A stretch of DNA of 64,000 nt from Flavobacteriales bacterium (GCA_037443205.1 JBBIOU010000012.1:1570-65569), one strand, 5' to 3'; counted from the stretch's first letter, positions 1 to 64,000 are shown. The notes: generated by a model not told the origin, from the letters alone. Numbers and translations: made by a program.

Positions 1-110
1 TTGTTTAGTTCGTATTTTAATGAATCAATAAATTTATCGTTGTCATTTTGTGCTTTAACAAAACTTGCAATTTGTAAAAAAACAAAAACAACAAATATTT
101 TTTTTTTCAT
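1..110 (-). CDS. 5' end of a secreted/exported protein, running off the window edge
   Basis: Manual translation from ATG at 110: MKKKIFVVFVFLQIASFVKA|QNDNDKFIDSLKYELN. It has a signal peptide, stays open to position 1 and starts 11 bp after the icmF stop. Confidence 0.7.
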   Translation of the reverse strand, partial: MKKKIFVVFVFLQIASFVKAQNDNDKFIDSLKYELN

Positions 111-121
111 TAAAAATGATT

Positions 122-3100
122 TTACATATTCCTTCTATACTGCCCTCCTACTTCAAACAATGCATTGGTAATTTGACCCAAAGTACAATATTTGGTAACT
201 TCCATTAATTGCACAAACATATTTTTATTTTGTATAGCAGCCTGCTGAAGATTAGCTAACTGTTGTTTACTTTCTGCCTGGTATTTCTTTTTAAGGTTTT
301 CTACAGTATCTATCTGTTGTTTTTTCTCTTCTTCAGTAGCACGAATTACTTCTGCAGGAATGATTGTAGGCGAGCCCTTAGAACTTAAAAATGTATTAAC
401 ACCAATTATTGGGTATTCACCGGTGTGTTTCAATGTTTCATAATACAAACTTTCTTCCTGTATGCGGCTGCGTTGATACATGGTTTCCATAGCGCCCAAT
501 ACTCCGCCACGCTCGGTAATTCTATCAAATTCGGCTAATACGGCTTCTTCTACCAGGTCGGTCAATTCTTCGATGATAAACGAACCTTGTAGCGGATTTT
601 CGTTTTTCGCCAATCCCAACTCACGATTAATAATTAACTGTATAGCCATTGCTCTGCGCACCGATTCTTCGGTAGGTGTAGTTATGGCTTCGTCATACGC
701 ATTGGTATGAAGCGAGTTACAGTTGTCGTAAATAGCATACAATGCCTGCAATGTTGTTCGAATATCGTTAAAGTCAATTTCTTGCGCATGCAGCGAACGT
801 CCTGAAGTTTGAATGTGGTATTTCAACATTTGCGAACGGGCATCGGCTCCGTATTTTTCGCGCATGGCTTTTGCCCAAATTCTACGCGCTACGCGACCAA
901 TTACGGCATACTCGGGGTCAATACCATTGCTAAAGAAGAAAGATAAATTAGGGCCGAAATCGTTAATATTCATTCCACGGCTTAGGTAGTATTCAACATA
1001 CGTAAAACCATTTGCCAAGGTAAATGCTAATTGTGTAATTGGATTTGCACCGGCTTCAGCTATGTGATAACCACTAATAGATACAGAATAGAAATTGCGA
1101 ACTTTGTTTTTGATAAAATATTCCTGCACATCGCCCATTAAGCGCAATGCAAATTCGGTTGAGAAAATACAGGTATTTTGTGCCTGGTCTTCTTTTAAGA
1201 TATCGGCTTGCACCGTACCACGAACCTGCGATAAGGTTTCTGCTTTTATTTTTTCATACACTTCTTTGGGTAATACCTGATCGCCTGTTACGCCTAATAA
1301 CATCAAACCTAAACCATCATTTCCTTCGGGCAAACCTGATGAATTGTATGGAATATATTGCGGAACTTTTACGCCTTTATCTTTATGTATTTGTTCAATT
1401 TTCTTTTTTACTTCAGCTTCAAGTCCGTTTTGTTTGATGTAAATTTCGCATTGCTGGTCAATAGCAGCATTCATAAAGAAACCTAACAACATAGGTGCAG
1501 GACCGTTTATGGTCATGCTTACCGATGTTTTTGGATCAGCCAGATTAAACCCTGAGTACAATTTTTTAGCATCATCTAAACAGCAAATGGAAACACCCGA
1601 ATTACCGATTTTACCGTAAATATCCGGACGCCAATCGGGGTCATTTCCATAAAGCGTAACACTATCAAATGCTGTTGATAAACGCTTAGCAGGCATTCCT
1701 AAACTCACGTAATGAAAACGTTTGTTAGTGCGTTCCGGTCCGCCTTCTCCGGCAAACATACGTGTAGGGTCTTCGCCCTCGCGTTTAAACGGATAAATGC
1801 CTGAAGTGTAGGGAAATTCGCCCGGAACATTTTCTTGCAATACCCAACGTAATAATTCGCCCCAAGCTTTATAACGCGGTGTTACAACTTTTGGAATTTG
1901 AGTATGCGCTAATGATTCGGTATGGGTTTTAACATTTATTTCTTTATCGCGAACTTTAAAGATATAATATTCGTCTTTGTATTTTTTAACCTTATCCGGC
2001 CATTGCTGAATTATTTCCCAGTTGTGTGGATCTAAATCGAGTTTAATTCTGTCGAACTCGGCATTCAAAATTTTCTTAATAGCATCATCTGCTTTATCAA
2101 GTGTTTCAATGGTTTTTTGAATGGCATATAATTTCTCTGCAATTTCTGCTTGTTTATTAACCCATTGATCATATTTTCGATTGTTTTCAGAAATTTCTGA
2201 AAGGTAGCGCGTACGAGCCGGAGGAATCACAAAAATTTTCTCCGACATTTCTTTGGTAATGGTAAATTTTGAATTCAGGTTAGCACCTGTTTTTTCAACA
2301 ATTTTATCCATTACGGCTTTATAGAGTGTATTTGTTCCCGGGTCGTTAAATTGCGATGCAATGGTTCCGTAAACAGGAAGTGATTCATCATCTGCATCCC
2401 ATAATTGATGATTGCGTTTGTATTGTTTTTTTACATCACGCAATGCGTCTAATGCCCCTCGTTTATCAAATTTATTGATGGCTACTATATCGGCAAAATC
2501 GAGCATGTCTATTTTTTCTAACTGTGTAGCTGCACCAAACTCAGGTGTCATTATGTAAAGCGAAACATCGCTATAGTCAAGTATTTCGGTATCGCTTTGC
2601 CCAATGCCTGAAGTTTCTAAAATAATTAAGTCAAAACCTGCAGCTTTTAGCACATTTACGGCATCGCCTACATATTTGCTCAATGCCAAATTACTTTGGC
2701 GTGTGGCTAATGAACGCATGTACACGCGCTCATTGCGAATAGCGTTCATGCGAATTCTATCTCCCAATAATGCACCACCTGTTTTGCGTTTACTTGGGTC
2801 AACCGAAATAATACCGATGTGCTTATCGGGAAAATCGAGTAAAAATCTGCGCACCAGTTCATCAACCATACTTGATTTTCCGGCTCCACCGGTACCGGTA
2901 ATTCCTAAAACGGGAGTTTTAGATTTTTCTGCTTTTTCTTTTATTTTATCTAAATATGGGCGGCTTAGTTCAGGAAAATTTTCAGCAGCTGAAATTAATC
3001 GGGCTATGCTTTTTTTATCTTTTACACTTACATGGGTTAACTCGCCATTTAAATTATTTCCTATAGGATAATCGCATTTTTGAACCAAATCGTTTATCAT

Positions 3101-3502
3101 CCCCTGCAAGCCCATGGCACGTCCATCATCGGGATGATAGATGCGTGCTATTCCATATTTATGAAGTTCTTCTATTTCAGATGGAAGAATTGTACCCCCG
3201 CCACCGCCAAATATTTTAATATTTTCTGCGCCTTTTTCTTTGAGCAAGTCGTACATGTATTTAAAATATTCCATGTGGCCGCCCTGATAGCTGGTCATGG
3301 CAATGGCATGTGCATCTTCTTCAATGGCGCAGTTTACCACTTCTTCAACGCTTCTGTCGTGACCAAGGTGTATTACTTCGCACCCGGTTGATTGGATAAT
3401 TCTGCGCATAATGTTGATAGCAGCATCGTGCCCATCGAACAATGAGGCAGCAGTTACAATTCTTATTTTATTTTTAGGTGTGTATGGGGTTTGTTCTTGC
3501 AT
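122..3502 (-). CDS. icmF: Fused isobutyryl-CoA mutase IcmF (B12-binding + MeaB-like GTPase + mutase domains)
   Basis: N-terminal DGHDAAIN B12 motif, P-loop GTGGAGKSS, mutase motifs [11 protein letters not shown] and [11 protein letters not shown]. Start moved to ATG 3502 because the TTG at 3529 lies in the promoter element. Confidence 0.95.
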
Positions 3503-3526
3503 GGTTGTAATAGAAATAATTGAGGA

Positions 3527-3534
3527 CAAATATA
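3527..3534 (-). promoter_or_regulatory. Bacteroidota sigma70 -7 element (TATATTTG) for icmF
   Basis: Matches TAnnTTTG, 24 bp upstream of ATG 3502. Confidence 0.6.
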
Positions 3535-3729
3535 GTAGCCAAATAGCATTATTTTACACTATTTTTAAGTAAAAATACATATTAGCATCCATTTAAACAA
3601 TATAAATAAGATAAATGATTGCGATATAATTTTTTAGTATAAATACTATTCAAATTTGCGAAAGGTATAGAGTTAAAAAATTAACGAATCCTTTATATCC
3701 AGGTATGGTGCAGCAGACAGTATAAACAT

Positions 3730-4758
3730 TTATAAATTAGTCCACTTTTCCAGCAATTGCTTAAAACCAAGCGGCAATTCACTTTCAAAAAAAAGAGGCT
3801 TTGATGTTTCAGGATGAATAAAACCAAGTGTTTTAGCATGTAGCGCCTGACCCGGTAACAACAAAAAACAATTTTCGATAAACTGTTTGTATTTTTGTGT
3901 GTTTTCTCCTTTTAATATTTTATCGCCTCCATATTCATTGTCGTTAAACAGCGGGTGGCCTATATGTTTCATGTGTACCCTTATTTGGTGCGTTCTTCCG
4001 GTTTCGAGTTTACATCTCACCAGTGTAACATACTTGTATCGCTGGATTACTTCATAGTGAGTAATAGCATGTTTACCAATATTCTCATCTTCATATACTG
4101 AAAATACTTTTCTGTCTTTTTGGGAACGGGCAATGTTTCCGGTAATTGTACCTTTATCTTCTTTAACATCTCCCCATACCAATGCCCAATAATTGCGTTG
4201 GATAGTTCGGTCATAAAACTGTTTTGCCAAATGAGTAAGTGCATCTTCAGTTTTTGCTATTACCATAATACCCGAGGTGTTTTTGTCCAGGCGATGTACC
4301 AATCCCGGGCGGCCATAATATTTTTCGGAGCGTTTGGGTAAATTTTCAAAATGATATAATAAAGCGTTTACCAGTGTACCGGTATAATTGCCATATCCGG
4401 GATGGGTAACAATACCCGCCTGTTTATTTATAACAATTAAATCATCATCTTCATATAAAATATCGATCGGTATATTTTCGGGTATAAGTTCAATTTCTCT
4501 TACCGGATATGGCAATACAATAGAAATTTCATCCAGTGGTTTTACTTTGTAATTAGGTTTTACCGGTTTGGCATTAACCAAAATATTACCCGATTTAGCA
4601 GCTGATTGTATTCTGTTACGGGAAGTTTTTTCCAAACGATCGCAAAGAAACTTATCAATGCGAATCAGAGATTGTCCTTTATCTACTTTAAAGCGATAAT
4701 GTTCATAGAGTTCATCGCCTTCATCAATAAATTGTTCATCATTGACCGGTTCCTGCAT
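3730..4758 (-). CDS. rluD: RluA/RluD family 23S rRNA pseudouridine synthase
   Basis: S4 domain (RIDKFL), catalytic HRLDKNTSG, GRTHQIRVH and QALHA motifs. Confidence 0.9.
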   Translation of the reverse strand: MQEPVNDEQFIDEGDELYEHYRFKVDKGQSLIRIDKFLCDRLEKTSRNRIQSAAKSGNILVNAKPVKPNYKVKPLDEISIVLPYPVREIELIPENIPIDILYEDDDLIVINKQAGIVTHPGYGNYTGTLVNALLYHFENLPKRSEKYYGRPGLVHRLDKNTSGIMVIAKTEDALTHLAKQFYDRTIQRNYWALVWGDVKEDKGTITGNIARSQKDRKVFSVYEDENIGKHAITHYEVIQRYKYVTLVRCKLETGRTHQIRVHMKHIGHPLFNDNEYGGDKILKGENTQKYKQFIENCFLLLPGQALHAKTLGFIHPETSKPLFFESELPLGFKQLLEKWTNL

Positions 4759-6998
4759 CAGCGTTGAATAATAATTTTTTGTACAGCATACTTGGTTTGA
4801 GCCTGTAATAACTCTACCAAATAAATACCGGGATTTAAATCTTGCGTAGGTATCGTAAACTTTTGAGCAGATGTTGTGATGGATTTTATTAATCTGCCGC
4901 TTACATCTGATAGATGAACCGTTAACATATTACCATTTAAATCATCTTCAATTTCTATAGTTAAATAATTGTTGGCCGGATTGGGATAAGCTTTGGCAGA
5001 TAAATGATTCAGGTTATTATACTCCTCCACCGAACTGTAATCATAGTGATAGGTAAAAACCGGACGCATCATTAAAGAAGCCTGAAAGGATGTTTGTTGC
5101 CAGGATGAACCTACATTGTAATAAATTTTGTTTTGCGAGTTGGTATTCAAATCAAATCCAATGTTTAACTTGATTGCATCTACTTGTTGCCATCCTACAT
5201 AAAAATTGCCATTGAGAAGAATTTTATTATCCAGGTGATACTCATGGAAAGAGTTATATCCGTCTTCATATACGGGAGTAGAAAAAGTGGTGTTTTGATA
5301 GATGATATTACCCGGAGTGCCACCCGGTCCGTTGGCATCCCAAATGGTTAAGCGAAACGGTTTATTAGATACATTGTTTACCGATGGTTCAAAATGTATT
5401 CTTACCGAACGTAATGTATCAGGTTGAGCAATATAAAACTTATAGGCTAATAACGCTCCGGCACCTTGCGGACCATAAGCTGCTTCAGCAGTTCCGTCAT
5501 CATAAGCATAAAAATTTCTGAAAATTTGTTTAAAGCGAATGGTGTCATTTTCGCGTGTAAAATCGGGTGTAACCTGAAAATGAAAACGAACATCAAATTC
5601 TGCTAAAGTATCGTTAACATTATCATCGTACACAAAAGGAATATTGCTATTTAGAATATCCAACAACTGATATTGGGTAGTAAAGTTTGTAAAACCGTTT
5701 ATGGAAGGTGTATTTACATTTTGAAATTGTGCCTGTATGTTGTTATTAAAAAACACTTCACCGTAATTATTGGCCACCAGGCGGGCAGAATTATTATTGT
5801 TTCTCTGGAACAATGTTAGGGTATCGCGCACATAGGCAGCAGGGCTCCATTTAAAATGTCTCCAGGGCATAGAGATGTAATCTTTTAACAAAGTAAGAGC
5901 ATCTATTCTAAAAGCCACGTCATCTCTGATAGTATCTGCAATCGTTCTGAACGAGTTTAAATAAACATAATCAATGTGCCAATGGTCTAACGCTCCTGAA
6001 AGTGTTGCATAATTTTTAAATCTGAATTGAAATCCGTTTTGTAAAAACTGTGTTTGTGTGATGGGCACTATCTGATTTTTAAATTCGTGTAGGTTTTTTC
6101 CTTTGGTTGACCAGATATGTTTCCAAGTTTGGAATGCAGGTGACCAAAATTCAAGTACCAGAGAATCTTCTGCCTCAGGGGTATTACCCAGTCCCATGGG
6201 TTGATACATAAAACTAAGATAAACGGAGTCGGAAGCACTAAAGCCGGAAAGGTTGATGGGCTTGGAAGTGAGTGCGTCAGCGATTCCGTGTGCGGTGATA
6301 TTTACAAAATCGTAAGGATAGCCTTTTTCGTTTAAGCCATCTAAGGTAGCTACTCCCACAGTGGGCGGATTAACTGCATAGCGATTATTCAAATAAGCGT
6401 AGTTATCTTCCCAAATTGAGCCATCAGCTATAGGTGAAACAGTATAAATATTTACCGAATCTTGCTCGATGAAATTATTGGTAACATACAAAGTTTCCGG
6501 AGGATCGGGTAAATAAAGGGTATCTATAATATTATAATCCGGCCAAACGGTAAGTTGAGAGGAAGTAAAAGGATATGTAGTAAGGTCGTAAACCGTAATG
6601 TTTATAGAATTTAAATTATTGATGGTAGTAGTAGGTGTTCCGTCAGGCAATGTATCATATAGTATCTCGTATGTTTGAATGGTAGAAAAGCGTGTGTTAG
6701 CCGGATAGGGATTTACAGGCGGATCATCCCATAATTTTTTAAATTGGCTTTGGGTTACTCCCGGACCTCCGGGTTCTGCATTAAACTTGCGAAATTTGTT
6801 GGTTGAAAAATCATCTTTTACCGGCAGTGTAAGCGTATCATTCAGGTAAATAAAAATATCGGGAAAAGCCCTTTGTTGTAATTTATTTCTAGAAATTACA
6901 TCGCTGTTTCTGATCAGCGTTGAAATTTCTTCCTGCTGAGCGGATACAAAAAATGATGCAAAAAACAATAAAAACAAAAAAGTAATTTTTGATGTCAT
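4758..6998 (-). CDS. Secreted protein with T9SS type A C-terminal sorting domain
   Basis: Signal peptide from ATG 6998 (MTSKITFLFLLFFASFFVSA|QQ). C-terminal CTD: AYPNPA...DVSGR...PGIYLV...QKIIIQR. The longer start at 7151 overlaps the PASTA gene. Confidence 0.85.
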   Translation of the reverse strand: MTSKITFLFLLFFASFFVSAQQEEISTLIRNSDVISRNKLQQRAFPDIFIYLNDTLTLPVKDDFSTNKFRKFNAEPGGPGVTQSQFKKLWDDPPVNPYPANTRFSTIQTYEILYDTLPDGTPTTTINNLNSINITVYDLTTYPFTSSQLTVWPDYNIIDTLYLPDPPETLYVTNNFIEQDSVNIYTVSPIADGSIWEDNYAYLNNRYAVNPPTVGVATLDGLNEKGYPYDFVNITAHGIADALTSKPINLSGFSASDSVYLSFMYQPMGLGNTPEAEDSLVLEFWSPAFQTWKHIWSTKGKNLHEFKNQIVPITQTQFLQNGFQFRFKNYATLSGALDHWHIDYVYLNSFRTIADTIRDDVAFRIDALTLLKDYISMPWRHFKWSPAAYVRDTLTLFQRNNNNSARLVANNYGEVFFNNNIQAQFQNVNTPSINGFTNFTTQYQLLDILNSNIPFVYDDNVNDTLAEFDVRFHFQVTPDFTRENDTIRFKQIFRNFYAYDDGTAEAAYGPQGAGALLAYKFYIAQPDTLRSVRIHFEPSVNNVSNKPFRLTIWDANGPGGTPGNIIYQNTTFSTPVYEDGYNSFHEYHLDNKILLNGNFYVGWQQVDAIKLNIGFDLNTNSQNKIYYNVGSSWQQTSFQASLMMRPVFTYHYDYSSVEEYNNLNHLSAKAYPNPANNYLTIEIEDDLNGNMLTVHLSDVSGRLIKSITTSAQKFTIPTQDLNPGIYLVELLQAQTKYAVQKIIIQR

Positions 6999-7005
6999 AA
7001 AAACA

Positions 7006-7806
7006 TTATTTGGTAAGCCATACAGTAATTTCAGAACCTGCCGGTGCAGTATTGCCTGCTGCGGGAGATTGCCGGATAATAATGGCCGATGCTGAATCTC
7101 TTGTGGTGTAGCAATCATCGCACGAAGCTTGAAATAAACTGAATGACACACTGTTTAAACGAGAAATTGCCTGTTCTATTGTGAGTCCGTTTAAATCGGG
7201 TACCACCTGGGCTTCTCCCCCTTTACCCTGCCCTAACACCACTTCAATAGTTTGTCCTTTTTGAATTTTATCTCCGCATGCAACATCTTTGCCTTTGTAT
7301 TTTTGTGCTATAACACAATCGCGGCAATCGTTGTAGGGTTTGTAAGTATATTTGGCTTTTAACCCAATAATTTTAAGTATGCCTTCGGCATGTCGTTTTG
7401 ATTTATGAACTAAACAAGGCACAGTTACCAGCTTTGGCATTTTAGCTACAACCGTAACATATATTTTACGGTTATCTTTAGCGTATTGCCCGGTAAGTGC
7501 AGTTGGTTTAGGACTTTGTGATATAACACTACCGGCAGCAATATTATCTGCATGAACTGAATCTACGATTTCATATCGAAATCCCAAGGGTTTTAAATAA
7601 GATTCCAGTTCATCTGCCTGTGTACCGTATAAGTCGGGGATACTGATTTTTTGGCCATGATTTGTATATGAATCCAAATATTTTAATGACAACCAGCTTA
7701 ATACAAAAGCGGTAATTAATGCCAATATTAAATGGATGATAAAACGTTTACCGATAAAAAAACGGAAATATGCCTGTAGTTTACTCAAGATAAAAATTAT
7801 TAACAT
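7006..7806 (-). CDS. PASTA-domain protein with N-terminal membrane anchor (start uncertain: 7806 or TTG 7788)
   Basis: TM helix followed by YTNHG and three repeats of [IV]PxL...VI[SA]QxP, typical of PASTA domains. Confidence 0.85.
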   Translation of the reverse strand: MLIIFILSKLQAYFRFFIGKRFIIHLILALITAFVLSWLSLKYLDSYTNHGQKISIPDLYGTQADELESYLKPLGFRYEIVDSVHADNIAAGSVISQSPKPTALTGQYAKDNRKIYVTVVAKMPKLVTVPCLVHKSKRHAEGILKIIGLKAKYTYKPYNDCRDCVIAQKYKGKDVACGDKIQKGQTIEVVLGQGKGGEAQVVPDLNGLTIEQAISRLNSVSFSLFQASCDDCYTTRDSASAIIIRQSPAAGNTAPAGSEITVWLTK

Positions 7807-7809
7807 GTG

Positions 7810-7817
7810 CAAAGATA
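7810..7817 (-). promoter_or_regulatory. -7 element (TATCTTTG) for the PASTA-T9SS-rluD operon
   Basis: TAnnTTTG match in the divergent intergenic region. Confidence 0.55.
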
Positions 7818-7859
7818 AAAATTATTGTTTGCTAAAGTTGAGTAAAAGCGGTTTAGCTA

Positions 7860-7867
7860 TAACTTTG
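7860..7867 (+). promoter_or_regulatory. -7 element (TAACTTTG) for ddl
   Basis: TAnnTTTG match 20 bp before the ddl ATG. Confidence 0.55.
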
Positions 7868-7887
7868 ACCGTCATAGCTAAATAAAC

Positions 7888-8862
7888 ATGAAAAAAAACA
7901 TTGCGGTAATTTCGGGGGGATATTCGCATGAAGCTGAAATATCTTATAAAAGTGCTGAAACAATCATCAAGCATTTACCTGCTGATAAATATGCGGTTTA
8001 CCCGATAACCATAAACCAAAGAGGATGGTATTATAGCAATGATGAAACTGTTACTATAAATAAAAACAATTTCAGTTTATACTTAAATAATCAAACCATA
8101 CAATTTGACTGTGTTTATATCATCATACACGGAACACCCGGTGAAGATGGCAAGTTACAAGCTTATTTTGATATGCTGGGCATACCCTATAATACTTCGG
8201 GAGTATTGCCTTCTGCATTAACCTTTAATAAATTTTTTTGCAATAATTTACTCAGACCACAGGGTATAAACTGTGCACCAGCAATTATAGTAAATAATGT
8301 TGAAGAGGTTAACACCGAAGAAATAATCTATCAGGTTGGATTACCTTGTTTTGTGAAACCCAGTGATGGAGGCTCCAGTTTTGGGGCAAGCAAGGTAAAA
8401 TCTGCCGGGGAATTATTACCTGCCATAAAACTTGCTTTAGAACATGGTACGCAATGCCTGGTTGAAAAATTTGTGAGTGGCACGGAAGTAACCTGCGGAG
8501 TATTTAAAACCAAAGGAAAAATAACTGTTTTACCACCCACCGAAATACGCAGTAAAAACGAATTTTTTGATTATAAAGCTAAATACAAGGGCGAATCGGA
8601 AGAAATAACACCTGCCGCAATAAGCCCTGAAATGACTGAAAAAATACAAAGTTTAACCCGCAAAGCATACGAAATATTACAATTAAAAAGTATTGCCAGA
8701 ATTGATTTTATAATTGAAGATAATATTCCCTGGCTGATAGAAGTAAACACCGTGCCGGGCATGTCGGAACAGAGCATTATTCCCCAACAACTAAAAGCTG
8801 CGGGTATCACAATAAGCGAAGTGCTAATCGCTCAGATTGAAGAAGCGCTGTCGGGTAAATAA
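7888..8862 (+). CDS. ddl: D-alanine--D-alanine ligase
   Basis: GGYSHEAEIS, HGTPGEDG, VKPSDGGSS, FDYKAKY and EVNTVPG motifs. Confidence 0.95.
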   Translation: MKKNIAVISGGYSHEAEISYKSAETIIKHLPADKYAVYPITINQRGWYYSNDETVTINKNNFSLYLNNQTIQFDCVYIIIHGTPGEDGKLQAYFDMLGIPYNTSGVLPSALTFNKFFCNNLLRPQGINCAPAIIVNNVEEVNTEEIIYQVGLPCFVKPSDGGSSFGASKVKSAGELLPAIKLALEHGTQCLVEKFVSGTEVTCGVFKTKGKITVLPPTEIRSKNEFFDYKAKYKGESEEITPAAISPEMTEKIQSLTRKAYEILQLKSIARIDFIIEDNIPWLIEVNTVPGMSEQSIIPQQLKAAGITISEVLIAQIEEALSGK

Positions 8863-9447
8863 TTATTTATTTTTTTTTAATATTTCTACTAACTTTTGTA
8901 TAGCAATAGCGCGATGCGATATCTTATTTTTTTCATCGGTAGTCATTTCGGCAAAAGTTTTTTTGTAACCATCAGGAATAAAAATGGGGTCGTAACCAAA
9001 GCCTTTTTCGCCTCTTTTTTCAGTTGCAATACTTCCATTTATAATACCTTCGAATAAATATTCTTTAGCGTTTATTATTAATGAAATAACTGTTTTAAAC
9101 CGGGCATTTCTGTTTTGCTTGCCCTGTAATTCGGTCAAAAGTTTATTCATATTATCTTGCGCATTTTTATGCTCACCTGCATAGCGTGCAGAATATACTC
9201 CCGGTGCATTATTTAAGGTTTCTACTTCAAGACCCGTATCGTCTGCAAAGCAATTAAATTTATAATTATTAAATATATAATTTGATTTTAACGATGCATT
9301 TTCTTCTATGGTTTTTCCTGTTTCGGGAATATCTTCAAGAATACCTGCATCAGATAAACCTATTACATTAAATCCATAAGGTTTTAAAATAGCAGAAACT
9401 TCTTCAACTTTATGTGGGTTATTGGAAGCAAAAATTAATTGATGCAT
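8863..9447 (-). CDS. rdgB: Non-canonical purine NTP pyrophosphatase (RdgB/HAM1)
   Basis: [28 protein letters not shown] and SHR motifs. Confidence 0.95.
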
Positions 9448-9463
9448 GCTTTTAATATAAATA

Positions 9464-10546
9464 TTACATATTTAGCAAACTGTTAAATACATATAAATAC
9501 TTTTGTTTATTAGCCTCTACCGAATATTTTTCTACTACGGTTTTACGACCTGCCTTACCGATCTTTTCTCTGAGTTCAGGAGATTCAATTAGTAAAGATA
9601 ATTTTTCAATCCATTCATCTTCCGTAGCGGCCAGAAAACCGTTAACTCCGTCCTGAATAATTTCAGTATTTACACCAACAGGCGACATTACGGTTGGTAT
9701 TTCCAATGCCATATATTGCAAGCCTTTTAAACCGCATTTTCCTTTTGCCCATTCATCATCCGGCAGGGGCATTATTCCAATATCAAAGCAAGACAAATCA
9801 TCAATTTCAGTGTTTTTATTCCATCCCAATCCCTTTATGCCTAATTCTTTGTTCAAATAATTTGCATCACCGATAACTTTAAATTCGAGTTTGTTTGGGT
9901 ACTTATTTTGTAGCTTGGATAATATATTGAGGGCATACTCAAAATGCTGAATAGTAGTAATGCTACCGCTCCATCCAATAATAATTTTATTTCTAGCTTT
10001 GGTTTGCTTATTTTTATATTCTTCGGTATCTATGGTAGTAGGAATAACAATTACATTGTTGTTGTATTTTAATGCATAATTTTTTAAATATTCATTTCCG
10101 GCAATTACTAAGTGCGAAGTTGAAATAATCTGTGAAGTTTTTTGGGGATTTTTTAACCAGGCAAATGCTTTATTGGCGTTTGATACATTTTGCAACCAAA
10201 TAGAATCGTCAAAATCGAACACCAGTTTGGCATGGGTTTTACTGAATTTTTTTTCGAAATATGCAGTGCCTAACATAAGGCATTCTCTTTGCACAAAAAT
10301 TATATCATATTGGTTTGCTGTTTTTAATTCGCGAAATCGTTTTAAAATACTTTTAATGATTACTATAAGTTTTTTAAAAAAATATCCTTTTTTGTAAAAA
10401 AAAGCATCGTCATCTGAATTTAATAAATAAGAAAAATGGTAATCAAAGCCATGTTGTTTTAAATACGTAAGGTATTGCTCAAAGCGAAAACGCTGGCTGG
10501 GTGAACGTTCGGGACGATGAACCGTTAAAAAAAGTATTCGAGGCAT
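9464..10546 (-). CDS. Glycosyltransferase family 4
   Basis: GT-B C-terminal motif [16 protein letters not shown]...SPVG; start at ATG 10546. Confidence 0.85.
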
Positions 10547-11547
10547 TAGTCTTCTAACCAAACTTTGGGTAATTTTTCTGTAATTTCTATGCCATTAAAT
10601 TTAGGACTTTTCTTTACTCCAACTTTTTTAGCCCAATCTGCCATTCTTTTTAGACCTTCAGCAAGCGAAACAAAATTTTTTTCTTTGATATTAAAAACAT
10701 TTTTCAGTTTTGTATGATCGGAATATGCATGTTGTACTTCGTTTCTGGCTTCGAGGTAACGAATAGGTTGAGTTATATCCATAGCACGCATAACTTCCCC
10801 GGCAAGTTCATTAACGGTATATTCCGTATCTCCTCCAATATTAAAAACCTGATTGTAGGCTTGTTTGACATTTACCGAATTTGCTATATACGGTGCTACA
10901 TCGCCAATGTAGCTGAAGGCACGGGTTTGGTTACCATCTCCAAAAATGGTGAGCGGCATAGCTTGCATTAATTGATTCATAAATATACCTACTACGTTTC
11001 TATATCTATCGCCAATATTTTGGTATTCGCCATATACATTGTGGGGCCTGAAAATAATGTAGTTTAAACCAAACATTTCGTAACTCGTTTTTAAATCTAA
11101 TTCTACTGCATATTTGGCTATTCCGTAAGGATCTTCGGGCATGGGGGTCATATCTTCGCGCATGGGTAGCTGAGCTTTACCATATACAGCAATAGACGAA
11201 GTAAATACAAAGCATTTTACTTTATGAATAATTGATTGGTTAATCAGATTAACACTTCCTATAACATTATTTTGATAATTAAAGCGCTTGATAAAATGGC
11301 TTAAACCTTCGGCTGCATAGGCTGCCAGATGATACACGTAATCGAATTTTTCTTGTTCAAATAAACGTTCTAATAATGCATAATCGTTAATTGAACCTTT
11401 AATAAATTTTGCTTTATGATGAATATTTTCCTCAAAGCCACCGCTTAAATCGTCAAGTACAACTACCGAATGACCTGACTCTATTAAATGATTAACAACA
11501 TGTGCACCTATAAATCCTGCACCACCTGTAACTAAAGATTTTGGCAT
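10546..11547 (-). CDS. NAD-dependent nucleotide-sugar epimerase/dehydratase
   Basis: TGGAGFIG and YGIAK (YxxxK) extended SDR motifs. Confidence 0.9.
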   Translation of the reverse strand: MPKSLVTGGAGFIGAHVVNHLIESGHSVVVLDDLSGGFEENIHHKAKFIKGSINDYALLERLFEQEKFDYVYHLAAYAAEGLSHFIKRFNYQNNVIGSVNLINQSIIHKVKCFVFTSSIAVYGKAQLPMREDMTPMPEDPYGIAKYAVELDLKTSYEMFGLNYIIFRPHNVYGEYQNIGDRYRNVVGIFMNQLMQAMPLTIFGDGNQTRAFSYIGDVAPYIANSVNVKQAYNQVFNIGGDTEYTVNELAGEVMRAMDITQPIRYLEARNEVQHAYSDHTKLKNVFNIKEKNFVSLAEGLKRMADWAKKVGVKKSPKFNGIEITEKLPKVWLED

Positions 11548-11570
11548 TTTAAAATATTAATTATAGCAGA

Positions 11571-11578
11571 CAAAAGTA
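11571..11578 (-). promoter_or_regulatory. -7 element (TACTTTTG) for the epimerase-GT4-rdgB unit
   Basis: TAnnTTTG match 23 bp upstream of ATG 11547. Confidence 0.5.
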
Positions 11579-11645
11579 ACAAAAACTATCTAAAAAATTT
11601 TTAGCTTAATTTTAATAATTAAATTATTTAATTACAAACAATTCA

Positions 11646-11653
11646 TAGCTTTG
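11646..11653 (+). promoter_or_regulatory. -7 element (TAGCTTTG) for the wzx unit
   Basis: TAnnTTTG match upstream of ATG 11689. Confidence 0.5.
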
Positions 11654-11688
11654 TGTCTGCGCTCGATTAATTTGGTGAAATCATATTT

Positions 11689-13011
11689 ATGTTGGGGAAA
11701 AACCTTATTGCATCATTGCTAACACAAATACCTGTTTTTATTTTAGGTGTTTTGGCCGGTATATTTTCAACCAGGTTTCTAGGCGATGATGCCAAAGGGA
11801 TATACTCAATATTTCAGGCAAATACACAATTGTTTGTTTTAATTTTTTCACTTGGAATGCAAACCGGCATCGTGTATTTTATCTCCAGTAAAAATATTTC
11901 TGAAAACAGGGTATTAGGAATTTGCAATCAATTATTATTTATCGGCTCTGTTATATTCTTAATGTTACTCGTACTTTTATACATGAGCAATAGTCTGGAA
12001 TATTTAACTGCTGCACAATATAGTTCTTTTAAATATGTTGTAATATTGTTTTTGTTGTTTATATTTTCAATATCCGGAACAATAATTTCTGCGTTTTTTC
12101 AGGCTTATTCAAAATTTAAAATTATCAATTTAGTTTCGCTGATAAACAGTGTTTCTAATTTTTTAATCTTTTTAGGATTATTTATTTTTATTGAACATAC
12201 AGTTCTTAATCAATCAGAAAAAATAAACTATGCATTGTATTTAACAATTCTATCATATATATTAAATACATTGATTTGGTTAATTTATTTTTACAAAGAA
12301 CTTAATATAAAACCAAATTATGAGTTTTCTTTGAATAAAGAATTTAAAACATTTGTATATTACAGTTTAATAATTTTTGCAGGGACTTTAATAAATTTTT
12401 TTAATTACAGAATAGATTTATGGATAGTAAATTATTACTTAAGCGATGAGTCATTAAGTTATTATTCGCTTGCAAGTAACATTGCGCAAATTATAATATA
12501 CACATCGGTTACTATTGGCACGGTAATACTACCTTATTTGTCTTCTAAAAACATAGAAGAACGGAAATCAATGTTTCCTAAAATTACCCGTTATAGTTTT
12601 TCATTTTTTGTAATTGTGATTGTTATCGCGTATATTATTTCGGAATATATTATTCCCTTAGTTTACGGAAAAGCATTTTATGACGCTGTAAAACCTTTTA
12701 AAATTCTACTGCCGGGTGTGCTTTTTTCTTGTCAAACCCAATTAATTGCAACTTTAATTGTAGCCAGTAAAAAAAATACACTCAATATAATTGCTACGGG
12801 GACAGGTTTAATATTTACAATTGCGTTAGACCTTTATTTAATACCTCTTTGGGGAATAGAAGGAGCTGCGTGGGCTACTACAATCAGTTACATGATAATT
12901 TTTACCATCACCTATTATTTATTTTTAAAATATTTAAAGTATCCGTTTGTAAATTATTTCTTTGTAAATTGGCAAGATATAAACTCAATAATCAAATTTT
13001 TCAGAAAATGA
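11689..13011 (+). CDS. wzx: Wzx-type oligosaccharide flippase (MOP superfamily)
   Basis: About 12 TM segments, NYRIDLWIVNYY and C-terminal LIPLWGIEGAAWAT; glycan-locus context. Confidence 0.85.
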   Translation: MLGKNLIASLLTQIPVFILGVLAGIFSTRFLGDDAKGIYSIFQANTQLFVLIFSLGMQTGIVYFISSKNISENRVLGICNQLLFIGSVIFLMLLVLLYMSNSLEYLTAAQYSSFKYVVILFLLFIFSISGTIISAFFQAYSKFKIINLVSLINSVSNFLIFLGLFIFIEHTVLNQSEKINYALYLTILSYILNTLIWLIYFYKELNIKPNYEFSLNKEFKTFVYYSLIIFAGTLINFFNYRIDLWIVNYYLSDESLSYYSLASNIAQIIIYTSVTIGTVILPYLSSKNIEERKSMFPKITRYSFSFFVIVIVIAYIISEYIIPLVYGKAFYDAVKPFKILLPGVLFSCQTQLIATLIVASKKNTLNIIATGTGLIFTIALDLYLIPLWGIEGAAWATTISYMIIFTITYYLFLKYLKYPFVNYFFVNWQDINSIIKFFRK

Positions 13012-14057
13012 ATATACTTATAACAGGCAGCAGCGGCTTAATAGGTTCGGAGGCTGTAAAATATTTTGGATTAAAGGGAAACAAAATATATGGAATTGAC
13101 AACAATCTCCGGAAATTTTTTTTTGGCGAGAACGGAGATACCTCTTGGAATTTAAAAAGATTAAAGGAACTACCTATAAATTTTACAAATTATGATATTG
13201 ACATACGAAGCAGAGAAAGAGTTAATGATATAATCAAAGAATTAAAACCCCACGCAGTTATACATTGTGCCGCCCAACCTTCGCATGATTTAGCTGCTAA
13301 AATACCATTTGAAGATTTTGATACAAATGCGGTAGGGACAATTAATTTGCTGGATGCCACAAGAAAATACTGCAAAGACAGCCCTTTTATTTTTTTAAGT
13401 ACAAACAAAGTTTACGGAGATGCCCCCAACGAAATAGAACTAACAGAAACTTCTACCCGCTGGGAATATAAAGATCCAAAATATCAAAACGGGATTGACG
13501 AAACCATGCGCATTGACCAAACCAAACATAGTTTATTTGGGGCATCAAAAACTGCTGCCGACATTATAACGCAAGAATACGGTTTATATTTTGATATGCC
13601 TACGGTATGTTTCAGAGGGGGGTGTCTTACCGGTCCTTCGCACAGCAGCGCTGAATTACATGGTTTTTTATCTTACATCATCAAGTGTGCCGTTAGCGGA
13701 AAACATTATACCATTTTTGGTTATAAGGGCAAACAAGTACGCGACCAAATACACAGCCATGATGTTATTACAGCGATAGAACAATTCATTATTAATCCAA
13801 AATGCGGCAAAGTATATAATATTGGAGGAGGTAAAGATAATAGCGCATCTATTTTAGAAATAATTAATATACTCAAAGAAAAATATGCCTTAAAACTAAA
13901 TTATACCTATTCTGAACAAAACAGAATTGGCGACCATATTTGCTACTATACCAACCTAAGTAAATTTAAACAAGATTACCCCTCGTGGATTATAGAATAT
14001 TCGCTTGATAAAATTATAGATGAAATAGTAACTGCACAAATTGAATTTTCAAAATGA
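13008..14057 (+). CDS. NAD-dependent epimerase, CDP-paratose 2-epimerase (RfbE)-like
   Basis: ITGSSGLIG, STNKVYG, FGASK, GKQVRD and RIGDH..Y motifs. ATG 13008 overlaps the wzx stop (ATGA). Confidence 0.8.
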   Translation: MNILITGSSGLIGSEAVKYFGLKGNKIYGIDNNLRKFFFGENGDTSWNLKRLKELPINFTNYDIDIRSRERVNDIIKELKPHAVIHCAAQPSHDLAAKIPFEDFDTNAVGTINLLDATRKYCKDSPFIFLSTNKVYGDAPNEIELTETSTRWEYKDPKYQNGIDETMRIDQTKHSLFGASKTAADIITQEYGLYFDMPTVCFRGGCLTGPSHSSAELHGFLSYIIKCAVSGKHYTIFGYKGKQVRDQIHSHDVITAIEQFIINPKCGKVYNIGGGKDNSASILEIINILKEKYALKLNYTYSEQNRIGDHICYYTNLSKFKQDYPSWIIEYSLDKIIDEIVTAQIEFSK

Positions 14058-15172
14058 ATATAGCCATTTTTGACTTACAGCATTATGAAATGGTAAATGT
14101 TATACTTAATGTATTTAATGAACCCACCAACAAATTATATCTACTGAGCAACAATAACATTATCAATAAATGCAATCAAAATCTTATTTATAATTCTATT
14201 TGCGCTGATGATTACAATAAATTTAATGATTTTTGTAATGCCTGTTATGAATATCTCACAAAAAATAATATTGATTTTATTATTTTTAATACTATAGATA
14301 CTGAATATAAAAGCGTATGGCAACTCATCCATAAACTTAAAATACCGGTTGTAGTTACCATACACAATATAAATACCTGGCTAAAACCGCCCTTTACATT
14401 AAATAGAATTGCCCTGAAAAATTATTATTATAGAAAAAGAATTATAAATAAAACAAATGCTATTATTTTACAAGAAGAACTATTTATCAAATACGTAAAA
14501 CAACAACATCTTTATAAAAAAAAGATATTTACCTTACCTCATACATTCAAAGAAAAAAATATTTCTGAAAAGCAAAGTTTAAATGAAAAATTGATAATAG
14601 CCATACCGGGAGGAATTGATGGTCATAGAAGAGATTATGATTTATGTTTATCAGTAATAGAAAAAATATATAAGCAAAATTCAAATTTACAATTTAAATT
14701 TATTGGTGCAGTACTTGGAAAATTAGGCGAAGAAATCCTAAAACGCATTTATGAATTAAAAAATACAGGTATAGACATCGAACATCTTTACAGCAACGAA
14801 TCAAACAAATTATTTGACACAGAAATGAGTAACTGCGATTTGGTATTTTTACCTTTAAATGTTTACACTCAATACGAAGGGATAACAGAAATATACGGAC
14901 AGACAAAAGTTACGGGAGTACTATATGATATGATGCGCTTTGAGAAACCCGGAATTGTTCCGGAAAAACTTGTTATACCCGATACTATTAAAACAAGCAC
15001 TATAAAATATACCAACGAAGATGATTTGATAATGAAAGTTTTAGATATTGCAAACAATAAAGAAAAATTAAATTTATTAAAACAAAATGCTAAAAACAAT
15101 TCGCAATACTACACTTTAAGCGAAATAAAAAAACGATTTTTAAACGAATTTACGCAAACAATTTTAAACTAA
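14054..15172 (+). CDS. Putative GT-B fold glycosyltransferase
   Basis: 372 aa with VTIHN, IPGGIDGHRRDY and EIYGQTKVTGVLYDMM segments resembling a divergent GT4; locus context. Confidence 0.55.
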   Translation: MNIAIFDLQHYEMVNVILNVFNEPTNKLYLLSNNNIINKCNQNLIYNSICADDYNKFNDFCNACYEYLTKNNIDFIIFNTIDTEYKSVWQLIHKLKIPVVVTIHNINTWLKPPFTLNRIALKNYYYRKRIINKTNAIILQEELFIKYVKQQHLYKKKIFTLPHTFKEKNISEKQSLNEKLIIAIPGGIDGHRRDYDLCLSVIEKIYKQNSNLQFKFIGAVLGKLGEEILKRIYELKNTGIDIEHLYSNESNKLFDTEMSNCDLVFLPLNVYTQYEGITEIYGQTKVTGVLYDMMRFEKPGIVPEKLVIPDTIKTSTIKYTNEDDLIMKVLDIANNKEKLNLLKQNAKNNSQYYTLSEIKKRFLNEFTQTILN

Positions 15173-16177
15173 TTTTAAAATAGTATTCTGCCACAACCAG
15201 GCTGTTTTCATTATATCTTCAACCGTATATTGGGGTTTCCAACCAAGTTGTTTTATTGCCTTATCATTATTTGCATAAATAGCTGCAATATCGCCCGGTC
15301 TGCGTGGACCAAATTTGTAATTCAGTTTAATATGATTAACCTGTTCAAATGCTTTAATAGCCTCTAAAACTGTAATACCATTTCCGGTACCCAAATTAAA
15401 AACATCAACACCCGAAGATTTTTTTGTTAATGAATATTTTACAGCCAGGGTATGCGCATGTGCAATATCCATCACATGTATAAAATCGCGCAAACCTGTT
15501 CCATCACGCGTAGGATAATCGTTTCCATGTATAACCAGCTCGTTTCTTAAACCTGCTGCAACCTGGGTGATAACCGGAACCAAATGATTACCTTTATTGT
15601 GTAAAAATTCCCCAATGTATGAACTTGGATGAGCACCTGCCGGATTAAAATATCTTAATAATATAAACTGAGAAGGACAAACTTTGGCAAAATCTTTTAT
15701 GATGATTTCACCAGCTTGTTTGGTATATGCATAGGGACAAAGAGCTTCGCCCATAGGCGAATCCTCAGTTACCGGTATATCATTAGGATTACCGTAAACA
15801 GTGCAGGAAGAAGAAAAAATAAAATGTTTAACCGAAAACTCTTGTACGCATTTAAGTATGTTTAATGTAGATACCAAATTATTATGATAATACAATAACG
15901 GCATATTTACCGATTCCGAAACATCTTTGTAAGCTGCAAAATGTATAACTGCAGTAATTTCGTTTTGTAAAAATATGTTTTTTAGTTCTGCGTAATTACA
16001 TAGATCTGTTTCAAATAAATTTACCTCTTTTCCGGTTATTTTTTTAATACCTGACATCATGCCCGACCATGCTCTCGACATATTGTCAACTGCAATTACT
16101 TCAAAACCGTTTTGCAATAAGTCAACAACCGTATGCGAGCCAATAAAGCCCATGCCCCCTGTTACCAATATTTTCAT
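15164..16177 (-). CDS. galE: UDP-glucose 4-epimerase
   Basis: TGGMGFIGSH, LRYFNPAGAH, DYPTRDGT.LRDFIHV and RRPGD motifs. Confidence 0.93.
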   Translation of the reverse strand: MKILVTGGMGFIGSHTVVDLLQNGFEVIAVDNMSRAWSGMMSGIKKITGKEVNLFETDLCNYAELKNIFLQNEITAVIHFAAYKDVSESVNMPLLYYHNNLVSTLNILKCVQEFSVKHFIFSSSCTVYGNPNDIPVTEDSPMGEALCPYAYTKQAGEIIIKDFAKVCPSQFILLRYFNPAGAHPSSYIGEFLHNKGNHLVPVITQVAAGLRNELVIHGNDYPTRDGTGLRDFIHVMDIAHAHTLAVKYSLTKKSSGVDVFNLGTGNGITVLEAIKAFEQVNHIKLNYKFGPRRPGDIAAIYANNDKAIKQLGWKPQYTVEDIMKTAWLWQNTILKLV

Positions 16178-16227
16178 TTTACAAATATCTATAAATTAGT
16201 TAATTTTGTAACGAAATTACTAAAAAA

Positions 16228-17346
16228 ATGACTGCGCCTCAAATTACATCTTGTAAAAGATGTATCATGGATAATATTGACGATCCTAATATTGTATTTG
16301 ATGATGAAGGTAACTGCAATTATTGCAATTCATATTATAAATATATAAATAATGAAAATACCCGACAGAAATATCAAACAGAAAAGATTACTGAAATAAT
16401 TGATACTATTAAAAAGGAATATAGGCATAATAAATACCACTGCATTGTGGGTATTAGCGGTGGAACTGATAGTGCTTACTTGATTCATAAACTGGTAGAA
16501 TTTGGCTTAAAACCTTTGGCTGTACATTATGATAATGGATGGAACAGCGAAACCGCAACGCAAAATATTGAAATGCTCTTGAAAAAACTGAATGTTGATT
16601 TATATACTTATGTAAATGATTGGGAAGAATTTAAAGATATTCAGTTGTCATTTTTTAAAGCCGGTGTAATAGATATAGAACTGATAACAGACCAAGCCAT
16701 AATTGCTTTGCTTTACAAAACATCGGTAAAATTTAAAACCAAATACATCTTTACCGGGCACAATACATCAACCGAATTTATACTACCTACGCACTGGTAT
16801 CATTGGAAACTTGATGCATTAAATATAAAAAATATCCACCAAAAATTTGGCAGTAAAAAAATTAAAACATTTCCGCTTATTACCTATTGGGAACAATATT
16901 TTCATGGTAAGTTCAGAAAAACACAAATGATAACCTTACTTAATTATTTAAGTTATCAAAAAAAAGATGCTCAAAATTTATTAGCAGAAAAATATGGTTG
17001 GAAAAATTATGGCAACAAACATAATGAATCTGTTTTTACACGATTTTATCAAAATTACATTTTACCAGTAAAATTTAATGTAGATAAAAGAAAAGCACAT
17101 CTCTCGTCCTTAATTTGCTCAGGGCAAATTACACGCGAAGATGCATTAAATGAGATAAATAAAAAACCATGGCAAAGCACCGAAGTATTGGAAGAAAAGA
17201 AATATGTTATTAAAAAATTAGGTGTCAGCACCGAGCAATTTGATAAGTGGATGGATGAAAAACCTGTTTCGCATTTCGCATATAAAAGTTATTTAACCAG
17301 AGAAGATAAAATCATAAAAAAAATAAAATCACTCCTGCCTTTCTGA
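16228..17346 (+). CDS. N-acetyl sugar amidotransferase (WbpG-like)
   Basis: N-terminal CKRC...CNYC, PP-loop SGGTDS, HYDNGWNSE, KH.ES.FT and DKRKAHLSSLICSGQITR motifs. Confidence 0.88.
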   Translation: MTAPQITSCKRCIMDNIDDPNIVFDDEGNCNYCNSYYKYINNENTRQKYQTEKITEIIDTIKKEYRHNKYHCIVGISGGTDSAYLIHKLVEFGLKPLAVHYDNGWNSETATQNIEMLLKKLNVDLYTYVNDWEEFKDIQLSFFKAGVIDIELITDQAIIALLYKTSVKFKTKYIFTGHNTSTEFILPTHWYHWKLDALNIKNIHQKFGSKKIKTFPLITYWEQYFHGKFRKTQMITLLNYLSYQKKDAQNLLAEKYGWKNYGNKHNESVFTRFYQNYILPVKFNVDKRKAHLSSLICSGQITREDALNEINKKPWQSTEVLEEKKYVIKKLGVSTEQFDKWMDEKPVSHFAYKSYLTREDKIIKKIKSLLPF

Positions 17347-17349
17347 AAC

Positions 17350-18429
17350 ATGAAACTTGAGAATAAATGTATTTTAATTATATCCAACGAACCTTGGGGT
17401 AAGACCTGGTATTCAAAACATAATTATGCATGGCAATTATCTTTTAAAAACAAAGTTTATTTTATCAATCCACCCTATAAATTTAGTTTAAGTAATATCT
17501 TCAAAAAGAATATTGAGGAAAAAACTATTGCTGAAAACTTAACCGTATTAACTTATAGAAATATATTGCCGGTAAGCATTGAGTTACTCAGAAAAATGAA
17601 TGAATTATACATATTAAGAAGATTGAAGAAATACCTGAAACAAAAAAAACATCTAGAATTTATTATTTGGACATTTGACCCCATCAGGTTATCGAACACT
17701 TATGTTATGAAACCTGAAAAAATAATTTTGCACATAGTAGATGATTATCTTTTTACATATCCATCTGAAAAAATATTAGCAAAAAAAGCTGATGTTATTT
17801 TTTGTGTTTCTGATGAAATTGCTCAAAAATATAAACAATATAATACCAATGTTCATGTTATTTATCATGCTATACCGGATCATGAATTTATTAAACCTGT
17901 TAAAATAAATAACCAAAGAAAAAAAGCTATTTATGTAGGTAATATTGATCACCGATTAGATTACGATTATAACAAATATATTATTGAACATTTACCGGAT
18001 GTTCAATTTTATTTTGTCGGAAGTATTAAACCATCAGCAAAAGAAAATTTTGAACAACTTTCAAAAACATATCCTAATGTATCATATATGGGCGAAATAT
18101 CTTATAATGAATTAAAAAATCATATCAGCAAATCGGATATTTGCTTTGTATTTAAAGACATCCATCATCCGGGTAATAATATCTCAAGCCATAAAATGCT
18201 ACAATATTTTGCGCAAGGCAAACCTATATTTTGCACCTATTTAAGCAGATATAAAGACATTCAGGATATGCTCTACATGGAAAATGACAAACAAATAATG
18301 CTTGAAAAAATAACACACTACTTAAGCTATGGTGAAGAAAAAGATTTGATACAAAAAAGAATTAATTATGCTAAAAATTTCACCTTTACTAACATTTTAT
18401 CCCAAATAGAAAATATACTTAATAAATGA
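17350..18429 (+). CDS. Glycosyltransferase (GT4/TuaH-like)
   Basis: YVGNIDHRLD and SHKMLQYFAQGKP motifs. Confidence 0.8.
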   Translation: MKLENKCILIISNEPWGKTWYSKHNYAWQLSFKNKVYFINPPYKFSLSNIFKKNIEEKTIAENLTVLTYRNILPVSIELLRKMNELYILRRLKKYLKQKKHLEFIIWTFDPIRLSNTYVMKPEKIILHIVDDYLFTYPSEKILAKKADVIFCVSDEIAQKYKQYNTNVHVIYHAIPDHEFIKPVKINNQRKKAIYVGNIDHRLDYDYNKYIIEHLPDVQFYFVGSIKPSAKENFEQLSKTYPNVSYMGEISYNELKNHISKSDICFVFKDIHHPGNNISSHKMLQYFAQGKPIFCTYLSRYKDIQDMLYMENDKQIMLEKITHYLSYGEEKDLIQKRINYAKNFTFTNILSQIENILNK

Positions 18430-19544
18430 GTAAGCATGTTATAATGGTTATAGCTAATAGCGATAATACCTCCTATTTCAGGTGGTTTGCTGAATTAAAT
18501 AAAAAAGAAAATGCCTTTAATCTATCATTTGTTTTTATAACTGCCAGCAAACCTCATTTAGCCAATGAACTTAATAATATTGGATATAATTCGTACTGGT
18601 TATATTTTGATTATACCCGTAAAAAACATTTTCAATATATTAAAGTATTTTTTAAATTACTAATATTATTTATCAAAATTAAGCCGCAGGTAGTTCAAAC
18701 CAATCTGTTTGACGATAGTTTACCTGCACTATTAGCAGCAAGATTTGCCGGAATCAAAAAAAGAATTATAACCAAACAAGATACCGGATATCACATAAAA
18801 TACACTCCGCAATATATTAAATTTGATAAGCTGAATAATTCGAATGCTACTGACATTATTTGTGTATCACAAGAAACCAAAGAACTTATTTTAAAATATG
18901 AAAAACCTGATGTGAAAAAACTCAGATTTATACACCACGGAGTAAATGAAGATTTATTTTCTGCTTACAATAAGCAAGCTGTAAATGAACTAAAAAAAAA
19001 ATACAACCTCCAAAACAAAATTGTAATTGGCAAAGTTGCCAGATATGTTGAATCAAAAGGATATAAAAATCTAATTGAGGCAGCAAAAGAAATTATTCCT
19101 GATTATAGCAACATAGTAATTATGGGTATTGGCTGGGGGCAACAGGAAACAGAATTAAAAAATCTAATTGATAAATATAACTTAAATGAAAATTTTATAT
19201 TAACAGGTAAAATAAACTTTAATGAAATACCTAACTTTTATAAATGCATGGATTTATACATACATGCTGCCGAATACGAACCATTTGGTTTTGTTATTGC
19301 CGAAGCTATGTTTTCAAAAGTACCCATTATTTCTACAAAGGTTGGCGCTGCAAGAGATATATTGACACATAAAGAAAGTGCATTCCTCCTAAAATCAAAT
19401 GAACCGCAAGAAATAGTTAACGCTATCACTTATATGCTAAATATCAATAAAGAAGAAATGGTTAATATCGCATACAAACTTGCTAAAGAACATTATTCAA
19501 AAAATGCTATGTGGACAAAATATAAAGAGCTTTTTTTATCCTAA
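18426..19544 (+). CDS. Glycosyltransferase family 4
   Basis: EPFGFVIAEAM (Ex7E) motif. Confidence 0.9.
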   Translation: MSKHVIMVIANSDNTSYFRWFAELNKKENAFNLSFVFITASKPHLANELNNIGYNSYWLYFDYTRKKHFQYIKVFFKLLILFIKIKPQVVQTNLFDDSLPALLAARFAGIKKRIITKQDTGYHIKYTPQYIKFDKLNNSNATDIICVSQETKELILKYEKPDVKKLRFIHHGVNEDLFSAYNKQAVNELKKKYNLQNKIVIGKVARYVESKGYKNLIEAAKEIIPDYSNIVIMGIGWGQQETELKNLIDKYNLNENFILTGKINFNEIPNFYKCMDLYIHAAEYEPFGFVIAEAMFSKVPIISTKVGAARDILTHKESAFLLKSNEPQEIVNAITYMLNINKEEMVNIAYKLAKEHYSKNAMWTKYKELFLS

Positions 19545-19546
19545 AA

Positions 19547-20446
19547 ATGAAATCAAATTTGATGTATTGTCTTATATGCAACAGTAATAATATGCGTAAA
19601 TATTATTACCCTGATGTGCATTTTAATGGAAAAATTTTCAGCTATTACGAATGTTTCGATTGTAAATCTGCCCGAATTGTTCCCATTCCGGATGATGATG
19701 ATTTTAGCAAAATGTATGGTACTACCGACCACTCTTATCTATTGCAATTAAAAGATACTGACAGATTAAATTTTGATAAAGCATTATCAAGATACAATCA
19801 CCAAAATTATCAATTATATTTTTTAAAAAAATTTTATGCCCAGGGCAAAGGGAAAAAACTACTCGATATAGGCTGTGGCAGTGGGTTTTACATGTATCAT
19901 GCCACAAAGCTCGGCTATGAATGTACCGGTATAGAATTTAATGAAACGTTTTGTAATCTGCTTTCGCAAAAAACAGATTTACATATTACCACATTTGATA
20001 ATATTAATAATAAAAAATTTGATTTAATACACTTGGGTCATTTTTTAGAACACACCCCAAATCCTACAGAAACAATTCAAGACATTAAGAAGTATGCTCA
20101 TAAATACACCCTGATAATTATTGATGGTCCGTTAGAAAAAAATGCTTGTTTATCAAGATTCATTATTAAATGCGGTTCTAAAATTAAAAGAAAAAAATAC
20201 AACTCCTATCCACCACAACATATCACATTTACCAACTATCAGTCACAATTATATTTGTTTGAAAAATGCGGATTACAAAAAATAAATTATTTTGTTAAAG
20301 AACAAATGTTTCCTTTTCCCGAACGCGTAGATATAAAAAAACCTGTTACACTTTTTTTATTTATAATAAGCAGATGTTCTATAATTATTTCTAACTTAAA
20401 CCCCCGTTGGGGAAATATTTTTCACTATGCAGGAAGATTTAAATAA
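19547..20446 (+). CDS. Class I SAM-dependent methyltransferase with N-terminal CxxC pairs
   Basis: CLIC...CFDC, LLDIGCGSG and HFLEH motifs. Confidence 0.85.
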   Translation: MKSNLMYCLICNSNNMRKYYYPDVHFNGKIFSYYECFDCKSARIVPIPDDDDFSKMYGTTDHSYLLQLKDTDRLNFDKALSRYNHQNYQLYFLKKFYAQGKGKKLLDIGCGSGFYMYHATKLGYECTGIEFNETFCNLLSQKTDLHITTFDNINNKKFDLIHLGHFLEHTPNPTETIQDIKKYAHKYTLIIIDGPLEKNACLSRFIIKCGSKIKRKKYNSYPPQHITFTNYQSQLYLFEKCGLQKINYFVKEQMFPFPERVDIKKPVTLFLFIISRCSIIISNLNPRWGNIFHYAGRFK

Positions 20447-21317
20447 ACCGTTAATATCCGTTATTATACCGGCATATAATGCCGAAAAATTTATTCATGA
20501 AACCTTACAATCAGTATTAAATCAAACTTATACTAATTTTGAAATTATTGTTCTAAATGACGGCTCGACTGATAAAACAAAAGAAATTGTTGAAAAGTTC
20601 CAATTAAGCGACTCGCGTATTAAATTAATAAATAAGGTAAATACAGGCGTTTCGGATACGCGTAATCTAGGCATGCAAAAGGCAAACGGTAAGTACATAG
20701 CATTGTTAGACGCTGATGATGTTTGGCTACCTGATAATTTAGAAAAAAAAATCAGTGTTTTAGAAAAGAATCCTGAAATACATTTTGTTTATGGAGATAT
20801 GTATCTGGCAGATGAAAAATTACAAAACTTACAAGAAGCGGCTAAAGGAAAAAAAGAAATGATTTTAGAAAATATATTACTTTGGAACGGAGAAGTAATT
20901 CCGGGTCCGTGCAGTAATTTATTATTTAAAAAAAGTTGTTTAGATAACAATATTACTTTTAGTCCGCTTTTAAGCACTATTGCCGATAAACATTTTTCTG
21001 CACAATTAGCCAGATATTTTAAAGGATATTACATACCCGAAATATTATGGATATACAGAGTTGTAAAAGGAAGTATGAGTAAAAGCATGATTGTTATGGA
21101 AAAAGACTGTCTGGAAGTGTACAACTTATATAAAAAAAATAATTTCTTTCCAAACAAGAACTTTGAAAATAAGTGTTTTGCCAATATGTATCTTATTTTA
21201 GCGGGAAGCTGGTGGAAAGATGGTAAAAACAAAATAAAAGCAATTAAATATATACTTAAAGCATTTATTACAAAACCATTATATACACTTAAAAAATTAC
21301 TTACCAAAATATTTTGA
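20427..21317 (+). CDS. Glycosyltransferase family 2
   Basis: SVIIPAYN, NDGSTD and LDADD motifs. Confidence 0.92.
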   Translation: MQEDLNKPLISVIIPAYNAEKFIHETLQSVLNQTYTNFEIIVLNDGSTDKTKEIVEKFQLSDSRIKLINKVNTGVSDTRNLGMQKANGKYIALLDADDVWLPDNLEKKISVLEKNPEIHFVYGDMYLADEKLQNLQEAAKGKKEMILENILLWNGEVIPGPCSNLLFKKSCLDNNITFSPLLSTIADKHFSAQLARYFKGYYIPEILWIYRVVKGSMSKSMIVMEKDCLEVYNLYKKNNFFPNKNFENKCFANMYLILAGSWWKDGKNKIKAIKYILKAFITKPLYTLKKLLTKIF

Positions 21318-22549
21318 AAAAGTATAAAAAACATATCATTATTTACACTTTTCAGAGCCTGGAAGACCCGCTTTTAAAAGGCTTGATGCTTGAATATTTA
21401 ATCAGAATAAACAAACAAAGAAATGAACTATTTTTTCATTTAATTACCCACGAACAAAAACAATATAAATTTTCAACCTTACGAAAAAAAGACAAGCGTA
21501 AAGAATTAGCCGGGCAACATATCAAATGGTATCCGGTAAATTATAAATCGGGCAAATTGTTATTACTAAAAAAAATCTACAATTTTATACAGACTTTTAT
21601 TATTTGTTTATTTATTAAATTTCGATATACCCCGAAAGTCATTGTTGGTTTTTTGCCTATTGCCGGTGGATACAGCACTATTATCGCTAAAGTACTGCGT
21701 TTAAAACTTGTTGTATTTTGTTTTGAACCTCATAGCGAATACATGATTGATTTTAATGTATGGAAAAAAAATTCTTTAAAATATAAGCTGTTAAAAAAGT
21801 TTGAAAAAATGCAAATAAAAAAAGCTTCACACCTTACACTACCTACACAGGCTTCTGTAAATTACGCAAATAAAATAAACCCCGATAATAAAAAATACTT
21901 ATTACCTATATCTGTTGATACCGATTTATTTAAATTTTCTGAAGAAAAAAGAGAGGCATTAAGAAAAAAATTAAACACAGGCAATAAAATTGTAATTATA
22001 TACACAGGCAAATTTGGCGGTATTTATTTTAACACCAAACAAATAGCCTCATTATTTAAAAATCTGCTGGAACATTACAATGATTACTATTTACTTGTAA
22101 TTACCCCTGATGCTAAAGAAATGAAATCTGATATAACCAAACTTAATATCCCACAACAGAATTATAGCATACTTGATGTTGTTCCTTACGAGCAACTGCC
22201 GGCATTCATTTCTGCTGCCGATATTGGTTTAATAGCCATACCATCTTACGCATCACAAAAATTCAGAACACCTGTAAAAACAGCTTTATATTTATCGTGC
22301 GGCATACCATATATTGTAAACAAGGGCATTGCCGAAGATGATATGATAGCCCAAAAAGAAAATATCGGTATTGTAATAGACGATTTTGATAACATAAATC
22401 ACCAAAAATTATCAGATGAAATAATAAATATATGCAGGGGAGATATAATAGCTTTAAGAAACAAATGTCGTAAAATTGCAGTAGAACAACGAAGTATAAA
22501 TTTATCCGTCAACATATTGAATGATATTATCAACGATATTATTGCATAA
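21314..22549 (+). CDS. Glycosyltransferase (GT4-like)
   Basis: YTGKFGG and PVKTALYLSCGIP GT-B motifs. Confidence 0.78.
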   Translation: MKKYKKHIIIYTFQSLEDPLLKGLMLEYLIRINKQRNELFFHLITHEQKQYKFSTLRKKDKRKELAGQHIKWYPVNYKSGKLLLLKKIYNFIQTFIICLFIKFRYTPKVIVGFLPIAGGYSTIIAKVLRLKLVVFCFEPHSEYMIDFNVWKKNSLKYKLLKKFEKMQIKKASHLTLPTQASVNYANKINPDNKKYLLPISVDTDLFKFSEEKREALRKKLNTGNKIVIIYTGKFGGIYFNTKQIASLFKNLLEHYNDYYLLVITPDAKEMKSDITKLNIPQQNYSILDVVPYEQLPAFISAADIGLIAIPSYASQKFRTPVKTALYLSCGIPYIVNKGIAEDDMIAQKENIGIVIDDFDNINHQKLSDEIINICRGDIIALRNKCRKIAVEQRSINLSVNILNDIINDIIA

Positions 22550-22558
22550 ATTAGCACC

Positions 22559-23473
22559 ATGAATATACTCATTACGGGAGGTTTAGGTTTTATTGGCTCG
22601 CATTGTGCCGAAAAATTATTTAAAAAAAAACATCATATTACTATAATCACACGTGAATTAAACATACCTCATAATTTAAAAAAAATTAAAAATGATTTAA
22701 ATATTATTCAAGCTGATTATTCGGATAAAAGAATACTAAATGATATTTTAAATAAAATTGACATAATCATTCATACCGCCTGCACAACAGTTCCCGAAAA
22801 TTCCACCATAAATCCACAATATGATATAGAAACCAATGTTATACCTACCCTAAATTTAATACAAAGCAGCCTGCATCATTCCATAAAAAAATTTATATTC
22901 TTATCCTCCGGAGGTGTAATTTATGGCAACACAAATACTAAATATATTAACGAAAAAACACTGACTTATCCCATCTCATCATATGGTATAACAAAACTAA
23001 TGATAGAAAAATATTTATATATGTACCGTATAATTGAAAATTTTAATTACCTCACGCTGCGCATCTCAAATGCTTATGGTCCGGGGCAGTTATATAAAAA
23101 TAATCAGGGCGTTATCAGCAACTGGATTAATAAAGCAAAGTTGAATTTACCTTTAGAGATATGGGGAAATGAAAAAATTACCAGAGATTACATCTATATT
23201 GATGATATCACTGAAGCTATTGAACGTAGTTTAAACCAGAATGTTAAAGGCGAGTATAATATTGGCAGCGGTAAAGGCACATCACTGATTAGTTTGGCTA
23301 AACTCATTATAAAATCAGTATCAAGTAAATCTCAAATAAAAATTATTTCGGATAGCGAGCGAAAATTTGACATACTGAGCAATATTTTAGATTATACCGA
23401 ATTTAATAAGCATACCGGTTGGTTACCTAAAACGAGTCTTGCTGAAGGTATAAAAAAATGTTTGGAGTATTAA
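22559..23473 (+). CDS. NAD-dependent epimerase/dehydratase
   Basis: ITGGLGFIG, SSGGVIYG, YGITK and RDYIYIDD motifs. Confidence 0.88.
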   Translation: MNILITGGLGFIGSHCAEKLFKKKHHITIITRELNIPHNLKKIKNDLNIIQADYSDKRILNDILNKIDIIIHTACTTVPENSTINPQYDIETNVIPTLNLIQSSLHHSIKKFIFLSSGGVIYGNTNTKYINEKTLTYPISSYGITKLMIEKYLYMYRIIENFNYLTLRISNAYGPGQLYKNNQGVISNWINKAKLNLPLEIWGNEKITRDYIYIDDITEAIERSLNQNVKGEYNIGSGKGTSLISLAKLIIKSVSSKSQIKIISDSERKFDILSNILDYTEFNKHTGWLPKTSLAEGIKKCLEY

Positions 23474-24837
23474 TATTTTTTTGTTTTCCATAGATGTTCA
23501 ATAATAAACAATCCGCCAACCAAAAAAGGTATAAGCGGAATTTTAAATCGCACCAAGGCGCCAAAATTAGACGTTGTTAATCCTACAATAAACGCGAAAA
23601 AAACTGAAAATAAAAAACAGTAAAAAAGTAATGGGTTTTTTACTATAAGTTTTATGGCATAAATAATTCGGGTTTTAAAAAGTATATAAATGGTAAAAAA
23701 TAAAATTAAAAAATTCTCAATACCGGCCAGTAATAAAACTACACTCCCGCCCTCCCATATAAATGGACGAAACAATCCGGCAATGGTAGCTGCCGGAAAT
23801 AAACGAAATGCTCCGGGTATGGTTCCGTCATAATTTCCTATATCAAAACTTGCTCCACCGTAATATGCTTGCTTTAAATCCATTTGTGCTTCGGCAGCTG
23901 TTTTAAGTGCATTATCCAAAGAAAATTTATCTAAACTATCGCCTAAACTCATCAATACAACATAACTCAATAATCCTAAACCAAAAATAAGCATAGGCAT
24001 AAACAACATAATAATAAACCCGTTTCTCAGTTTGATTATTCGATTATAAAATATCCATAATAGCGTGCCCGGAAACAACACCATAAATATATATGGCTTA
24101 ATCTTTATAATTAAAAACAATCCGATGAGCAGCATAATAATATTGCCGATAGTTTTCTTTTTAATGATAAAAACCTGATGTGTATAATATACAACCAAGG
24201 CAGTACCATACATGGTAAATGTATCTTTTAATATACCTGTTCCCCAAAATAATAATGAAGGAAAATACAATACGGCAAATGCCAATCGGGATTTTATTTC
24301 GGGATAGTATCTGTAAAAAAGTCTGTACAATCTCCATACACCACCATATGTTATAAACGAAACTAAAATAGAGGTAAGCAAATAACTTTTATTAGTTAAA
24401 ATGGTAAGCGGGCTAATAAGTCTTATTACCATGAAAGTTTTTGAATCGTAAAACAAATAACTGTATGGATAACCGGTAGTATCGTCAAATAAAGATCTTA
24501 TTTCCTGTGTAGGTGCTGAAAACAATACTTTAAAATACGACTCCGGGTCTTTATAAAAAAGATTGGCCATTGCCATAGATGACTCAAAATATGCCAAAGT
24601 ATCTCCACCACCGTAATAATAGATATATATTAAACAAAAAACTACTACTCCAAACATTCTGGCATATAAACCCAACATATAATACTGATACTCGGGATAC
24701 TTATGAATGTTTTTAATTTTTCGGTATGAACCAATTAAAAAAATAATTAATACCAGCAAAGGCAATATAGCTACATCCCAAAATTGAACCGTAGTAACCT
24801 GCTCGTATTCCCATATTTCTTTAATAACTGTATTCAA
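23470..24837 (-). CDS. Polytopic membrane protein, putative GT-C fold (Wzy polymerase or glycan transferase)
   Basis: About 11 TM segments with YYGGGDT..Y loop, FPSLLFWGTGILKD and C-terminal NFGALVRFKIP; lies inside the glycan locus. Confidence 0.55.
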   Translation of the reverse strand: MNTVIKEIWEYEQVTTVQFWDVAILPLLVLIIFLIGSYRKIKNIHKYPEYQYYMLGLYARMFGVVVFCLIYIYYYGGGDTLAYFESSMAMANLFYKDPESYFKVLFSAPTQEIRSLFDDTTGYPYSYLFYDSKTFMVIRLISPLTILTNKSYLLTSILVSFITYGGVWRLYRLFYRYYPEIKSRLAFAVLYFPSLLFWGTGILKDTFTMYGTALVVYYTHQVFIIKKKTIGNIIMLLIGLFLIIKIKPYIFMVLFPGTLLWIFYNRIIKLRNGFIIMLFMPMLIFGLGLLSYVVLMSLGDSLDKFSLDNALKTAAEAQMDLKQAYYGGASFDIGNYDGTIPGAFRLFPAATIAGLFRPFIWEGGSVVLLLAGIENFLILFFTIYILFKTRIIYAIKLIVKNPLLFYCFLFSVFFAFIVGLTTSNFGALVRFKIPLIPFLVGGLFIIEHLWKTKKY

Positions 24838-24883
24838 AATATAATGCGTATTTATGCGTAAACTTACTACTTTTATAACAAAA

Positions 24884-25762
24884 ATGAGTCAGCCGGATCA
24901 ATTTCATAAACATTGCTTGGTGTGTCGTAGCACAAAACTTCACACCCTAAGCAAATACCAACATGCATTTCTTAATCAATGTATCAACTGTCGGTTTATA
25001 TTTGCGCTAAAAATACCTGGCGAACAGGATTTAACACTCCACTACACCAATTACCCCAGGTATGATATACTCTCGCCAATTACTATTAAGCGATACCATC
25101 AACTGCTTAATGAATTTGAAAAATACAGACAAACAAATAATATATTAGATATAGGATGCAGCAATGGTTATTTTCTTGAAACTGCAAAACAAAGAGGCTG
25201 GAATGTATACGGCCAGGAATATGCCGATGAATGTATCGAAATATGTAAAAATAAAGGCATCAATATTAAACAGGGATATTTAGAAAATATAAATTTTGAA
25301 AATAATTTTTTTGACATAATTACCAGCTTTGAAGTTATTGAGCACATAAATACACCTGTTACACATACCCAAACAATCTATCGTATATTAAGAAATGGCG
25401 GGCTGTTTTATTTTACTACGCCCAACTTCAACTCTATTAGCCGGAATATTTTAGGTTATAAATGGAATATTATTGAATACCCCGAACACTTATCATATTT
25501 TACTCCCCAAACAATCAAGCATCTGCTTATTCAAAGTAATTTTAAAAAGCTAAAAATCAAAACAACCGGCATTAGTCTGTCGCGCATAAAACAAAGCAAA
25601 TCCAGCTACTCGCACAGCTCTTGTTTAAGTAATAACCCTGATGAAATGTACAGGCAAAAAGCAGAAAAAAATTTATTTTTTAAAATCCTCAAAGACTCAG
25701 TTAACTTTATATTGAACCTGTTTAAAAAAGGCGATACCATTAAAGGTTATTTTGTAAAATAA
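24884..25762 (+). CDS. Class I SAM-dependent methyltransferase with N-terminal CxxC pairs (start 24854 also possible)
   Basis: CLVC...CINC, ILDIGCSNG, FEVIEH, TTPN and PEHLSYF motifs. Confidence 0.85.
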   Translation: MSQPDQFHKHCLVCRSTKLHTLSKYQHAFLNQCINCRFIFALKIPGEQDLTLHYTNYPRYDILSPITIKRYHQLLNEFEKYRQTNNILDIGCSNGYFLETAKQRGWNVYGQEYADECIEICKNKGINIKQGYLENINFENNFFDIITSFEVIEHINTPVTHTQTIYRILRNGGLFYFTTPNFNSISRNILGYKWNIIEYPEHLSYFTPQTIKHLLIQSNFKKLKIKTTGISLSRIKQSKSSYSHSSCLSNNPDEMYRQKAEKNLFFKILKDSVNFILNLFKKGDTIKGYFVK

Positions 25763-25766
25763 AACC

Positions 25767-26231
25767 TTAATGATGATATTTTTCACCTTTTAAAATAGTA
25801 AAAGCTCTGTATAGTTGCTCTGCAAAAATTAAACGAACCATTTGGTGCGTAAAAGTCATTCTAGACAAACTAATCATTTCATTAGCCCTGCTATAAGTAT
25901 CGGGGCTAAACCCATAAGCACCTCCTATAATAAAAACAACACGTTTTATGCCGGCATTTTGTTTTTTGTTAATAAAATCGGCAAATTGTATAGAATTTAA
26001 TTGCTTGCCTTTTTCGTCCAACAAAACAATGTAATCAGAATCCTTTAATTGTTTGATTATCTGCTCATATTCTCTTTGGGTGGCTTGCATATTATTTGTT
26101 GTACTTTTAACATCGGCAAGCTCAGTATATTCTATTGAATTATAATGTTTTATACGGCTTAAATAGTTATTTATGCCTTCTAAAAGATACGCATCCCGTG
26201 TTTTTCCGACTGTTACTAACTTTATTTTCAT
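25767..26231 (-). CDS. rlmH: 23S rRNA pseudouridine1915 N3-methyltransferase
   Basis: LLDEKG, FIIGGAYG and MTFTHQMVRLIFAEQLYRA...YHH motifs. Confidence 0.95.
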   Translation of the reverse strand: MKIKLVTVGKTRDAYLLEGINNYLSRIKHYNSIEYTELADVKSTTNNMQATQREYEQIIKQLKDSDYIVLLDEKGKQLNSIQFADFINKKQNAGIKRVVFIIGGAYGFSPDTYSRANEMISLSRMTFTHQMVRLIFAEQLYRAFTILKGEKYHH

Positions 26232-26302
26232 CGTTTATAATTTATGGTGCTTTTTTATATTTTTGCATAATACAAATAATTGTTAATAAAACATAAGTTT
26301 TA

Positions 26303-26318
26303 TGGCAAGATATTTGCA
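26303..26318 (+). promoter_or_regulatory. Putative sigma54 -24/-12 promoter
   Basis: TGGCAAGATATTTGCA has GG-N10-GC spacing and lies 28 bp upstream of ATG 26347. Confidence 0.6.
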
Positions 26319-26346
26319 AAGTTAATAATCATTAATACGCATTAAA

Positions 26347-26730
26347 ATGAAAACACTGATTATCTCAACGCTTTTTGCCATAGCTGCATTAGCAGTAAAA
26401 GCTCAAACCGATATTACCGACCAGGTTGCAGGCCTTTTAAAAACCGGTAATATCAAAGAGCTGGCTAAACATCTTACAGATAATGTGGATTTAGCTGTTG
26501 GTGATTATGACGATATTGCCAGTAAAGCCCAGTCCGAACAAATTTTAAAAAAGTTTTTCGACAAAAATCAACCGAAAAACTTTACCATTAAACACAAAGG
26601 CAAAACAAGTTTGGGAGTAGAATATCGTATAGGCGAACTCGAAACTTCAGGAGGTAACTTTCGGGTTACTTTTAATCTGAAAGCCGTTGGTGACACCTAC
26701 CAAATTAATCTCTTCAGAGTCGAAAATTAA
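26347..26730 (+). CDS. DUF4783-like exported protein
   Basis: Signal peptide, SKAQSEQILKKFF and F..KHKG...Y.IG.L.T..G.FRV; adjacent to nadC as often seen in Bacteroidota. Confidence 0.75.
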   Translation: MKTLIISTLFAIAALAVKAQTDITDQVAGLLKTGNIKELAKHLTDNVDLAVGDYDDIASKAQSEQILKKFFDKNQPKNFTIKHKGKTSLGVEYRIGELETSGGNFRVTFNLKAVGDTYQINLFRVEN

Positions 26731-26759
26731 TTAGTTTTAAATAAATATCATGACCTTCG

Positions 26760-26786
26760 GGCACGCAAAAAAGCGTGCCTTTTTTT
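26760..26786 (+). terminator. Intrinsic terminator
   Basis: GGCACGC-AAAAAA-GCGTGCC followed by T7. Confidence 0.8.
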
Positions 26787-26833
26787 ATGCGCAATTATTT
26801 AGCCAACTGCCTTATTATTTATAGTTTTGCCTG

Positions 26834-27667
26834 ATGAATCTGAATGAATTTATTCAAGCCGCACTTGCCGAAGATGTTGGCAGCGGAGATCACACTTCGA
26901 TGGCCTGCATAAACACCAATGTTGAAAGCAGTGCTAAACTTTTGATTAAAGAAGATGGAATTATTGCCGGAATAGAAATTGCCCGCGAAATATTTAAACA
27001 GGTAGATGACAACTTGGTATTTAAACAAATAATAAATGATGGACAACAAGTTAAAAAAGGTGATATCGCATTTTATGTATCCGGCTCGCCTATCAGCATT
27101 TTAACAGCCGAAAGAGTTGTGCTCAATATTATGCAACGCATGAGCGGAATTGCCACACAAACCAACTTACTGGTAAACGAATTAAAAGGTTTACAAACCA
27201 AAATACTCGACACCCGAAAAACCACTCCTTTATTGCGTTTTATAGAAAAACAAGCCGTAAAAATTGGCGGGGGGTATAACCATAGATTTGGCCTGTATGA
27301 CATGATTTTGATAAAAGATAATCACATTGACTTTAGCGGGGGTATAAAAAAAGCCATAGAAAACACACAAGCCTATCTCTTAAATAATAATCTGAATTTA
27401 AAAATAGAAATTGAAACCAGAAACATTGACGAAGTAATGCAAGTTTTAAACATCGGTGGTGTTCACAGAATTATGCTTGATAATTATGATATTGATACAC
27501 TTGCAAAGGCTGTAAAATTAATAGGAGGAAAATACGAAACCGAAGCATCTGGCGGAATAACCCTCAATAACATTCGTCAGTATGCCGAAACCGGTGTAAA
27601 TTATATCTCTGTAGGCTCTATAACACATTCAGTAAAATGCTTAGATCTTAGTTTAAAGGCATGTTGA
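26834..27667 (+). CDS. nadC: Nicotinate-nucleotide pyrophosphorylase (quinolinate phosphoribosyltransferase)
   Basis: DTRKTTP, NHRFGL.DMILIKDNH, IMLDN and EASGGI motifs. Confidence 0.96.
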   Translation: MNLNEFIQAALAEDVGSGDHTSMACINTNVESSAKLLIKEDGIIAGIEIAREIFKQVDDNLVFKQIINDGQQVKKGDIAFYVSGSPISILTAERVVLNIMQRMSGIATQTNLLVNELKGLQTKILDTRKTTPLLRFIEKQAVKIGGGYNHRFGLYDMILIKDNHIDFSGGIKKAIENTQAYLLNNNLNLKIEIETRNIDEVMQVLNIGGVHRIMLDNYDIDTLAKAVKLIGGKYETEASGGITLNNIRQYAETGVNYISVGSITHSVKCLDLSLKAC

Positions 27668-28617
27668 AACATTTTTATCAAAAAATATTAATTAAATTTA
27701 TACACAGAACCCGAAGCATTAATTTACCGGGCAACCAGGGAGTGTCGCTCTACTCGGCCGGTTATTTCTTTATCAACGGACTTAAAAATAATCTGATTGC
27801 TCAACGCGCTGCTTCAATTACATTTAGATTTTTTTTAGCCCTTTTTCCTCTCATCATATTCTTGTTTTCAGTAGTACCCTACATACCTATAAAAAATTTT
27901 CACGAAAACATTCTTAACAATATACACAGTTTCTTTCCCGATGAAGTGTATTTATTTTTCGAAAGTTTTTTATACGACCTGATTAAAAAGAAACACTCGG
28001 TTTTACTATCGGTAGGTTTTTTGCTTACTATATATTTTTCGGCTAATGGAATTAGCGCCTTGCTGAATACCCTGAACCAAAGTAACCAACATACCGGCAA
28101 ACGAAATTTTTTTAAACAATGGCTCTGGTCTCTCACGCTGCTTATCTTGTTTTTTATACTATCTACGCTGGTAACACTGGTTTCAGGTTTTGGAACCACC
28201 ATCATCAATTATCTTTTCAACCGAGAAATAATCAGCGGTAATACAGCTTATTATTTGATTTGGACAATTAAATCTTTATTATCTTTACTGATCATGTACA
28301 TGCTAATATCTGTAATCTACAACATAGCCGATACCGGCAAAACAAAATGGAAACTTTTTACAGCCGGAGCCTTTGCAGGAACAGTATTGATACTATTGCT
28401 TAAAGAAGGTTTCTCGTTTTATGTTACACACATTGCCAATTTCAGCAAAATATACGGGCATCTGGGTGCTGCATTGGCATTTATGCTGTTTATGTATTAT
28501 CTGTTTTATCTGTTGATTATAGGATACGAATTAAACAATAGTCTTAACTCAGCTAAATTAAACTCATCAAAATACCCTAAACCATCCGCTACTAAAAACA
28601 TATCTAACCCCAGGTAA
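27661..28617 (+). CDS. YihY/BrkB family membrane protein
   Basis: RAASITFRFFLALFP, about 6 TM segments, FSKIYG.LGA and G.ELN motifs. Confidence 0.85.
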   Translation: MLKHFYQKILIKFIHRTRSINLPGNQGVSLYSAGYFFINGLKNNLIAQRAASITFRFFLALFPLIIFLFSVVPYIPIKNFHENILNNIHSFFPDEVYLFFESFLYDLIKKKHSVLLSVGFLLTIYFSANGISALLNTLNQSNQHTGKRNFFKQWLWSLTLLILFFILSTLVTLVSGFGTTIINYLFNREIISGNTAYYLIWTIKSLLSLLIMYMLISVIYNIADTGKTKWKLFTAGAFAGTVLILLLKEGFSFYVTHIANFSKIYGHLGAALAFMLFMYYLFYLLIIGYELNNSLNSAKLNSSKYPKPSATKNISNPR

Positions 28618-28618
28618 T

Positions 28619-31600
28619 ATGAAAATAAAACTCCTTCTATCCATATTATTTCAGATAATTTACCTAGCAGCAAGCCTTGGTCAATTTTACGATCCTCTGC
28701 TGCCGCCCAATACTTATCAAAGCAAAGGAAACCCACATTACTGGAAAAACCGCATACCGCATCCGGGCTATTGGCAACAAGATGTACATTATACCATCCG
28801 TGCAAATATTGACGAAACAAAACACATCATTGAGGCAGAACTTACTTTGGTTTATACCAATAATTCACCCGATGATTTAAACTATGTTTTCTTTCATTTA
28901 TATCAGGAAGCTTTTCAACCCGGCTCCTATTACGACAAACTAAGCAGGGCAAACGGCTTAAAACCAAATTATGGACGTTACGAAACCGAAGGAAAAGGTA
29001 CAGAAGTAGATTACATTGTTGTTGACGGCAAAGAATTAAAAACCGAACAAGATAATACTATCTTAAAAGTATTTTTAAATAAACCCATAGCAAGCGGAAC
29101 CAGTGAAACTTTTAAAGTTAAATTTAAAACATATTTTGACGGCAGTAATGGTGTTGGCAGGCGTTTTAAAAAATTTAATACTGCCGGATATACCCACTAC
29201 GATGGCGTACATTGGTATCCCAGAATATGTGTTTACGATCGAAAATTCGGCTGGTGTACAGACCAACACCTGGGCAAAGAATTTTATGGTGATTTCGGAT
29301 GTTATGACGTTGAACTAACCTTTTCTGATAATTACATTGTTGAAGCCACCGGTAATTTAATTAACCGGGATGAAGTACTACCGGAAGAACTAAGAAAAAA
29401 ACTCGATATAAAAAACTTTACGCAACCAATATATGAAAATGAAATAAGTGAAATTATACCCTACACACCTTCAAAAAGAAAAACATGGAAATATCACGCT
29501 GAAAATGTACATGATTTTGCCTTTACTGCCGACCCTACATACCGTATTGGCGAAGCCACCTGGAATGGAATAACCTGCATCTCCCTGGCACAGGAACACC
29601 ATGCCTGGAAATGGCAAAATGCTGCCGAATATGCAGCCAAAGTTATTCAGGTTTATTCTGAAGATTTTGGTATGTACGTATATCATAAAATAGTGGTTGC
29701 TGATGCACGTGACGGAATGGAATACCCCATGATTACACTGGACGGAGGTTATGACCCGGATTACAGAGGTTTACTGGCCCACGAAATCGGTCACAACTGG
29801 TTTTTCGGGCAGGTAGGCAATAACGAAACTTACCGCGCCTGTCTGGACGAAGGATTTACCCAATTTCTTACTGCCTGGAGCCTGCAAAAAATTGATGGTG
29901 ATACTATAATTAAATCAAGACCCGACAATTGGTACGAAAATAAATATAAAAGATATGAAACTGTACGCGAAACCAGCGTATATACACGCTATTTGTCAGA
30001 TGCAATCAAAGGAGAAGATATTTATTTAAATACACACTCGGATGATTTTCAAAGTACCGAACGCCACGGTGCAGGTTACAGGCATGTTTATTTTAAAACA
30101 GCTACAATGCTCTATAATTTGCAATATGTGTTGGGTGACGAACTATTTTTATCAGCCATGCAACATTACTTTAACCAATGGAAAATTGCACATCCCTATA
30201 TAGAAGACTTCAGAAATTCTATTATTCAATTCACTAAAGTTGACTTAAACTGGTTTTTCGATCAATGGTTCGAAACCAAAAAAAACATAGATTATGCCGT
30301 ATGTTCTGCTAAATATGGCGACACCGAAAACCAATATAAAATAAAATTCAAACGCATCGGAGAGATGCAAATGCCTATTGATTTTGCTGTAGTGGGTAAA
30401 AATGATTCCTTATATTTTTTTCATATTCCAAATACCTGGTTTGTAAAAAAAACAAATGCTGTGGTTTTACCTAAGTGGACCGGTTGGGGAAAATTAAATA
30501 CTACCTACGAAGCCACAATTACCTTACCGGCCGGCATAAAAGATGTTATTATTGACCCCAGCAACCGGCTGGCTGATGTAGATAGATTAAACAACAAACT
30601 AAGTTTCCCGGCAACATTCAATTTCGATTCGCATATTTACAACTTGCCAGATATATACAATTATGAAGTTTTTGTTAGACCTGAGCTGTGGTATAATGGT
30701 TTTGACGGAATGAAAATTGGCTTTCATGCCAATGGAAATTATATGAACTATAAACATATTTTTAGTTTAAGTGCCTGGTATAATACAGGTATGTTGCGAA
30801 GACTACCCGCTTATATACCTCAATTTGACGGAGTAAACAATCAGTTCGATCCTTTTTCGGTTGCACTAACATACAAAACAGGCACCAACAGAATTGTAGA
30901 AAAATCAAATATATTTATTGAAGGAAAAATATTAGACGGTTTAAAAGCATCGCTTTTTGGATGGGAAAAATGGAGCAGAAACAACCAATTGCGTTTTTAT
31001 GCTTATTATAAGCTGATGTTGCGCACCGATACCGCTTCTACCTACTACTTGCTTTACCCGCAGGAATGGGGAATAGCTAAATACAATACCACTATAAACC
31101 TGGGTATAGATAAAATGTACACTTATCACGGAGGAAGCGGGCATGTGAACATACATTTAAGAAGCTCGTCATTAGGCAGCGACTATCATTTTTCACAACT
31201 CACCTTTACAAGTATTCAACGCACCCGTATATGGCGTACACAACTAAATACCCGCATTTTTGCACAATATGGAACAGGCACTTCGCTACCCCGCGAGTCT
31301 GCATTGTTTGTGGCAGGTGCCAACCCCGAAGAAATGATGGAAAATAAATATATGCGCAGCATAGGATTTTTTGATTACAACTGGCAAGGATTGGGCAATA
31401 ATACCAATCACTTACAATTTGGCGGTGGCTTAAACCTGAGAGGATATGCCGGTTATCTGCTTCCCGAGCAAGATAGTTTATTTAACATCAGCTACCATTA
31501 TGCCGGAAATTCTGGAGCTTCGGTTAGCGTTGAATGGGATTTACAAAAAATAATTCGCTGGAAACCGCGCAAATTAAGCAACTATCTTGGCTTAGATGTT

Positions 31601-31843
31601 TATGTATTTACTGATGCAGGTATACTAAATAAAGAAATAAACGGAAACAGACTGAATTTTGCATCATTTAGAGTTGATGCAGGTATAGGCACCGCACTTA
31701 GCATTAAAAAATTCGGACCGCTAACAAATATTAAACCGCTGGTGATACGATTTGATATGCCATTATTTTTAAACAGATTGCCTTATCTGCAAGATAACTA
31801 CTTTGCCTTTAGATGGTTATTGGGAATAAGCAGAAGTTTTTAG
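28619..31843 (+). CDS. M1 family zinc aminopeptidase fused to a C-terminal Omp85-like beta-barrel
   Basis: Signal peptide, YWQQ, GMEYP and HEIGH-x18-E motifs. The C-terminal region has GGGLNLRGY, YVFTDAG, RVDAGIG and IRFD, and ends in Phe. The peptidase call is strong; the barrel call is moderate. Confidence 0.85.
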   Translation: MKIKLLLSILFQIIYLAASLGQFYDPLLPPNTYQSKGNPHYWKNRIPHPGYWQQDVHYTIRANIDETKHIIEAELTLVYTNNSPDDLNYVFFHLYQEAFQPGSYYDKLSRANGLKPNYGRYETEGKGTEVDYIVVDGKELKTEQDNTILKVFLNKPIASGTSETFKVKFKTYFDGSNGVGRRFKKFNTAGYTHYDGVHWYPRICVYDRKFGWCTDQHLGKEFYGDFGCYDVELTFSDNYIVEATGNLINRDEVLPEELRKKLDIKNFTQPIYENEISEIIPYTPSKRKTWKYHAENVHDFAFTADPTYRIGEATWNGITCISLAQEHHAWKWQNAAEYAAKVIQVYSEDFGMYVYHKIVVADARDGMEYPMITLDGGYDPDYRGLLAHEIGHNWFFGQVGNNETYRACLDEGFTQFLTAWSLQKIDGDTIIKSRPDNWYENKYKRYETVRETSVYTRYLSDAIKGEDIYLNTHSDDFQSTERHGAGYRHVYFKTATMLYNLQYVLGDELFLSAMQHYFNQWKIAHPYIEDFRNSIIQFTKVDLNWFFDQWFETKKNIDYAVCSAKYGDTENQYKIKFKRIGEMQMPIDFAVVGKNDSLYFFHIPNTWFVKKTNAVVLPKWTGWGKLNTTYEATITLPAGIKDVIIDPSNRLADVDRLNNKLSFPATFNFDSHIYNLPDIYNYEVFVRPELWYNGFDGMKIGFHANGNYMNYKHIFSLSAWYNTGMLRRLPAYIPQFDGVNNQFDPFSVALTYKTGTNRIVEKSNIFIEGKILDGLKASLFGWEKWSRNNQLRFYAYYKLMLRTDTASTYYLLYPQEWGIAKYNTTINLGIDKMYTYHGGSGHVNIHLRSSSLGSDYHFSQLTFTSIQRTRIWRTQLNTRIFAQYGTGTSLPRESALFVAGANPEEMMENKYMRSIGFFDYNWQGLGNNTNHLQFGGGLNLRGYAGYLLPEQDSLFNISYHYAGNSGASVSVEWDLQKIIRWKPRKLSNYLGLDVYVFTDAGILNKEINGNRLNFASFRVDAGIGTALSIKKFGPLTNIKPLVIRFDMPLFLNRLPYLQDNYFAFRWLLGISRSF

Positions 31844-31847
31844 TTTG

Positions 31848-32954
31848 CTAATTGAGTTTTTTAAAAAAAACAGGTTTATAATCAGTAAAAACCTCAGGAT
31901 AAAAGAAATAAACCAAATCTTTTAATACCACATCGGGTTGTGCGGATGATTTTTCAAAATATTGATTTTGTGAAGTATTGCAATGTATAACTCTGCCGGT
32001 TTTTACGGCTTTAAAATATTTATAACGATGGTCTTCGTTGAGCAAATCGTTTAAACTATAGTCCGGTTTTTCATGCGAAATAATCAACCATATATCTGCA
32101 TTTATGGCTCTGTTAAATACATACTCAAAATCCATCGGATATACATTATTTATATTACTATCTGCAAAAATATACTCCCCACCGGCATCTTTTATAAAAT
32201 TTGCCGCATAACTATTGGCACCTTGAACATACCATACTCCTTTGTGTGGTTTATTGGTAAATACACTAGGCTTGTTGATTTGTTTTTGTGCTGTTTGTTT
32301 AATTAAATGATAGTTTGCTTCGATTAATTGAAACAGGCTATCCGCCATAGCTTCACGACCTAAGAGTAAAGCTATAAACTTAATCCATTCTGTTCTTGCT
32401 AACGGTGTATTTTCTAAATAATCGGCATTATAAATGTGTACAATACCGTATTTACTTACATCAGGGTATTTATCTCCCTGAAACGGATAAGTCATCATAA
32501 CCTGAGGGGATAGGGAAATAAGTTTTTCCGCATCTATTTCTTTGCCATTGCTTATTTCAATTAGTTTTTTATTTTCAATTTTATTTCTATACAAGCTATC
32601 GGTTATATAATTTAAACCACTGAAACCTTTTATGCAAGTATCTGCTTCAAGCATACTAAAATACGGTAGCCAGGTAGTAGAATTAATGGCAAAAGAATAG
32701 ACAGGCAATTTGATACAAGTGTTGCAACCAGAAAAATTATAGGTGCTTATTGGATTTATGGTATCTGGTAAAAAAAATATTGTTGCCTGTGCTATACTAT
32801 CAGACAAATACTGTATTTGAAAACCTTTGGCGTAATTTATTTTAGTTTTATAAGTAAATCTGAATTTAACATGCTGTTCTGTGTGTAAAGTTGGGTTATT
32901 ATTATTACAAGCAAAAAAAATACTTAAGCAAAAAAAAATAAAATAAAAACGCAT
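31848..32954 (-). CDS. Cobalamin/Fe-siderophore ABC transporter substrate-binding lipoprotein (BtuF-like)
   Basis: Lipobox-like FFAC, YAKGF, YLENTPLARTEWIKF, DAGG.Y and PDVVLKDL motifs. Confidence 0.8.
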   Translation of the reverse strand: MRFYFIFFCLSIFFACNNNNPTLHTEQHVKFRFTYKTKINYAKGFQIQYLSDSIAQATIFFLPDTINPISTYNFSGCNTCIKLPVYSFAINSTTWLPYFSMLEADTCIKGFSGLNYITDSLYRNKIENKKLIEISNGKEIDAEKLISLSPQVMMTYPFQGDKYPDVSKYGIVHIYNADYLENTPLARTEWIKFIALLLGREAMADSLFQLIEANYHLIKQTAQKQINKPSVFTNKPHKGVWYVQGANSYAANFIKDAGGEYIFADSNINNVYPMDFEYVFNRAINADIWLIISHEKPDYSLNDLLNEDHRYKYFKAVKTGRVIHCNTSQNQYFEKSSAQPDVVLKDLVYFFYPEVFTDYKPVFFKKLN

Positions 32955-34486
32955 TATTTAATTTTATTAAAATCCAATTCCGTAAAATCAAAATCAGGAT
33001 TAGGAATATTAATTTGTAGAGACATCACACGTTGTTTATTTTCATCTAAGAAAAACGTAACGGTTCCGTAGGGTAATGAGGGGTGCTCTTTGAGTTTTAT
33101 TCTAAACACATCACCTTCCCAGTGCTCAAGAGCGCCATACATAGTAGGTGTATGTGCCAGTTTTAGATGTAACTGATTGTTTTTATATTCAATAATGCAA
33201 GCACCATAAACATTGCCTGAATATAAACCGGCATAATCTTGTATGGAAAGTGTAGGCATTTTATCTTTGTTGCGCATACGCATTGCTTCAGCTTCTTTTT
33301 CTTTCATGTATTCTTCGTAGTTTTTATAATAATTCAGGTAGGTTTTACTCCAGTCATTTTGTTGCGGGTTGCCAATAAAATATTCTATAAGCTGATACAT
33401 GCAGGCATAAGGCAAAGTTGTAGCAGAATTGGTAAGTATTACTCCGCCAGTTTTTATTTCAGGTATCAAAAATAGTTGACAAACCATACCATCTAATCCT
33501 CCGCTATGGGCAACAATTTTGTAACCATAAAAATCAAAGCTTTCCCAGCCCAGACAGTAGCTGTTAAAATGTTTTGAAGGCATCAGGGCTTCCGAGAACA
33601 ACGATACATTATCAATGGTTTGCGGCAGATGCATTTCGCGCATTTGCTTTTCACTGATAATTTGTTCATCTTTCCATTTTCCTTTGTTGAGTTGAAAAAT
33701 TATCCATTTAGCCATGTCGTTTACGGTTGAATTTATGGCACCGGCAGGCGCTATATTGTCCCAATTTACATAGCTGATAGGCACCATCAAACCATCTACT
33801 TTGGCGTGAGGTTGTGCTACATTTTTTTCATTTTTTTGCAAGGTAATGCTTGTGTTACTGTCTTTCATTCCTAATTTATCAAATATTTTTTCTTTTATAA
33901 ATTCTTCCCACGTTTTACCGCTTACTGCTTTTATTATTTCACCTGCAACTAAATACATAATATTACTGTATCCGTATTTTTCTCTGAAACCATGGACAGG
34001 TTTAAGATAACGAGCATGTTCAATTATCTCCTGACTATTATACTTGGAAGCATACCAGATTAAATCTCCGCTAAATGTTGCCAATCCGGTTCGGTGCGAA
34101 AGTATATCGCGTATGGTTGTATTTTGAGTTACGTAATCATCATATAATCTGAAATACGGTACATAATCAATCACTTTATCATCCCATTTTAATTTTTTTT
34201 CGTCAACCAATATAGCTATAGCTGCACTGGTAAACGCTTTAGTTAACGAGGCAATACCGAATTTTGTATCTGCATTAACTTTTACTTTACTGCCTGCAGA
34301 TATAGTACCATATCCTTTAGATAATATCACCGAATCATTCATTACAATACATACTGCCATACCGGGACTTTCCCATTCTTTACGTGCTTCTTCCAGGTAA
34401 TTATCTATTTTAGAAATGTCTATCTGTTGAGGATAAACAAAAATGCTGATAAGGCAATAAGTAATTAAAAATAATTTTTTATACAT
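32954..34486 (-). CDS. Serine hydrolase, beta-lactamase/class C-like peptidase family with DUF3471-like C-terminus
   Basis: Signal peptide, SLTK (SxxK), LSHRTGL, YSN, PAG and HSGG motifs; C-terminal YAG.Y....YG. Confidence 0.85.
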   Translation of the reverse strand: MYKKLFLITYCLISIFVYPQQIDISKIDNYLEEARKEWESPGMAVCIVMNDSVILSKGYGTISAGSKVKVNADTKFGIASLTKAFTSAAIAILVDEKKLKWDDKVIDYVPYFRLYDDYVTQNTTIRDILSHRTGLATFSGDLIWYASKYNSQEIIEHARYLKPVHGFREKYGYSNIMYLVAGEIIKAVSGKTWEEFIKEKIFDKLGMKDSNTSITLQKNEKNVAQPHAKVDGLMVPISYVNWDNIAPAGAINSTVNDMAKWIIFQLNKGKWKDEQIISEKQMREMHLPQTIDNVSLFSEALMPSKHFNSYCLGWESFDFYGYKIVAHSGGLDGMVCQLFLIPEIKTGGVILTNSATTLPYACMYQLIEYFIGNPQQNDWSKTYLNYYKNYEEYMKEKEAEAMRMRNKDKMPTLSIQDYAGLYSGNVYGACIIEYKNNQLHLKLAHTPTMYGALEHWEGDVFRIKLKEHPSLPYGTVTFFLDENKQRVMSLQINIPNPDFDFTELDFNKIK

Positions 34487-34490
34487 GTTT

Positions 34491-35555
34491 TCAGGGTTTT
34501 AAATCATTAGCATTTGAAAGAAATACACAAAGTTTCCAAAGCATACGTGCGCCCACATTAGCATCCCATTCATCTTCGGCAGGCGATACTTCGTTTAAAT
34601 CAAAACTTATTATCTTTTTGCCCGATTCAATAAGTTTACGAAACAGATAAATACACTGTTCAAATTCCAAGCCTCCGGGTACAGGTGTTCCGGTGTTAGG
34701 ACAGAAACGAGGATCTAAACCATCTATATCAAAACTTATATGAACTTTTTGAGGTAATTTAGCAATAATTTCATCGCATAATTGCTGCCAACTATAGCCT
34801 TCATACATTTTGCTTTTTAGATACGAATCATAAATAATTTCAATTCGTTTTGCATTATTTTGTGCGTATAATATTTCCTCTTTACATATATCGCGAATAC
34901 CTACCTGCACCAGTTTATGTATTTCGGGCAACTCGTTTAATGCATTATACATAATTGATGCATGCGAATAGGTAAAACCTTCGTAAGCTTTTCTTAGGTC
35001 GGCATGCGCATCAATTTGCAAAATACCAAAATTGCCGTGTTGTTCAGCTAATGCCCGGTATAAACCTAATGGCGTGCTATGATCACCGCCCAACAATGCA
35101 ACTACTTTATCTTGTTGCATTAAATCTTTGCATTTTTCATATACACGTTGATGCAGCATTTCGCAAGCCTGGTTTACCTCAGCCAATACCAATTGTTGTG
35201 CCTGATTTTGCTGCAGCAATCCTCCATGTTCTAAAAAGCGTATGTAGGCTGATGCCTGCTCTCTTAAACTATCATTTATTTCTTTCCATTCCGTACTGAT
35301 GGGCGATAAAAAAAAGCCTATTTTCCAGGCTTCCGGATTATCTATGTCGTAAAAATCGAGCTGGGGGGATGCATTTAAAATTGCTTCCGGACCATTGCTT
35401 GTTCCTTCGCCATAAGAAACTGTAACATCCCATGGCACAGGCAATATAACTATTTTACTTTCTTCTTGTGTAAAAGGTAATCCAAACAGGTTCCCGTTAT
35501 GCTGACCTACTCCATCCGGGTTAAATGTGGCTATTTTATTTTCTTTTGTACTCAC
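34491..35555 (-). CDS. speB: Agmatinase family ureohydrolase
   Basis: GGDHS, DAHAD and SFDIDGLDP..GTPVPGG motifs. Confidence 0.8.
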   Translation of the reverse strand: MSTKENKIATFNPDGVGQHNGNLFGLPFTQEESKIVILPVPWDVTVSYGEGTSNGPEAILNASPQLDFYDIDNPEAWKIGFFLSPISTEWKEINDSLREQASAYIRFLEHGGLLQQNQAQQLVLAEVNQACEMLHQRVYEKCKDLMQQDKVVALLGGDHSTPLGLYRALAEQHGNFGILQIDAHADLRKAYEGFTYSHASIMYNALNELPEIHKLVQVGIRDICKEEILYAQNNAKRIEIIYDSYLKSKMYEGYSWQQLCDEIIAKLPQKVHISFDIDGLDPRFCPNTGTPVPGGLEFEQCIYLFRKLIESGKKIISFDLNEVSPAEDEWDANVGARMLWKLCVFLSNANDLKP

Positions 35556-35560
35556 TTTGA

Positions 35561-36088
35561 TTATTTATTTTTTTGATAATTTTTATACGATTCGGCATCG
35601 TTAAATACCGGGTAGCCTAATTCTAAAAAAATTTGTTTTATTCTTTCTAACTGTGCTATGGCTGATTTTTCGGTATATTGATTTAATTTCAATGGCTTAT
35701 CTTTGCGCACCGGATAATAAAAACGTACAGCCTGACACATAAAACAAACAGATAAAGATGCTATCGGTTTATTTTTATCATCGTAATAAACAATTGCATG
35801 ATGTGGTATATAACAGTTACTTAAACCATTAGATAGTATGTATAGATTTTCTGTGAATAGTTTTTTCAAAACATCTAAATGCTCTTTGTGTAAAAATTTA
35901 CCGGTATCTGTTACGGTAGTATCCAAGGCACCATCTTTTATAATTTTATGATTACCTGCCAAAGAACCGTCTAAGTTATAAAGATATGCTTTGGCATACC
36001 TGTATTTAACGGCCGGCCACTTAACCTGTGCATAGAGTGTTAAGCTAAATATGCTCGATAAAATTGCAAACAATAATAATCGCCTCAT
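35561..36088 (-). CDS. Hypothetical exported protein with C-x3-HH and CxxC motifs
   Basis: Signal peptide; NCYIPHH and VCFMC segments. Confidence 0.7.
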   Translation of the reverse strand: MRRLLLFAILSSIFSLTLYAQVKWPAVKYRYAKAYLYNLDGSLAGNHKIIKDGALDTTVTDTGKFLHKEHLDVLKKLFTENLYILSNGLSNCYIPHHAIVYYDDKNKPIASLSVCFMCQAVRFYYPVRKDKPLKLNQYTEKSAIAQLERIKQIFLELGYPVFNDAESYKNYQKNK

Positions 36089-36238
36089 AACAGTATGCGA
36101 AGATATGTTAAATTGAGGTATGTATGGATGATTAAATCACAAATAATTTAAGGTAAAAAGGTAATATTGCCCTATGTTGCTTATGGCATTACAGTCTTAG
36201 AAATCACCGCAAGTGTTGCAAAAAATGAGGGTAATTAA

Positions 36239-38749
36239 TTACTTAATTCTTTTTTGCGCATAATTAGGTTTGGTATTTGTTGTTTTTTGTAAAATTGGCG
36301 CATTAATATCCAAAGCATTTTTAACTTTTTCTCCGGTTAGGGCATATTTCACCACCTGCATCATATCGGTAACATAATAAAACTTTAATCCTTTCAGATA
36401 ATCGGGTTTAATATCTTCAATATCTTTTCGGTTGGCTTCGGCCAGCAAAATTTCTTTGATGCCGGCACGTTTGGCAGCAAGTATTTTTTCTTTTATTCCA
36501 CCTACGGGTAATACTTTACCGCGTAAGGTAATTTCGCCTGTCATGGCTAAATGCTTTTTTACCTTTTGTTGTGTAAATACCGAAGCAAGGGCGGTAAGCA
36601 TGGTAATACCTGCGCTGGGCCCGTCTTTAGGAGTAGCGCCTTCAGGTACATGCACATGCACATTCCATTTATCAAATACCTGTGGATTTATAGATAAGTC
36701 TTTGGCTTTAGATTTAATAAATTCGTAGGCTATGGTGGCCGATTCTTTCATAACCTCCCCTAAATTTCCTGTAAGGGTTAATTTTCCGTTTCCGTGTGAT
36801 AAAATAGATTCGATAAATAAGATGTCGCCACCGGTTGCTGTCCAAGCCAACCCTGTAACAACACCGGCTACATCATTGTTTTCGTATTTATCGCGCTGAT
36901 GCGAAGGCCCCAGTAAGGTTTTGAGTTCTTTCGCACTTATTGTGGGTGTAAACTTTTCGTTCATAGCTACCTGTTTTGCACGCTGACGCACAACTTTAGC
37001 AAGTTTTTTCTCCAGGCCTCTTACTCCGCTTTCATTGGTGTATTCTTCAATAATTGTTTCTATTAATTTATCAGCCAGATGCAAATCTTTATGTGTAATA
37101 CCATGTTCTTTAATAAGTTTGGGTATAAGGTGTCGTTTGGCTATTTCAATTTTTTCTTCAACAGTATAGCCATTAACTTCTATAATTTCCATCCTGTCGC
37201 GCAAGGCAGGTTGTATAGTAGCCAGATTGTTGGCAGTAGCAATAAAAAGTACCTTAGATAAATCGTAATCTAAATCAACATAGTTGTCATGAAACGTGTT
37301 GTTTTGTTCGGGGTCTAACACTTCGAGCAGGGCTGACGAGGGGTCACCATGAAAATCATGTCCAATCTTATCTATTTCATCCAAAATAAATACCGGATTT
37401 GAAGTTCCGGCTTTTTTTATGTTTTGTAATATTCTTCCGGGCATAGCGCCAATATAGGTTTTTCTATGACCTCTTATTTCGGCTTCATCACGCAAACCAC
37501 CTAATGACATGCGAATGTATTTTCTGCCCAAAGCTTCGGCAATCGATCGCCCTAATGAAGTTTTTCCTACACCCGGAGGACCATACAAGCAAAGTATGGG
37601 CGATTTCATATCGCCTTTTAGCTTTAATACGGCTAAATATTCTATAATACGTTCTTTTACTTTTTCTAAACCAAAATGGTCGCGGTCTAAAATTTTTTGT
37701 GCTTTTTTTAAATTAAATTTATCTTTTGAATAATATTCCCATGGTAATTCAACCAGTAGCTCTAAATAATTGAGTTGAACTGAATATTCGGGGCTTGCCG
37801 GATTTAGCCTCGACATTTTATCGAGCTCTTTATAAAACGCTTCTTGCGTTTGTTTGGGCCATTTTTTCTTTTCGGCTTTAGCGCGTAATTCGTTTATTTC
37901 TTGTGTTACAGGATTTTCTCCTAATTCATCCTGTATAGTTTTCATTTGCTGATGTAAAAAATATTCGCGCTGTTGTTTATCAAGGTCGTGCCGTACTTTA
38001 TTTTGAATATCATTTTTTATTTCGAGTAATTGAATTTCTCTTGAAAGTAATCTGAGTAAAAGTTCGGCTCTTGATTTTAAGTCGGATTTTTCGAGCAGCT
38101 CTTGTTTTTCTTCTACGGCAGCATTCATGTTTGATGAGACGAAGTTTACCAGAAAGGTTGGACTTTCTATGTTTCGGATGGCAAAACCTGCCTCGCTGGG
38201 TATGTTGGGGGATAATCGTATGATATTAAGCGCCATATCTTTAATAGAAGCAATTAAGGCTTGCGTATTATTGTCGTTTGGCGCAGTTTCTATGTCCATA
38301 AATGCTTTTACCCTGGCTTGCATGTATGGTTCTTCCGAAATGAGTTCTGTCATCTCGAAACGTTTTTTACCTTGAATAATGATAGTGGTACTGCCATCAG
38401 GCATTTTAAGCATGCGTACCAGATGTGCAATGGTTCCTATTTTAAATAAATCATTAAAAACAGGGCTTTCTATATCTTGTTTTTTTTGTGCTACTACGCC
38501 TATTGTTTTATTGCCTTTATAAGCTTCCTGAATTAAGCGAATAGATTTATCGCGGCCTACCGTAATAGGTATTACTACGCCCGGAAATAATACATTATTG
38601 CGTATAGGCAATATGGGCAATACCTCCGGAGTGGCTTCTTTGTTCATCTGCTCTTCATCTTCGGTTGTAATCAGGGGAATAAATTCGGTTTCGCTTTCCG
38701 CTATATTCGAAAGTTCAAAAAAGTCATTACTCAAATATTCATTCATCAT
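36239..38749 (-). CDS. lon: ATP-dependent Lon protease
   Basis: LON N-domain, Walker A GPPGVGKTS, catalytic PKDGPSAG and AMTGEI...GGIKEK. Confidence 0.97.
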   Translation of the reverse strand: MMNEYLSNDFFELSNIAESETEFIPLITTEDEEQMNKEATPEVLPILPIRNNVLFPGVVIPITVGRDKSIRLIQEAYKGNKTIGVVAQKKQDIESPVFNDLFKIGTIAHLVRMLKMPDGSTTIIIQGKKRFEMTELISEEPYMQARVKAFMDIETAPNDNNTQALIASIKDMALNIIRLSPNIPSEAGFAIRNIESPTFLVNFVSSNMNAAVEEKQELLEKSDLKSRAELLLRLLSREIQLLEIKNDIQNKVRHDLDKQQREYFLHQQMKTIQDELGENPVTQEINELRAKAEKKKWPKQTQEAFYKELDKMSRLNPASPEYSVQLNYLELLVELPWEYYSKDKFNLKKAQKILDRDHFGLEKVKERIIEYLAVLKLKGDMKSPILCLYGPPGVGKTSLGRSIAEALGRKYIRMSLGGLRDEAEIRGHRKTYIGAMPGRILQNIKKAGTSNPVFILDEIDKIGHDFHGDPSSALLEVLDPEQNNTFHDNYVDLDYDLSKVLFIATANNLATIQPALRDRMEIIEVNGYTVEEKIEIAKRHLIPKLIKEHGITHKDLHLADKLIETIIEEYTNESGVRGLEKKLAKVVRQRAKQVAMNEKFTPTISAKELKTLLGPSHQRDKYENNDVAGVVTGLAWTATGGDILFIESILSHGNGKLTLTGNLGEVMKESATIAYEFIKSKAKDLSINPQVFDKWNVHVHVPEGATPKDGPSAGITMLTALASVFTQQKVKKHLAMTGEITLRGKVLPVGGIKEKILAAKRAGIKEILLAEANRKDIEDIKPDYLKGLKFYYVTDMMQVVKYALTGEKVKNALDINAPILQKTTNTKPNYAQKRIK

Positions 38750-38782
38750 GTTGGTTATTTTCTATTCAAACATTAATAATTT

Positions 38783-38863
38783 TCAATACTTATGCCATCT
38801 AAAGTAAACAAGTAAATTACTGCATTATTGTCTTGTTTTAAAGATATATCCGCAAAATTGTCT
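38783..38863 (-). promoter_or_regulatory. Putative sigma54-type promoter plus upstream direct repeat for lon
   Basis: Minus-strand TGGCATAAGTATTGA (38797-38783, GG-N10-GA). Two AGACAATnnTGC copies at 38822-38833 and 38852-38863. Confidence 0.45.
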
Positions 38864-38867
38864 GTTT

Positions 38868-40400
38868 TTAGTAATCATTTGGGTCTTTAGCCCGATAAAT
38901 AAATACCTGTTCGTTTCGGTTATATGGATTTAACCAATGCAATAACCTATCTAACCAGCCCGGTTCTATGACAGTTATTAACCGTAGTTTTTTACCGCTT
39001 AATTGTTCAAATTCTGCTACTCTTTGGGGTAAATTGGTTTTTTCCAAAAATAAGATGTATTCAGGGAAATCATCCGGATGTTTTTCTTTTATATAGGCTA
39101 TGGCATAAGGCATAGTTTCACCCAAGTTGGTTGATTTATAAGAATAAAAATATTTGTTCCAATTACCTGTGTAGTATTGGGGGGGCCAAAACATAATTTC
39201 ACTTTGAGAATAATCAAAATAAAAATTTTTAAAATCGGGCTGTTGATGCAGATAGTACATACTTTCCACATACGAACGTTTTGAGTATGATACAGAAAAG
39301 GGTATAATGAGTATTGTATTAACAACCCAAAAAAAGCGAACACTAAAATTTCTGAATTTTATGAGCCAATCCGGGCTGCTTAATTCGTAGATGCCTGTAT
39401 AGCCCAAAATTAATAAATAGGGTATAAAGGGTAAAATAAATCTTTCTTGCTTATTAGGAAAATAGGAGTGTAAAAGAAAAAACAAAAAGGAGGGTAAAAA
39501 AACGAGTAAATATTTTTTATACGAACAGGCATAGCCTATTATCAAAAACAAGCTGAACGGAGGGATAAGCATGCCACCAACCGTTAGCAGATACATATAC
39601 CAAGGCCGATTAAAATAAGTAGTTGCATGTTGAAAGTTATACCGGTAATATTCTATCATTTCGGCAAAGGGATATCCCCACATAAAAATATCGGTGGTCT
39701 GGGTTAAAAAAAAGGAACTAAGTGCGCTAATTCCAAAAATAAATGCTGCTCTTATATCTTTTCTGATGAGCAAATAAAGACCTGTGCCACCAAAGAAAAA
39801 AATGGTTTGATACCTTATGCCCATAGCTAAACCCATTAATAAACCGGAATATAAAAGGTGTTTTATTTGTTTGTTTTCATTGTAATAAAGCAGATAAAGC
39901 GTGGATGCCAGCAGCGGCACAATACACACATATTCTATTAAGTTACGCACCGAAGAATTTGGAAAAAACCACAGCAATGCCATTAGCCAGGCTACCTGTA
40001 AAGCAATGTGTTTATGTGTTAGTTTAGCGCAAATTTTATAAGCTAAATACACCACCCATAACGAATAAAGTGCATGTATAAACCGAATAATATACATCTT
40101 TAATTGGGGGTCGTTAATTCCTACCCATTTTAAAAATGAAAGTATAAGGTAATGCAGACCTGTATAAAACCAGTTATGTCCTTCAGGATTATCACGATGT
40201 GACGGCAGCCAGTTGTTATAATCATAACCATCAACAAAACTTTGTGCCGATTCAATAACCAAGAAATGGTCATCATGCATGCCAAAGCCTTTGGCAAAAA
40301 ATACTGCCAATAATCTTATAAGCAGTGCTACAAAAATTATGATATGGAGAGGCTTGGCACGGTAAATCTCCGCGATGCGGGTGTATAAACTATGTGCCAT
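38868..40400 (-). CDS. GT-C fold membrane glycosyltransferase (ALG9/PIG-B or GT39-like mannosyltransferase)
   Basis: Acidic first-loop motif MHDDHFLVIE, about 11 TM segments, IRYQ, PWYMY and PNKQERFILP (resembles the HKExRF motif of ALG9/PIG-B). Confidence 0.7.
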   Translation of the reverse strand: MAHSLYTRIAEIYRAKPLHIIIFVALLIRLLAVFFAKGFGMHDDHFLVIESAQSFVDGYDYNNWLPSHRDNPEGHNWFYTGLHYLILSFLKWVGINDPQLKMYIIRFIHALYSLWVVYLAYKICAKLTHKHIALQVAWLMALLWFFPNSSVRNLIEYVCIVPLLASTLYLLYYNENKQIKHLLYSGLLMGLAMGIRYQTIFFFGGTGLYLLIRKDIRAAFIFGISALSSFFLTQTTDIFMWGYPFAEMIEYYRYNFQHATTYFNRPWYMYLLTVGGMLIPPFSLFLIIGYACSYKKYLLVFLPSFLFFLLHSYFPNKQERFILPFIPYLLILGYTGIYELSSPDWLIKFRNFSVRFFWVVNTILIIPFSVSYSKRSYVESMYYLHQQPDFKNFYFDYSQSEIMFWPPQYYTGNWNKYFYSYKSTNLGETMPYAIAYIKEKHPDDFPEYILFLEKTNLPQRVAEFEQLSGKKLRLITVIEPGWLDRLLHWLNPYNRNEQVFIYRAKDPNDY

Positions 40401-40408
40401 TAGTTAGT

Positions 40409-40660
40409 TTATTGTTTAGTCAAAGAAAATTTATAATATTCCATAATGGGGTTACAAAGCAGTTTTTTACAGGCTTCATCTACTTTTTCACCGGCTGTTT
40501 TTTCATTATCTGCTTCTACATACAAACTAATGTGTTTACCAATTCTTACTTCGGTTATTTCGGGTAAATTGAGGTTCTTCATACTATGGCTTACTGCTTT
40601 ACCTTGGGGGTCTAACAGCGCTTCGTGAGGCATTATGTCTATTTCTGCTTTAAACTTCAT
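40409..40660 (-). CDS. purS: Phosphoribosylformylglycinamidine synthase subunit PurS
   Basis: LDPQGKAV, VRIGK and LLCNPIME motifs. Confidence 0.95.
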   Translation of the reverse strand: MKFKAEIDIMPHEALLDPQGKAVSHSMKNLNLPEITEVRIGKHISLYVEADNEKTAGEKVDEACKKLLCNPIMEYYKFSLTKQ

Positions 40661-41399
40661 GTTTATTTATTTTATTAATTAAATTACGAATTATTGATAA
40701 AGCTACGTACAAAGGTATAATAAATGTAAATGCTCTGAATTTAAAAAGTATTAACAATGCTAAAGAAGCAATCAACAAGATATATTGAAAGAGGTTATTC
40801 GACAGCGAATAATTATTAAATTTTAAAGAAAAAAGCGGCACATTACTTACAAGTATTGCAGATAAAATTACACATAAAACTATTAAAACCAAAGGATTTT
40901 TTAATATCTGCTCGTACAAAAATTGGTTGTCGTACCAAAAAGGTAATGAAATTATAAATAAAGCATTTGCCGGTGTAGGTAAACCTAAAAAACCCTTGGT
41001 TTGTTTATTATCAATGTTAAACTTAGCTAAGCGAAATGCTGATGCTAAAAGAATTAAAAAAGAAACAAATGCAATTATGTAATAGGTAGATAAGGTATAT
41101 TTTAAAAAATGATATGAACTAAGATGTATAGCTTGATTTAAAATTGTATATAAAACAACTGCAGGAGCAAAACCAAAAGTAACCACATCGGCAAGCGAAT
41201 CAAGTTGTTTTCCAAGTTCTGCATCGGATTTTAAAAGGCGTGCCAAAAAACCATCAAAAAAATCAAATACGGCACCCGCCACAACAAAAACGGCTGCATT
41301 GATGTAATCTAAGCGGTAGGCAAACATTACTGCTATACTTCCGCAAAAAAGATTTGCAAGAGTTAATAAATTTGGTAAAAATTTTATGATTGATTGCAT
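40650..41399 (-). CDS. pssA: CDP-alcohol phosphatidyltransferase (phosphatidylserine synthase-like)
   Basis: PNLLTLANL, DFFDG..AR...G.QLDSLAD, RLAKFN and FLGLPTP motifs. Confidence 0.85.
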   Translation of the reverse strand: MQSIIKFLPNLLTLANLFCGSIAVMFAYRLDYINAAVFVVAGAVFDFFDGFLARLLKSDAELGKQLDSLADVVTFGFAPAVVLYTILNQAIHLSSYHFLKYTLSTYYIIAFVSFLILLASAFRLAKFNIDNKQTKGFLGLPTPANALFIISLPFWYDNQFLYEQILKNPLVLIVLCVILSAILVSNVPLFSLKFNNYSLSNNLFQYILLIASLALLILFKFRAFTFIIPLYVALSIIRNLINKINKHEV

Positions 41400-41425
41400 C
41401 TTACAAACCTAAGAAAAATATTACT

Positions 41426-42166
41426 TCAAGGATTAATAATTGCCACGGCAGCACCACTTATAATTGCTAAAAATTTTACCAGATTAAATCGATGACCTTC
41501 TGACGATTCAAAAAGGATGGTTGTAGAGATATGCAAAAACATACCCACCACAAGAGCAAGTATTTTATCAAAAAAACCTGTAAACAGATAACTTAGGTTA
41601 TCTCCAAAATGATGACCACAGTATGTTCCCAAAGGCCCCATGACAGCAAAAACTACCAGCCAGAAAAGTGCCTGTCTTTTATTTAAACCCGACTGTAAAA
41701 ACATACTTACTAATGCAATGGAGACAGGTATGTTATGAAATACAATACCTAACAACAAAGAATGTTGGGAATGGTTATGTGTAAAATGGTGGCTATTATG
41801 TATTTCCCTTTCAAGCGGTATACCTTCTACAAATGCATGTATACAAAGGCTAATCATTAAGACTATAGGAAATGATTTTTCATCGGTTTTATGTATGTGC
41901 ACATGACCATGTTCTATACCTTCCGAAAAAAACTCAAGTACCAATTGAAACAAATAACCCAAAAGCACATATAAGCCTATTTGTTTGCCACCACTTTCAT
42001 ATACTTCGGGTATGATGTGCGTAAAGCATATTCCAAGCAAAAATGCACCGCTAAACGATAGTAACAATTTCATCTGTTTTTTGCCGGGATTGGCAATATA
42101 CAAAACTGTTATGCCTCCAATCATAACAGACAAAATAAGGGCTATGTAAACAAAAATATCTTCCAA
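41426..42166 (-). CDS. ZIP family metal (Zn) transporter
   Basis: Multi-TM, His-rich loops EHGHVHIH and HNSHHFTHNH, HAFVEG and HNIP motifs. Confidence 0.88.
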   Translation of the reverse strand: MEDIFVYIALILSVMIGGITVLYIANPGKKQMKLLLSFSGAFLLGICFTHIIPEVYESGGKQIGLYVLLGYLFQLVLEFFSEGIEHGHVHIHKTDEKSFPIVLMISLCIHAFVEGIPLEREIHNSHHFTHNHSQHSLLLGIVFHNIPVSIALVSMFLQSGLNKRQALFWLVVFAVMGPLGTYCGHHFGDNLSYLFTGFFDKILALVVGMFLHISTTILFESSEGHRFNLVKFLAIISGAAVAIINP

Positions 42167-42167
42167 G

Positions 42168-42902
42168 TTATTTTTTAGCTATCAAAATTAAACGTTCGGA
42201 TGTTTCTTCATTAAAGGCATCGAGTTTATAATTGCCAAAGGTATAAATTAGTTGCAGTTTGGCTGCATTTAAAAATAGTTTAAAGTCATATAAATTGAGC
42301 AAACTTACCTGCTCGGTAAAAGTATATTTTTTTTGGTGATGCACAAATGAAATTTGCTTGCACATAATGTTATTGCTTATATATCGCTCAATGACAAATT
42401 CAATACCTGATTTAACAACGGTTTCGTTGGGTACATAATTTTTTAAAACATACTTTGAATTAAAAAAATCAATTACAATACTTCCATTTTCGGTCAGAGC
42501 CTCACTCATATTTTGTATAACCTTGATATTATCATCGATATTCTTAAAATATCCAATGCTTGTAAATAAATTTAGTATCATATCAAATTTACCGAAATTG
42601 ATAGGGTTACGCATGTCGTGTCTGATAAAATGTAAACGCTTGCCCGAAAAATTATTAGCCTGATTGATATTATTTGCCGATAAATCTGCACCCGTTACTT
42701 CATAACCCAGTGCATTCAGGTAAATTGCATGCCTACCGTTACCACAAGCTAAATCAAGAATTTTAGAATTTAATGGCGGATTAAGAAACCGAAACAGATT
42801 TTCTAAAAACAAGGCTGCTTCATCTTCATCTCTGTGTTCGTACAATAAATGATAGTAGGGAGAATCGAACCATTTATCAAACCATTCTTCTTGCTTATCC
42901 AT
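42168..42902 (-). CDS. Class I SAM-dependent methyltransferase
   Basis: WFDSPYYH, ILDLACGNGRH, DMR and NLFTSIGYF motifs. Confidence 0.88.
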   Translation of the reverse strand: MDKQEEWFDKWFDSPYYHLLYEHRDEDEAALFLENLFRFLNPPLNSKILDLACGNGRHAIYLNALGYEVTGADLSANNINQANNFSGKRLHFIRHDMRNPINFGKFDMILNLFTSIGYFKNIDDNIKVIQNMSEALTENGSIVIDFFNSKYVLKNYVPNETVVKSGIEFVIERYISNNIMCKQISFVHHQKKYTFTEQVSLLNLYDFKLFLNAAKLQLIYTFGNYKLDAFNEETSERLILIAKK

Positions 42903-43476
42903 GCATGGTTTCTTTTTTACCGTAATTTTTAATTACTGTGGCTTCGTATGCCAAAAACTGTTTCCATCGGGCTTCAACATCAATACCCATCGCATATTTT
43001 CTGGCAAAACCTAAAAAAGTAGTATAGTGAGTAGCTTCACTAATCATAAGTTCTCTGTAAAACTGACGTAAGTCGGCATCATTCACTTTTTCCGAGAGTA
43101 ATTTAAATCTTTCGCAACTGCGGGCTTCTATCATGGCCGCAAATAATAGTTTATCAATTAACTGCTGATTTCTGCTTCCACCTTTATTCGTAAATTTCAT
43201 TAAATCATGTACATAATCATCTTTTCTTTCAGGGCCAAGAACAAATCCTCTTTCTTTAATCTTTTGATGTACCATACTAAAATGCTGCATCTCTTCTACA
43301 GCAATTTTACTTAATTCATCAACCATATCGGTTAATTCAGGGTATTTTACAATTAAACTGATGGCATTAGAAGCTGCTTTTTGCTCGCACCATGCGTGGT
43401 CTGTCAATATTTCGCTGATGTTACCTTCTACCAGCTTTACCCAGCGTTCATCGGTTGGTAATTTTAATCCAAGCAT
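42895..43476 (-). CDS. miaE: tRNA-(ms2io6A37) hydroxylase
   Basis: DHAWCEQKAA, EEMQH, IEARSCERF and SEATH di-iron motifs. Confidence 0.93.
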   Translation of the reverse strand: MLGLKLPTDERWVKLVEGNISEILTDHAWCEQKAASNAISLIVKYPELTDMVDELSKIAVEEMQHFSMVHQKIKERGFVLGPERKDDYVHDLMKFTNKGGSRNQQLIDKLLFAAMIEARSCERFKLLSEKVNDADLRQFYRELMISEATHYTTFLGFARKYAMGIDVEARWKQFLAYEATVIKNYGKKETMHG

Positions 43477-43481
43477 AAATT

Positions 43482-43898
43482 TTATTGATGATTATCTTTA
43501 TCGGTTGATGGTATATTTTTTTCCTGTTCATCTTTATGCGCCTCAACGGTAAGTGTTAACAGGTTTTCAATGCCAATTTGTTTGGCTTCTTTGGTTTTTA
43601 ACAATTTGCGTAATGCAATTAAACCTATTGACCCACCCGGTAAAATAAATATGCCGGTCATACCGGCTGCTTTTAGTGCATCTAACAATGTATTTTTAAA
43701 ATTTTGTGCAGCCTCATCATCGGTAAATACACTGCCGTTTTTTAAATCTTCCAAAGCCTGTTCGGCATTTTCTTTAAGGTTTCCGGCAATTTTTTTATTT
43801 TTGTTAAGTTCATTAACAATTTTATCTTTACCTGTTTTAAGGTAATGTGTAAATTTATGATAGTCTTCGGCCAGTTTTTTTTCTAACTCTTCAAGCAC
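43482..43898 (-). CDS. Hypothetical protein with a LETM1-like hydrophobic hairpin
   Basis: Charged helical N-terminus followed by LLDALK...GIFILPGG; co-oriented with miaE. Confidence 0.55.
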   Translation of the reverse strand: MLEELEKKLAEDYHKFTHYLKTGKDKIVNELNKNKKIAGNLKENAEQALEDLKNGSVFTDDEAAQNFKNTLLDALKAAGMTGIFILPGGSIGLIALRKLLKTKEAKQIGIENLLTLTVEAHKDEQEKNIPSTDKDNHQ

Positions 43899-43936
43899 AA
43901 TCTTTGTATTTTTGCAACAAAATTACAAATAATAAA

Positions 43937-44308
43937 ATGCCTAAAAAAGAAAACGTGTTAATTATTGGTGCAAGCGATAATCCTGAGCGATATTCATACA
44001 AAGCTCTTGATATGCTCCTGAAATATGGTCATACCCCTTATGCCATAGGCGTAAAAGAAATGAACGTATTGAATATTCCGGTTAAAAAAGGGCATCCCGA
44101 TATGGATGCAAAAATTGATACCGTTACCTTGTATGTTAATCCCGGTATACAAACAAATTATTACGACTATATTCTTAAACTAAAACCGAAACGCGTAATT
44201 TTTAACCCGGGTACTGAAAACCCCGAGTTTGAAGAAATACTTCGTCAAAACGAAATATCGAGCGAAAATGCATGTACCCTGGTTTTGCTGGGAACAGGAC
44301 AATTCTAA
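43937..44308 (+). CDS. CoA-binding domain protein
   Basis: IIGASDNPERYSY, IDTVTLYV and FNPGTEN..ACTLV motifs. A TATTTTTG promoter element at 43907-43914 supports the start at 43937. Confidence 0.9.
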   Translation: MPKKENVLIIGASDNPERYSYKALDMLLKYGHTPYAIGVKEMNVLNIPVKKGHPDMDAKIDTVTLYVNPGIQTNYYDYILKLKPKRVIFNPGTENPEFEEILRQNEISSENACTLVLLGTGQF

Positions 44309-44339
44309 GCCGGGACTCAAAACAGGTTTTAGCAATGTA

Positions 44340-44621
44340 TCAGGCTTTGTAATTTTTTAATTCTTCTTCTAACTCTTTAATTTTTTTATTTTTTTCTTTT
44401 AAAGTAAAATAATATTTAACCCATACCAGCGAGGCACCTAAAAGAAAAAACAATACCAGCAGAAAGATTAATGAGGCATTGATTTTAAAAAATACCAGCC
44501 AAAAATCTACAGGAGCCGAATTTTGAGCAATAAAAGTTATTGATAATACAGCAATAAAACCTATTAAAAGTTCTTTTTTATACTTGACAAAAAAGCTTTC
44601 TTGTTTGTCGGAATTTGTCAT
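44340..44621 (-). CDS. LapA/DUF1049-like small membrane protein
   Basis: Two TM helices with FIAQN..PV.F and a C-terminal coiled coil. Confidence 0.7.
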   Translation of the reverse strand: MTNSDKQESFFVKYKKELLIGFIAVLSITFIAQNSAPVDFWLVFFKINASLIFLLVLFFLLGASLVWVKYYFTLKEKNKKIKELEEELKNYKA

Positions 44622-44623
44622 AA

Positions 44624-45721
44624 TTATATTTGTTGATGATGATTTTCTAAAAATTTGCTTACCAATGTGTGAAAATGGTGTACACCTTTTTCCATTTTAG
44701 GAGAAAAACGCCCCCTGGAATAATATCTAGAACGCGTACCTTTTTGCACTTTTTCTACAATGGCTTCATCTTCGCGCTCAACCCTGTCTAACATCGAGCC
44801 GGCACCCGAATCCAGTTTAGACGCATCCCAAACATAAGCCCTGAAAACCACCTTGGTAAGATTATGGGTAATAGGCTTTACGATATTTAAAGACAATCCC
44901 CAGGGATAAAAGTTAAACATCACGTTAGGAAACAACCAAAAATAATAAGCTGCAATATTTTTACCATAATCAGGCGAAGATTTAGGTAAATCAAAAGAAA
45001 ATTCTCCACCGCTGGAATTAGCCAATTGCAAATTTGAGTACTTATAAATTTCGCTGCTGTAAGATGAATAATCTAAAGTTTTTGCAAGCTCTTTATGTAT
45101 AAACGGGATATGAAATCCCTCCAGATAATTATCACAATACAACATCCAATTGGCTTTTACCAAATACTCCCTGGAGCGCAAAGAATCAAACACAAATGTT
45201 TCTATCGGCATCCATCCTATCCGTTCCTGCATCTCTTTTATTAATTCATCAAAATCAATTATCGGATTTAAAGATGTAAATAAAAATTGTTTCCATTTAC
45301 GAAAGGGCACTTTAGTCAAGTCATCATTTTGTGATGGAAAATTTTTCATCCCATCGCTTTCGGGCATTGATTTGAACTTGCCGCATATATCAAATCTTTT
45401 ACCATGATAAGAACAAGTAATCCCTGCATTTAAAACACAAGGATTCTCTACCAAAAGGTTGCCCCTATGTGTACAAACATTTGAAATACAGTGTAAATCA
45501 TCATTTTTATCGCGGGTAAATAATAAGGGTTCTTCTATAAATCCTTCCATATATTCAAAAGGATAGGCATATCCCGGTAATTTTACCATATCAGCATCGG
45601 CTGTTAGCTGCCAACTTTTAGCGAAAATCGCTTCTTTACATATTTCCAGATATTTAGGCGAGTTATACATTTCGCCCGGTAAGGTAAAGGCCTCGCTGAT
45701 GTCCTTTTTAATCTCTATCAT
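44624..45721 (-). CDS. Rieske non-heme iron oxygenase alpha subunit (choline monooxygenase-like)
   Basis: Rieske CTH...CSYH, mononuclear Fe site DNYLEGFHIPFIH and ED..IVE.VQ.G motifs. Confidence 0.88.
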   Translation of the reverse strand: MIEIKKDISEAFTLPGEMYNSPKYLEICKEAIFAKSWQLTADADMVKLPGYAYPFEYMEGFIEEPLLFTRDKNDDLHCISNVCTHRGNLLVENPCVLNAGITCSYHGKRFDICGKFKSMPESDGMKNFPSQNDDLTKVPFRKWKQFLFTSLNPIIDFDELIKEMQERIGWMPIETFVFDSLRSREYLVKANWMLYCDNYLEGFHIPFIHKELAKTLDYSSYSSEIYKYSNLQLANSSGGEFSFDLPKSSPDYGKNIAAYYFWLFPNVMFNFYPWGLSLNIVKPITHNLTKVVFRAYVWDASKLDSGAGSMLDRVEREDEAIVEKVQKGTRSRYYSRGRFSPKMEKGVHHFHTLVSKFLENHHQQI

Positions 45722-45820
45722 TTTATTACAATATTTGCTATCAAAAATAATAAAACGGCATGCAATATGCTAAATAAAAATTAAAATTCTTATCTTGTGG
45801 CGATATTTGATAATTTGTTA

Positions 45821-46570
45821 ATGAACAGGAAAACTATTTTAACCTCGGTAATTTTTCTTTGCAAAATTTATTTTTTGCAAGCACAAAGCCTTTTTAAAAC
45901 TCAAGTACCTGAAGAAAAAAAATACGATACCACAATAGTTGACCCCGACTACGGTATTTTATTATACGAAAAATTAAATATCAATTTATCGTCCGACTCG
46001 GTAAGAATGTGTGGTACTTACGCCTGCCAAAGCTGGAAAGAAGATTATTATACAAACGGCAAACTGCTTCACAAAGGATTTTATATAGACGGCCAGCTAA
46101 GAAGTTATAAAAATTATTACCCAAACGGGCAATTGGAAAGAGATTTTCGCTCGGTTGATAATTATGCATCTTCTATGAAACTATACTACCCGAACGGGCA
46201 GCTAAAATCGGATATTAAATACAAAGAAGGTGATAATGCTGTTAGCTGGACAGATTACTACCCCGATGGGAAAATTAAATTACAAGAGCAAAAAGTTAAG
46301 AACAAAGCCTATTTCGAGTTTCAAAAATATTTCTATAAAAATGGCAACCCCGAAAGCGAACTGCTTTTATCCGACAAAAAGAAATTGGTTTATCTGTATA
46401 TAGAATATTATGAAAACGGTAAAATAAAAGTTGAAGGAACGAAATTTTTCGACACTAACAGCCTGCAATATATCCCGGATTTGTTTTGGAAACACTACAA
46501 TTCTGATGGTAAACCAACCAAAGAAGTAACCTACGACAAAGGCACCAAAATAAATGAAAAAAATTTATAA
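45821..46570 (+). CDS. Exported MORN-variant repeat (YwqK-like) protein
   Basis: Signal peptide from ATG 45821; repeated YY[PTE]NG[KQ]L motifs. Confidence 0.8.
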   Translation: MNRKTILTSVIFLCKIYFLQAQSLFKTQVPEEKKYDTTIVDPDYGILLYEKLNINLSSDSVRMCGTYACQSWKEDYYTNGKLLHKGFYIDGQLRSYKNYYPNGQLERDFRSVDNYASSMKLYYPNGQLKSDIKYKEGDNAVSWTDYYPDGKIKLQEQKVKNKAYFEFQKYFYKNGNPESELLLSDKKKLVYLYIEYYENGKIKVEGTKFFDTNSLQYIPDLFWKHYNSDGKPTKEVTYDKGTKINEKNL

Positions 46571-46674
46571 GTTTTATTTTAGCGCTTAATCTTTCCACAC
46601 AAACTTTTATAAATTACCATTGTTATATGCCTTATTAATATATTTTTGCACAAATTTTTTTGAAGATTACCAAT

Positions 46675-47745
46675 ATGAGTAAATTTTATGATTTAACTAT
46701 CAGCGAAGTAAAAACAGAAAGCCCTGATTGTGTGTCTATTGCCTTTGATATTCCCGATGAATTAAAAAATGAATTTAGATATATACAAGGGCAATACCTA
46801 ACATTTGCATTAAACCTGAATGGCGAAGAAATAAGAAGATCTTATTCATTGTGTTCATCGCCCTATATTGACGAGCCACACAGAGTAGCCGTAAAAAAAG
46901 TTGCCGCGGGTAAATTTTCTACTTATGCCAACAACAACTTAAAAAAGGGTGATGTTTTAAAAACCATGCCACCTGCCGGAAATTTTTATACCGAACTAAA
47001 TGCAGCTAATAAAAAGCACTACGTAGCATTTGCTGCAGGCAGCGGAATTACCCCGGTATATTCTATACTTAAATCGGTTTTAATAGCAGAGCCACAGTCA
47101 AAATTCACATTGATATATGCGAATAAAGATGAGCAAAACACCATATTTAAAAGTGAATTAGATAAACTGGCAAATGATAACAAACAACTCGAAATTGTAT
47201 ATGTTTTTAGCAGGCAAAATACTCAAAGCCCTCTCTTAAACGGTAGAATTGATAAAAACAAAGCGAAAGAAATTTTAACGCATTTTAAGTTAACAAATGC
47301 AGATGAATTTTTTATTTGCGGTCCTGAAGAATTGATTGTTAACACTGCAGATGTATTAAAAACACTCGGTATTAATAAAGATAAAATACATTTTGAATTA
47401 TTTACAACTCCGGTTTTAATCAACAATACGGTTAATACCCAAGCAACAGACGACTTTAACGAAGATTGTGCGGTAACAGTTATTATGGATGGAATTGAAA
47501 CAAGTTTTATGCTTCATGCACATGCCGAAAACATCCTGGATGCTGCATTAAATGCCGGAGCAGACGCCCCCTTTTCATGTAAAGGCGCTGTTTGCTGCAC
47601 CTGCAAAGCAAAAATTATTGAAGGAAAAGCCTCTATGGATATGAACTACTCACTAACCGATAAAGAAGTAGCCGAAGGATACATATTAACCTGCCAGGCA
47701 CATCCTCGTTCTGCAAAACTGGTTGTTGATTATGATGTAAGCTAA
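46675..47745 (+). CDS. FAD/NAD-binding ferredoxin reductase with C-terminal [2Fe-2S] (PaaE-like)
   Basis: RRSYSL, AAGSGITP, ICGP and PFSCKGAVCCTC...LTC motifs. Confidence 0.9.
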   Translation: MSKFYDLTISEVKTESPDCVSIAFDIPDELKNEFRYIQGQYLTFALNLNGEEIRRSYSLCSSPYIDEPHRVAVKKVAAGKFSTYANNNLKKGDVLKTMPPAGNFYTELNAANKKHYVAFAAGSGITPVYSILKSVLIAEPQSKFTLIYANKDEQNTIFKSELDKLANDNKQLEIVYVFSRQNTQSPLLNGRIDKNKAKEILTHFKLTNADEFFICGPEELIVNTADVLKTLGINKDKIHFELFTTPVLINNTVNTQATDDFNEDCAVTVIMDGIETSFMLHAHAENILDAALNAGADAPFSCKGAVCCTCKAKIIEGKASMDMNYSLTDKEVAEGYILTCQAHPRSAKLVVDYDVS

Positions 47746-47749
47746 CCTG

Positions 47750-48472
47750 ATGCAGATATTTGTTTTTGCACTGCTAACTCTTTTTGCCGAAATTATAGGC
47801 ACCATAGGAGGATTTGGTTCCAGTGCATTTTTTGTTCCGCTTGCAAGCTATTTTTTTCCTTTTACTATGGTGCTTGCTCTTACGGGGTTGTTACATATTT
47901 TCAGTAATCTTTCTAAATTAATACTCTTTTATAAATACATTCATTATAAAATATTTATATTACTTGGAATTCCTGCTATTTTAAGTGTTATAGTAGGTGC
48001 TATACTCATTTCATGGTCACCGGCACAATACGCAGAACTAGCCTTAGGAATTTTTTTATGTGCCGGAAGCATATTTTTGTGGATAAGTAGCAACTTTCAG
48101 ATAACTCCTAAACCCATGAATATGATATATGGAGGTATAATATCAGGCTTTTTAGCAGGTTTTACCGGAACAGGCGGCCCCATCAGAGCAATCACCTTAT
48201 CTGCCTACACATTAAATAAAAACTCTTTTATAGCAACTTCTTCTGCCATTGATATGGGAGTAGATATCAGCAGAGCCATCATCTATATAAATGCCGGCTT
48301 TTTTACTACCGAATACAGTGAATTAATCCTGATATTGGCTGTAATTGCTTTTACAGGAAGTTGGCTTGGAAAAAAAATCGTTAGCAAAATTTCCAACACA
48401 CAATTTAAAAAAATTGTTTTAATACTTTTACTTATAATAGGAATTAGTGAAATAATTAAAAGCTCTCTGTAA
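47750..48472 (+). CDS. TauE/SafE family membrane exporter
   Basis: Two repeats (GTIGGFGS and GFLAGFTGTGGP) and about 8 TM segments. Confidence 0.85.
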   Translation: MQIFVFALLTLFAEIIGTIGGFGSSAFFVPLASYFFPFTMVLALTGLLHIFSNLSKLILFYKYIHYKIFILLGIPAILSVIVGAILISWSPAQYAELALGIFLCAGSIFLWISSNFQITPKPMNMIYGGIISGFLAGFTGTGGPIRAITLSAYTLNKNSFIATSSAIDMGVDISRAIIYINAGFFTTEYSELILILAVIAFTGSWLGKKIVSKISNTQFKKIVLILLLIIGISEIIKSSL

Positions 48473-49881
48473 TGACAATATCTTTTCATGGAGCCGCAAA
48501 AACAGTAACCGGAAGTAAACATCTGCTTGAATTAAATTCAGGAAAAAAAATTTTACTCGACTGTGGCTTATTTCAAGGTATGGGTAGCGAAACTTACGAG
48601 TTAAATCAACATTTTGGGTTTAATCCTCAAAATATTGATGCCGTAATATTATCCCATGCACACATCGATCACTCAGGGCTAATACCTAGATTGGTAAAAC
48701 AAGGGTTCAAAGGTAAAATAATATGCACTCTGCCTACCTTTGATGTATGCAAAATATTATTAATGGATAGTGCTCATATACAAGAAGACGAAATAAATTA
48801 TTTATATAAAAAAAGAAAAAATGAATCAAACTTACACAGCGAAGCACTTTATACCAGAGAGGATGTATTGGAATGCTTCAAATACTTTGAAACCGTAAAA
48901 TATAATACCACATATAAAATTTTTGATGATATAGAATTAACATTTACCGAAGCAGGGCATATTTTAGGTAGTGCCGCCATAAACTTAGTTATCAGGCCCC
49001 CACACAGTAATAAAACTATTCGTCTATGTTATACCGGAGATATAGGCAGATACAACTCATCATTAATGAAAGACCCTCAACCATTTCCACAAGCAGATTA
49101 TATAATTTGTGAAAGCACCTACGGAAATCGCCTGCATGAAAATATAGAAAATACAGAAACACATCTACTAAATACAATCATTGAAACCTGTATAAATAAA
49201 AAAGGAAAGCTAATTATACCGGCATTTAGCATTGGCCGCACACAAGAATTAGTTTATGCTTTAAATAAATTAGACTTATTTAATTTATTACCTGATATAA
49301 AGTTCTTTGTTGATAGTCCGTTATCATCAAGTGCCACTGAAATTTACAGAAAACATATAAATGAATTAAATGAAAACGTAAAATTATTAAGCCATACCGA
49401 CCCTGACCCTTTTGGTTTCGAAAAACTCCATTATATAACTGATAAAAAATATTCTCAATATTTAAACAACCTTAAAGAACCATGCGTTATAATAAGTGCC
49501 AGTGGTATGGCAGATGCCGGGAGAATAAAACACCACCTTATACACAACATAGAAAAAACGCAAAACACTATACTTCTGGTTGGCTATGCCGAAGCTAACT
49601 CGCTTGCCGGACAATTAAGATCCGGACGTAAAGAAGTGCGTATATTTGGTGATAAATATCCAGTTAAAGCAACCGTAAAAATACTAGACGGAATGAGTGC
49701 TCATGGTGATTACAACGAAATGATTCGATACCTTTCATGCCAAGATAAAAATATAGTTAAAGGCATCTTTATGGTGCATGGAAACCCTGAATCCTCTGAA
49801 TCTTTTGCAAAGAAATTAACTTCAATAGGATTTAATCATATTATTGTACCTGACAAAGAAAAAATTTATAATTTAAATTAA
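48472..49881 (+). CDS. MBL-fold beta-CASP ribonuclease (YSH1-like)
   Basis: VTGS, HAHIDH, AGHILG, TGD, ESTYG, PAFSIGRTQE, SAHGD and VHG motifs. Confidence 0.92.
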   Translation: MTISFHGAAKTVTGSKHLLELNSGKKILLDCGLFQGMGSETYELNQHFGFNPQNIDAVILSHAHIDHSGLIPRLVKQGFKGKIICTLPTFDVCKILLMDSAHIQEDEINYLYKKRKNESNLHSEALYTREDVLECFKYFETVKYNTTYKIFDDIELTFTEAGHILGSAAINLVIRPPHSNKTIRLCYTGDIGRYNSSLMKDPQPFPQADYIICESTYGNRLHENIENTETHLLNTIIETCINKKGKLIIPAFSIGRTQELVYALNKLDLFNLLPDIKFFVDSPLSSSATEIYRKHINELNENVKLLSHTDPDPFGFEKLHYITDKKYSQYLNNLKEPCVIISASGMADAGRIKHHLIHNIEKTQNTILLVGYAEANSLAGQLRSGRKEVRIFGDKYPVKATVKILDGMSAHGDYNEMIRYLSCQDKNIVKGIFMVHGNPESSESFAKKLTSIGFNHIIVPDKEKIYNLN

Positions 49882-49883
49882 TT

Positions 49884-50303
49884 ATGATAGATAAAAATAT
49901 TTCCATCCAAAATTTAAATACCATTAATAGAAATACTTTAATGGAAACATTGAATATAGAATATACTGAGATTGGAGAAAATTACCTGTGCGGAAAAATG
50001 CCTGTAAATCACAGAACACATCAACCGGCAGGATTGCTTCATGGCGGTGCTACCGCAGCACTCATAGAATCATTAGGCAGCATGGGCTCTGCAATTATTG
50101 CCGACAGAAACAAAAATAACATCACAGGTATTGAAATAAATGTTAATCATATAAAAAGCGTTAAACAAGGTTGGGTATTTGCAAAAGCAGTCATTATTCA
50201 TTGCGGAAAAACCACCCATGTTTGGCAAACTGATGTTTTTGATGAAAACAATCGGCTCATTGCCACCGGAAGATTAACCGTATTAATTTTACCTAAAAAA
50301 TAA
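49884..50303 (+). CDS. menI: Hotdog-fold thioesterase, probable DHNA-CoA hydrolase
   Basis: THQPAGLLHGGA..ALIES and EINVNH motifs; directly upstream of menF-D-B. Confidence 0.75.
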   Translation: MIDKNISIQNLNTINRNTLMETLNIEYTEIGENYLCGKMPVNHRTHQPAGLLHGGATAALIESLGSMGSAIIADRNKNNITGIEINVNHIKSVKQGWVFAKAVIIHCGKTTHVWQTDVFDENNRLIATGRLTVLILPKK

Positions 50304-50307
50304 TTCC

Positions 50308-51348
50308 TTGAACAAAGTAAACATCAAAAATTTATTAATAGAGCTAATCTCAAATAAACAATCATTTGCCTGTTGGAAAATTCCCGGTAAAAAATTAAAA
50401 TTAATTACCGGAGGATGGCAAAAAATTGATTCGCTTGATGATGTTATAGATAAAAAGGGTTTTTACATTCAGTCATTTGACAACAAAATAAAATTATTTT
50501 TAGTACCTGATGCCCGCCTGCAAAATAAAATAATATTCAAAAAAAAAGACAACATTTACAGAACTACACAAGCACAGTATTTATCTGTCTGCCGGGATTA
50601 TATACATAAAGTACAATCAGGTGTCTTTAATAAACTCGTTTTAAGTAGAACCTCGGTATTAAAAAATATTTCTACAAAACAAATAGCCGACTTATATTAT
50701 AATGCGCTTACACAATATAAAAATGCTTTTGTGTATATTGTTAATATACCAGGTTATACCACATGGATGGGTGCCTCACCCGAAATTTTAGTAAGTACCC
50801 GCAAGCAAGTTTTAACAACCGTTTCTCTGGCAGGTACTAAAAAACATCATAACCCGTTAACATACAACTGGCAACATAAGGAAATACAAGAACAAGCGCT
50901 GGTTACAGAATACATCAACAAAGTATTAAAACACTGTGGATTAAATAAAATTACCCAAGGAAAAACTAAGACAGTAAAAGCCGGTAAACTATTGCATATT
51001 AAAACAGTTTTTAAAGCTTATTTTGAAAATACCGGACAATTAACAAAAGTCATTGAGCAGTTACACCCCACACCTGCCGTTTGCGGCATACCCAAACAAC
51101 AAGCATTTGATTATATTATAAAAACAGAAAAACATAATCGTGAACTATATACCGGATTTATAGGCCCTATAGAAAATAATGAAATAACTTTTTATGTTAA
51201 TCTACGTTGCCTAAAATACAAACAAAACAGTGTAACTTTTTATGCAGGGGGAGGTATTACTAACCATTCTGACCCTAAAGGCGAATGGTACGAAACAGAA
51301 AATAAAATTAATGTGTTAAAAGAACTATTAAAAAGTAAAAAGAATTGA
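50308..51348 (+). CDS. menF: Isochorismate synthase
   Basis: KLVLSR, GASPE, SLAGT, LHPTPAVCG and YAGGGI chorismate-binding motifs; men context. Confidence 0.85.
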   Translation: MNKVNIKNLLIELISNKQSFACWKIPGKKLKLITGGWQKIDSLDDVIDKKGFYIQSFDNKIKLFLVPDARLQNKIIFKKKDNIYRTTQAQYLSVCRDYIHKVQSGVFNKLVLSRTSVLKNISTKQIADLYYNALTQYKNAFVYIVNIPGYTTWMGASPEILVSTRKQVLTTVSLAGTKKHHNPLTYNWQHKEIQEQALVTEYINKVLKHCGLNKITQGKTKTVKAGKLLHIKTVFKAYFENTGQLTKVIEQLHPTPAVCGIPKQQAFDYIIKTEKHNRELYTGFIGPIENNEITFYVNLRCLKYKQNSVTFYAGGGITNHSDPKGEWYETENKINVLKELLKSKKN

Positions 51349-51390
51349 TTTCTGTTTATTTCTTAGTAACATTGCAAACAATTAAAATCC

Positions 51391-53085
51391 ATGCAGCTAA
51401 GTAATAAAAAAGGAGTAGTTGAATTAGTAAATATACTGGCAACTAAAGCAATTAAACACGTAGTTTTATCGCCCGGCAGCAGAAACGCACCTTTATCATT
51501 AAGTTTTTATAACAACAGCGCTTTTGATGTTCTGGTTATTCCTGACGAAAGAAGCGCTGCTTACTTTGCCTTAGGCATGGCGCAACAATTACAAAGGCCT
51601 GTAGCTATTTGCTGTACATCAGGTACAGCAGCTCTTAACTACGCTCCGGCTATTGCAGAGGCTTACTACCAAAAAATACCCCTCATTATAATTACTGCAG
51701 ACAGACCTGACGCGTGGATTGATCAGGCAGACGGACAAACCATCCGACAAGAAAATATTTATTATAATTACATTAAAGCCTCTTACAGAATTAATGGTGA
51801 TGCCGAACATAAAGACGATTTGTGGTACGTTAACAGAACGATAAACGAAGCTGTAGAAAAATCTATGCAAGCCGCTCCCGGTCCTGTTCACATCAACGTT
51901 TCGTTAAATGAACCCTTATACCAAAAAACAAACCGGTTAAATACCCCTACACGGATTATACATACCATAAATAATGAATCGCAAATTGACAGCAAAAACA
52001 TAAATAAGTTAAAAAATATTTGGCAACATGCAAACAAAAAAATTATTTTATGTGGCATGCTTACTCCCGATCCCTCATTAAAAAAAATACTTGCAAATCT
52101 TTCGCAAAATTGCAAAACAGTTATACTCACCGAAACCACCTCTAATTTAACGGATAAAAATTTTATAAATTCTATAGACCGTACCATAGATACTATCAAC
52201 GTGCAGACATTCGAAAAATATAAACCTGATTTATTGATAACTATCGGTAATCCGGTTATATCTAAAAAAATCAAAAATTTTTTCAGAAACAATCAACCTA
52301 CTGAGCATTGGCACATAGAGGAAACCGAAGAAATAACCGATACATACCAAAGCCTTACCTACTTTATTAATACTTCACCCCAAAAGCTTTTAAGTTATTT
52401 TTTAATCGAAAAATCAAATTCAAGTAATGATTTTTACGAATCCTGGCATCAACTAAATAATAACAACTTACATAAACACCGGGAGTATCTTGCATCAGCC
52501 CCATACTGTGATTTAAAAGTATTCGAAGCTATTTCCGATAAATTGCCAGATAATTCTGTAGTACATTTGGGAAATAGCAGTCCGGTAAGATATATACAAT
52601 TGTTTAATCAAAAAGAAAATATAGAATGGTATTCAAACAGAGGTACTAGCGGTATAGACGGGTGCACTTCTACAGCAGCGGGTGCTGCATATATTCGTAA
52701 AGAAAAATTAAATATATTAATTACCGGTGATATAAGTTTTTTATACGATAGTAATGCCTTATGGAATAATTATCTGGAAAATAATTTAAAAATAATTGTA
52801 ATAAACAATAAAGGCGGAGGTATATTCAGAATAATTGATCGCCCCGAAAAAGAAGATGAATTGCAAAAACTTTTTGAAACCAGGCATCAAATGAATTTGA
52901 AAAAACTGGTAGAAGCTTTCGGCATTGATTATAGATTTGCATCAGATACAAGCACTTTAAATAATGAATTAGATCAGCTTTTTAAACCAAATAATAAACC
53001 CGTTGTTTTAGAAATAGAAACAAACCCCGAACTAAACGATAAAATTTTAAAGAATTATTTTGAACATTTAAAAAAACAATCATAA
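51391..53085 (+). CDS. menD: SEPHCHC synthase
   Basis: SPGSRNAPL, DERSAAYFALG, CTSGTA, NRGTSGIDG and GD.SF.YD motifs. Confidence 0.96.
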   Translation: MQLSNKKGVVELVNILATKAIKHVVLSPGSRNAPLSLSFYNNSAFDVLVIPDERSAAYFALGMAQQLQRPVAICCTSGTAALNYAPAIAEAYYQKIPLIIITADRPDAWIDQADGQTIRQENIYYNYIKASYRINGDAEHKDDLWYVNRTINEAVEKSMQAAPGPVHINVSLNEPLYQKTNRLNTPTRIIHTINNESQIDSKNINKLKNIWQHANKKIILCGMLTPDPSLKKILANLSQNCKTVILTETTSNLTDKNFINSIDRTIDTINVQTFEKYKPDLLITIGNPVISKKIKNFFRNNQPTEHWHIEETEEITDTYQSLTYFINTSPQKLLSYFLIEKSNSSNDFYESWHQLNNNNLHKHREYLASAPYCDLKVFEAISDKLPDNSVVHLGNSSPVRYIQLFNQKENIEWYSNRGTSGIDGCTSTAAGAAYIRKEKLNILITGDISFLYDSNALWNNYLENNLKIIVINNKGGGIFRIIDRPEKEDELQKLFETRHQMNLKKLVEAFGIDYRFASDTSTLNNELDQLFKPNNKPVVLEIETNPELNDKILKNYFEHLKKQS

Positions 53086-53088
53086 AAT

Positions 53089-53910
53089 ATGAGCAACAGA
53101 AACTGGAAAAAAATAAAAGATTATCAGGAAATTAAATTTGATTTTTTTGAAGGAATAGCTAAAATAACCATTAACCGGGCACATAAGCGAAACGCCTTCA
53201 CACCTCTCACCGTTACTGAGATGATTGATGCTATGCACGAATGTCGCGAAAACCCGGATATTGAAGTAATTATCTTAACCGGTGAGGGCGATAAAGCATT
53301 TTGTTCCGGGGGCGACCAATCTGTTCGCGGACATGGAGGTTATGTAGGAACAGATAAAATACCCCGATTAAACGTGCTGGATTTACAGAAAATGATTCGG
53401 TCTATACCTAAAGTGGTTATTGCTATGGTAAACGGTTATGCCATAGGTGGTGGGCATGTTTTACATGTGGTTTGCGATTTAAGCATTGCCTCCGATAATG
53501 CCATTTTCGGGCAAACCGGTCCGCGTGTCGGCAGCTTTGACGGGGGGTTTGGAGCCTCTTATCTGGCACGAATCGTTGGCCAGAAAAAAGCACGCGAAAT
53601 TTGGTATTTATGCAAGCAATATAATGCCAGCGAAGCTCTGGAAATGGGATTGGTAAATAAAGTTGTGCCTCTTGAAAAACTTGAAGATGAAACCATAGAA
53701 TGGTGCAAACTGATACAAGAAAAAAGCCCTTTAGCCATCAGGATGTTAAAGTCTGCATTTAATGCTGAACTTGATGGGCAAAGCGGCATACAGGAACTAG
53801 CCGGCAATGCCACCCTTTTATACTATCTTAGTGATGAAGCTAAAGAAGGAAAAAATGCCTATATGGAAAAACGCAAACCCGATTTTAAAAAATTCCCAAA
53901 GTTTCCTTAA
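53089..53910 (+). CDS. menB: 1,4-dihydroxy-2-naphthoyl-CoA synthase
   Basis: [16 protein letters not shown] and [13 protein letters not shown] motifs. Confidence 0.97.
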
Positions 53911-53919
53911 ATTTGCTGC

Positions 53920-54168
53920 GTGATTAAAAAAGTAGCCATATTATGTTTAATTCTGCTTATTGCACATACATTTGCGGGCGCGCAATGCTCTATGTGCAAA
54001 GCAGTAGCAGAGTCAGGCAGTGCCGGTAAGGATATGCAATCAATGGGTCAGCAATTAAATTATGGAATATTATATTTAATGGCTATTCCCTATTTAATAT
54101 TGTTTTTTCTGTTCAGAAAAAAGATTTTCAGTTTTTTTTCTGAGATGAAAAGCATTTACAAAAAATAA
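53920..54168 (+). CDS. Small membrane protein with AQCSMCKA motif
   Basis: Signal peptide, CxxC motif and LNYGILYLMAIPY TM segment; resembles a recurring Bacteroidota small protein. Confidence 0.75.
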   Translation: MIKKVAILCLILLIAHTFAGAQCSMCKAVAESGSAGKDMQSMGQQLNYGILYLMAIPYLILFFLFRKKIFSFFSEMKSIYKK

Positions 54169-54186
54169 ATATCGTTCTTTAAAAAA

Positions 54187-54335
54187 TACTTATCAAGAGG
54201 GGTGGAGAGGCAGGCTCTGAGAAACCCCGGCAAAGTGAAAAAACTTTTTAAAAAAAGAGATTTAAGACTGTAAAATACTTACAGGTTTTCACCAGTGCCA
54301 ATTCCTGTTCCCGATTAATTGGGAGAAGATAAGTC
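54187..54335 (+). ncRNA. SAM-I (S-box) riboswitch aptamer
   Basis: P1 ACTTATC(54188-54194)/GATAAGT(54328-54334); ATCAAGAG; P2 GGGT..ACCC with CAGG loop pairing to CCTG; P3 GGCA/TGCC; P4 TCCCGA/TTGGGA. Lies directly upstream of metH. Confidence 0.9.
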
Positions 54336-54362
54336 GGTTAAGATTTTAAAATTTAAAAACTA

Positions 54363-54394
54363 AAAAATCCCACCCGACATCGGGTGGGATTTTT
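54363..54394 (+). terminator. Riboswitch expression-platform terminator
   Basis: Perfect 14-bp stem AAAAATCCCACCCG-ACAT-CGGGTGGGATTTTT, ending 9 bp before the metH ATG. Confidence 0.85.
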
Positions 54395-54403
54395 AATTTA
54401 ATT

Positions 54404-57400
54404 ATGGATATAAAAAAAGATTTACAACAACGAGTTTTAGTAATTGATGGTGCTATGGGTACCATGATTCAGCGTTATAAATTACAAGAGGCTGATTATC
54501 GAGGTGAGCGTTTTAAAGACTGGGAAAGTGATTTAAAAGGTAATAACGATTTGCTCGTACTTACTCAGCCAAATATTATTAAAGAAATTCATAAGCAGTA
54601 TATTTATGCAGGAGCAGATATTATAGAAACAAACACCTTTAACGCACAAAAAATTTCATTAGCCGATTATCGCATGGAACATCTGGCTTATGAAATAAAC
54701 TTTGAAGCTGCAAAAATTGCAAAACAAGCTGTAGTTGAATTTATCTCCTCCCCTAATGGGGGAGGTAGGGAGGGGGTGGTATATGTAGCAGGAGCAATAG
54801 GGCCAACCAATCGAACCTTATCATTATCGCCCGATGTAAATAATCCGGGTTATCGCGCCATTAAATGGGACGAACTGGTAGATGCTTATATAGAACAGGT
54901 AAATGGTTTAGTTGATGGAGGTGTTGATTTACTGCTTGTAGAAACAATTTTTGATACTCTTAATGCAAAAGCTGCGTTATTTGCCATTCAATCGGTGTTT
55001 GAACATAAAAAGGTAGAATTGCCGATTATGATTTCGGGAACCATTACCGATGCAAGCGGAAGAACATTGAGCGGACAAACGGTAGAAGCCTTTTTAAATT
55101 CTGTTTCGCATGTAAATCTTTTAAGTATCGGATTAAACTGCGCATTAGGAGCAAAAGATATGCGTCCCTATTTAAAAGAGCTTTCTGAAAAAGCTCCCTT
55201 TTATATAAGCGCATATCCTAATGCAGGATTACCCAATCAGTTTGGCGAGTATGACGAAAGTCCGCATGATATGGCTTGCCAGATTCACGATTTTTTAGAA
55301 AGCGGATTTGTAAATATTGTTGGTGGTTGCTGCGGAACTACGCCTGAACATATTGCACATATAGCAGAACATGCACGTAATTCAAAACCCAGAAAAATTC
55401 CCAATGTTGAACCATACTTGCGCTTAAGCGGTTTGGAAGCCGTAACGCTTCGTCCTGACAGTAATTTTATGAATATTGGAGAGCGCACAAATGTTACAGG
55501 CTCTAAAAAATTTGCACGATTAATTTTAGAAGGTAAATATGATGAGGCGCTCACGGTAGCACGCGAACAAGTAGAAGGAGGAGCACAAGTAATTGATATT
55601 TGCATGGACGAAGGTATGCTCGATGCCGTAGAAGCCATGACAACTTTTTTAAATTTAATTGCTTCAGAACCCGATATTGCCCGTGTTCCGATAATGATTG
55701 ATTCATCAAAATTCTATGTTATTGAAGCTGGTTTAAAATGTATTCAAGGAAAAGGGATCGTAAACTCAATTTCGCTAAAAGAAGGTGAAAAAGAATTTAT
55801 CCGACAAGCCAAACTGGTTAAAAAATATGGTGCCGCAACCGTAGTTATGGCCTTTGATGAAGAAGGGCAAGCCGATACATTACAACGCAGAATAGATATT
55901 TGCAAACGCGCTTATGATATTTTAGTTAACAAAGTAAATTTTCCTCCGCAAGATATCATCTTCGATCCAAATATCTTTCCTGTTGCAACGGGAATGGAAG
56001 AACACCGAAAAAATGCCATTGATTTTTTTGAAGCAACACGCTGGATAAAACAAAATCTTCCATTAGCAAAAGTTAGCGGTGGAGTAAGTAATGTTTCGTT
56101 TTCATTTAGAGGAAATGATATTGTGCGTGAAGCCATACATTCCGCATTTTTATATCATGGAATCAAATCCGGAATGGATATGGGAATTGTAAACCCATCG
56201 CAATTGCAGGTTTATGATGAAATAGATAAAGAGTTATTAAAATTGGTAGAAGATGTATTGCTTGATAGAAAAGATGATGCTACTGAAAAATTAATCAGCT
56301 ATGCCGAAAAAATAAAAGCACAAAAAACAGGGGGAAAAGAAAAAGAAAGTGAAAAAAATATTTGGAGAAATTTATCCTTACAAGAACGCATTACTCATTC
56401 CTTAGTAAAAGGAATTGATGATTTTGTAGAAGTTGATATGCAGGAAGCATTGCAAAAATATGCTTCTCCCCTTGAAATAATAGAAGGACCTTTAATGGCC
56501 GGAATGAATGTAGTAGGAGATTTATTTGGCAGTGGAAAAATGTTTTTACCTCAGGTAGTAAAAAGTGCACGTGTAATGAAAAAAGCTGTTGCATATTTGC
56601 AACCTTTTATTGAAGCCTCAAAAGTTAAAGGAGAGCGTTCAAATACTGGAAAAGTCCTTATAGCTACCGTAAAAGGCGATGTTCACGATATTGGAAAAAA
56701 TATTGTAGCAGTGGTATTGGGCTGTAATAATTATGAAGTTATTGATTTGGGAGTAATGGTACCTGCCGAAAAAATTCTGGAAACTGCTCGCAAAGAAAAT
56801 GTAGATATTATTGGATTAAGCGGATTAATTACTCCATCATTAGATGAAATGGTTTATGTAGCAAAAGAAATGGAGCGACAAGGATTTAATATCCCCTTAT
56901 TAATCGGAGGAGCTACAACATCTAAAGTGCATACAGCTGTAAAGATAGAACCCAACTATACCAAAGGCCCTGTTGTGCACGTACTTGATGCTTCTCGTTC
57001 AGTTCCTGTTGCCGGAAGTCTTTTAAATAACGAAAAGGAAAGTTTTATTAAATCAGTTAAAGATGAATACGCTAAAATGCGCGAGCATTACAGTAAACAT
57101 AAAGACAACAAAAATTTTATTAACTTAAATGAAGCACGTAAAAATAAGTTTGCAATAGATTGGAATAAAAACGATGTTGTAACACCCAAAAAATTAGGCA
57201 TAACAGTTTTTCAGGATATTGATTTATCTGTTTTAATAAATTATATTGATTGGACACCCTTTTTTCAAACATGGGAATTGGCAGGGAAATTTCCTAAAAT
57301 ATTAGAAGATGAAATAGTTGGTGCAGAAGCTAAAAAGCTTTTTGCAGATGCAAACGCAATGCTAAATAAAATTATTTCTGAAAAATGGATTACGGCAAAT

Positions 57401-58093
57401 GCTGTTATAGGCTTGTTTCCGGCAAATACCGTTAATTATGATGATATAGAAATTTATAAAGACGAAACACGAACAAAAGTTATTGCCATAAATCATAATT
57501 TACGTCAGCAAACACAAAAAGCACAAGGGGCTTATAATATGTGTTTGTCAGATTTTGTAGCCCCTAAAGAAAGCGGCATAAAAGATTACATTGGGGCATT
57601 TGTAGTTACTGCCGGTATAGGTATTGAAAAATGGATAGAAAAATTCGAAAAAGAACATGATGATTACAGCAGCATATTATTAAAAGCCTTGGCTGATAGA
57701 TTAGCTGAAGCTTTGGCAGAATATATGCATGAGCGAGTTAGGAAAGAACATTGGGGTTATGCACAAAATGAGAATTTAGATAATGAATCCCTCATAAAAG
57801 AAGCCTATCAAGGTATTAGACCGGCACCGGGTTATCCTGCCTGCCCTGATCATACTGAAAAAATTACCTTGTTTAATTTATTAAATGCCGAACAAAATGT
57901 TGGTGTAAAATTAACTGAAAGTTTAGCTATGTATCCGGCTGCATCAGTAAGTGGATGGTATTTTGCACATCCTAAAGCACAATATTTTGGTTTAGGTAAA
58001 ATTGAAAAAGACCAAGTGGAAGATTTAGCGAAAAGAAAAGAACAAAGTATTCAAATTATTGAAAAGTGGTTATCTCCTGCTTTGGCTTATTAA
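54404..58093 (+). CDS. metH: Cobalamin-dependent methionine synthase
   Basis: [35 protein letters not shown] and [10 protein letters not shown] motifs. Confidence 0.97.
54745..54776. repeat. GC-rich palindromic REP-like element, in-frame in metH
   Basis: CTCCTCCCCTAATGGGGGAGGTAGGGAGGGGG: hairpin CCTCCCC/GGGGAGG followed by a G-rich tail, translated as [10 protein letters not shown]. Confidence 0.6.
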
Positions 58094-58101
58094 GTTTATC
58101 T

Positions 58102-58563
58102 TTATCCTCTTAATCGATCAATAGCTTTGATAAGTTTCTCGTCTTTTTTTATGGCCTTGTTGGCTAACAACAGAAAGGCTAATGATACTACCGGTAAAAA
58201 AAATCCTAAACCATAACTGATTGTAACATCCTGATTTTGCAAAAAATATTTAGTGGTATTTTCCGCGCTAAAATAGATAAATACAATCAAGGCAATATGC
58301 AACAGGGTATTAAATCGGTTAATAATTAATTGTGCCTTTCTGTTTTTAAACATAAATATTGCAAAAAAACTAAATAAAGCCAATGCCGGTATAATGATCC
58401 GGTAAGGCACAGACACAACATTTTTATCATTGATAAATATGCCCTGAATATTAAAATCGTAAAAAGTATCGGCAGTATAAATTTTTGCGAAAGAAAAATA
58501 ATAACATAAAAACACACATATCGATGCAAGTAATAAATAAATGGATTGAATTCTTTGAATCAT
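58102..58563 (-). CDS. DUF4293 family membrane protein
   Basis: MIQRIQSIYL, IF.FKNRK.Q and AIKKDEKLI...DRLR motifs. Confidence 0.85.
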   Translation of the reverse strand: MIQRIQSIYLLLASICVFLCYYFSFAKIYTADTFYDFNIQGIFINDKNVVSVPYRIIIPALALFSFFAIFMFKNRKAQLIINRFNTLLHIALIVFIYFSAENTTKYFLQNQDVTISYGLGFFLPVVSLAFLLLANKAIKKDEKLIKAIDRLRG

Positions 58564-60302
58564 GACGATTTAATTTTATTAATTTGTGATGATACAAAGG
58601 CCGCAATATCTTTAACATAATTGCTTGTGAAATCAAAGTTTATTCCGGCTGTATTATATATTTCGGGTATGGATTTAGTATATCCTAAAGATAATGCTTC
58701 AGCATATTTTTTAACCGTTTTATCTTTATCAATTAAATAATTTCTCCAAAGTGCAATAGCTCCCAATTGAGCCATGCCATATTCTATGTAATAGAAAGGC
58801 ACTTCAAAAATATGTAATTGCTTATGCCATGATTTTTTAAGCGCATCTTCTAAACCGCTGTAATCAATTATACCTGTGCTAAATTCATCAAGAATTTCTT
58901 TCCATTTATTATTGCGTTGTTCAATGGTATGGAAAGGATTTTCATAAATCCAGTGTTGAAATTTATCTACGATAGCTATCCAGGGTAGAATTGATAATAT
59001 TTTTTCTAATTGATCGAGTTTGGCGCGTTTTAAATCATCCTTATCAGGATAAAATATGTCCCAATAATCCATAGACATTAATTCCATACTCATAGAAGCA
59101 AGTTCGGCTATTTCGCTGGGAGTAGATTTAAAAGCTGTTAGTTCTAGATTATTGCTTAAAAAAGAATGAACGGCATGACCACCTTCATGCATCATGGTTA
59201 TCATATCTTGCTGTGTACCTGCTGCATTCATAAAGATAAATGGTGCGACAGTTTCATATAGCGGATAATTATAACCTCCGGGAGCCTTACCGTCTTTTGA
59301 ATCTAAATCTAATCTTTTCATTTCCTTCATCACAGCCAGACATTTACCAAAATAAGGATAAATTTTAGCGAATACCCGTATGCTCCTTTCAATTAAATCT
59401 TCTGAATTTTTAAATGGTTTTAAAGGATTTTTTCCTGCTATATCTACCTCTACGTCCCATGGTTTTAATACATCATATCCTAATACTTTTTTTCTATATA
59501 TGGCAAATTCTTTAATAACGGGTAATATTTCAGTTTTTATACTTTCATGAAATTTAAAACAATCTTCTTTAGTATAATCAAATCTGCCTAATGCATCAAA
59601 CATATAATCTCTATAATTTTTATATCCTGCGTTTAAGGCTATCTGATGTCGTAATTTAAGTAATTCATTAAATAAATTATCTAACTTATCAGCGTCTTTC
59701 AGTCTTGTTTCAGTCATTTTCAGATATATCAATTCTCGTATATCACGATTAGTAGATTTTAAATATACCGCTGCCTGAGGCATAGTAAGCTTTTGCTCGT
59801 TATACTCAATATATTGAGCTCCTGTTATGGCTCCGTATGTTTGCGAGAGTGATGATATTTTAGCATGTAACTCAACATTTTCTTCGCGATATAATTTTAA
59901 ACTATTTTTTACTGACCTGAAATAAATATTGAATCCTTGTTTATCAGAAAGGGGTTCAAAACCGGTACTTTGGATTAATTTTCTGTTTAGTTTATCGGTA
60001 AACTTAGCTATGTGAGGCTCTATTTCGGTAATAAAAAAATTATAAGATGCCGCAGCTTTTTCATCTTTGGTATTGATTGTTGTGCGTATATATCTCCATG
60101 CACCTTCTTCTTCAATAGCAGCCTCTAATTCGCTTCTGTACCTAAGCCAGTTTAATAAATCTTCTTCATTATTTATATTAAACTTTAATAAGTCATCAAA
60201 AAAAAACTCAATATTTTTCCATGCGTCAAACGAAATGTTACCCGGCAAAAAATGACGTATAGGTTTATTTAATATTTCTTGTTGAATTAAATCAGATAGC
60301 AC
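58560..60302 (-). CDS. M3 family oligoendopeptidase (PepF-like)
   Basis: KAPGGY, HEGGH, EIAELASM.ME and HIFEVPFYYIEY motifs. Confidence 0.92.
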   Translation of the reverse strand: MLSDLIQQEILNKPIRHFLPGNISFDAWKNIEFFFDDLLKFNINNEEDLLNWLRYRSELEAAIEEEGAWRYIRTTINTKDEKAAASYNFFITEIEPHIAKFTDKLNRKLIQSTGFEPLSDKQGFNIYFRSVKNSLKLYREENVELHAKISSLSQTYGAITGAQYIEYNEQKLTMPQAAVYLKSTNRDIRELIYLKMTETRLKDADKLDNLFNELLKLRHQIALNAGYKNYRDYMFDALGRFDYTKEDCFKFHESIKTEILPVIKEFAIYRKKVLGYDVLKPWDVEVDIAGKNPLKPFKNSEDLIERSIRVFAKIYPYFGKCLAVMKEMKRLDLDSKDGKAPGGYNYPLYETVAPFIFMNAAGTQQDMITMMHEGGHAVHSFLSNNLELTAFKSTPSEIAELASMSMELMSMDYWDIFYPDKDDLKRAKLDQLEKILSILPWIAIVDKFQHWIYENPFHTIEQRNNKWKEILDEFSTGIIDYSGLEDALKKSWHKQLHIFEVPFYYIEYGMAQLGAIALWRNYLIDKDKTVKKYAEALSLGYTKSIPEIYNTAGINFDFTSNYVKDIAAFVSSQINKIKSS

Positions 60303-60316
60303 TAAAATATGAATTT

Positions 60317-60931
60317 CTATTTTGATGAATCTTTTTGTGTAACAGATTTCTTTTTAGCAGTTTTTTTCACAGTAGTATCAGTATCAGAGGCCTTTTTACT
60401 GCTTTTTTTGCCGGCTGTTGATTTTTTGGTTCTCGGTTGTTTTAATTCGGAATTTGAATCATTTTCGGGTTTACTCGCAATTTCATCTGTCGCTTTGTTA
60501 TCTGCCGAATTATCTTCTTGCTTGTTTTTATTATCTGCTTCTTCTGCTAATTTTTTCAAGGTTCCTGATGATTGCAATATATCATACCAGGTGAATAATT
60601 TTTTTAAATCGGAGTTAAAAACTCTGTCTTGGTCAAAGTTAGGTACTATCTGTTCAAAATACTTTCTTAATTCAGATCCTTCTTTGGATGGCTCAATTGC
60701 TTTACCTCCCTTTTCTTTTTCGTATATTTTTTTTATTACTTCAGAAAGTTTAATATCTTCATCTGTTGTAAACATGGTAATGTCTTCCAGGGCACTTATT
60801 TTATTTGAAGTAAATGCAGGAAACCTTTTTCCGTCAATCAATGATTCAACAATTAAAGTGTTTTTCCCTTGTCCTATTACCTTAAACAAGCCCGATTTTC
60901 CTGAAATTGAAATGATACCTTTTAAATCCAT
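60317..60931 (-). CDS. DUF5606-like protein with Lys-rich C-terminal tail
   Basis: ISISGKSGLF...IVESL.DGKR...ISALEDI and FDQDRV..SDLKK...WY motifs. Confidence 0.8.
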   Translation of the reverse strand: MDLKGIISISGKSGLFKVIGQGKNTLIVESLIDGKRFPAFTSNKISALEDITMFTTDEDIKLSEVIKKIYEKEKGGKAIEPSKEGSELRKYFEQIVPNFDQDRVFNSDLKKLFTWYDILQSSGTLKKLAEEADNKNKQEDNSADNKATDEIASKPENDSNSELKQPRTKKSTAGKKSSKKASDTDTTVKKTAKKKSVTQKDSSK

Positions 60932-61034
60932 TTTTATATTTTATTATTTTTAAAGGACAACAAAAATAATAATAATTACCTGAATTAAAGTGTTTGTTAT
61001 TAAAAATTTGAATATCAGATATTTGAAACACATT

Positions 61035-62519
61035 TTATTTATGTAAGTAATGTATTAAAGAAGTTAAGCCAACCGTAAAAAAGCCTAAACCTATCAACGT
61101 AAAAAAGGGTATGCTTAGGTAATTGTTCCAGCAAATAACTAAAAACAAAGCGAACACAAAATACAGCCCCAAAATAAGTTCCGGCACAACCATTTTAGGA
61201 AACTTAGCTGAGCGATATGTTTTGTCGGTATAGCTATCATTATTATTAATAATATTAAATTTAGGTGTTCTTACAAAGCTCGATTTTTTTTGTATGTATG
61301 CTTCAAAAACGCCAAGAGCGTTGTATAATGATAAGCCCATGGTAATAGATAAAAATAAAGGGAATAATAATACAAATGAAAAGATGGCGATAAGTTTACT
61401 TTTAGCTGCATGATAATATGCCAGAAAATAAAAAAGTGTAATAATGCCCAGTGCCGTATAATAGATTATAAATAAAGAAAACAAATTATTCCATTCAGGA
61501 TAATTTTGTATGATATAGATTACAGGTAAACTTAATAATCCGATTGCGAAAATACAGATAAATAAAAAGCTGTTAAACAGATGAAAAAACGCATGCAATT
61601 TGGCAGCAACCGGTATATTGCTTTTAAAAACCGCTCTCATATTTTTCACGACACATTCAGCAGCTCCTTTGCTCCACCTGTATTGCTGAGCCTTAAGGGC
61701 ATTCATTTCTACGGGGAGTTCGGCAGGCGAAACAATATTTTTTACATATACTATTTGCCAGTTTTTTAACTGAGCCCTGTAACTTAAATCTAAATCTTCT
61801 GTAAGCGTATCAGCGCTCCATCCACCGGAATTTATAATACATTCTTTTCGCCATATTCCTGCAGTTCCGTTAAAATTGATAAAATAATTACCTGCATTGC
61901 GCGCAGTTTGTTCTATAATAAAATGTGCATCTAATGCCATCGCCTGCAAGCGGGTAAGTAATGAATAACTTTTGTTTAGATGCCCCCAGCGTGTTTGCAC
62001 ACAACCTACTTTAGGATCAGTAAAAAATGGAATGGTATGGTATAAAAAGTGTTTATCGGGAATAAAATCTGCATCAAATACGGCTATAAATTCACCTTTA
62101 GCTGATTGAAGCCCATAAGCCAATGCACCGGCTTTAAATCCTGAGCGATTATTTCTTTGGATATGTTTGATATCAAATCCTTTTATTTGATATTCTTTAA
62201 TTAATTGTGCTGCAATCTCAAAAGTTTCGTCAGTAGAATCATCTAACACCTGTATTTCTATTTTATCAGTAGGGTATTGTATATTTACTACTGCTTCTAT
62301 CAATCTTTTTACTACGTATTTCTCATTATAAACAGGTAATTGTATAGTAACAATGGGTAAATCTGATTGATCAAAATTTTTGATGATGTTTTTTTGTTGC
62401 TTAGCTTTTTTTGCTGCTTTAAATATAAACAATAGCATCAACCACAATTGCACAAAACTATATAAAAGTATAAATGTTAGAAAAAACACGTACAATATAA
62501 CCGGTAAAAGATATATCAT
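61035..62519 (-). CDS. GT2 cellulose-synthase-like membrane glycosyltransferase
   Basis: QLPVYNE, DDSTD, KAGAL, FDADF, TED and QQYRW (D,D,D,QxxRW) motifs with TM helices. Confidence 0.9.
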   Translation of the reverse strand: MIYLLPVILYVFFLTFILLYSFVQLWLMLLFIFKAAKKAKQQKNIIKNFDQSDLPIVTIQLPVYNEKYVVKRLIEAVVNIQYPTDKIEIQVLDDSTDETFEIAAQLIKEYQIKGFDIKHIQRNNRSGFKAGALAYGLQSAKGEFIAVFDADFIPDKHFLYHTIPFFTDPKVGCVQTRWGHLNKSYSLLTRLQAMALDAHFIIEQTARNAGNYFINFNGTAGIWRKECIINSGGWSADTLTEDLDLSYRAQLKNWQIVYVKNIVSPAELPVEMNALKAQQYRWSKGAAECVVKNMRAVFKSNIPVAAKLHAFFHLFNSFLFICIFAIGLLSLPVIYIIQNYPEWNNLFSLFIIYYTALGIITLFYFLAYYHAAKSKLIAIFSFVLLFPLFLSITMGLSLYNALGVFEAYIQKKSSFVRTPKFNIINNNDSYTDKTYRSAKFPKMVVPELILGLYFVFALFLVICWNNYLSIPFFTLIGLGFFTVGLTSLIHYLHK

Positions 62520-63214
62520 AGATTCTTAAAAATAGTGGTAATAATTTTATAGCCTGCTAATACAGTTCCTTTAAGCGTGCCTGATATTTTTGATTTACCT
62601 TTTCTGCATCGGTAACTTACGGGCACCTGTTTTATTTTTAATTGTTTTTTTAACGCTTTTACCTGCATTTCTACAGTCCAGCCGTATGTTTTATCTTGCA
62701 TATTAAGTTCAGCTAATTTTTTTGCTTTAATGGCTCTAAACGGACCTAAATCATAATATTTATAACGAAAAAATATTCTGATTAAAAATGTGGCCAGCCA
62801 ATTACCAAAAATTTGCTGTGGTTGCATAGAGCCATGTTGCCGGGCTGATTTTACTCTGATGCCTATAACAAAATCGTAATTTTCATAAACAATAGGTTCT
62901 ATCAGTTTACACATCTCCTGCGGGAAGTCGGAATAATCGGCATCTAAAAAAACAATTATGTCGGGAGGATTTCTTTGGGCTAATACATAATTTATACCGT
63001 TTAAACAGGCTGCTCCGTAACCTTGATATGTTTCGTGTAACACTATCGCACCTGCATTTTGCGCATTTAGCACAGTTTTATCGTTACTATTATTGTTTAC
63101 CACCACAACTTGCCTGACAAGGCTTTTAGGTATATCATTTAATACCAACGCTATGGCATTTTCTTCATTAAATGCCGGTATTATTATATCAATAACAACT
63201 TTTTGCAGGTTCAT
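62516..63214 (-). CDS. GT2 glycosyltransferase, DPM1-like
   Basis: IIPAFNEE, GYGAAC, FLDADYSD, DLGPFRAI and YGWTVEMQ motifs. Confidence 0.88.
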   Translation of the reverse strand: MNLQKVVIDIIIPAFNEENAIALVLNDIPKSLVRQVVVVNNNSNDKTVLNAQNAGAIVLHETYQGYGAACLNGINYVLAQRNPPDIIVFLDADYSDFPQEMCKLIEPIVYENYDFVIGIRVKSARQHGSMQPQQIFGNWLATFLIRIFFRYKYYDLGPFRAIKAKKLAELNMQDKTYGWTVEMQVKALKKQLKIKQVPVSYRCRKGKSKISGTLKGTVLAGYKIITTIFKNL

Positions 63215-63245
63215 TTCCTGCAAATAAAACAATTTTATTGCAAGA

Positions 63246-64000
63246 TTAATAAATAATAATTTTTTTACTTACCGACTTATTGCCTGAATATACGGTAACA
63301 ATATAAATACCGGGTGTAAAATGTATTTGCTGAGTATATTCTTTTTGCAAAACTTGTTTACTATCCAGTAAACGACCGGAAATATCAAAAATTTCAAATT
63401 TTATTTGCTGATTATGAACTGAATTAAATATCAAAAAGTTTGCTTCATTCACTTTAAAATGCCAAAAGCTATCATCAGCAAAATTTAATTCTGCAGCAAG
63501 TATATTGGTATATGTATGCGCTCCGTTCCAATCAACTTGTTTTATTCTGTAATAGTTAATTTCGTTCATTATCGGGTTAATATCTGTATATGAATAATGC
63601 TGTGTATGGTGTTGTATATTATTAGCACTTATGTAAGCAATGCTTACAAAATCGTTATTAGACGTTCTTTTCTGAACTTCAAAATGCGATACATTCGATT
63701 CGGAAGCAGTGCCCCAATTCAGTAGAACTTTATTGGTCTCTTGTTGTAAATTAAAATACAACCACTCTAATGGCAATGCGGTATTGCAGGCAGAAGAATT
63801 ATCTGCGTGGTCAGGAAAAAACCATACAATTACATCATCAATTGCCAAGTGCGGATCATTATTACTATCATTTCTGTCGCTCCATCGTAGCATTATTTCA
63901 TCATTATTTGCAAGGGGAGTAGCTAAAGTTATGCAGGCTTCTAAATCTTCGCTTACAGTACAGGGATAGCCCGATACCTGATTTGAGGTGCCGGGCCCAG
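63246..64000 (-). CDS. 3' part of a T9SS type A cargo protein; 5' end lies beyond the window
   Basis: Frame stays open to the window edge (GPGTSNQVSG...). ALPLEW...W.TASE.N...F...YYRIKQVD Ig-like module, then CTD DISGR..PGIYIV..KKIIIY. Confidence 0.85.
   Translation of the reverse strand, partial: GPGTSNQVSGYPCTVSEDLEACITLATPLANNDEIMLRWSDRNDSNNDPHLAIDDVIVWFFPDHADNSSACNTALPLEWLYFNLQQETNKVLLNWGTASESNVSHFEVQKRTSNNDFVSIAYISANNIQHHTQHYSYTDINPIMNEINYYRIKQVDWNGAHTYTNILAAELNFADDSFWHFKVNEANFLIFNSVHNQQIKFEIFDISGRLLDSKQVLQKEYTQQIHFTPGIYIVTVYSGNKSVSKKIIIY

Follow-up and report, generated by a model that had tools for sequence, protein, structure and literature searches.

The reading frame at 28619..31843 of the analysed stretch of DNA (hereafter the window, 64,000 nucleotides from a Flavobacteriales bacterium) raises the question of whether a zinc peptidase of the M1 family and an outer membrane beta-barrel are joined in one polypeptide and, if so, on which side of the membrane the enzyme is held and what the barrel contributes. 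The Omp85 proteins are the core of outer membrane biogenesis, and their known partners other than POTRA domains are few. The original prediction, made from the sequence, was of an M1 peptidase fused to an Omp85-type barrel.

Reading Frame, Export Signal and Gene Neighborhood

The frame is open over 1074 codons, and a chance frame is excluded by the 1682 proteins matching its C-terminal 405 residues at E <= 0.001, with the peptidase domain PF01433 present in 120 of the 120 proteins among the matches listed. The features of this part of the window are as follows:

26834..27667, + strand: nadC-like gene, overlapping the start of the yihY-type gene
27661..28617, + strand: upstream gene for a YihY/BrkB-family inner-membrane protein (PF03631, 167.5 bits; TIGR00765)
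28619..31843, + strand: whole reading frame of the M1 peptidase-Omp85 barrel fusion (P0001), 1074 amino acids plus stop
28619..28681, + strand: putative Sec/SPI-type signal peptide, residues 1-21, without a lipobox Cys (read from the sequence; modelled helix 2-18)
28682-28684, + strand: Gln22, directly after the signal peptide

The stop of the yihY-type gene lies 1 nt upstream of the ATG of the fusion, and a YihY/BrkB neighbor recurs at 5 of the 17 orthologous loci, as well as upstream of a barrel-only form in the lineage G013. The gene preceding it we take to be nadC-like from the reading of its sequence and from its syntenic counterparts, which are 50-68% identical. No BAM or TAM partner gene linked to the fusion was found in the window and the orthologous loci.

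Cleavage of the signal peptide is inferred before Gln22 from the sequence, with Gln standing in the aligned column of 29 of 36 homologues. Given this Gln, the mature N-terminus is probably pyroglutamate, which would shield the fusion from aminopeptidases, its own activity included. Most Sec/SPI substrates of Bacteroidota reportedly begin with this residue (PMC5837995, PMC10653852).

The M1 Peptidase Part

Residues ~22-645 are domains I-III of an M1 peptidase with the catalytic residues complete, in which the following features were distinguished:

28781..29326, + strand: M1 domain I, an N-terminal beta-sandwich, residues ~55-236 (full-length model; Foldseek alignments)
29477..30274, + strand: catalytic (thermolysin-like) domain, residues ~287-552 (PF01433 at residues 385-550)
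29714..29728, + strand: GMEYP, residues 366-370, replacing the GxMEN exopeptidase motif (Glu retained, Asn changed to Tyr)
29780..29794, + strand: HEIGH zinc-binding motif, H388/E389/H392, aligned with HEFFH of a solved aminopeptidase N
29849..29851, + strand: E411, third zinc ligand (HExxH-X18-E); LDEGFT aligns with LKEGLT of 5zi5
30089..30091, + strand: Y491, candidate transition-state tyrosine; VYFKTA aligns with AYEKSA of aminopeptidase N 5zi5
30293..30553, + strand: counterpart of M1 domain III, a small all-beta domain at residues 559-645 and not of the POTRA type (full-length model)
30554..30661, + strand: ordered, conserved linker, residues 646-681, packing on the catalytic domain (pLDDT ~89-93)

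An intact N-terminal M1 peptidase, as predicted, was recovered both by PF01433 (52.8 bits; cut-off 27.7) and by Foldseek with the full-length model, where IRAP was the best match (E 2.7e-22), followed by ERAP1 and ERAP2, with ~650-700 columns aligned; in the profile search of PDB sequences, M1 enzymes were the only matches. The signal peptide, GMEYP, HEIGH and the downstream Glu all lie where they had been placed. In the alignment of 36 sequences, H388, E389, H392, E411, Y491 and E368 are each present in 36/36, the column of Y491 being presumably the catalytic Tyr position of M1 enzymes, so that the M1 part is apparently catalytically competent as judged from its sequence. The G, E, Y and P of GMEYP are likewise 36/36 and its M is 35/36, and a paralogue in the same genome also carries GGMEYP. 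Whether the enzyme acts as an aminopeptidase rather than an endopeptidase is uncertain because the exopeptidase motif reads GMEY and not GxMEN.

Domains I-III, HExxH-X18-E, the Glu of GxMEN and the catalytic Tyr are shared with such M1 aminopeptidases as PepN, ERAP1/2, IRAP and LTA4H, from which the fusion differs by GMEYP in place of GxMEN, by export through a signal peptide, and by a membrane barrel where they have the helical domain IV. In those enzymes, domain IV forms a cap over the substrate cavity. The all-beta domain at residues 559-645 consists of six strands without a helix pair, and the sequence alignment runs on through it into residues 403-500 of 5zi5. No ERAP1_C-like domain IV was matched by Pfam, and domain III is followed by the linker and the barrel, which occupies the position normal for domain IV. 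The linker has the invariant residues D646, R650, L651, A652, D653 and D670, and its end contacts the catalytic domain (661-682 with 435-465) in a prediction in which the protein was divided into two chains.

The C-Terminal Barrel and Its Relationships

The change to alternating amphipathic strands had been placed at ~30660 (residue ~681), in agreement with the first modelled barrel strand, which starts at 682/683. The barrel comprises the following features:

30662..31840, + strand: 16-strand Omp85-superfamily beta-barrel, residues 682-1074 (AF2, Foldseek, VIA-align, hhalign)
31286..31513, + strand: loop 6 equivalent, residues 890-965, 76 amino acids between strands 11 and 12 (AF2 models)
31436..31447, + strand: LRGY, residues 940-943, the loop-6 'lid-lock' motif (R941 and Y943 in 36/36)
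31607..31621, + strand: FTDAG, residues 997-1001, an FxDxG motif on strand 13 (within the modelled strand 990-1004)
31838..31840, + strand: C-terminal Phe1074, a beta-signal-type end after G1069 in the last strand (from the sequence)

Sixteen strands were obtained both in the barrel-only AF2 model (pLDDT 83.8, pTM 0.82) and in the full-length one (pTM 0.80, linker ordered), and 16 of the 16 modelled strands alternate a hydrophobic face (mean Kyte-Doolittle +1.89) with a polar face (-1.30), the latter directed to the lumen. Comparison with the BamA and TamA barrels by AlphaFold and Foldseek, which had been proposed as a check, thus returned an Omp85-type fold. The motifs follow one another in the order originally read, namely RPELWYNGFDGMKIG, SLPRESALFVAG, GGGLNLRGY, GASVSVE, YVFTDAG, RVDAGIG, IRFD and the C-terminal FRWLLGISRSF, with HEIGH (29780-29794) and LRGY (31436-31447) at exactly the predicted positions. 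The lid-lock of Omp85 proteins is described as (V/L/M)RG(F/Y/W) in loop 6 together with FxDxG on strand 13 (PMC11358297, PMC12611786), and the BamA of F. johnsoniae is reported to have the identical four letters LRGY at L779-Y782 (PMC12611786). In the fusion family, F997, D999, G1001 and F1074 are each 36/36 and G1069 is 33/36. Loop 6 is modelled with pLDDT ~53-57 (residues 901-950) in the full-length model versus 73-95 in the barrel-only model.

It is highly improbable that the C-terminal domain is an unrelated porin-like barrel of 16-18 strands whose likeness to Omp85 is convergent, in spite of the searches with PF01103 and of PDB sequences missing the barrel and of Foldseek TM-scores of only ~0.45-0.5. 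In that same Foldseek search, TamA, BamA and Sam50 lead with E ~2e-8, and a VIA-align search of 48,161 solved chains ranks 18 Omp85/TpsB entries first (BamA, Sam50, TamA, FhaC, Toc75 or CdiB; Z 15.6-19.9, rmsd 4.2-7.0 over 273-309 aligned residues), with a gap to the next entry, a sucrose porin and the best of the porins, at Z 12.8. The profile of 193 barrel sequences was aligned by hhalign with seven TamL barrels (7/7 of them NF052279 TamL) over 326 columns with P 5.9e-5, compared with P 0.21 and 0.35 for the reversed controls, a minimum of 0.036 among 20 column shuffles, and 9.8e-7 for TamL against BamA as the positive control; the alignment of the same profile with BamA barrels was not significant (P 0.097). 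Convergence is further opposed by the two family motifs at their correct structural positions, by an orthologue scoring 23.1 bits on PF01103 (E 7.8e-5; cut-off 24), and by the nearest ESM Atlas cluster (score 0.97), which carries the name 'Bacterial surface antigen (D15)'. The equivalence of the motifs rests on their position in the model and not on the alignment, because hhalign leaves LRGY in a gap and sets the RG-aromatic motif of TamL opposite LFVAGANPEE.

The Pfam Omp85 model, PF01103, had also been proposed as a test of the barrel, and here the fusion stayed unmatched by hmmscan at E <= 10 and was missed in the search of its own genome, though four other Omp85 genes were recovered there; since PF01103 misses it, the barrel is regarded as a hidden, diverged member of the superfamily, detectable only by fold and by profile-profile comparison. 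An enzyme-Omp85 fusion lacking both POTRA and a T9SS CTD had been foreseen, and it is borne out by the 16-strand barrel and by a Pfam scan of the protein without a match to POTRA, the pre-barrel segment being the all-beta domain and the linker, or to the ~80-residue beta-sandwich of the CTD. Cargo of the T9SS was rejected on the same absence of a CTD match and on the C-terminus, which is the last barrel strand and ends in Phe. A classical (type Va) autotransporter, with a 12-strand barrel and an alpha-helical linker in its pore, was rejected as well on account of the 16 strands and of the linker lying outside the barrel.

Comparison with Known Omp85 Fusions

The nearest analogues by architecture are the PlpD/FplA-type ('type Vd') proteins, in which a single polypeptide likewise has an enzyme ahead of a 16-strand Omp85 barrel at its C-terminus. 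The enzyme of PlpD is a patatin lipase, separated from the barrel by a POTRA domain (PMC4104836). PlpD is a homodimer, and its barrel is recognizable as Omp85 by sequence, unlike that of the fusion, in which neither patatin nor POTRA was matched by Pfam and an M1 fold stands in that position. POTRA-less barrels resembling the fusion in this respect were described by Heinz and Lithgow in 2014 as the 'noNterm', 'WD40' and 'Metallo' subfamilies, reported there as accepted Omp85 members, some with other N-terminal domains, that are expanded in Bacteroidetes (PMC4104836). An M1 domain occurs in 0 of the 10 subfamilies listed in that work, the word 'peptidase' appears 0 times in its main text, and the 'Metallo' domain is PF00149, unlike the M1 domain of the fusion (PMC4104836). 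Their set was built on barrel sequence similarity and would therefore miss the barrel of the fusion.

By profile comparison, the closest relatives of the barrel are TamL/TamA, with TamA also among the top structural matches. TamL is reported as a lipoprotein with POTRA domains and with TamB as a partner (10.1101/2024.10.17.618404), whereas the fusion has a plain signal peptide and, instead of POTRA, an enzyme.

Predicted Orientation and Docking of the Peptidase

In the modelled barrel, the loops of the same parity as loop 6 comprise 23, 19, 76, 13 and 15 residues, and the turns of the opposite, periplasmic parity comprise 3, 7, 5, 2, 2, 15 and 11. The two-chain prediction of residues 287-660 against 661-1074 gave a score of 0.63, compared with 0.00 for the best of 3 controls; among solved complexes 58 of 80 attain 0.63, and among mismatched pairs 2 of 110. 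The contacts agreed between runs to at least 98%, with a partner pLDDT of at least 82. The contacts by the cut (655-664) are trivial because both chains are halves of one polypeptide, and residues left unnamed by this method are uncertain rather than free. The contacts named on the barrel side comprise the linker (661-682) together with residues 708-712, 755-762 and 1033-1034, the latter being the turns of strands 2-3, 4-5 and 14-15, all of periplasmic parity, and none of the named contacts belongs to a loop of loop-6 parity. These turns adjoin the seam of strands 1 and 16 on both its sides (strands 2-5 and 14-15). On the enzyme side, the contacts are the helices 435-465 and not the zinc site, and they meet rim turns rather than the lumen.

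Accommodation of the peptidase on the periplasmic side of the outer membrane is most likely from these models. Of the roles suggested originally, a tether at the outer membrane fits best, and display on the surface is less likely because the predicted contacts are with periplasmic-parity turns and because a periplasmic location, the same as that suggested for the fusion, is now reported for the enzyme of PlpD (PMC11116518). Self-secretion of the type V kind, with the barrel moving the M1 domain across the outer membrane, to be displayed or released there and to digest external peptides, is decidedly unlikely. It would follow the original type Vd model of PlpD, where the Omp85 barrel is preceded by an enzyme as its 'passenger' (PMC4104836), a precedent since revised as stated. 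It would also suit the feeding habit of Bacteroidota, which use external proteins as food. However, POTRA is absent, the linker is neither disordered nor a helical translocation element but ordered, conserved and packed on the enzyme, whose predicted contacts involve periplasmic-parity turns only, and a zinc enzyme of ~620 residues would be an atypical passenger; the protein lacks a T9SS tail as well as an export signal of the lipoprotein kind. The LRGY-bearing loop 6 is moreover retained, and in Omp85 proteins this loop is reported to fill the lumen (PMC12611786).

The position of the barrel in place of domain IV, the polar lumen-facing strand faces and the rigid packing of the domains predicted by the full-length model (pTM 0.80) and by the two-chain run would agree with a peptide channel that delivers incoming peptides to the active site and so couples uptake to trimming. 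We consider this role very unlikely, since the Omp85 lumens are shut by loop 6 and the lid-lock, both conserved here, and the named contacts lead from rim turns to helices 435-465 rather than from the lumen to the zinc site. The known route of peptide import in Bacteroidota is through TonB-dependent transporters of the SusC/RagA type.

Proposed Function

What computation establishes is the two folds, their motifs and how well these are conserved, the lack of POTRA, and the docking as a prediction. The reading that we favor, and consider fairly probable, is that of a Sec-exported M1 aminopeptidase held in the periplasm by a POTRA-less Omp85 barrel and trimming peptides there. In this mechanism, the C-terminal 393 residues of a single exported polypeptide would form the 16-strand barrel, inserted into the outer membrane presumably by BAM via the C-terminal Phe signal, and the N-terminal ~620 residues would be a zinc aminopeptidase of domains I-III, with the barrel replacing domain IV. 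The peptidase would be fixed rigidly at the periplasmic face of the barrel, beneath the seam of strands 1 and 16, and would remove N-terminal residues from peptides or unfolded polypeptides arriving at the inner face of the outer membrane, of which oligopeptides taken in for nutrition may be the likeliest substrates. We infer the location, the enzymatic activity and the substrates, together with any role of the barrel beyond anchoring.

Such a role is suggested by the lineage G013, in which the barrel is retained without the peptidase, and by stand-alone barrels of ~400-435 amino acids in other classes; because of these forms, the barrel may do more than anchor and would have a function of its own. 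One rival version is an Omp85 linked to assembly or quality control, where the gate would capture unfolded outer membrane proteins bearing a beta-signal at the strand 1/16 seam, and clients that are stalled or mistargeted would be degraded or trimmed by the M1 module, which sits where BamA has POTRA5. R941, D999, G1069 (33/36) and the strand-1 signature are as strictly conserved as the catalytic site, the predicted contacts of the catalytic domain flank the seam, and the TamL barrels are the closest sequence relatives. A similar place is held by BepA at the BAM complex, an endoprotease of family M48 that has a TPR domain and is a separate polypeptide; it resembles the fusion in the way of working only, as a zinc protease under an Omp85 barrel in the periplasm, with no homology between the two. 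Nevertheless, quality control is rather unlikely to be the function: no linked BAM or TAM partner gene was found in the window and the orthologous loci, and M1 enzymes are chiefly aminopeptidases, which need a free N-terminus and remove residues singly, such stepwise action being a poor means to clear a stalled barrel protein. The N-terminal pyroglutamate reported for Sec/SPI substrates (PMC5837995, PMC10653852) should also block an M1 aminopeptidase. In favor of quality control, such a periplasmic role was suggested by Heinz and Lithgow for the 'Metallo' Omp85 group (PMC4104836).

With a comparably low probability, the POTRA arm may have been replaced by a peptidase in what would be an eleventh subfamily of Omp85, with the M1 module docked beneath the strand 1/16 seam, the barrel substituting for domain IV, and the Omp85 gate coupled to N-terminal proteolysis, making the fusion a substrate-handling machine and not a mere anchor. 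If this were true, the gate would act by client capture at the seam or by passage through the barrel, in the service of envelope-protein quality control or of peptide processing at the outer membrane, and it would operate without the enzyme in the barrel-only form of G013 and in the other classes, where the barrel stands alone.

Distribution and Significance

The sampling covered 30 other genomes, each from a different family of the class, and full-length orthologues of the fusion were found in 17 of them. Far from being rare, the architecture is common, and it is conserved in Bacteroidota. The public names of the homologues are 'M1 family metallopeptidase', 'aminopeptidase N' or 'hypothetical protein' only, thus mentioning the peptidase at most, and no paper describing an M1 peptidase-Omp85 barrel fusion was found in the literature searched, within which the class stands as uncharacterized, as had been supposed. 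Thousands of proteins called 'aminopeptidase N' would accordingly be integral outer membrane proteins in fact, and the inventories of Omp85 proteins in Bacteroidota would be incomplete, as the Pfam Omp85 model fails to detect the barrel. The reuse of the Omp85 scaffold for placing an enzyme on the inner side of the outer membrane would match the revised view of PlpD. Bacteroidota live on imported peptides and protect the N-termini of their exported proteins by pyroglutamate, and in such a phylum an aminopeptidase tethered there would be a concrete element of periplasmic peptide processing. For the role of the barrel itself, a natural control is available in the barrel-only relatives.

The genome of the fusion also contains two Omp85 genes of the noNterm type (L003 and L004). 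In related genomes, a further family of ~1070 amino acids was observed, with weak matches to Peptidase_MA_2 and with frames that match PF01103; PD40-type matches were present in one of the two proteins of this family that were scanned.

Architecture of the fusion protein

A single uninterrupted open reading frame (ORF) of 1074 codons and a stop is present at 28619..31843 of the forward strand, and the sequence motifs on which the original prediction of a fusion between an M1 aminopeptidase and an Omp85-type barrel was built are all found in it, in the order and at the coordinates then given, such as HEIGH (residues 388-392, 29780-29794) and LRGY (residues 940-943, 31436-31447). The onset of amphipathic strands, placed near 30660, corresponds to the first modelled barrel strand (residue 682/683). 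Since, of 6282 candidates, 1682 are matched at E <= 0.001 by the C-terminal 405 residues alone, the ORF is not a chance frame. The 120 matches listed are mostly of 1056-1222 aa, besides some shorter or partial ones, and PF01433 (Peptidase_M1) is the sole precomputed Pfam domain in each of them. In an all-against-library HMMER search, residues 661-1074 matched 350 cluster representatives at E <= 0.001, including 113 at E <= 1e-30. The public names of the fusion are "M1 family metallopeptidase", "aminopeptidase N" and "hypothetical protein", and the named members all come from metagenome-assembled genomes.

The full-length AF2 model, calculated with the 36-row family alignment (pLDDT 83.0, pTM 0.80), consists of the following elements.

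Elements of the full-length AF2 model of the fusion (protein residues)
N-terminus, signal-peptide helix (first element)
~55-236, beta-sandwich
~287-552, thermolysin-like catalytic domain
559-645, small all-beta domain
646-681, ordered linker, followed by the barrel

Pfam recognized in the fusion Peptidase_M1 alone (residues 385-550, 52.8 bits, cut-off 27.7), and NCBIfam gave weak sub-threshold matches to the aminopeptidase N and LTA4 hydrolase models, while the Foldseek search with the full-length model retrieved IRAP, ERAP1 and ERAP2 (E 2.7e-22 and weaker, ~650-700 alignment columns). In the sequence alignment to the solved aminopeptidase N 5zi5, HEIGHNWF...LDEGFT stands opposite HEFFHYWS...LKEGLT and VYFKTA opposite AYEKSA, and the alignment extends into 5zi5 residues 403-500; the fusion segment 559-645 aligned there is presumably M1 domain III in the usual domain numbering. 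The fusion lacks the helical domain IV found in other M1 enzymes, and the barrel occupies its place. The residues H388, E389, H392, E411, Y491 and E368 are each conserved in all 36 sequences of the family alignment. The exopeptidase motif is G-M-E-Y-P, not GxMEN, its Tyr being invariant in the same alignment and common to the M1 paralogue of the own genome.

The proposed absence of POTRA domains and of a type IX secretion (T9SS) C-terminal domain holds. No POTRA family was matched by Pfam in the fusion, and in the AF2 model the catalytic domain and the barrel are separated by a single all-beta domain of six strands; the POTRA order is beta-alpha-alpha-beta-beta. The chain terminates at the last barrel strand and its Phe and, therefore, leaves no room for a T9SS C-terminal domain. 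Directly after the signal peptide, which has no lipobox cysteine, stands Gln22 (Gln in 29 of the 36 aligned sequences), consistent with the "Q-rule" described for the Bacteroidetes signal peptidase I substrates (PMC5837995, PMC10653852).

Relationship of the barrel to the Omp85 superfamily

Residues 661-1074 folded alone with the same 36-row alignment (pLDDT 83.8, pTM 0.82) gave a barrel of 16 strands, all of which alternate a hydrophobic face (mean Kyte-Doolittle +1.89) with a polar one (-1.30), and with a single very long connection of 76 residues between strands 11 and 12. The best Foldseek matches in the PDB were TamA, BamA and Sam50 (E ~2e-8), at a TM of only 0.45-0.5. In the VIA-align search against 48,161 representative chains, which is independent of Foldseek, the best 18 entries were all Omp85/TpsB proteins, namely BamA of five organisms, Sam50, TamA, FhaC, Toc75 and CdiB (Z 15.6-19.9, 273-309 aligned residues, rmsd 4.2-7.0). 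The next entry, a sucrose porin, reached Z 12.8. A convergent barrel unrelated to Omp85 is very improbable, given this gap to the Z of at least 15.6 of the best 18.

In the model, LRGY lies within the loop between strands 11 and 12 and F997-x-D999-x-G1001 within strand 13, the same structural places as those given for the (L/M)RG(W/Y) and FxDxG "lid-lock" motifs of Omp85 proteins in PMC11358297; an identical LRGY is given for BamA of F. johnsoniae (PMC12611786). All 36 aligned sequences have R941, Y943, F997, D999, G1001 and the terminal F1074.

The sequence relationship is distant. The suggested check by PF01103 (Pfam Omp85) failed for the fusion: no Omp85 family was matched, even at E <= 10, when the whole protein and its C-terminal 414 residues were scanned with Pfam and NCBIfam, and the PF01103 search of the own genome at the same threshold recovered the four other Omp85 genes but not the fusion. 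The family profile (alignment A2) found only M1 enzymes among the PDB sequences; its full-length columns compared by hhalign with single Omp85 proteins of the own genome were not significant (probabilities 1.1 and 1.6), and the barrel profile in hmmsearch against six-frame ORFs of this genome gave no paralogue below E 0.025. With the shallow barrel profile of 36 sequences against 27 mixed BamA/TamL barrels, hhalign gave only a local match at strands 13-14 (P 0.009). The 193-sequence barrel profile gave no significant match to BamA barrels alone (P 0.097), and P 5.9e-5 over 326 columns to seven TamL barrels, taken from other families of the class and all above the cut-off of NF052279 (TamL). 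In the controls of the TamL comparison, the reversed profiles gave P 0.21 and 0.35 and none of 20 column-shuffled templates fell below P 0.036; the positive control, TamL against BamA with these same small profiles, gave P 9.8e-7. The orthologue from one of the sampled genomes (G026) reached 23.1 bits on PF01103 (E 7.8e-5), just below the 24-bit cut-off. By language-model features, the nearest ESM Atlas cluster is "Bacterial surface antigen (D15) domain-containing protein" (0.97, 198 shared features), and a cluster with PF01103 in 38% of its members is at 0.92.

The fold, the motif position and the profile-profile comparison, not a curated Pfam model, lead to the conclusion that the barrel belongs to the Omp85 superfamily, from which it has strongly diverged. 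The fusion is real: an enzyme-Omp85 protein with an M1 peptidase fold and a 16-strand barrel, without POTRA, the barrel being too diverged for Pfam, which supports the architecture originally predicted.

The hhalign alignment sets the RG-aromatic motif of TamL opposite LFVAGANPEE and leaves LRGY in a gap; therefore, the equivalence of LRGY rests on its place in the model, and the barrel family seems, from these sequences, to have a split or duplicated loop-6 signature. Loop 6 (31286-31513) holds two Omp85-like "F-x-x-G-G" stretches ~40 residues apart, LFVAGANPEE and QFGGGLNLRGY; RGY occurs only in the second, and it is the first that hhalign pairs with the TamL motif. Loop 6 may include an internal duplication or insertion.

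Distribution, gene context and described relatives

The barrel was used as a query against 30 further genomes, each from a different family of the same class, and 19 of them had a match. Seventeen of these are frames of 1064-1150 aa collinear with nearly the whole fusion by blastp; one of the 19 is truncated by a contig end. In the window the fusion is preceded by two genes.

Genes upstream of the fusion
26834..27667 (+), nadC-like gene; 7-nt overlap with the next gene
27661..28617 (+), YihY/BrkB-family inner-membrane protein gene (PF03631, 167.5 bits; TIGR00765); 1-nt gap to the fusion

The downstream genes are convergent to the fusion. The order nadC-yihY-fusion occurs in the window, in 5 of the 17 fused loci (of different families) and in the genome G013; one further fused locus has nadC alone, and the ~1.5 kb upstream of the remaining 10 of the 17 contain neither gene. 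Such occurrence is too patchy to suggest a functional link, and the order is read as inherited and not as evidence of a common function.

The G013 gene located behind the same nadC and yihY (L056:1719-3041, G013:C2) encodes a barrel-only orthologue of 441 aa, which has a signal peptide of its own but lacks the peptidase and is 36% identical to fusion residues 678-1074. In a quick IQ-TREE tree it is placed inside the fused clade (SH-aLRT 100 for this clade, only 80-83 for the enclosing forks). This place and the shared context agree with the peptidase having been lost secondarily. A few kb downstream, the barrel-only gene is followed by a POTRA-type Omp85 gene and by BamA.

A species-weighted sample covered 151 genomes of the phylum; the strong full-length form was found there only in the own genome and one other, and 13 genomes, mostly of one family of another class, contain stand-alone frames of 403-435 aa with 21-29% identity, matched over nearly the whole barrel in 11 cases and over the C-terminal half only in two. 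Six of the stand-alone genes encode the signature motifs of the barrel family, PDLWYN..DG at strand 1, NLRGY, F/Y-x-D-x-G, ADAG-G and a terminal aromatic residue, among them the following.

Stand-alone barrels from the other class of the phylum (399-426 aa)
L075:1000-2232
L078:839-2116
L080:762-1958

No Pfam family was matched in these six stand-alone proteins, which form a separate clade in the same tree (SH-aLRT 100). The barrel family is, therefore, older and wider than the fusion and can occur without the peptidase.

The 2014 census of the superfamily distinguished ten subfamilies: BamA, TamA, BamA-like, Lipo, patatin-like, WD40, Metallo (PF00149), noNterm, FhaC and Hmw1B (PMC4104836). There is no M1 class among them, and "peptidase" occurs 0 times in the main text, while the supplementary tables might list rare architectures. 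Judged from sequence, the stand-alone proteins are an unannotated, putatively "noNterm"-like Omp85 clade. Full-text literature searches for Omp85 with aminopeptidase or M1 terms retrieved no paper describing an M1-Omp85 fusion; the one preprint containing both "Omp85" and a "Peptidase_M1..." word refers to POTRA-Omp85 and, in another context, to Peptidase_M10/M17, but to no fusion.

A further family of ~1070-aa frames with a C-terminal PF01103 match in the genome search (L052:609-3818 in G010, L054:512-3733 in G026, also L051 and L055) was rejected as orthologous to the fusion. The Pfam scan gave weak sub-cut-off Peptidase_MA_2 in both L052 and L054, and weak beta-propeller/PD40 in L054 only; hmmscan of the whole proteins missed PF01103, despite the genome-search match. 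This family is probably the "WD40" Omp85 group.

Predicted orientation and function

By strand parity, the long loops of 23, 19, 76 (loop 6), 13 and 15 residues are all on one side of the barrel, and the short turns of 3, 7, 5, 2 and 2 residues, besides two longer ones of 15 and 11, on the opposite side. Strand 1 has its N-terminal end on this turn side, which in Omp85 proteins is periplasmic. The fusion was cut at 660|661 and its parts were given to a complex predictor as separate chains. Docking was supported by a score of 0.63, which is the model's own confidence, against 0.00 for the best of 3 controls; 58 of 80 solved complexes attain this mark, as do 2 of 110 mismatched pairs, counts that are only rough with an own alignment. 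Contacts agreed between runs by at least 98%, with a partner pLDDT of at least 82. As we know of no similar complex among the solved structures, a pass from the predictor's memory is unlikely.

In the enzyme chain, the predicted interface comprises residues 435-465, which form two helices following that of E411, as well as 561-564, 642-649 and 655-660; in the barrel chain, it comprises the linker 661-682 and three patches at 708-712, 755-762 and 1033-1034. The chains being halves of one polypeptide, contacts beside the cut are trivial, and residues outside the interface are to be taken as uncertain, not free. These patches correspond to the 2-3, 4-5 and 14-15 turns of the barrel in the full-length model, all of periplasmic parity and flanking the strand 1/16 seam on both sides, and no loop of loop-6 parity is named in the predicted interface. 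Together with the single-chain model (pTM 0.80), in which the linker is ordered and conserved, the docking supports an enzyme that would be held in place beneath the barrel and not one that waits as a passenger to be exported. The most likely mechanism, which we infer with moderate confidence, is that of a predicted aminopeptidase which the barrel tethers to the outer membrane on its periplasmic side. Display of the M1 peptidase on the cell surface is quite unlikely, considering the predicted contacts only at turns of periplasmic parity and the ordered, conserved linker; peptide uptake through the barrel coupled to trimming is less likely still, and a proteolytic quality-control Omp85 is an unlikely, though conceivable, function. 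The closest precedent, PlpD, points in this direction too: its patatin domain was long believed to be a secreted one, but it "resides exclusively in the periplasm" as stated in PMC11116518.

Other barrels of the own genome

The four other Omp85 genes of the own genome are BamA (TIGR03303, 325 bits), TamL (NF052279, 581 bits) and two short POTRA-less ones.

Short POTRA-less Omp85 genes
L003, G000:C9:87904-88449, 377 aa
L004, G000:C2:31621-32346, 362 aa

Outside the window the genome encodes a second M1 peptidase (L006:1390-4548, G000:C1, 1052 aa, PF01433 68.9 bits), in which GGMEYP, HEVGH and F-I-D-I-G are present, without LRGY and the terminal Phe. Its C-terminal ~400 residues are collinear with the barrel family (hhalign P 0.0013, 328 columns), and the protein may be a degenerate sister of the fusion, a type to which four ~1000-1100-aa frames of the 151-genome sample, matched in the first barrel strands only, may also belong. 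Counting the fusion and the degenerate paralogue, the genome of 2.96 Mb has five or six Omp85-type barrels.
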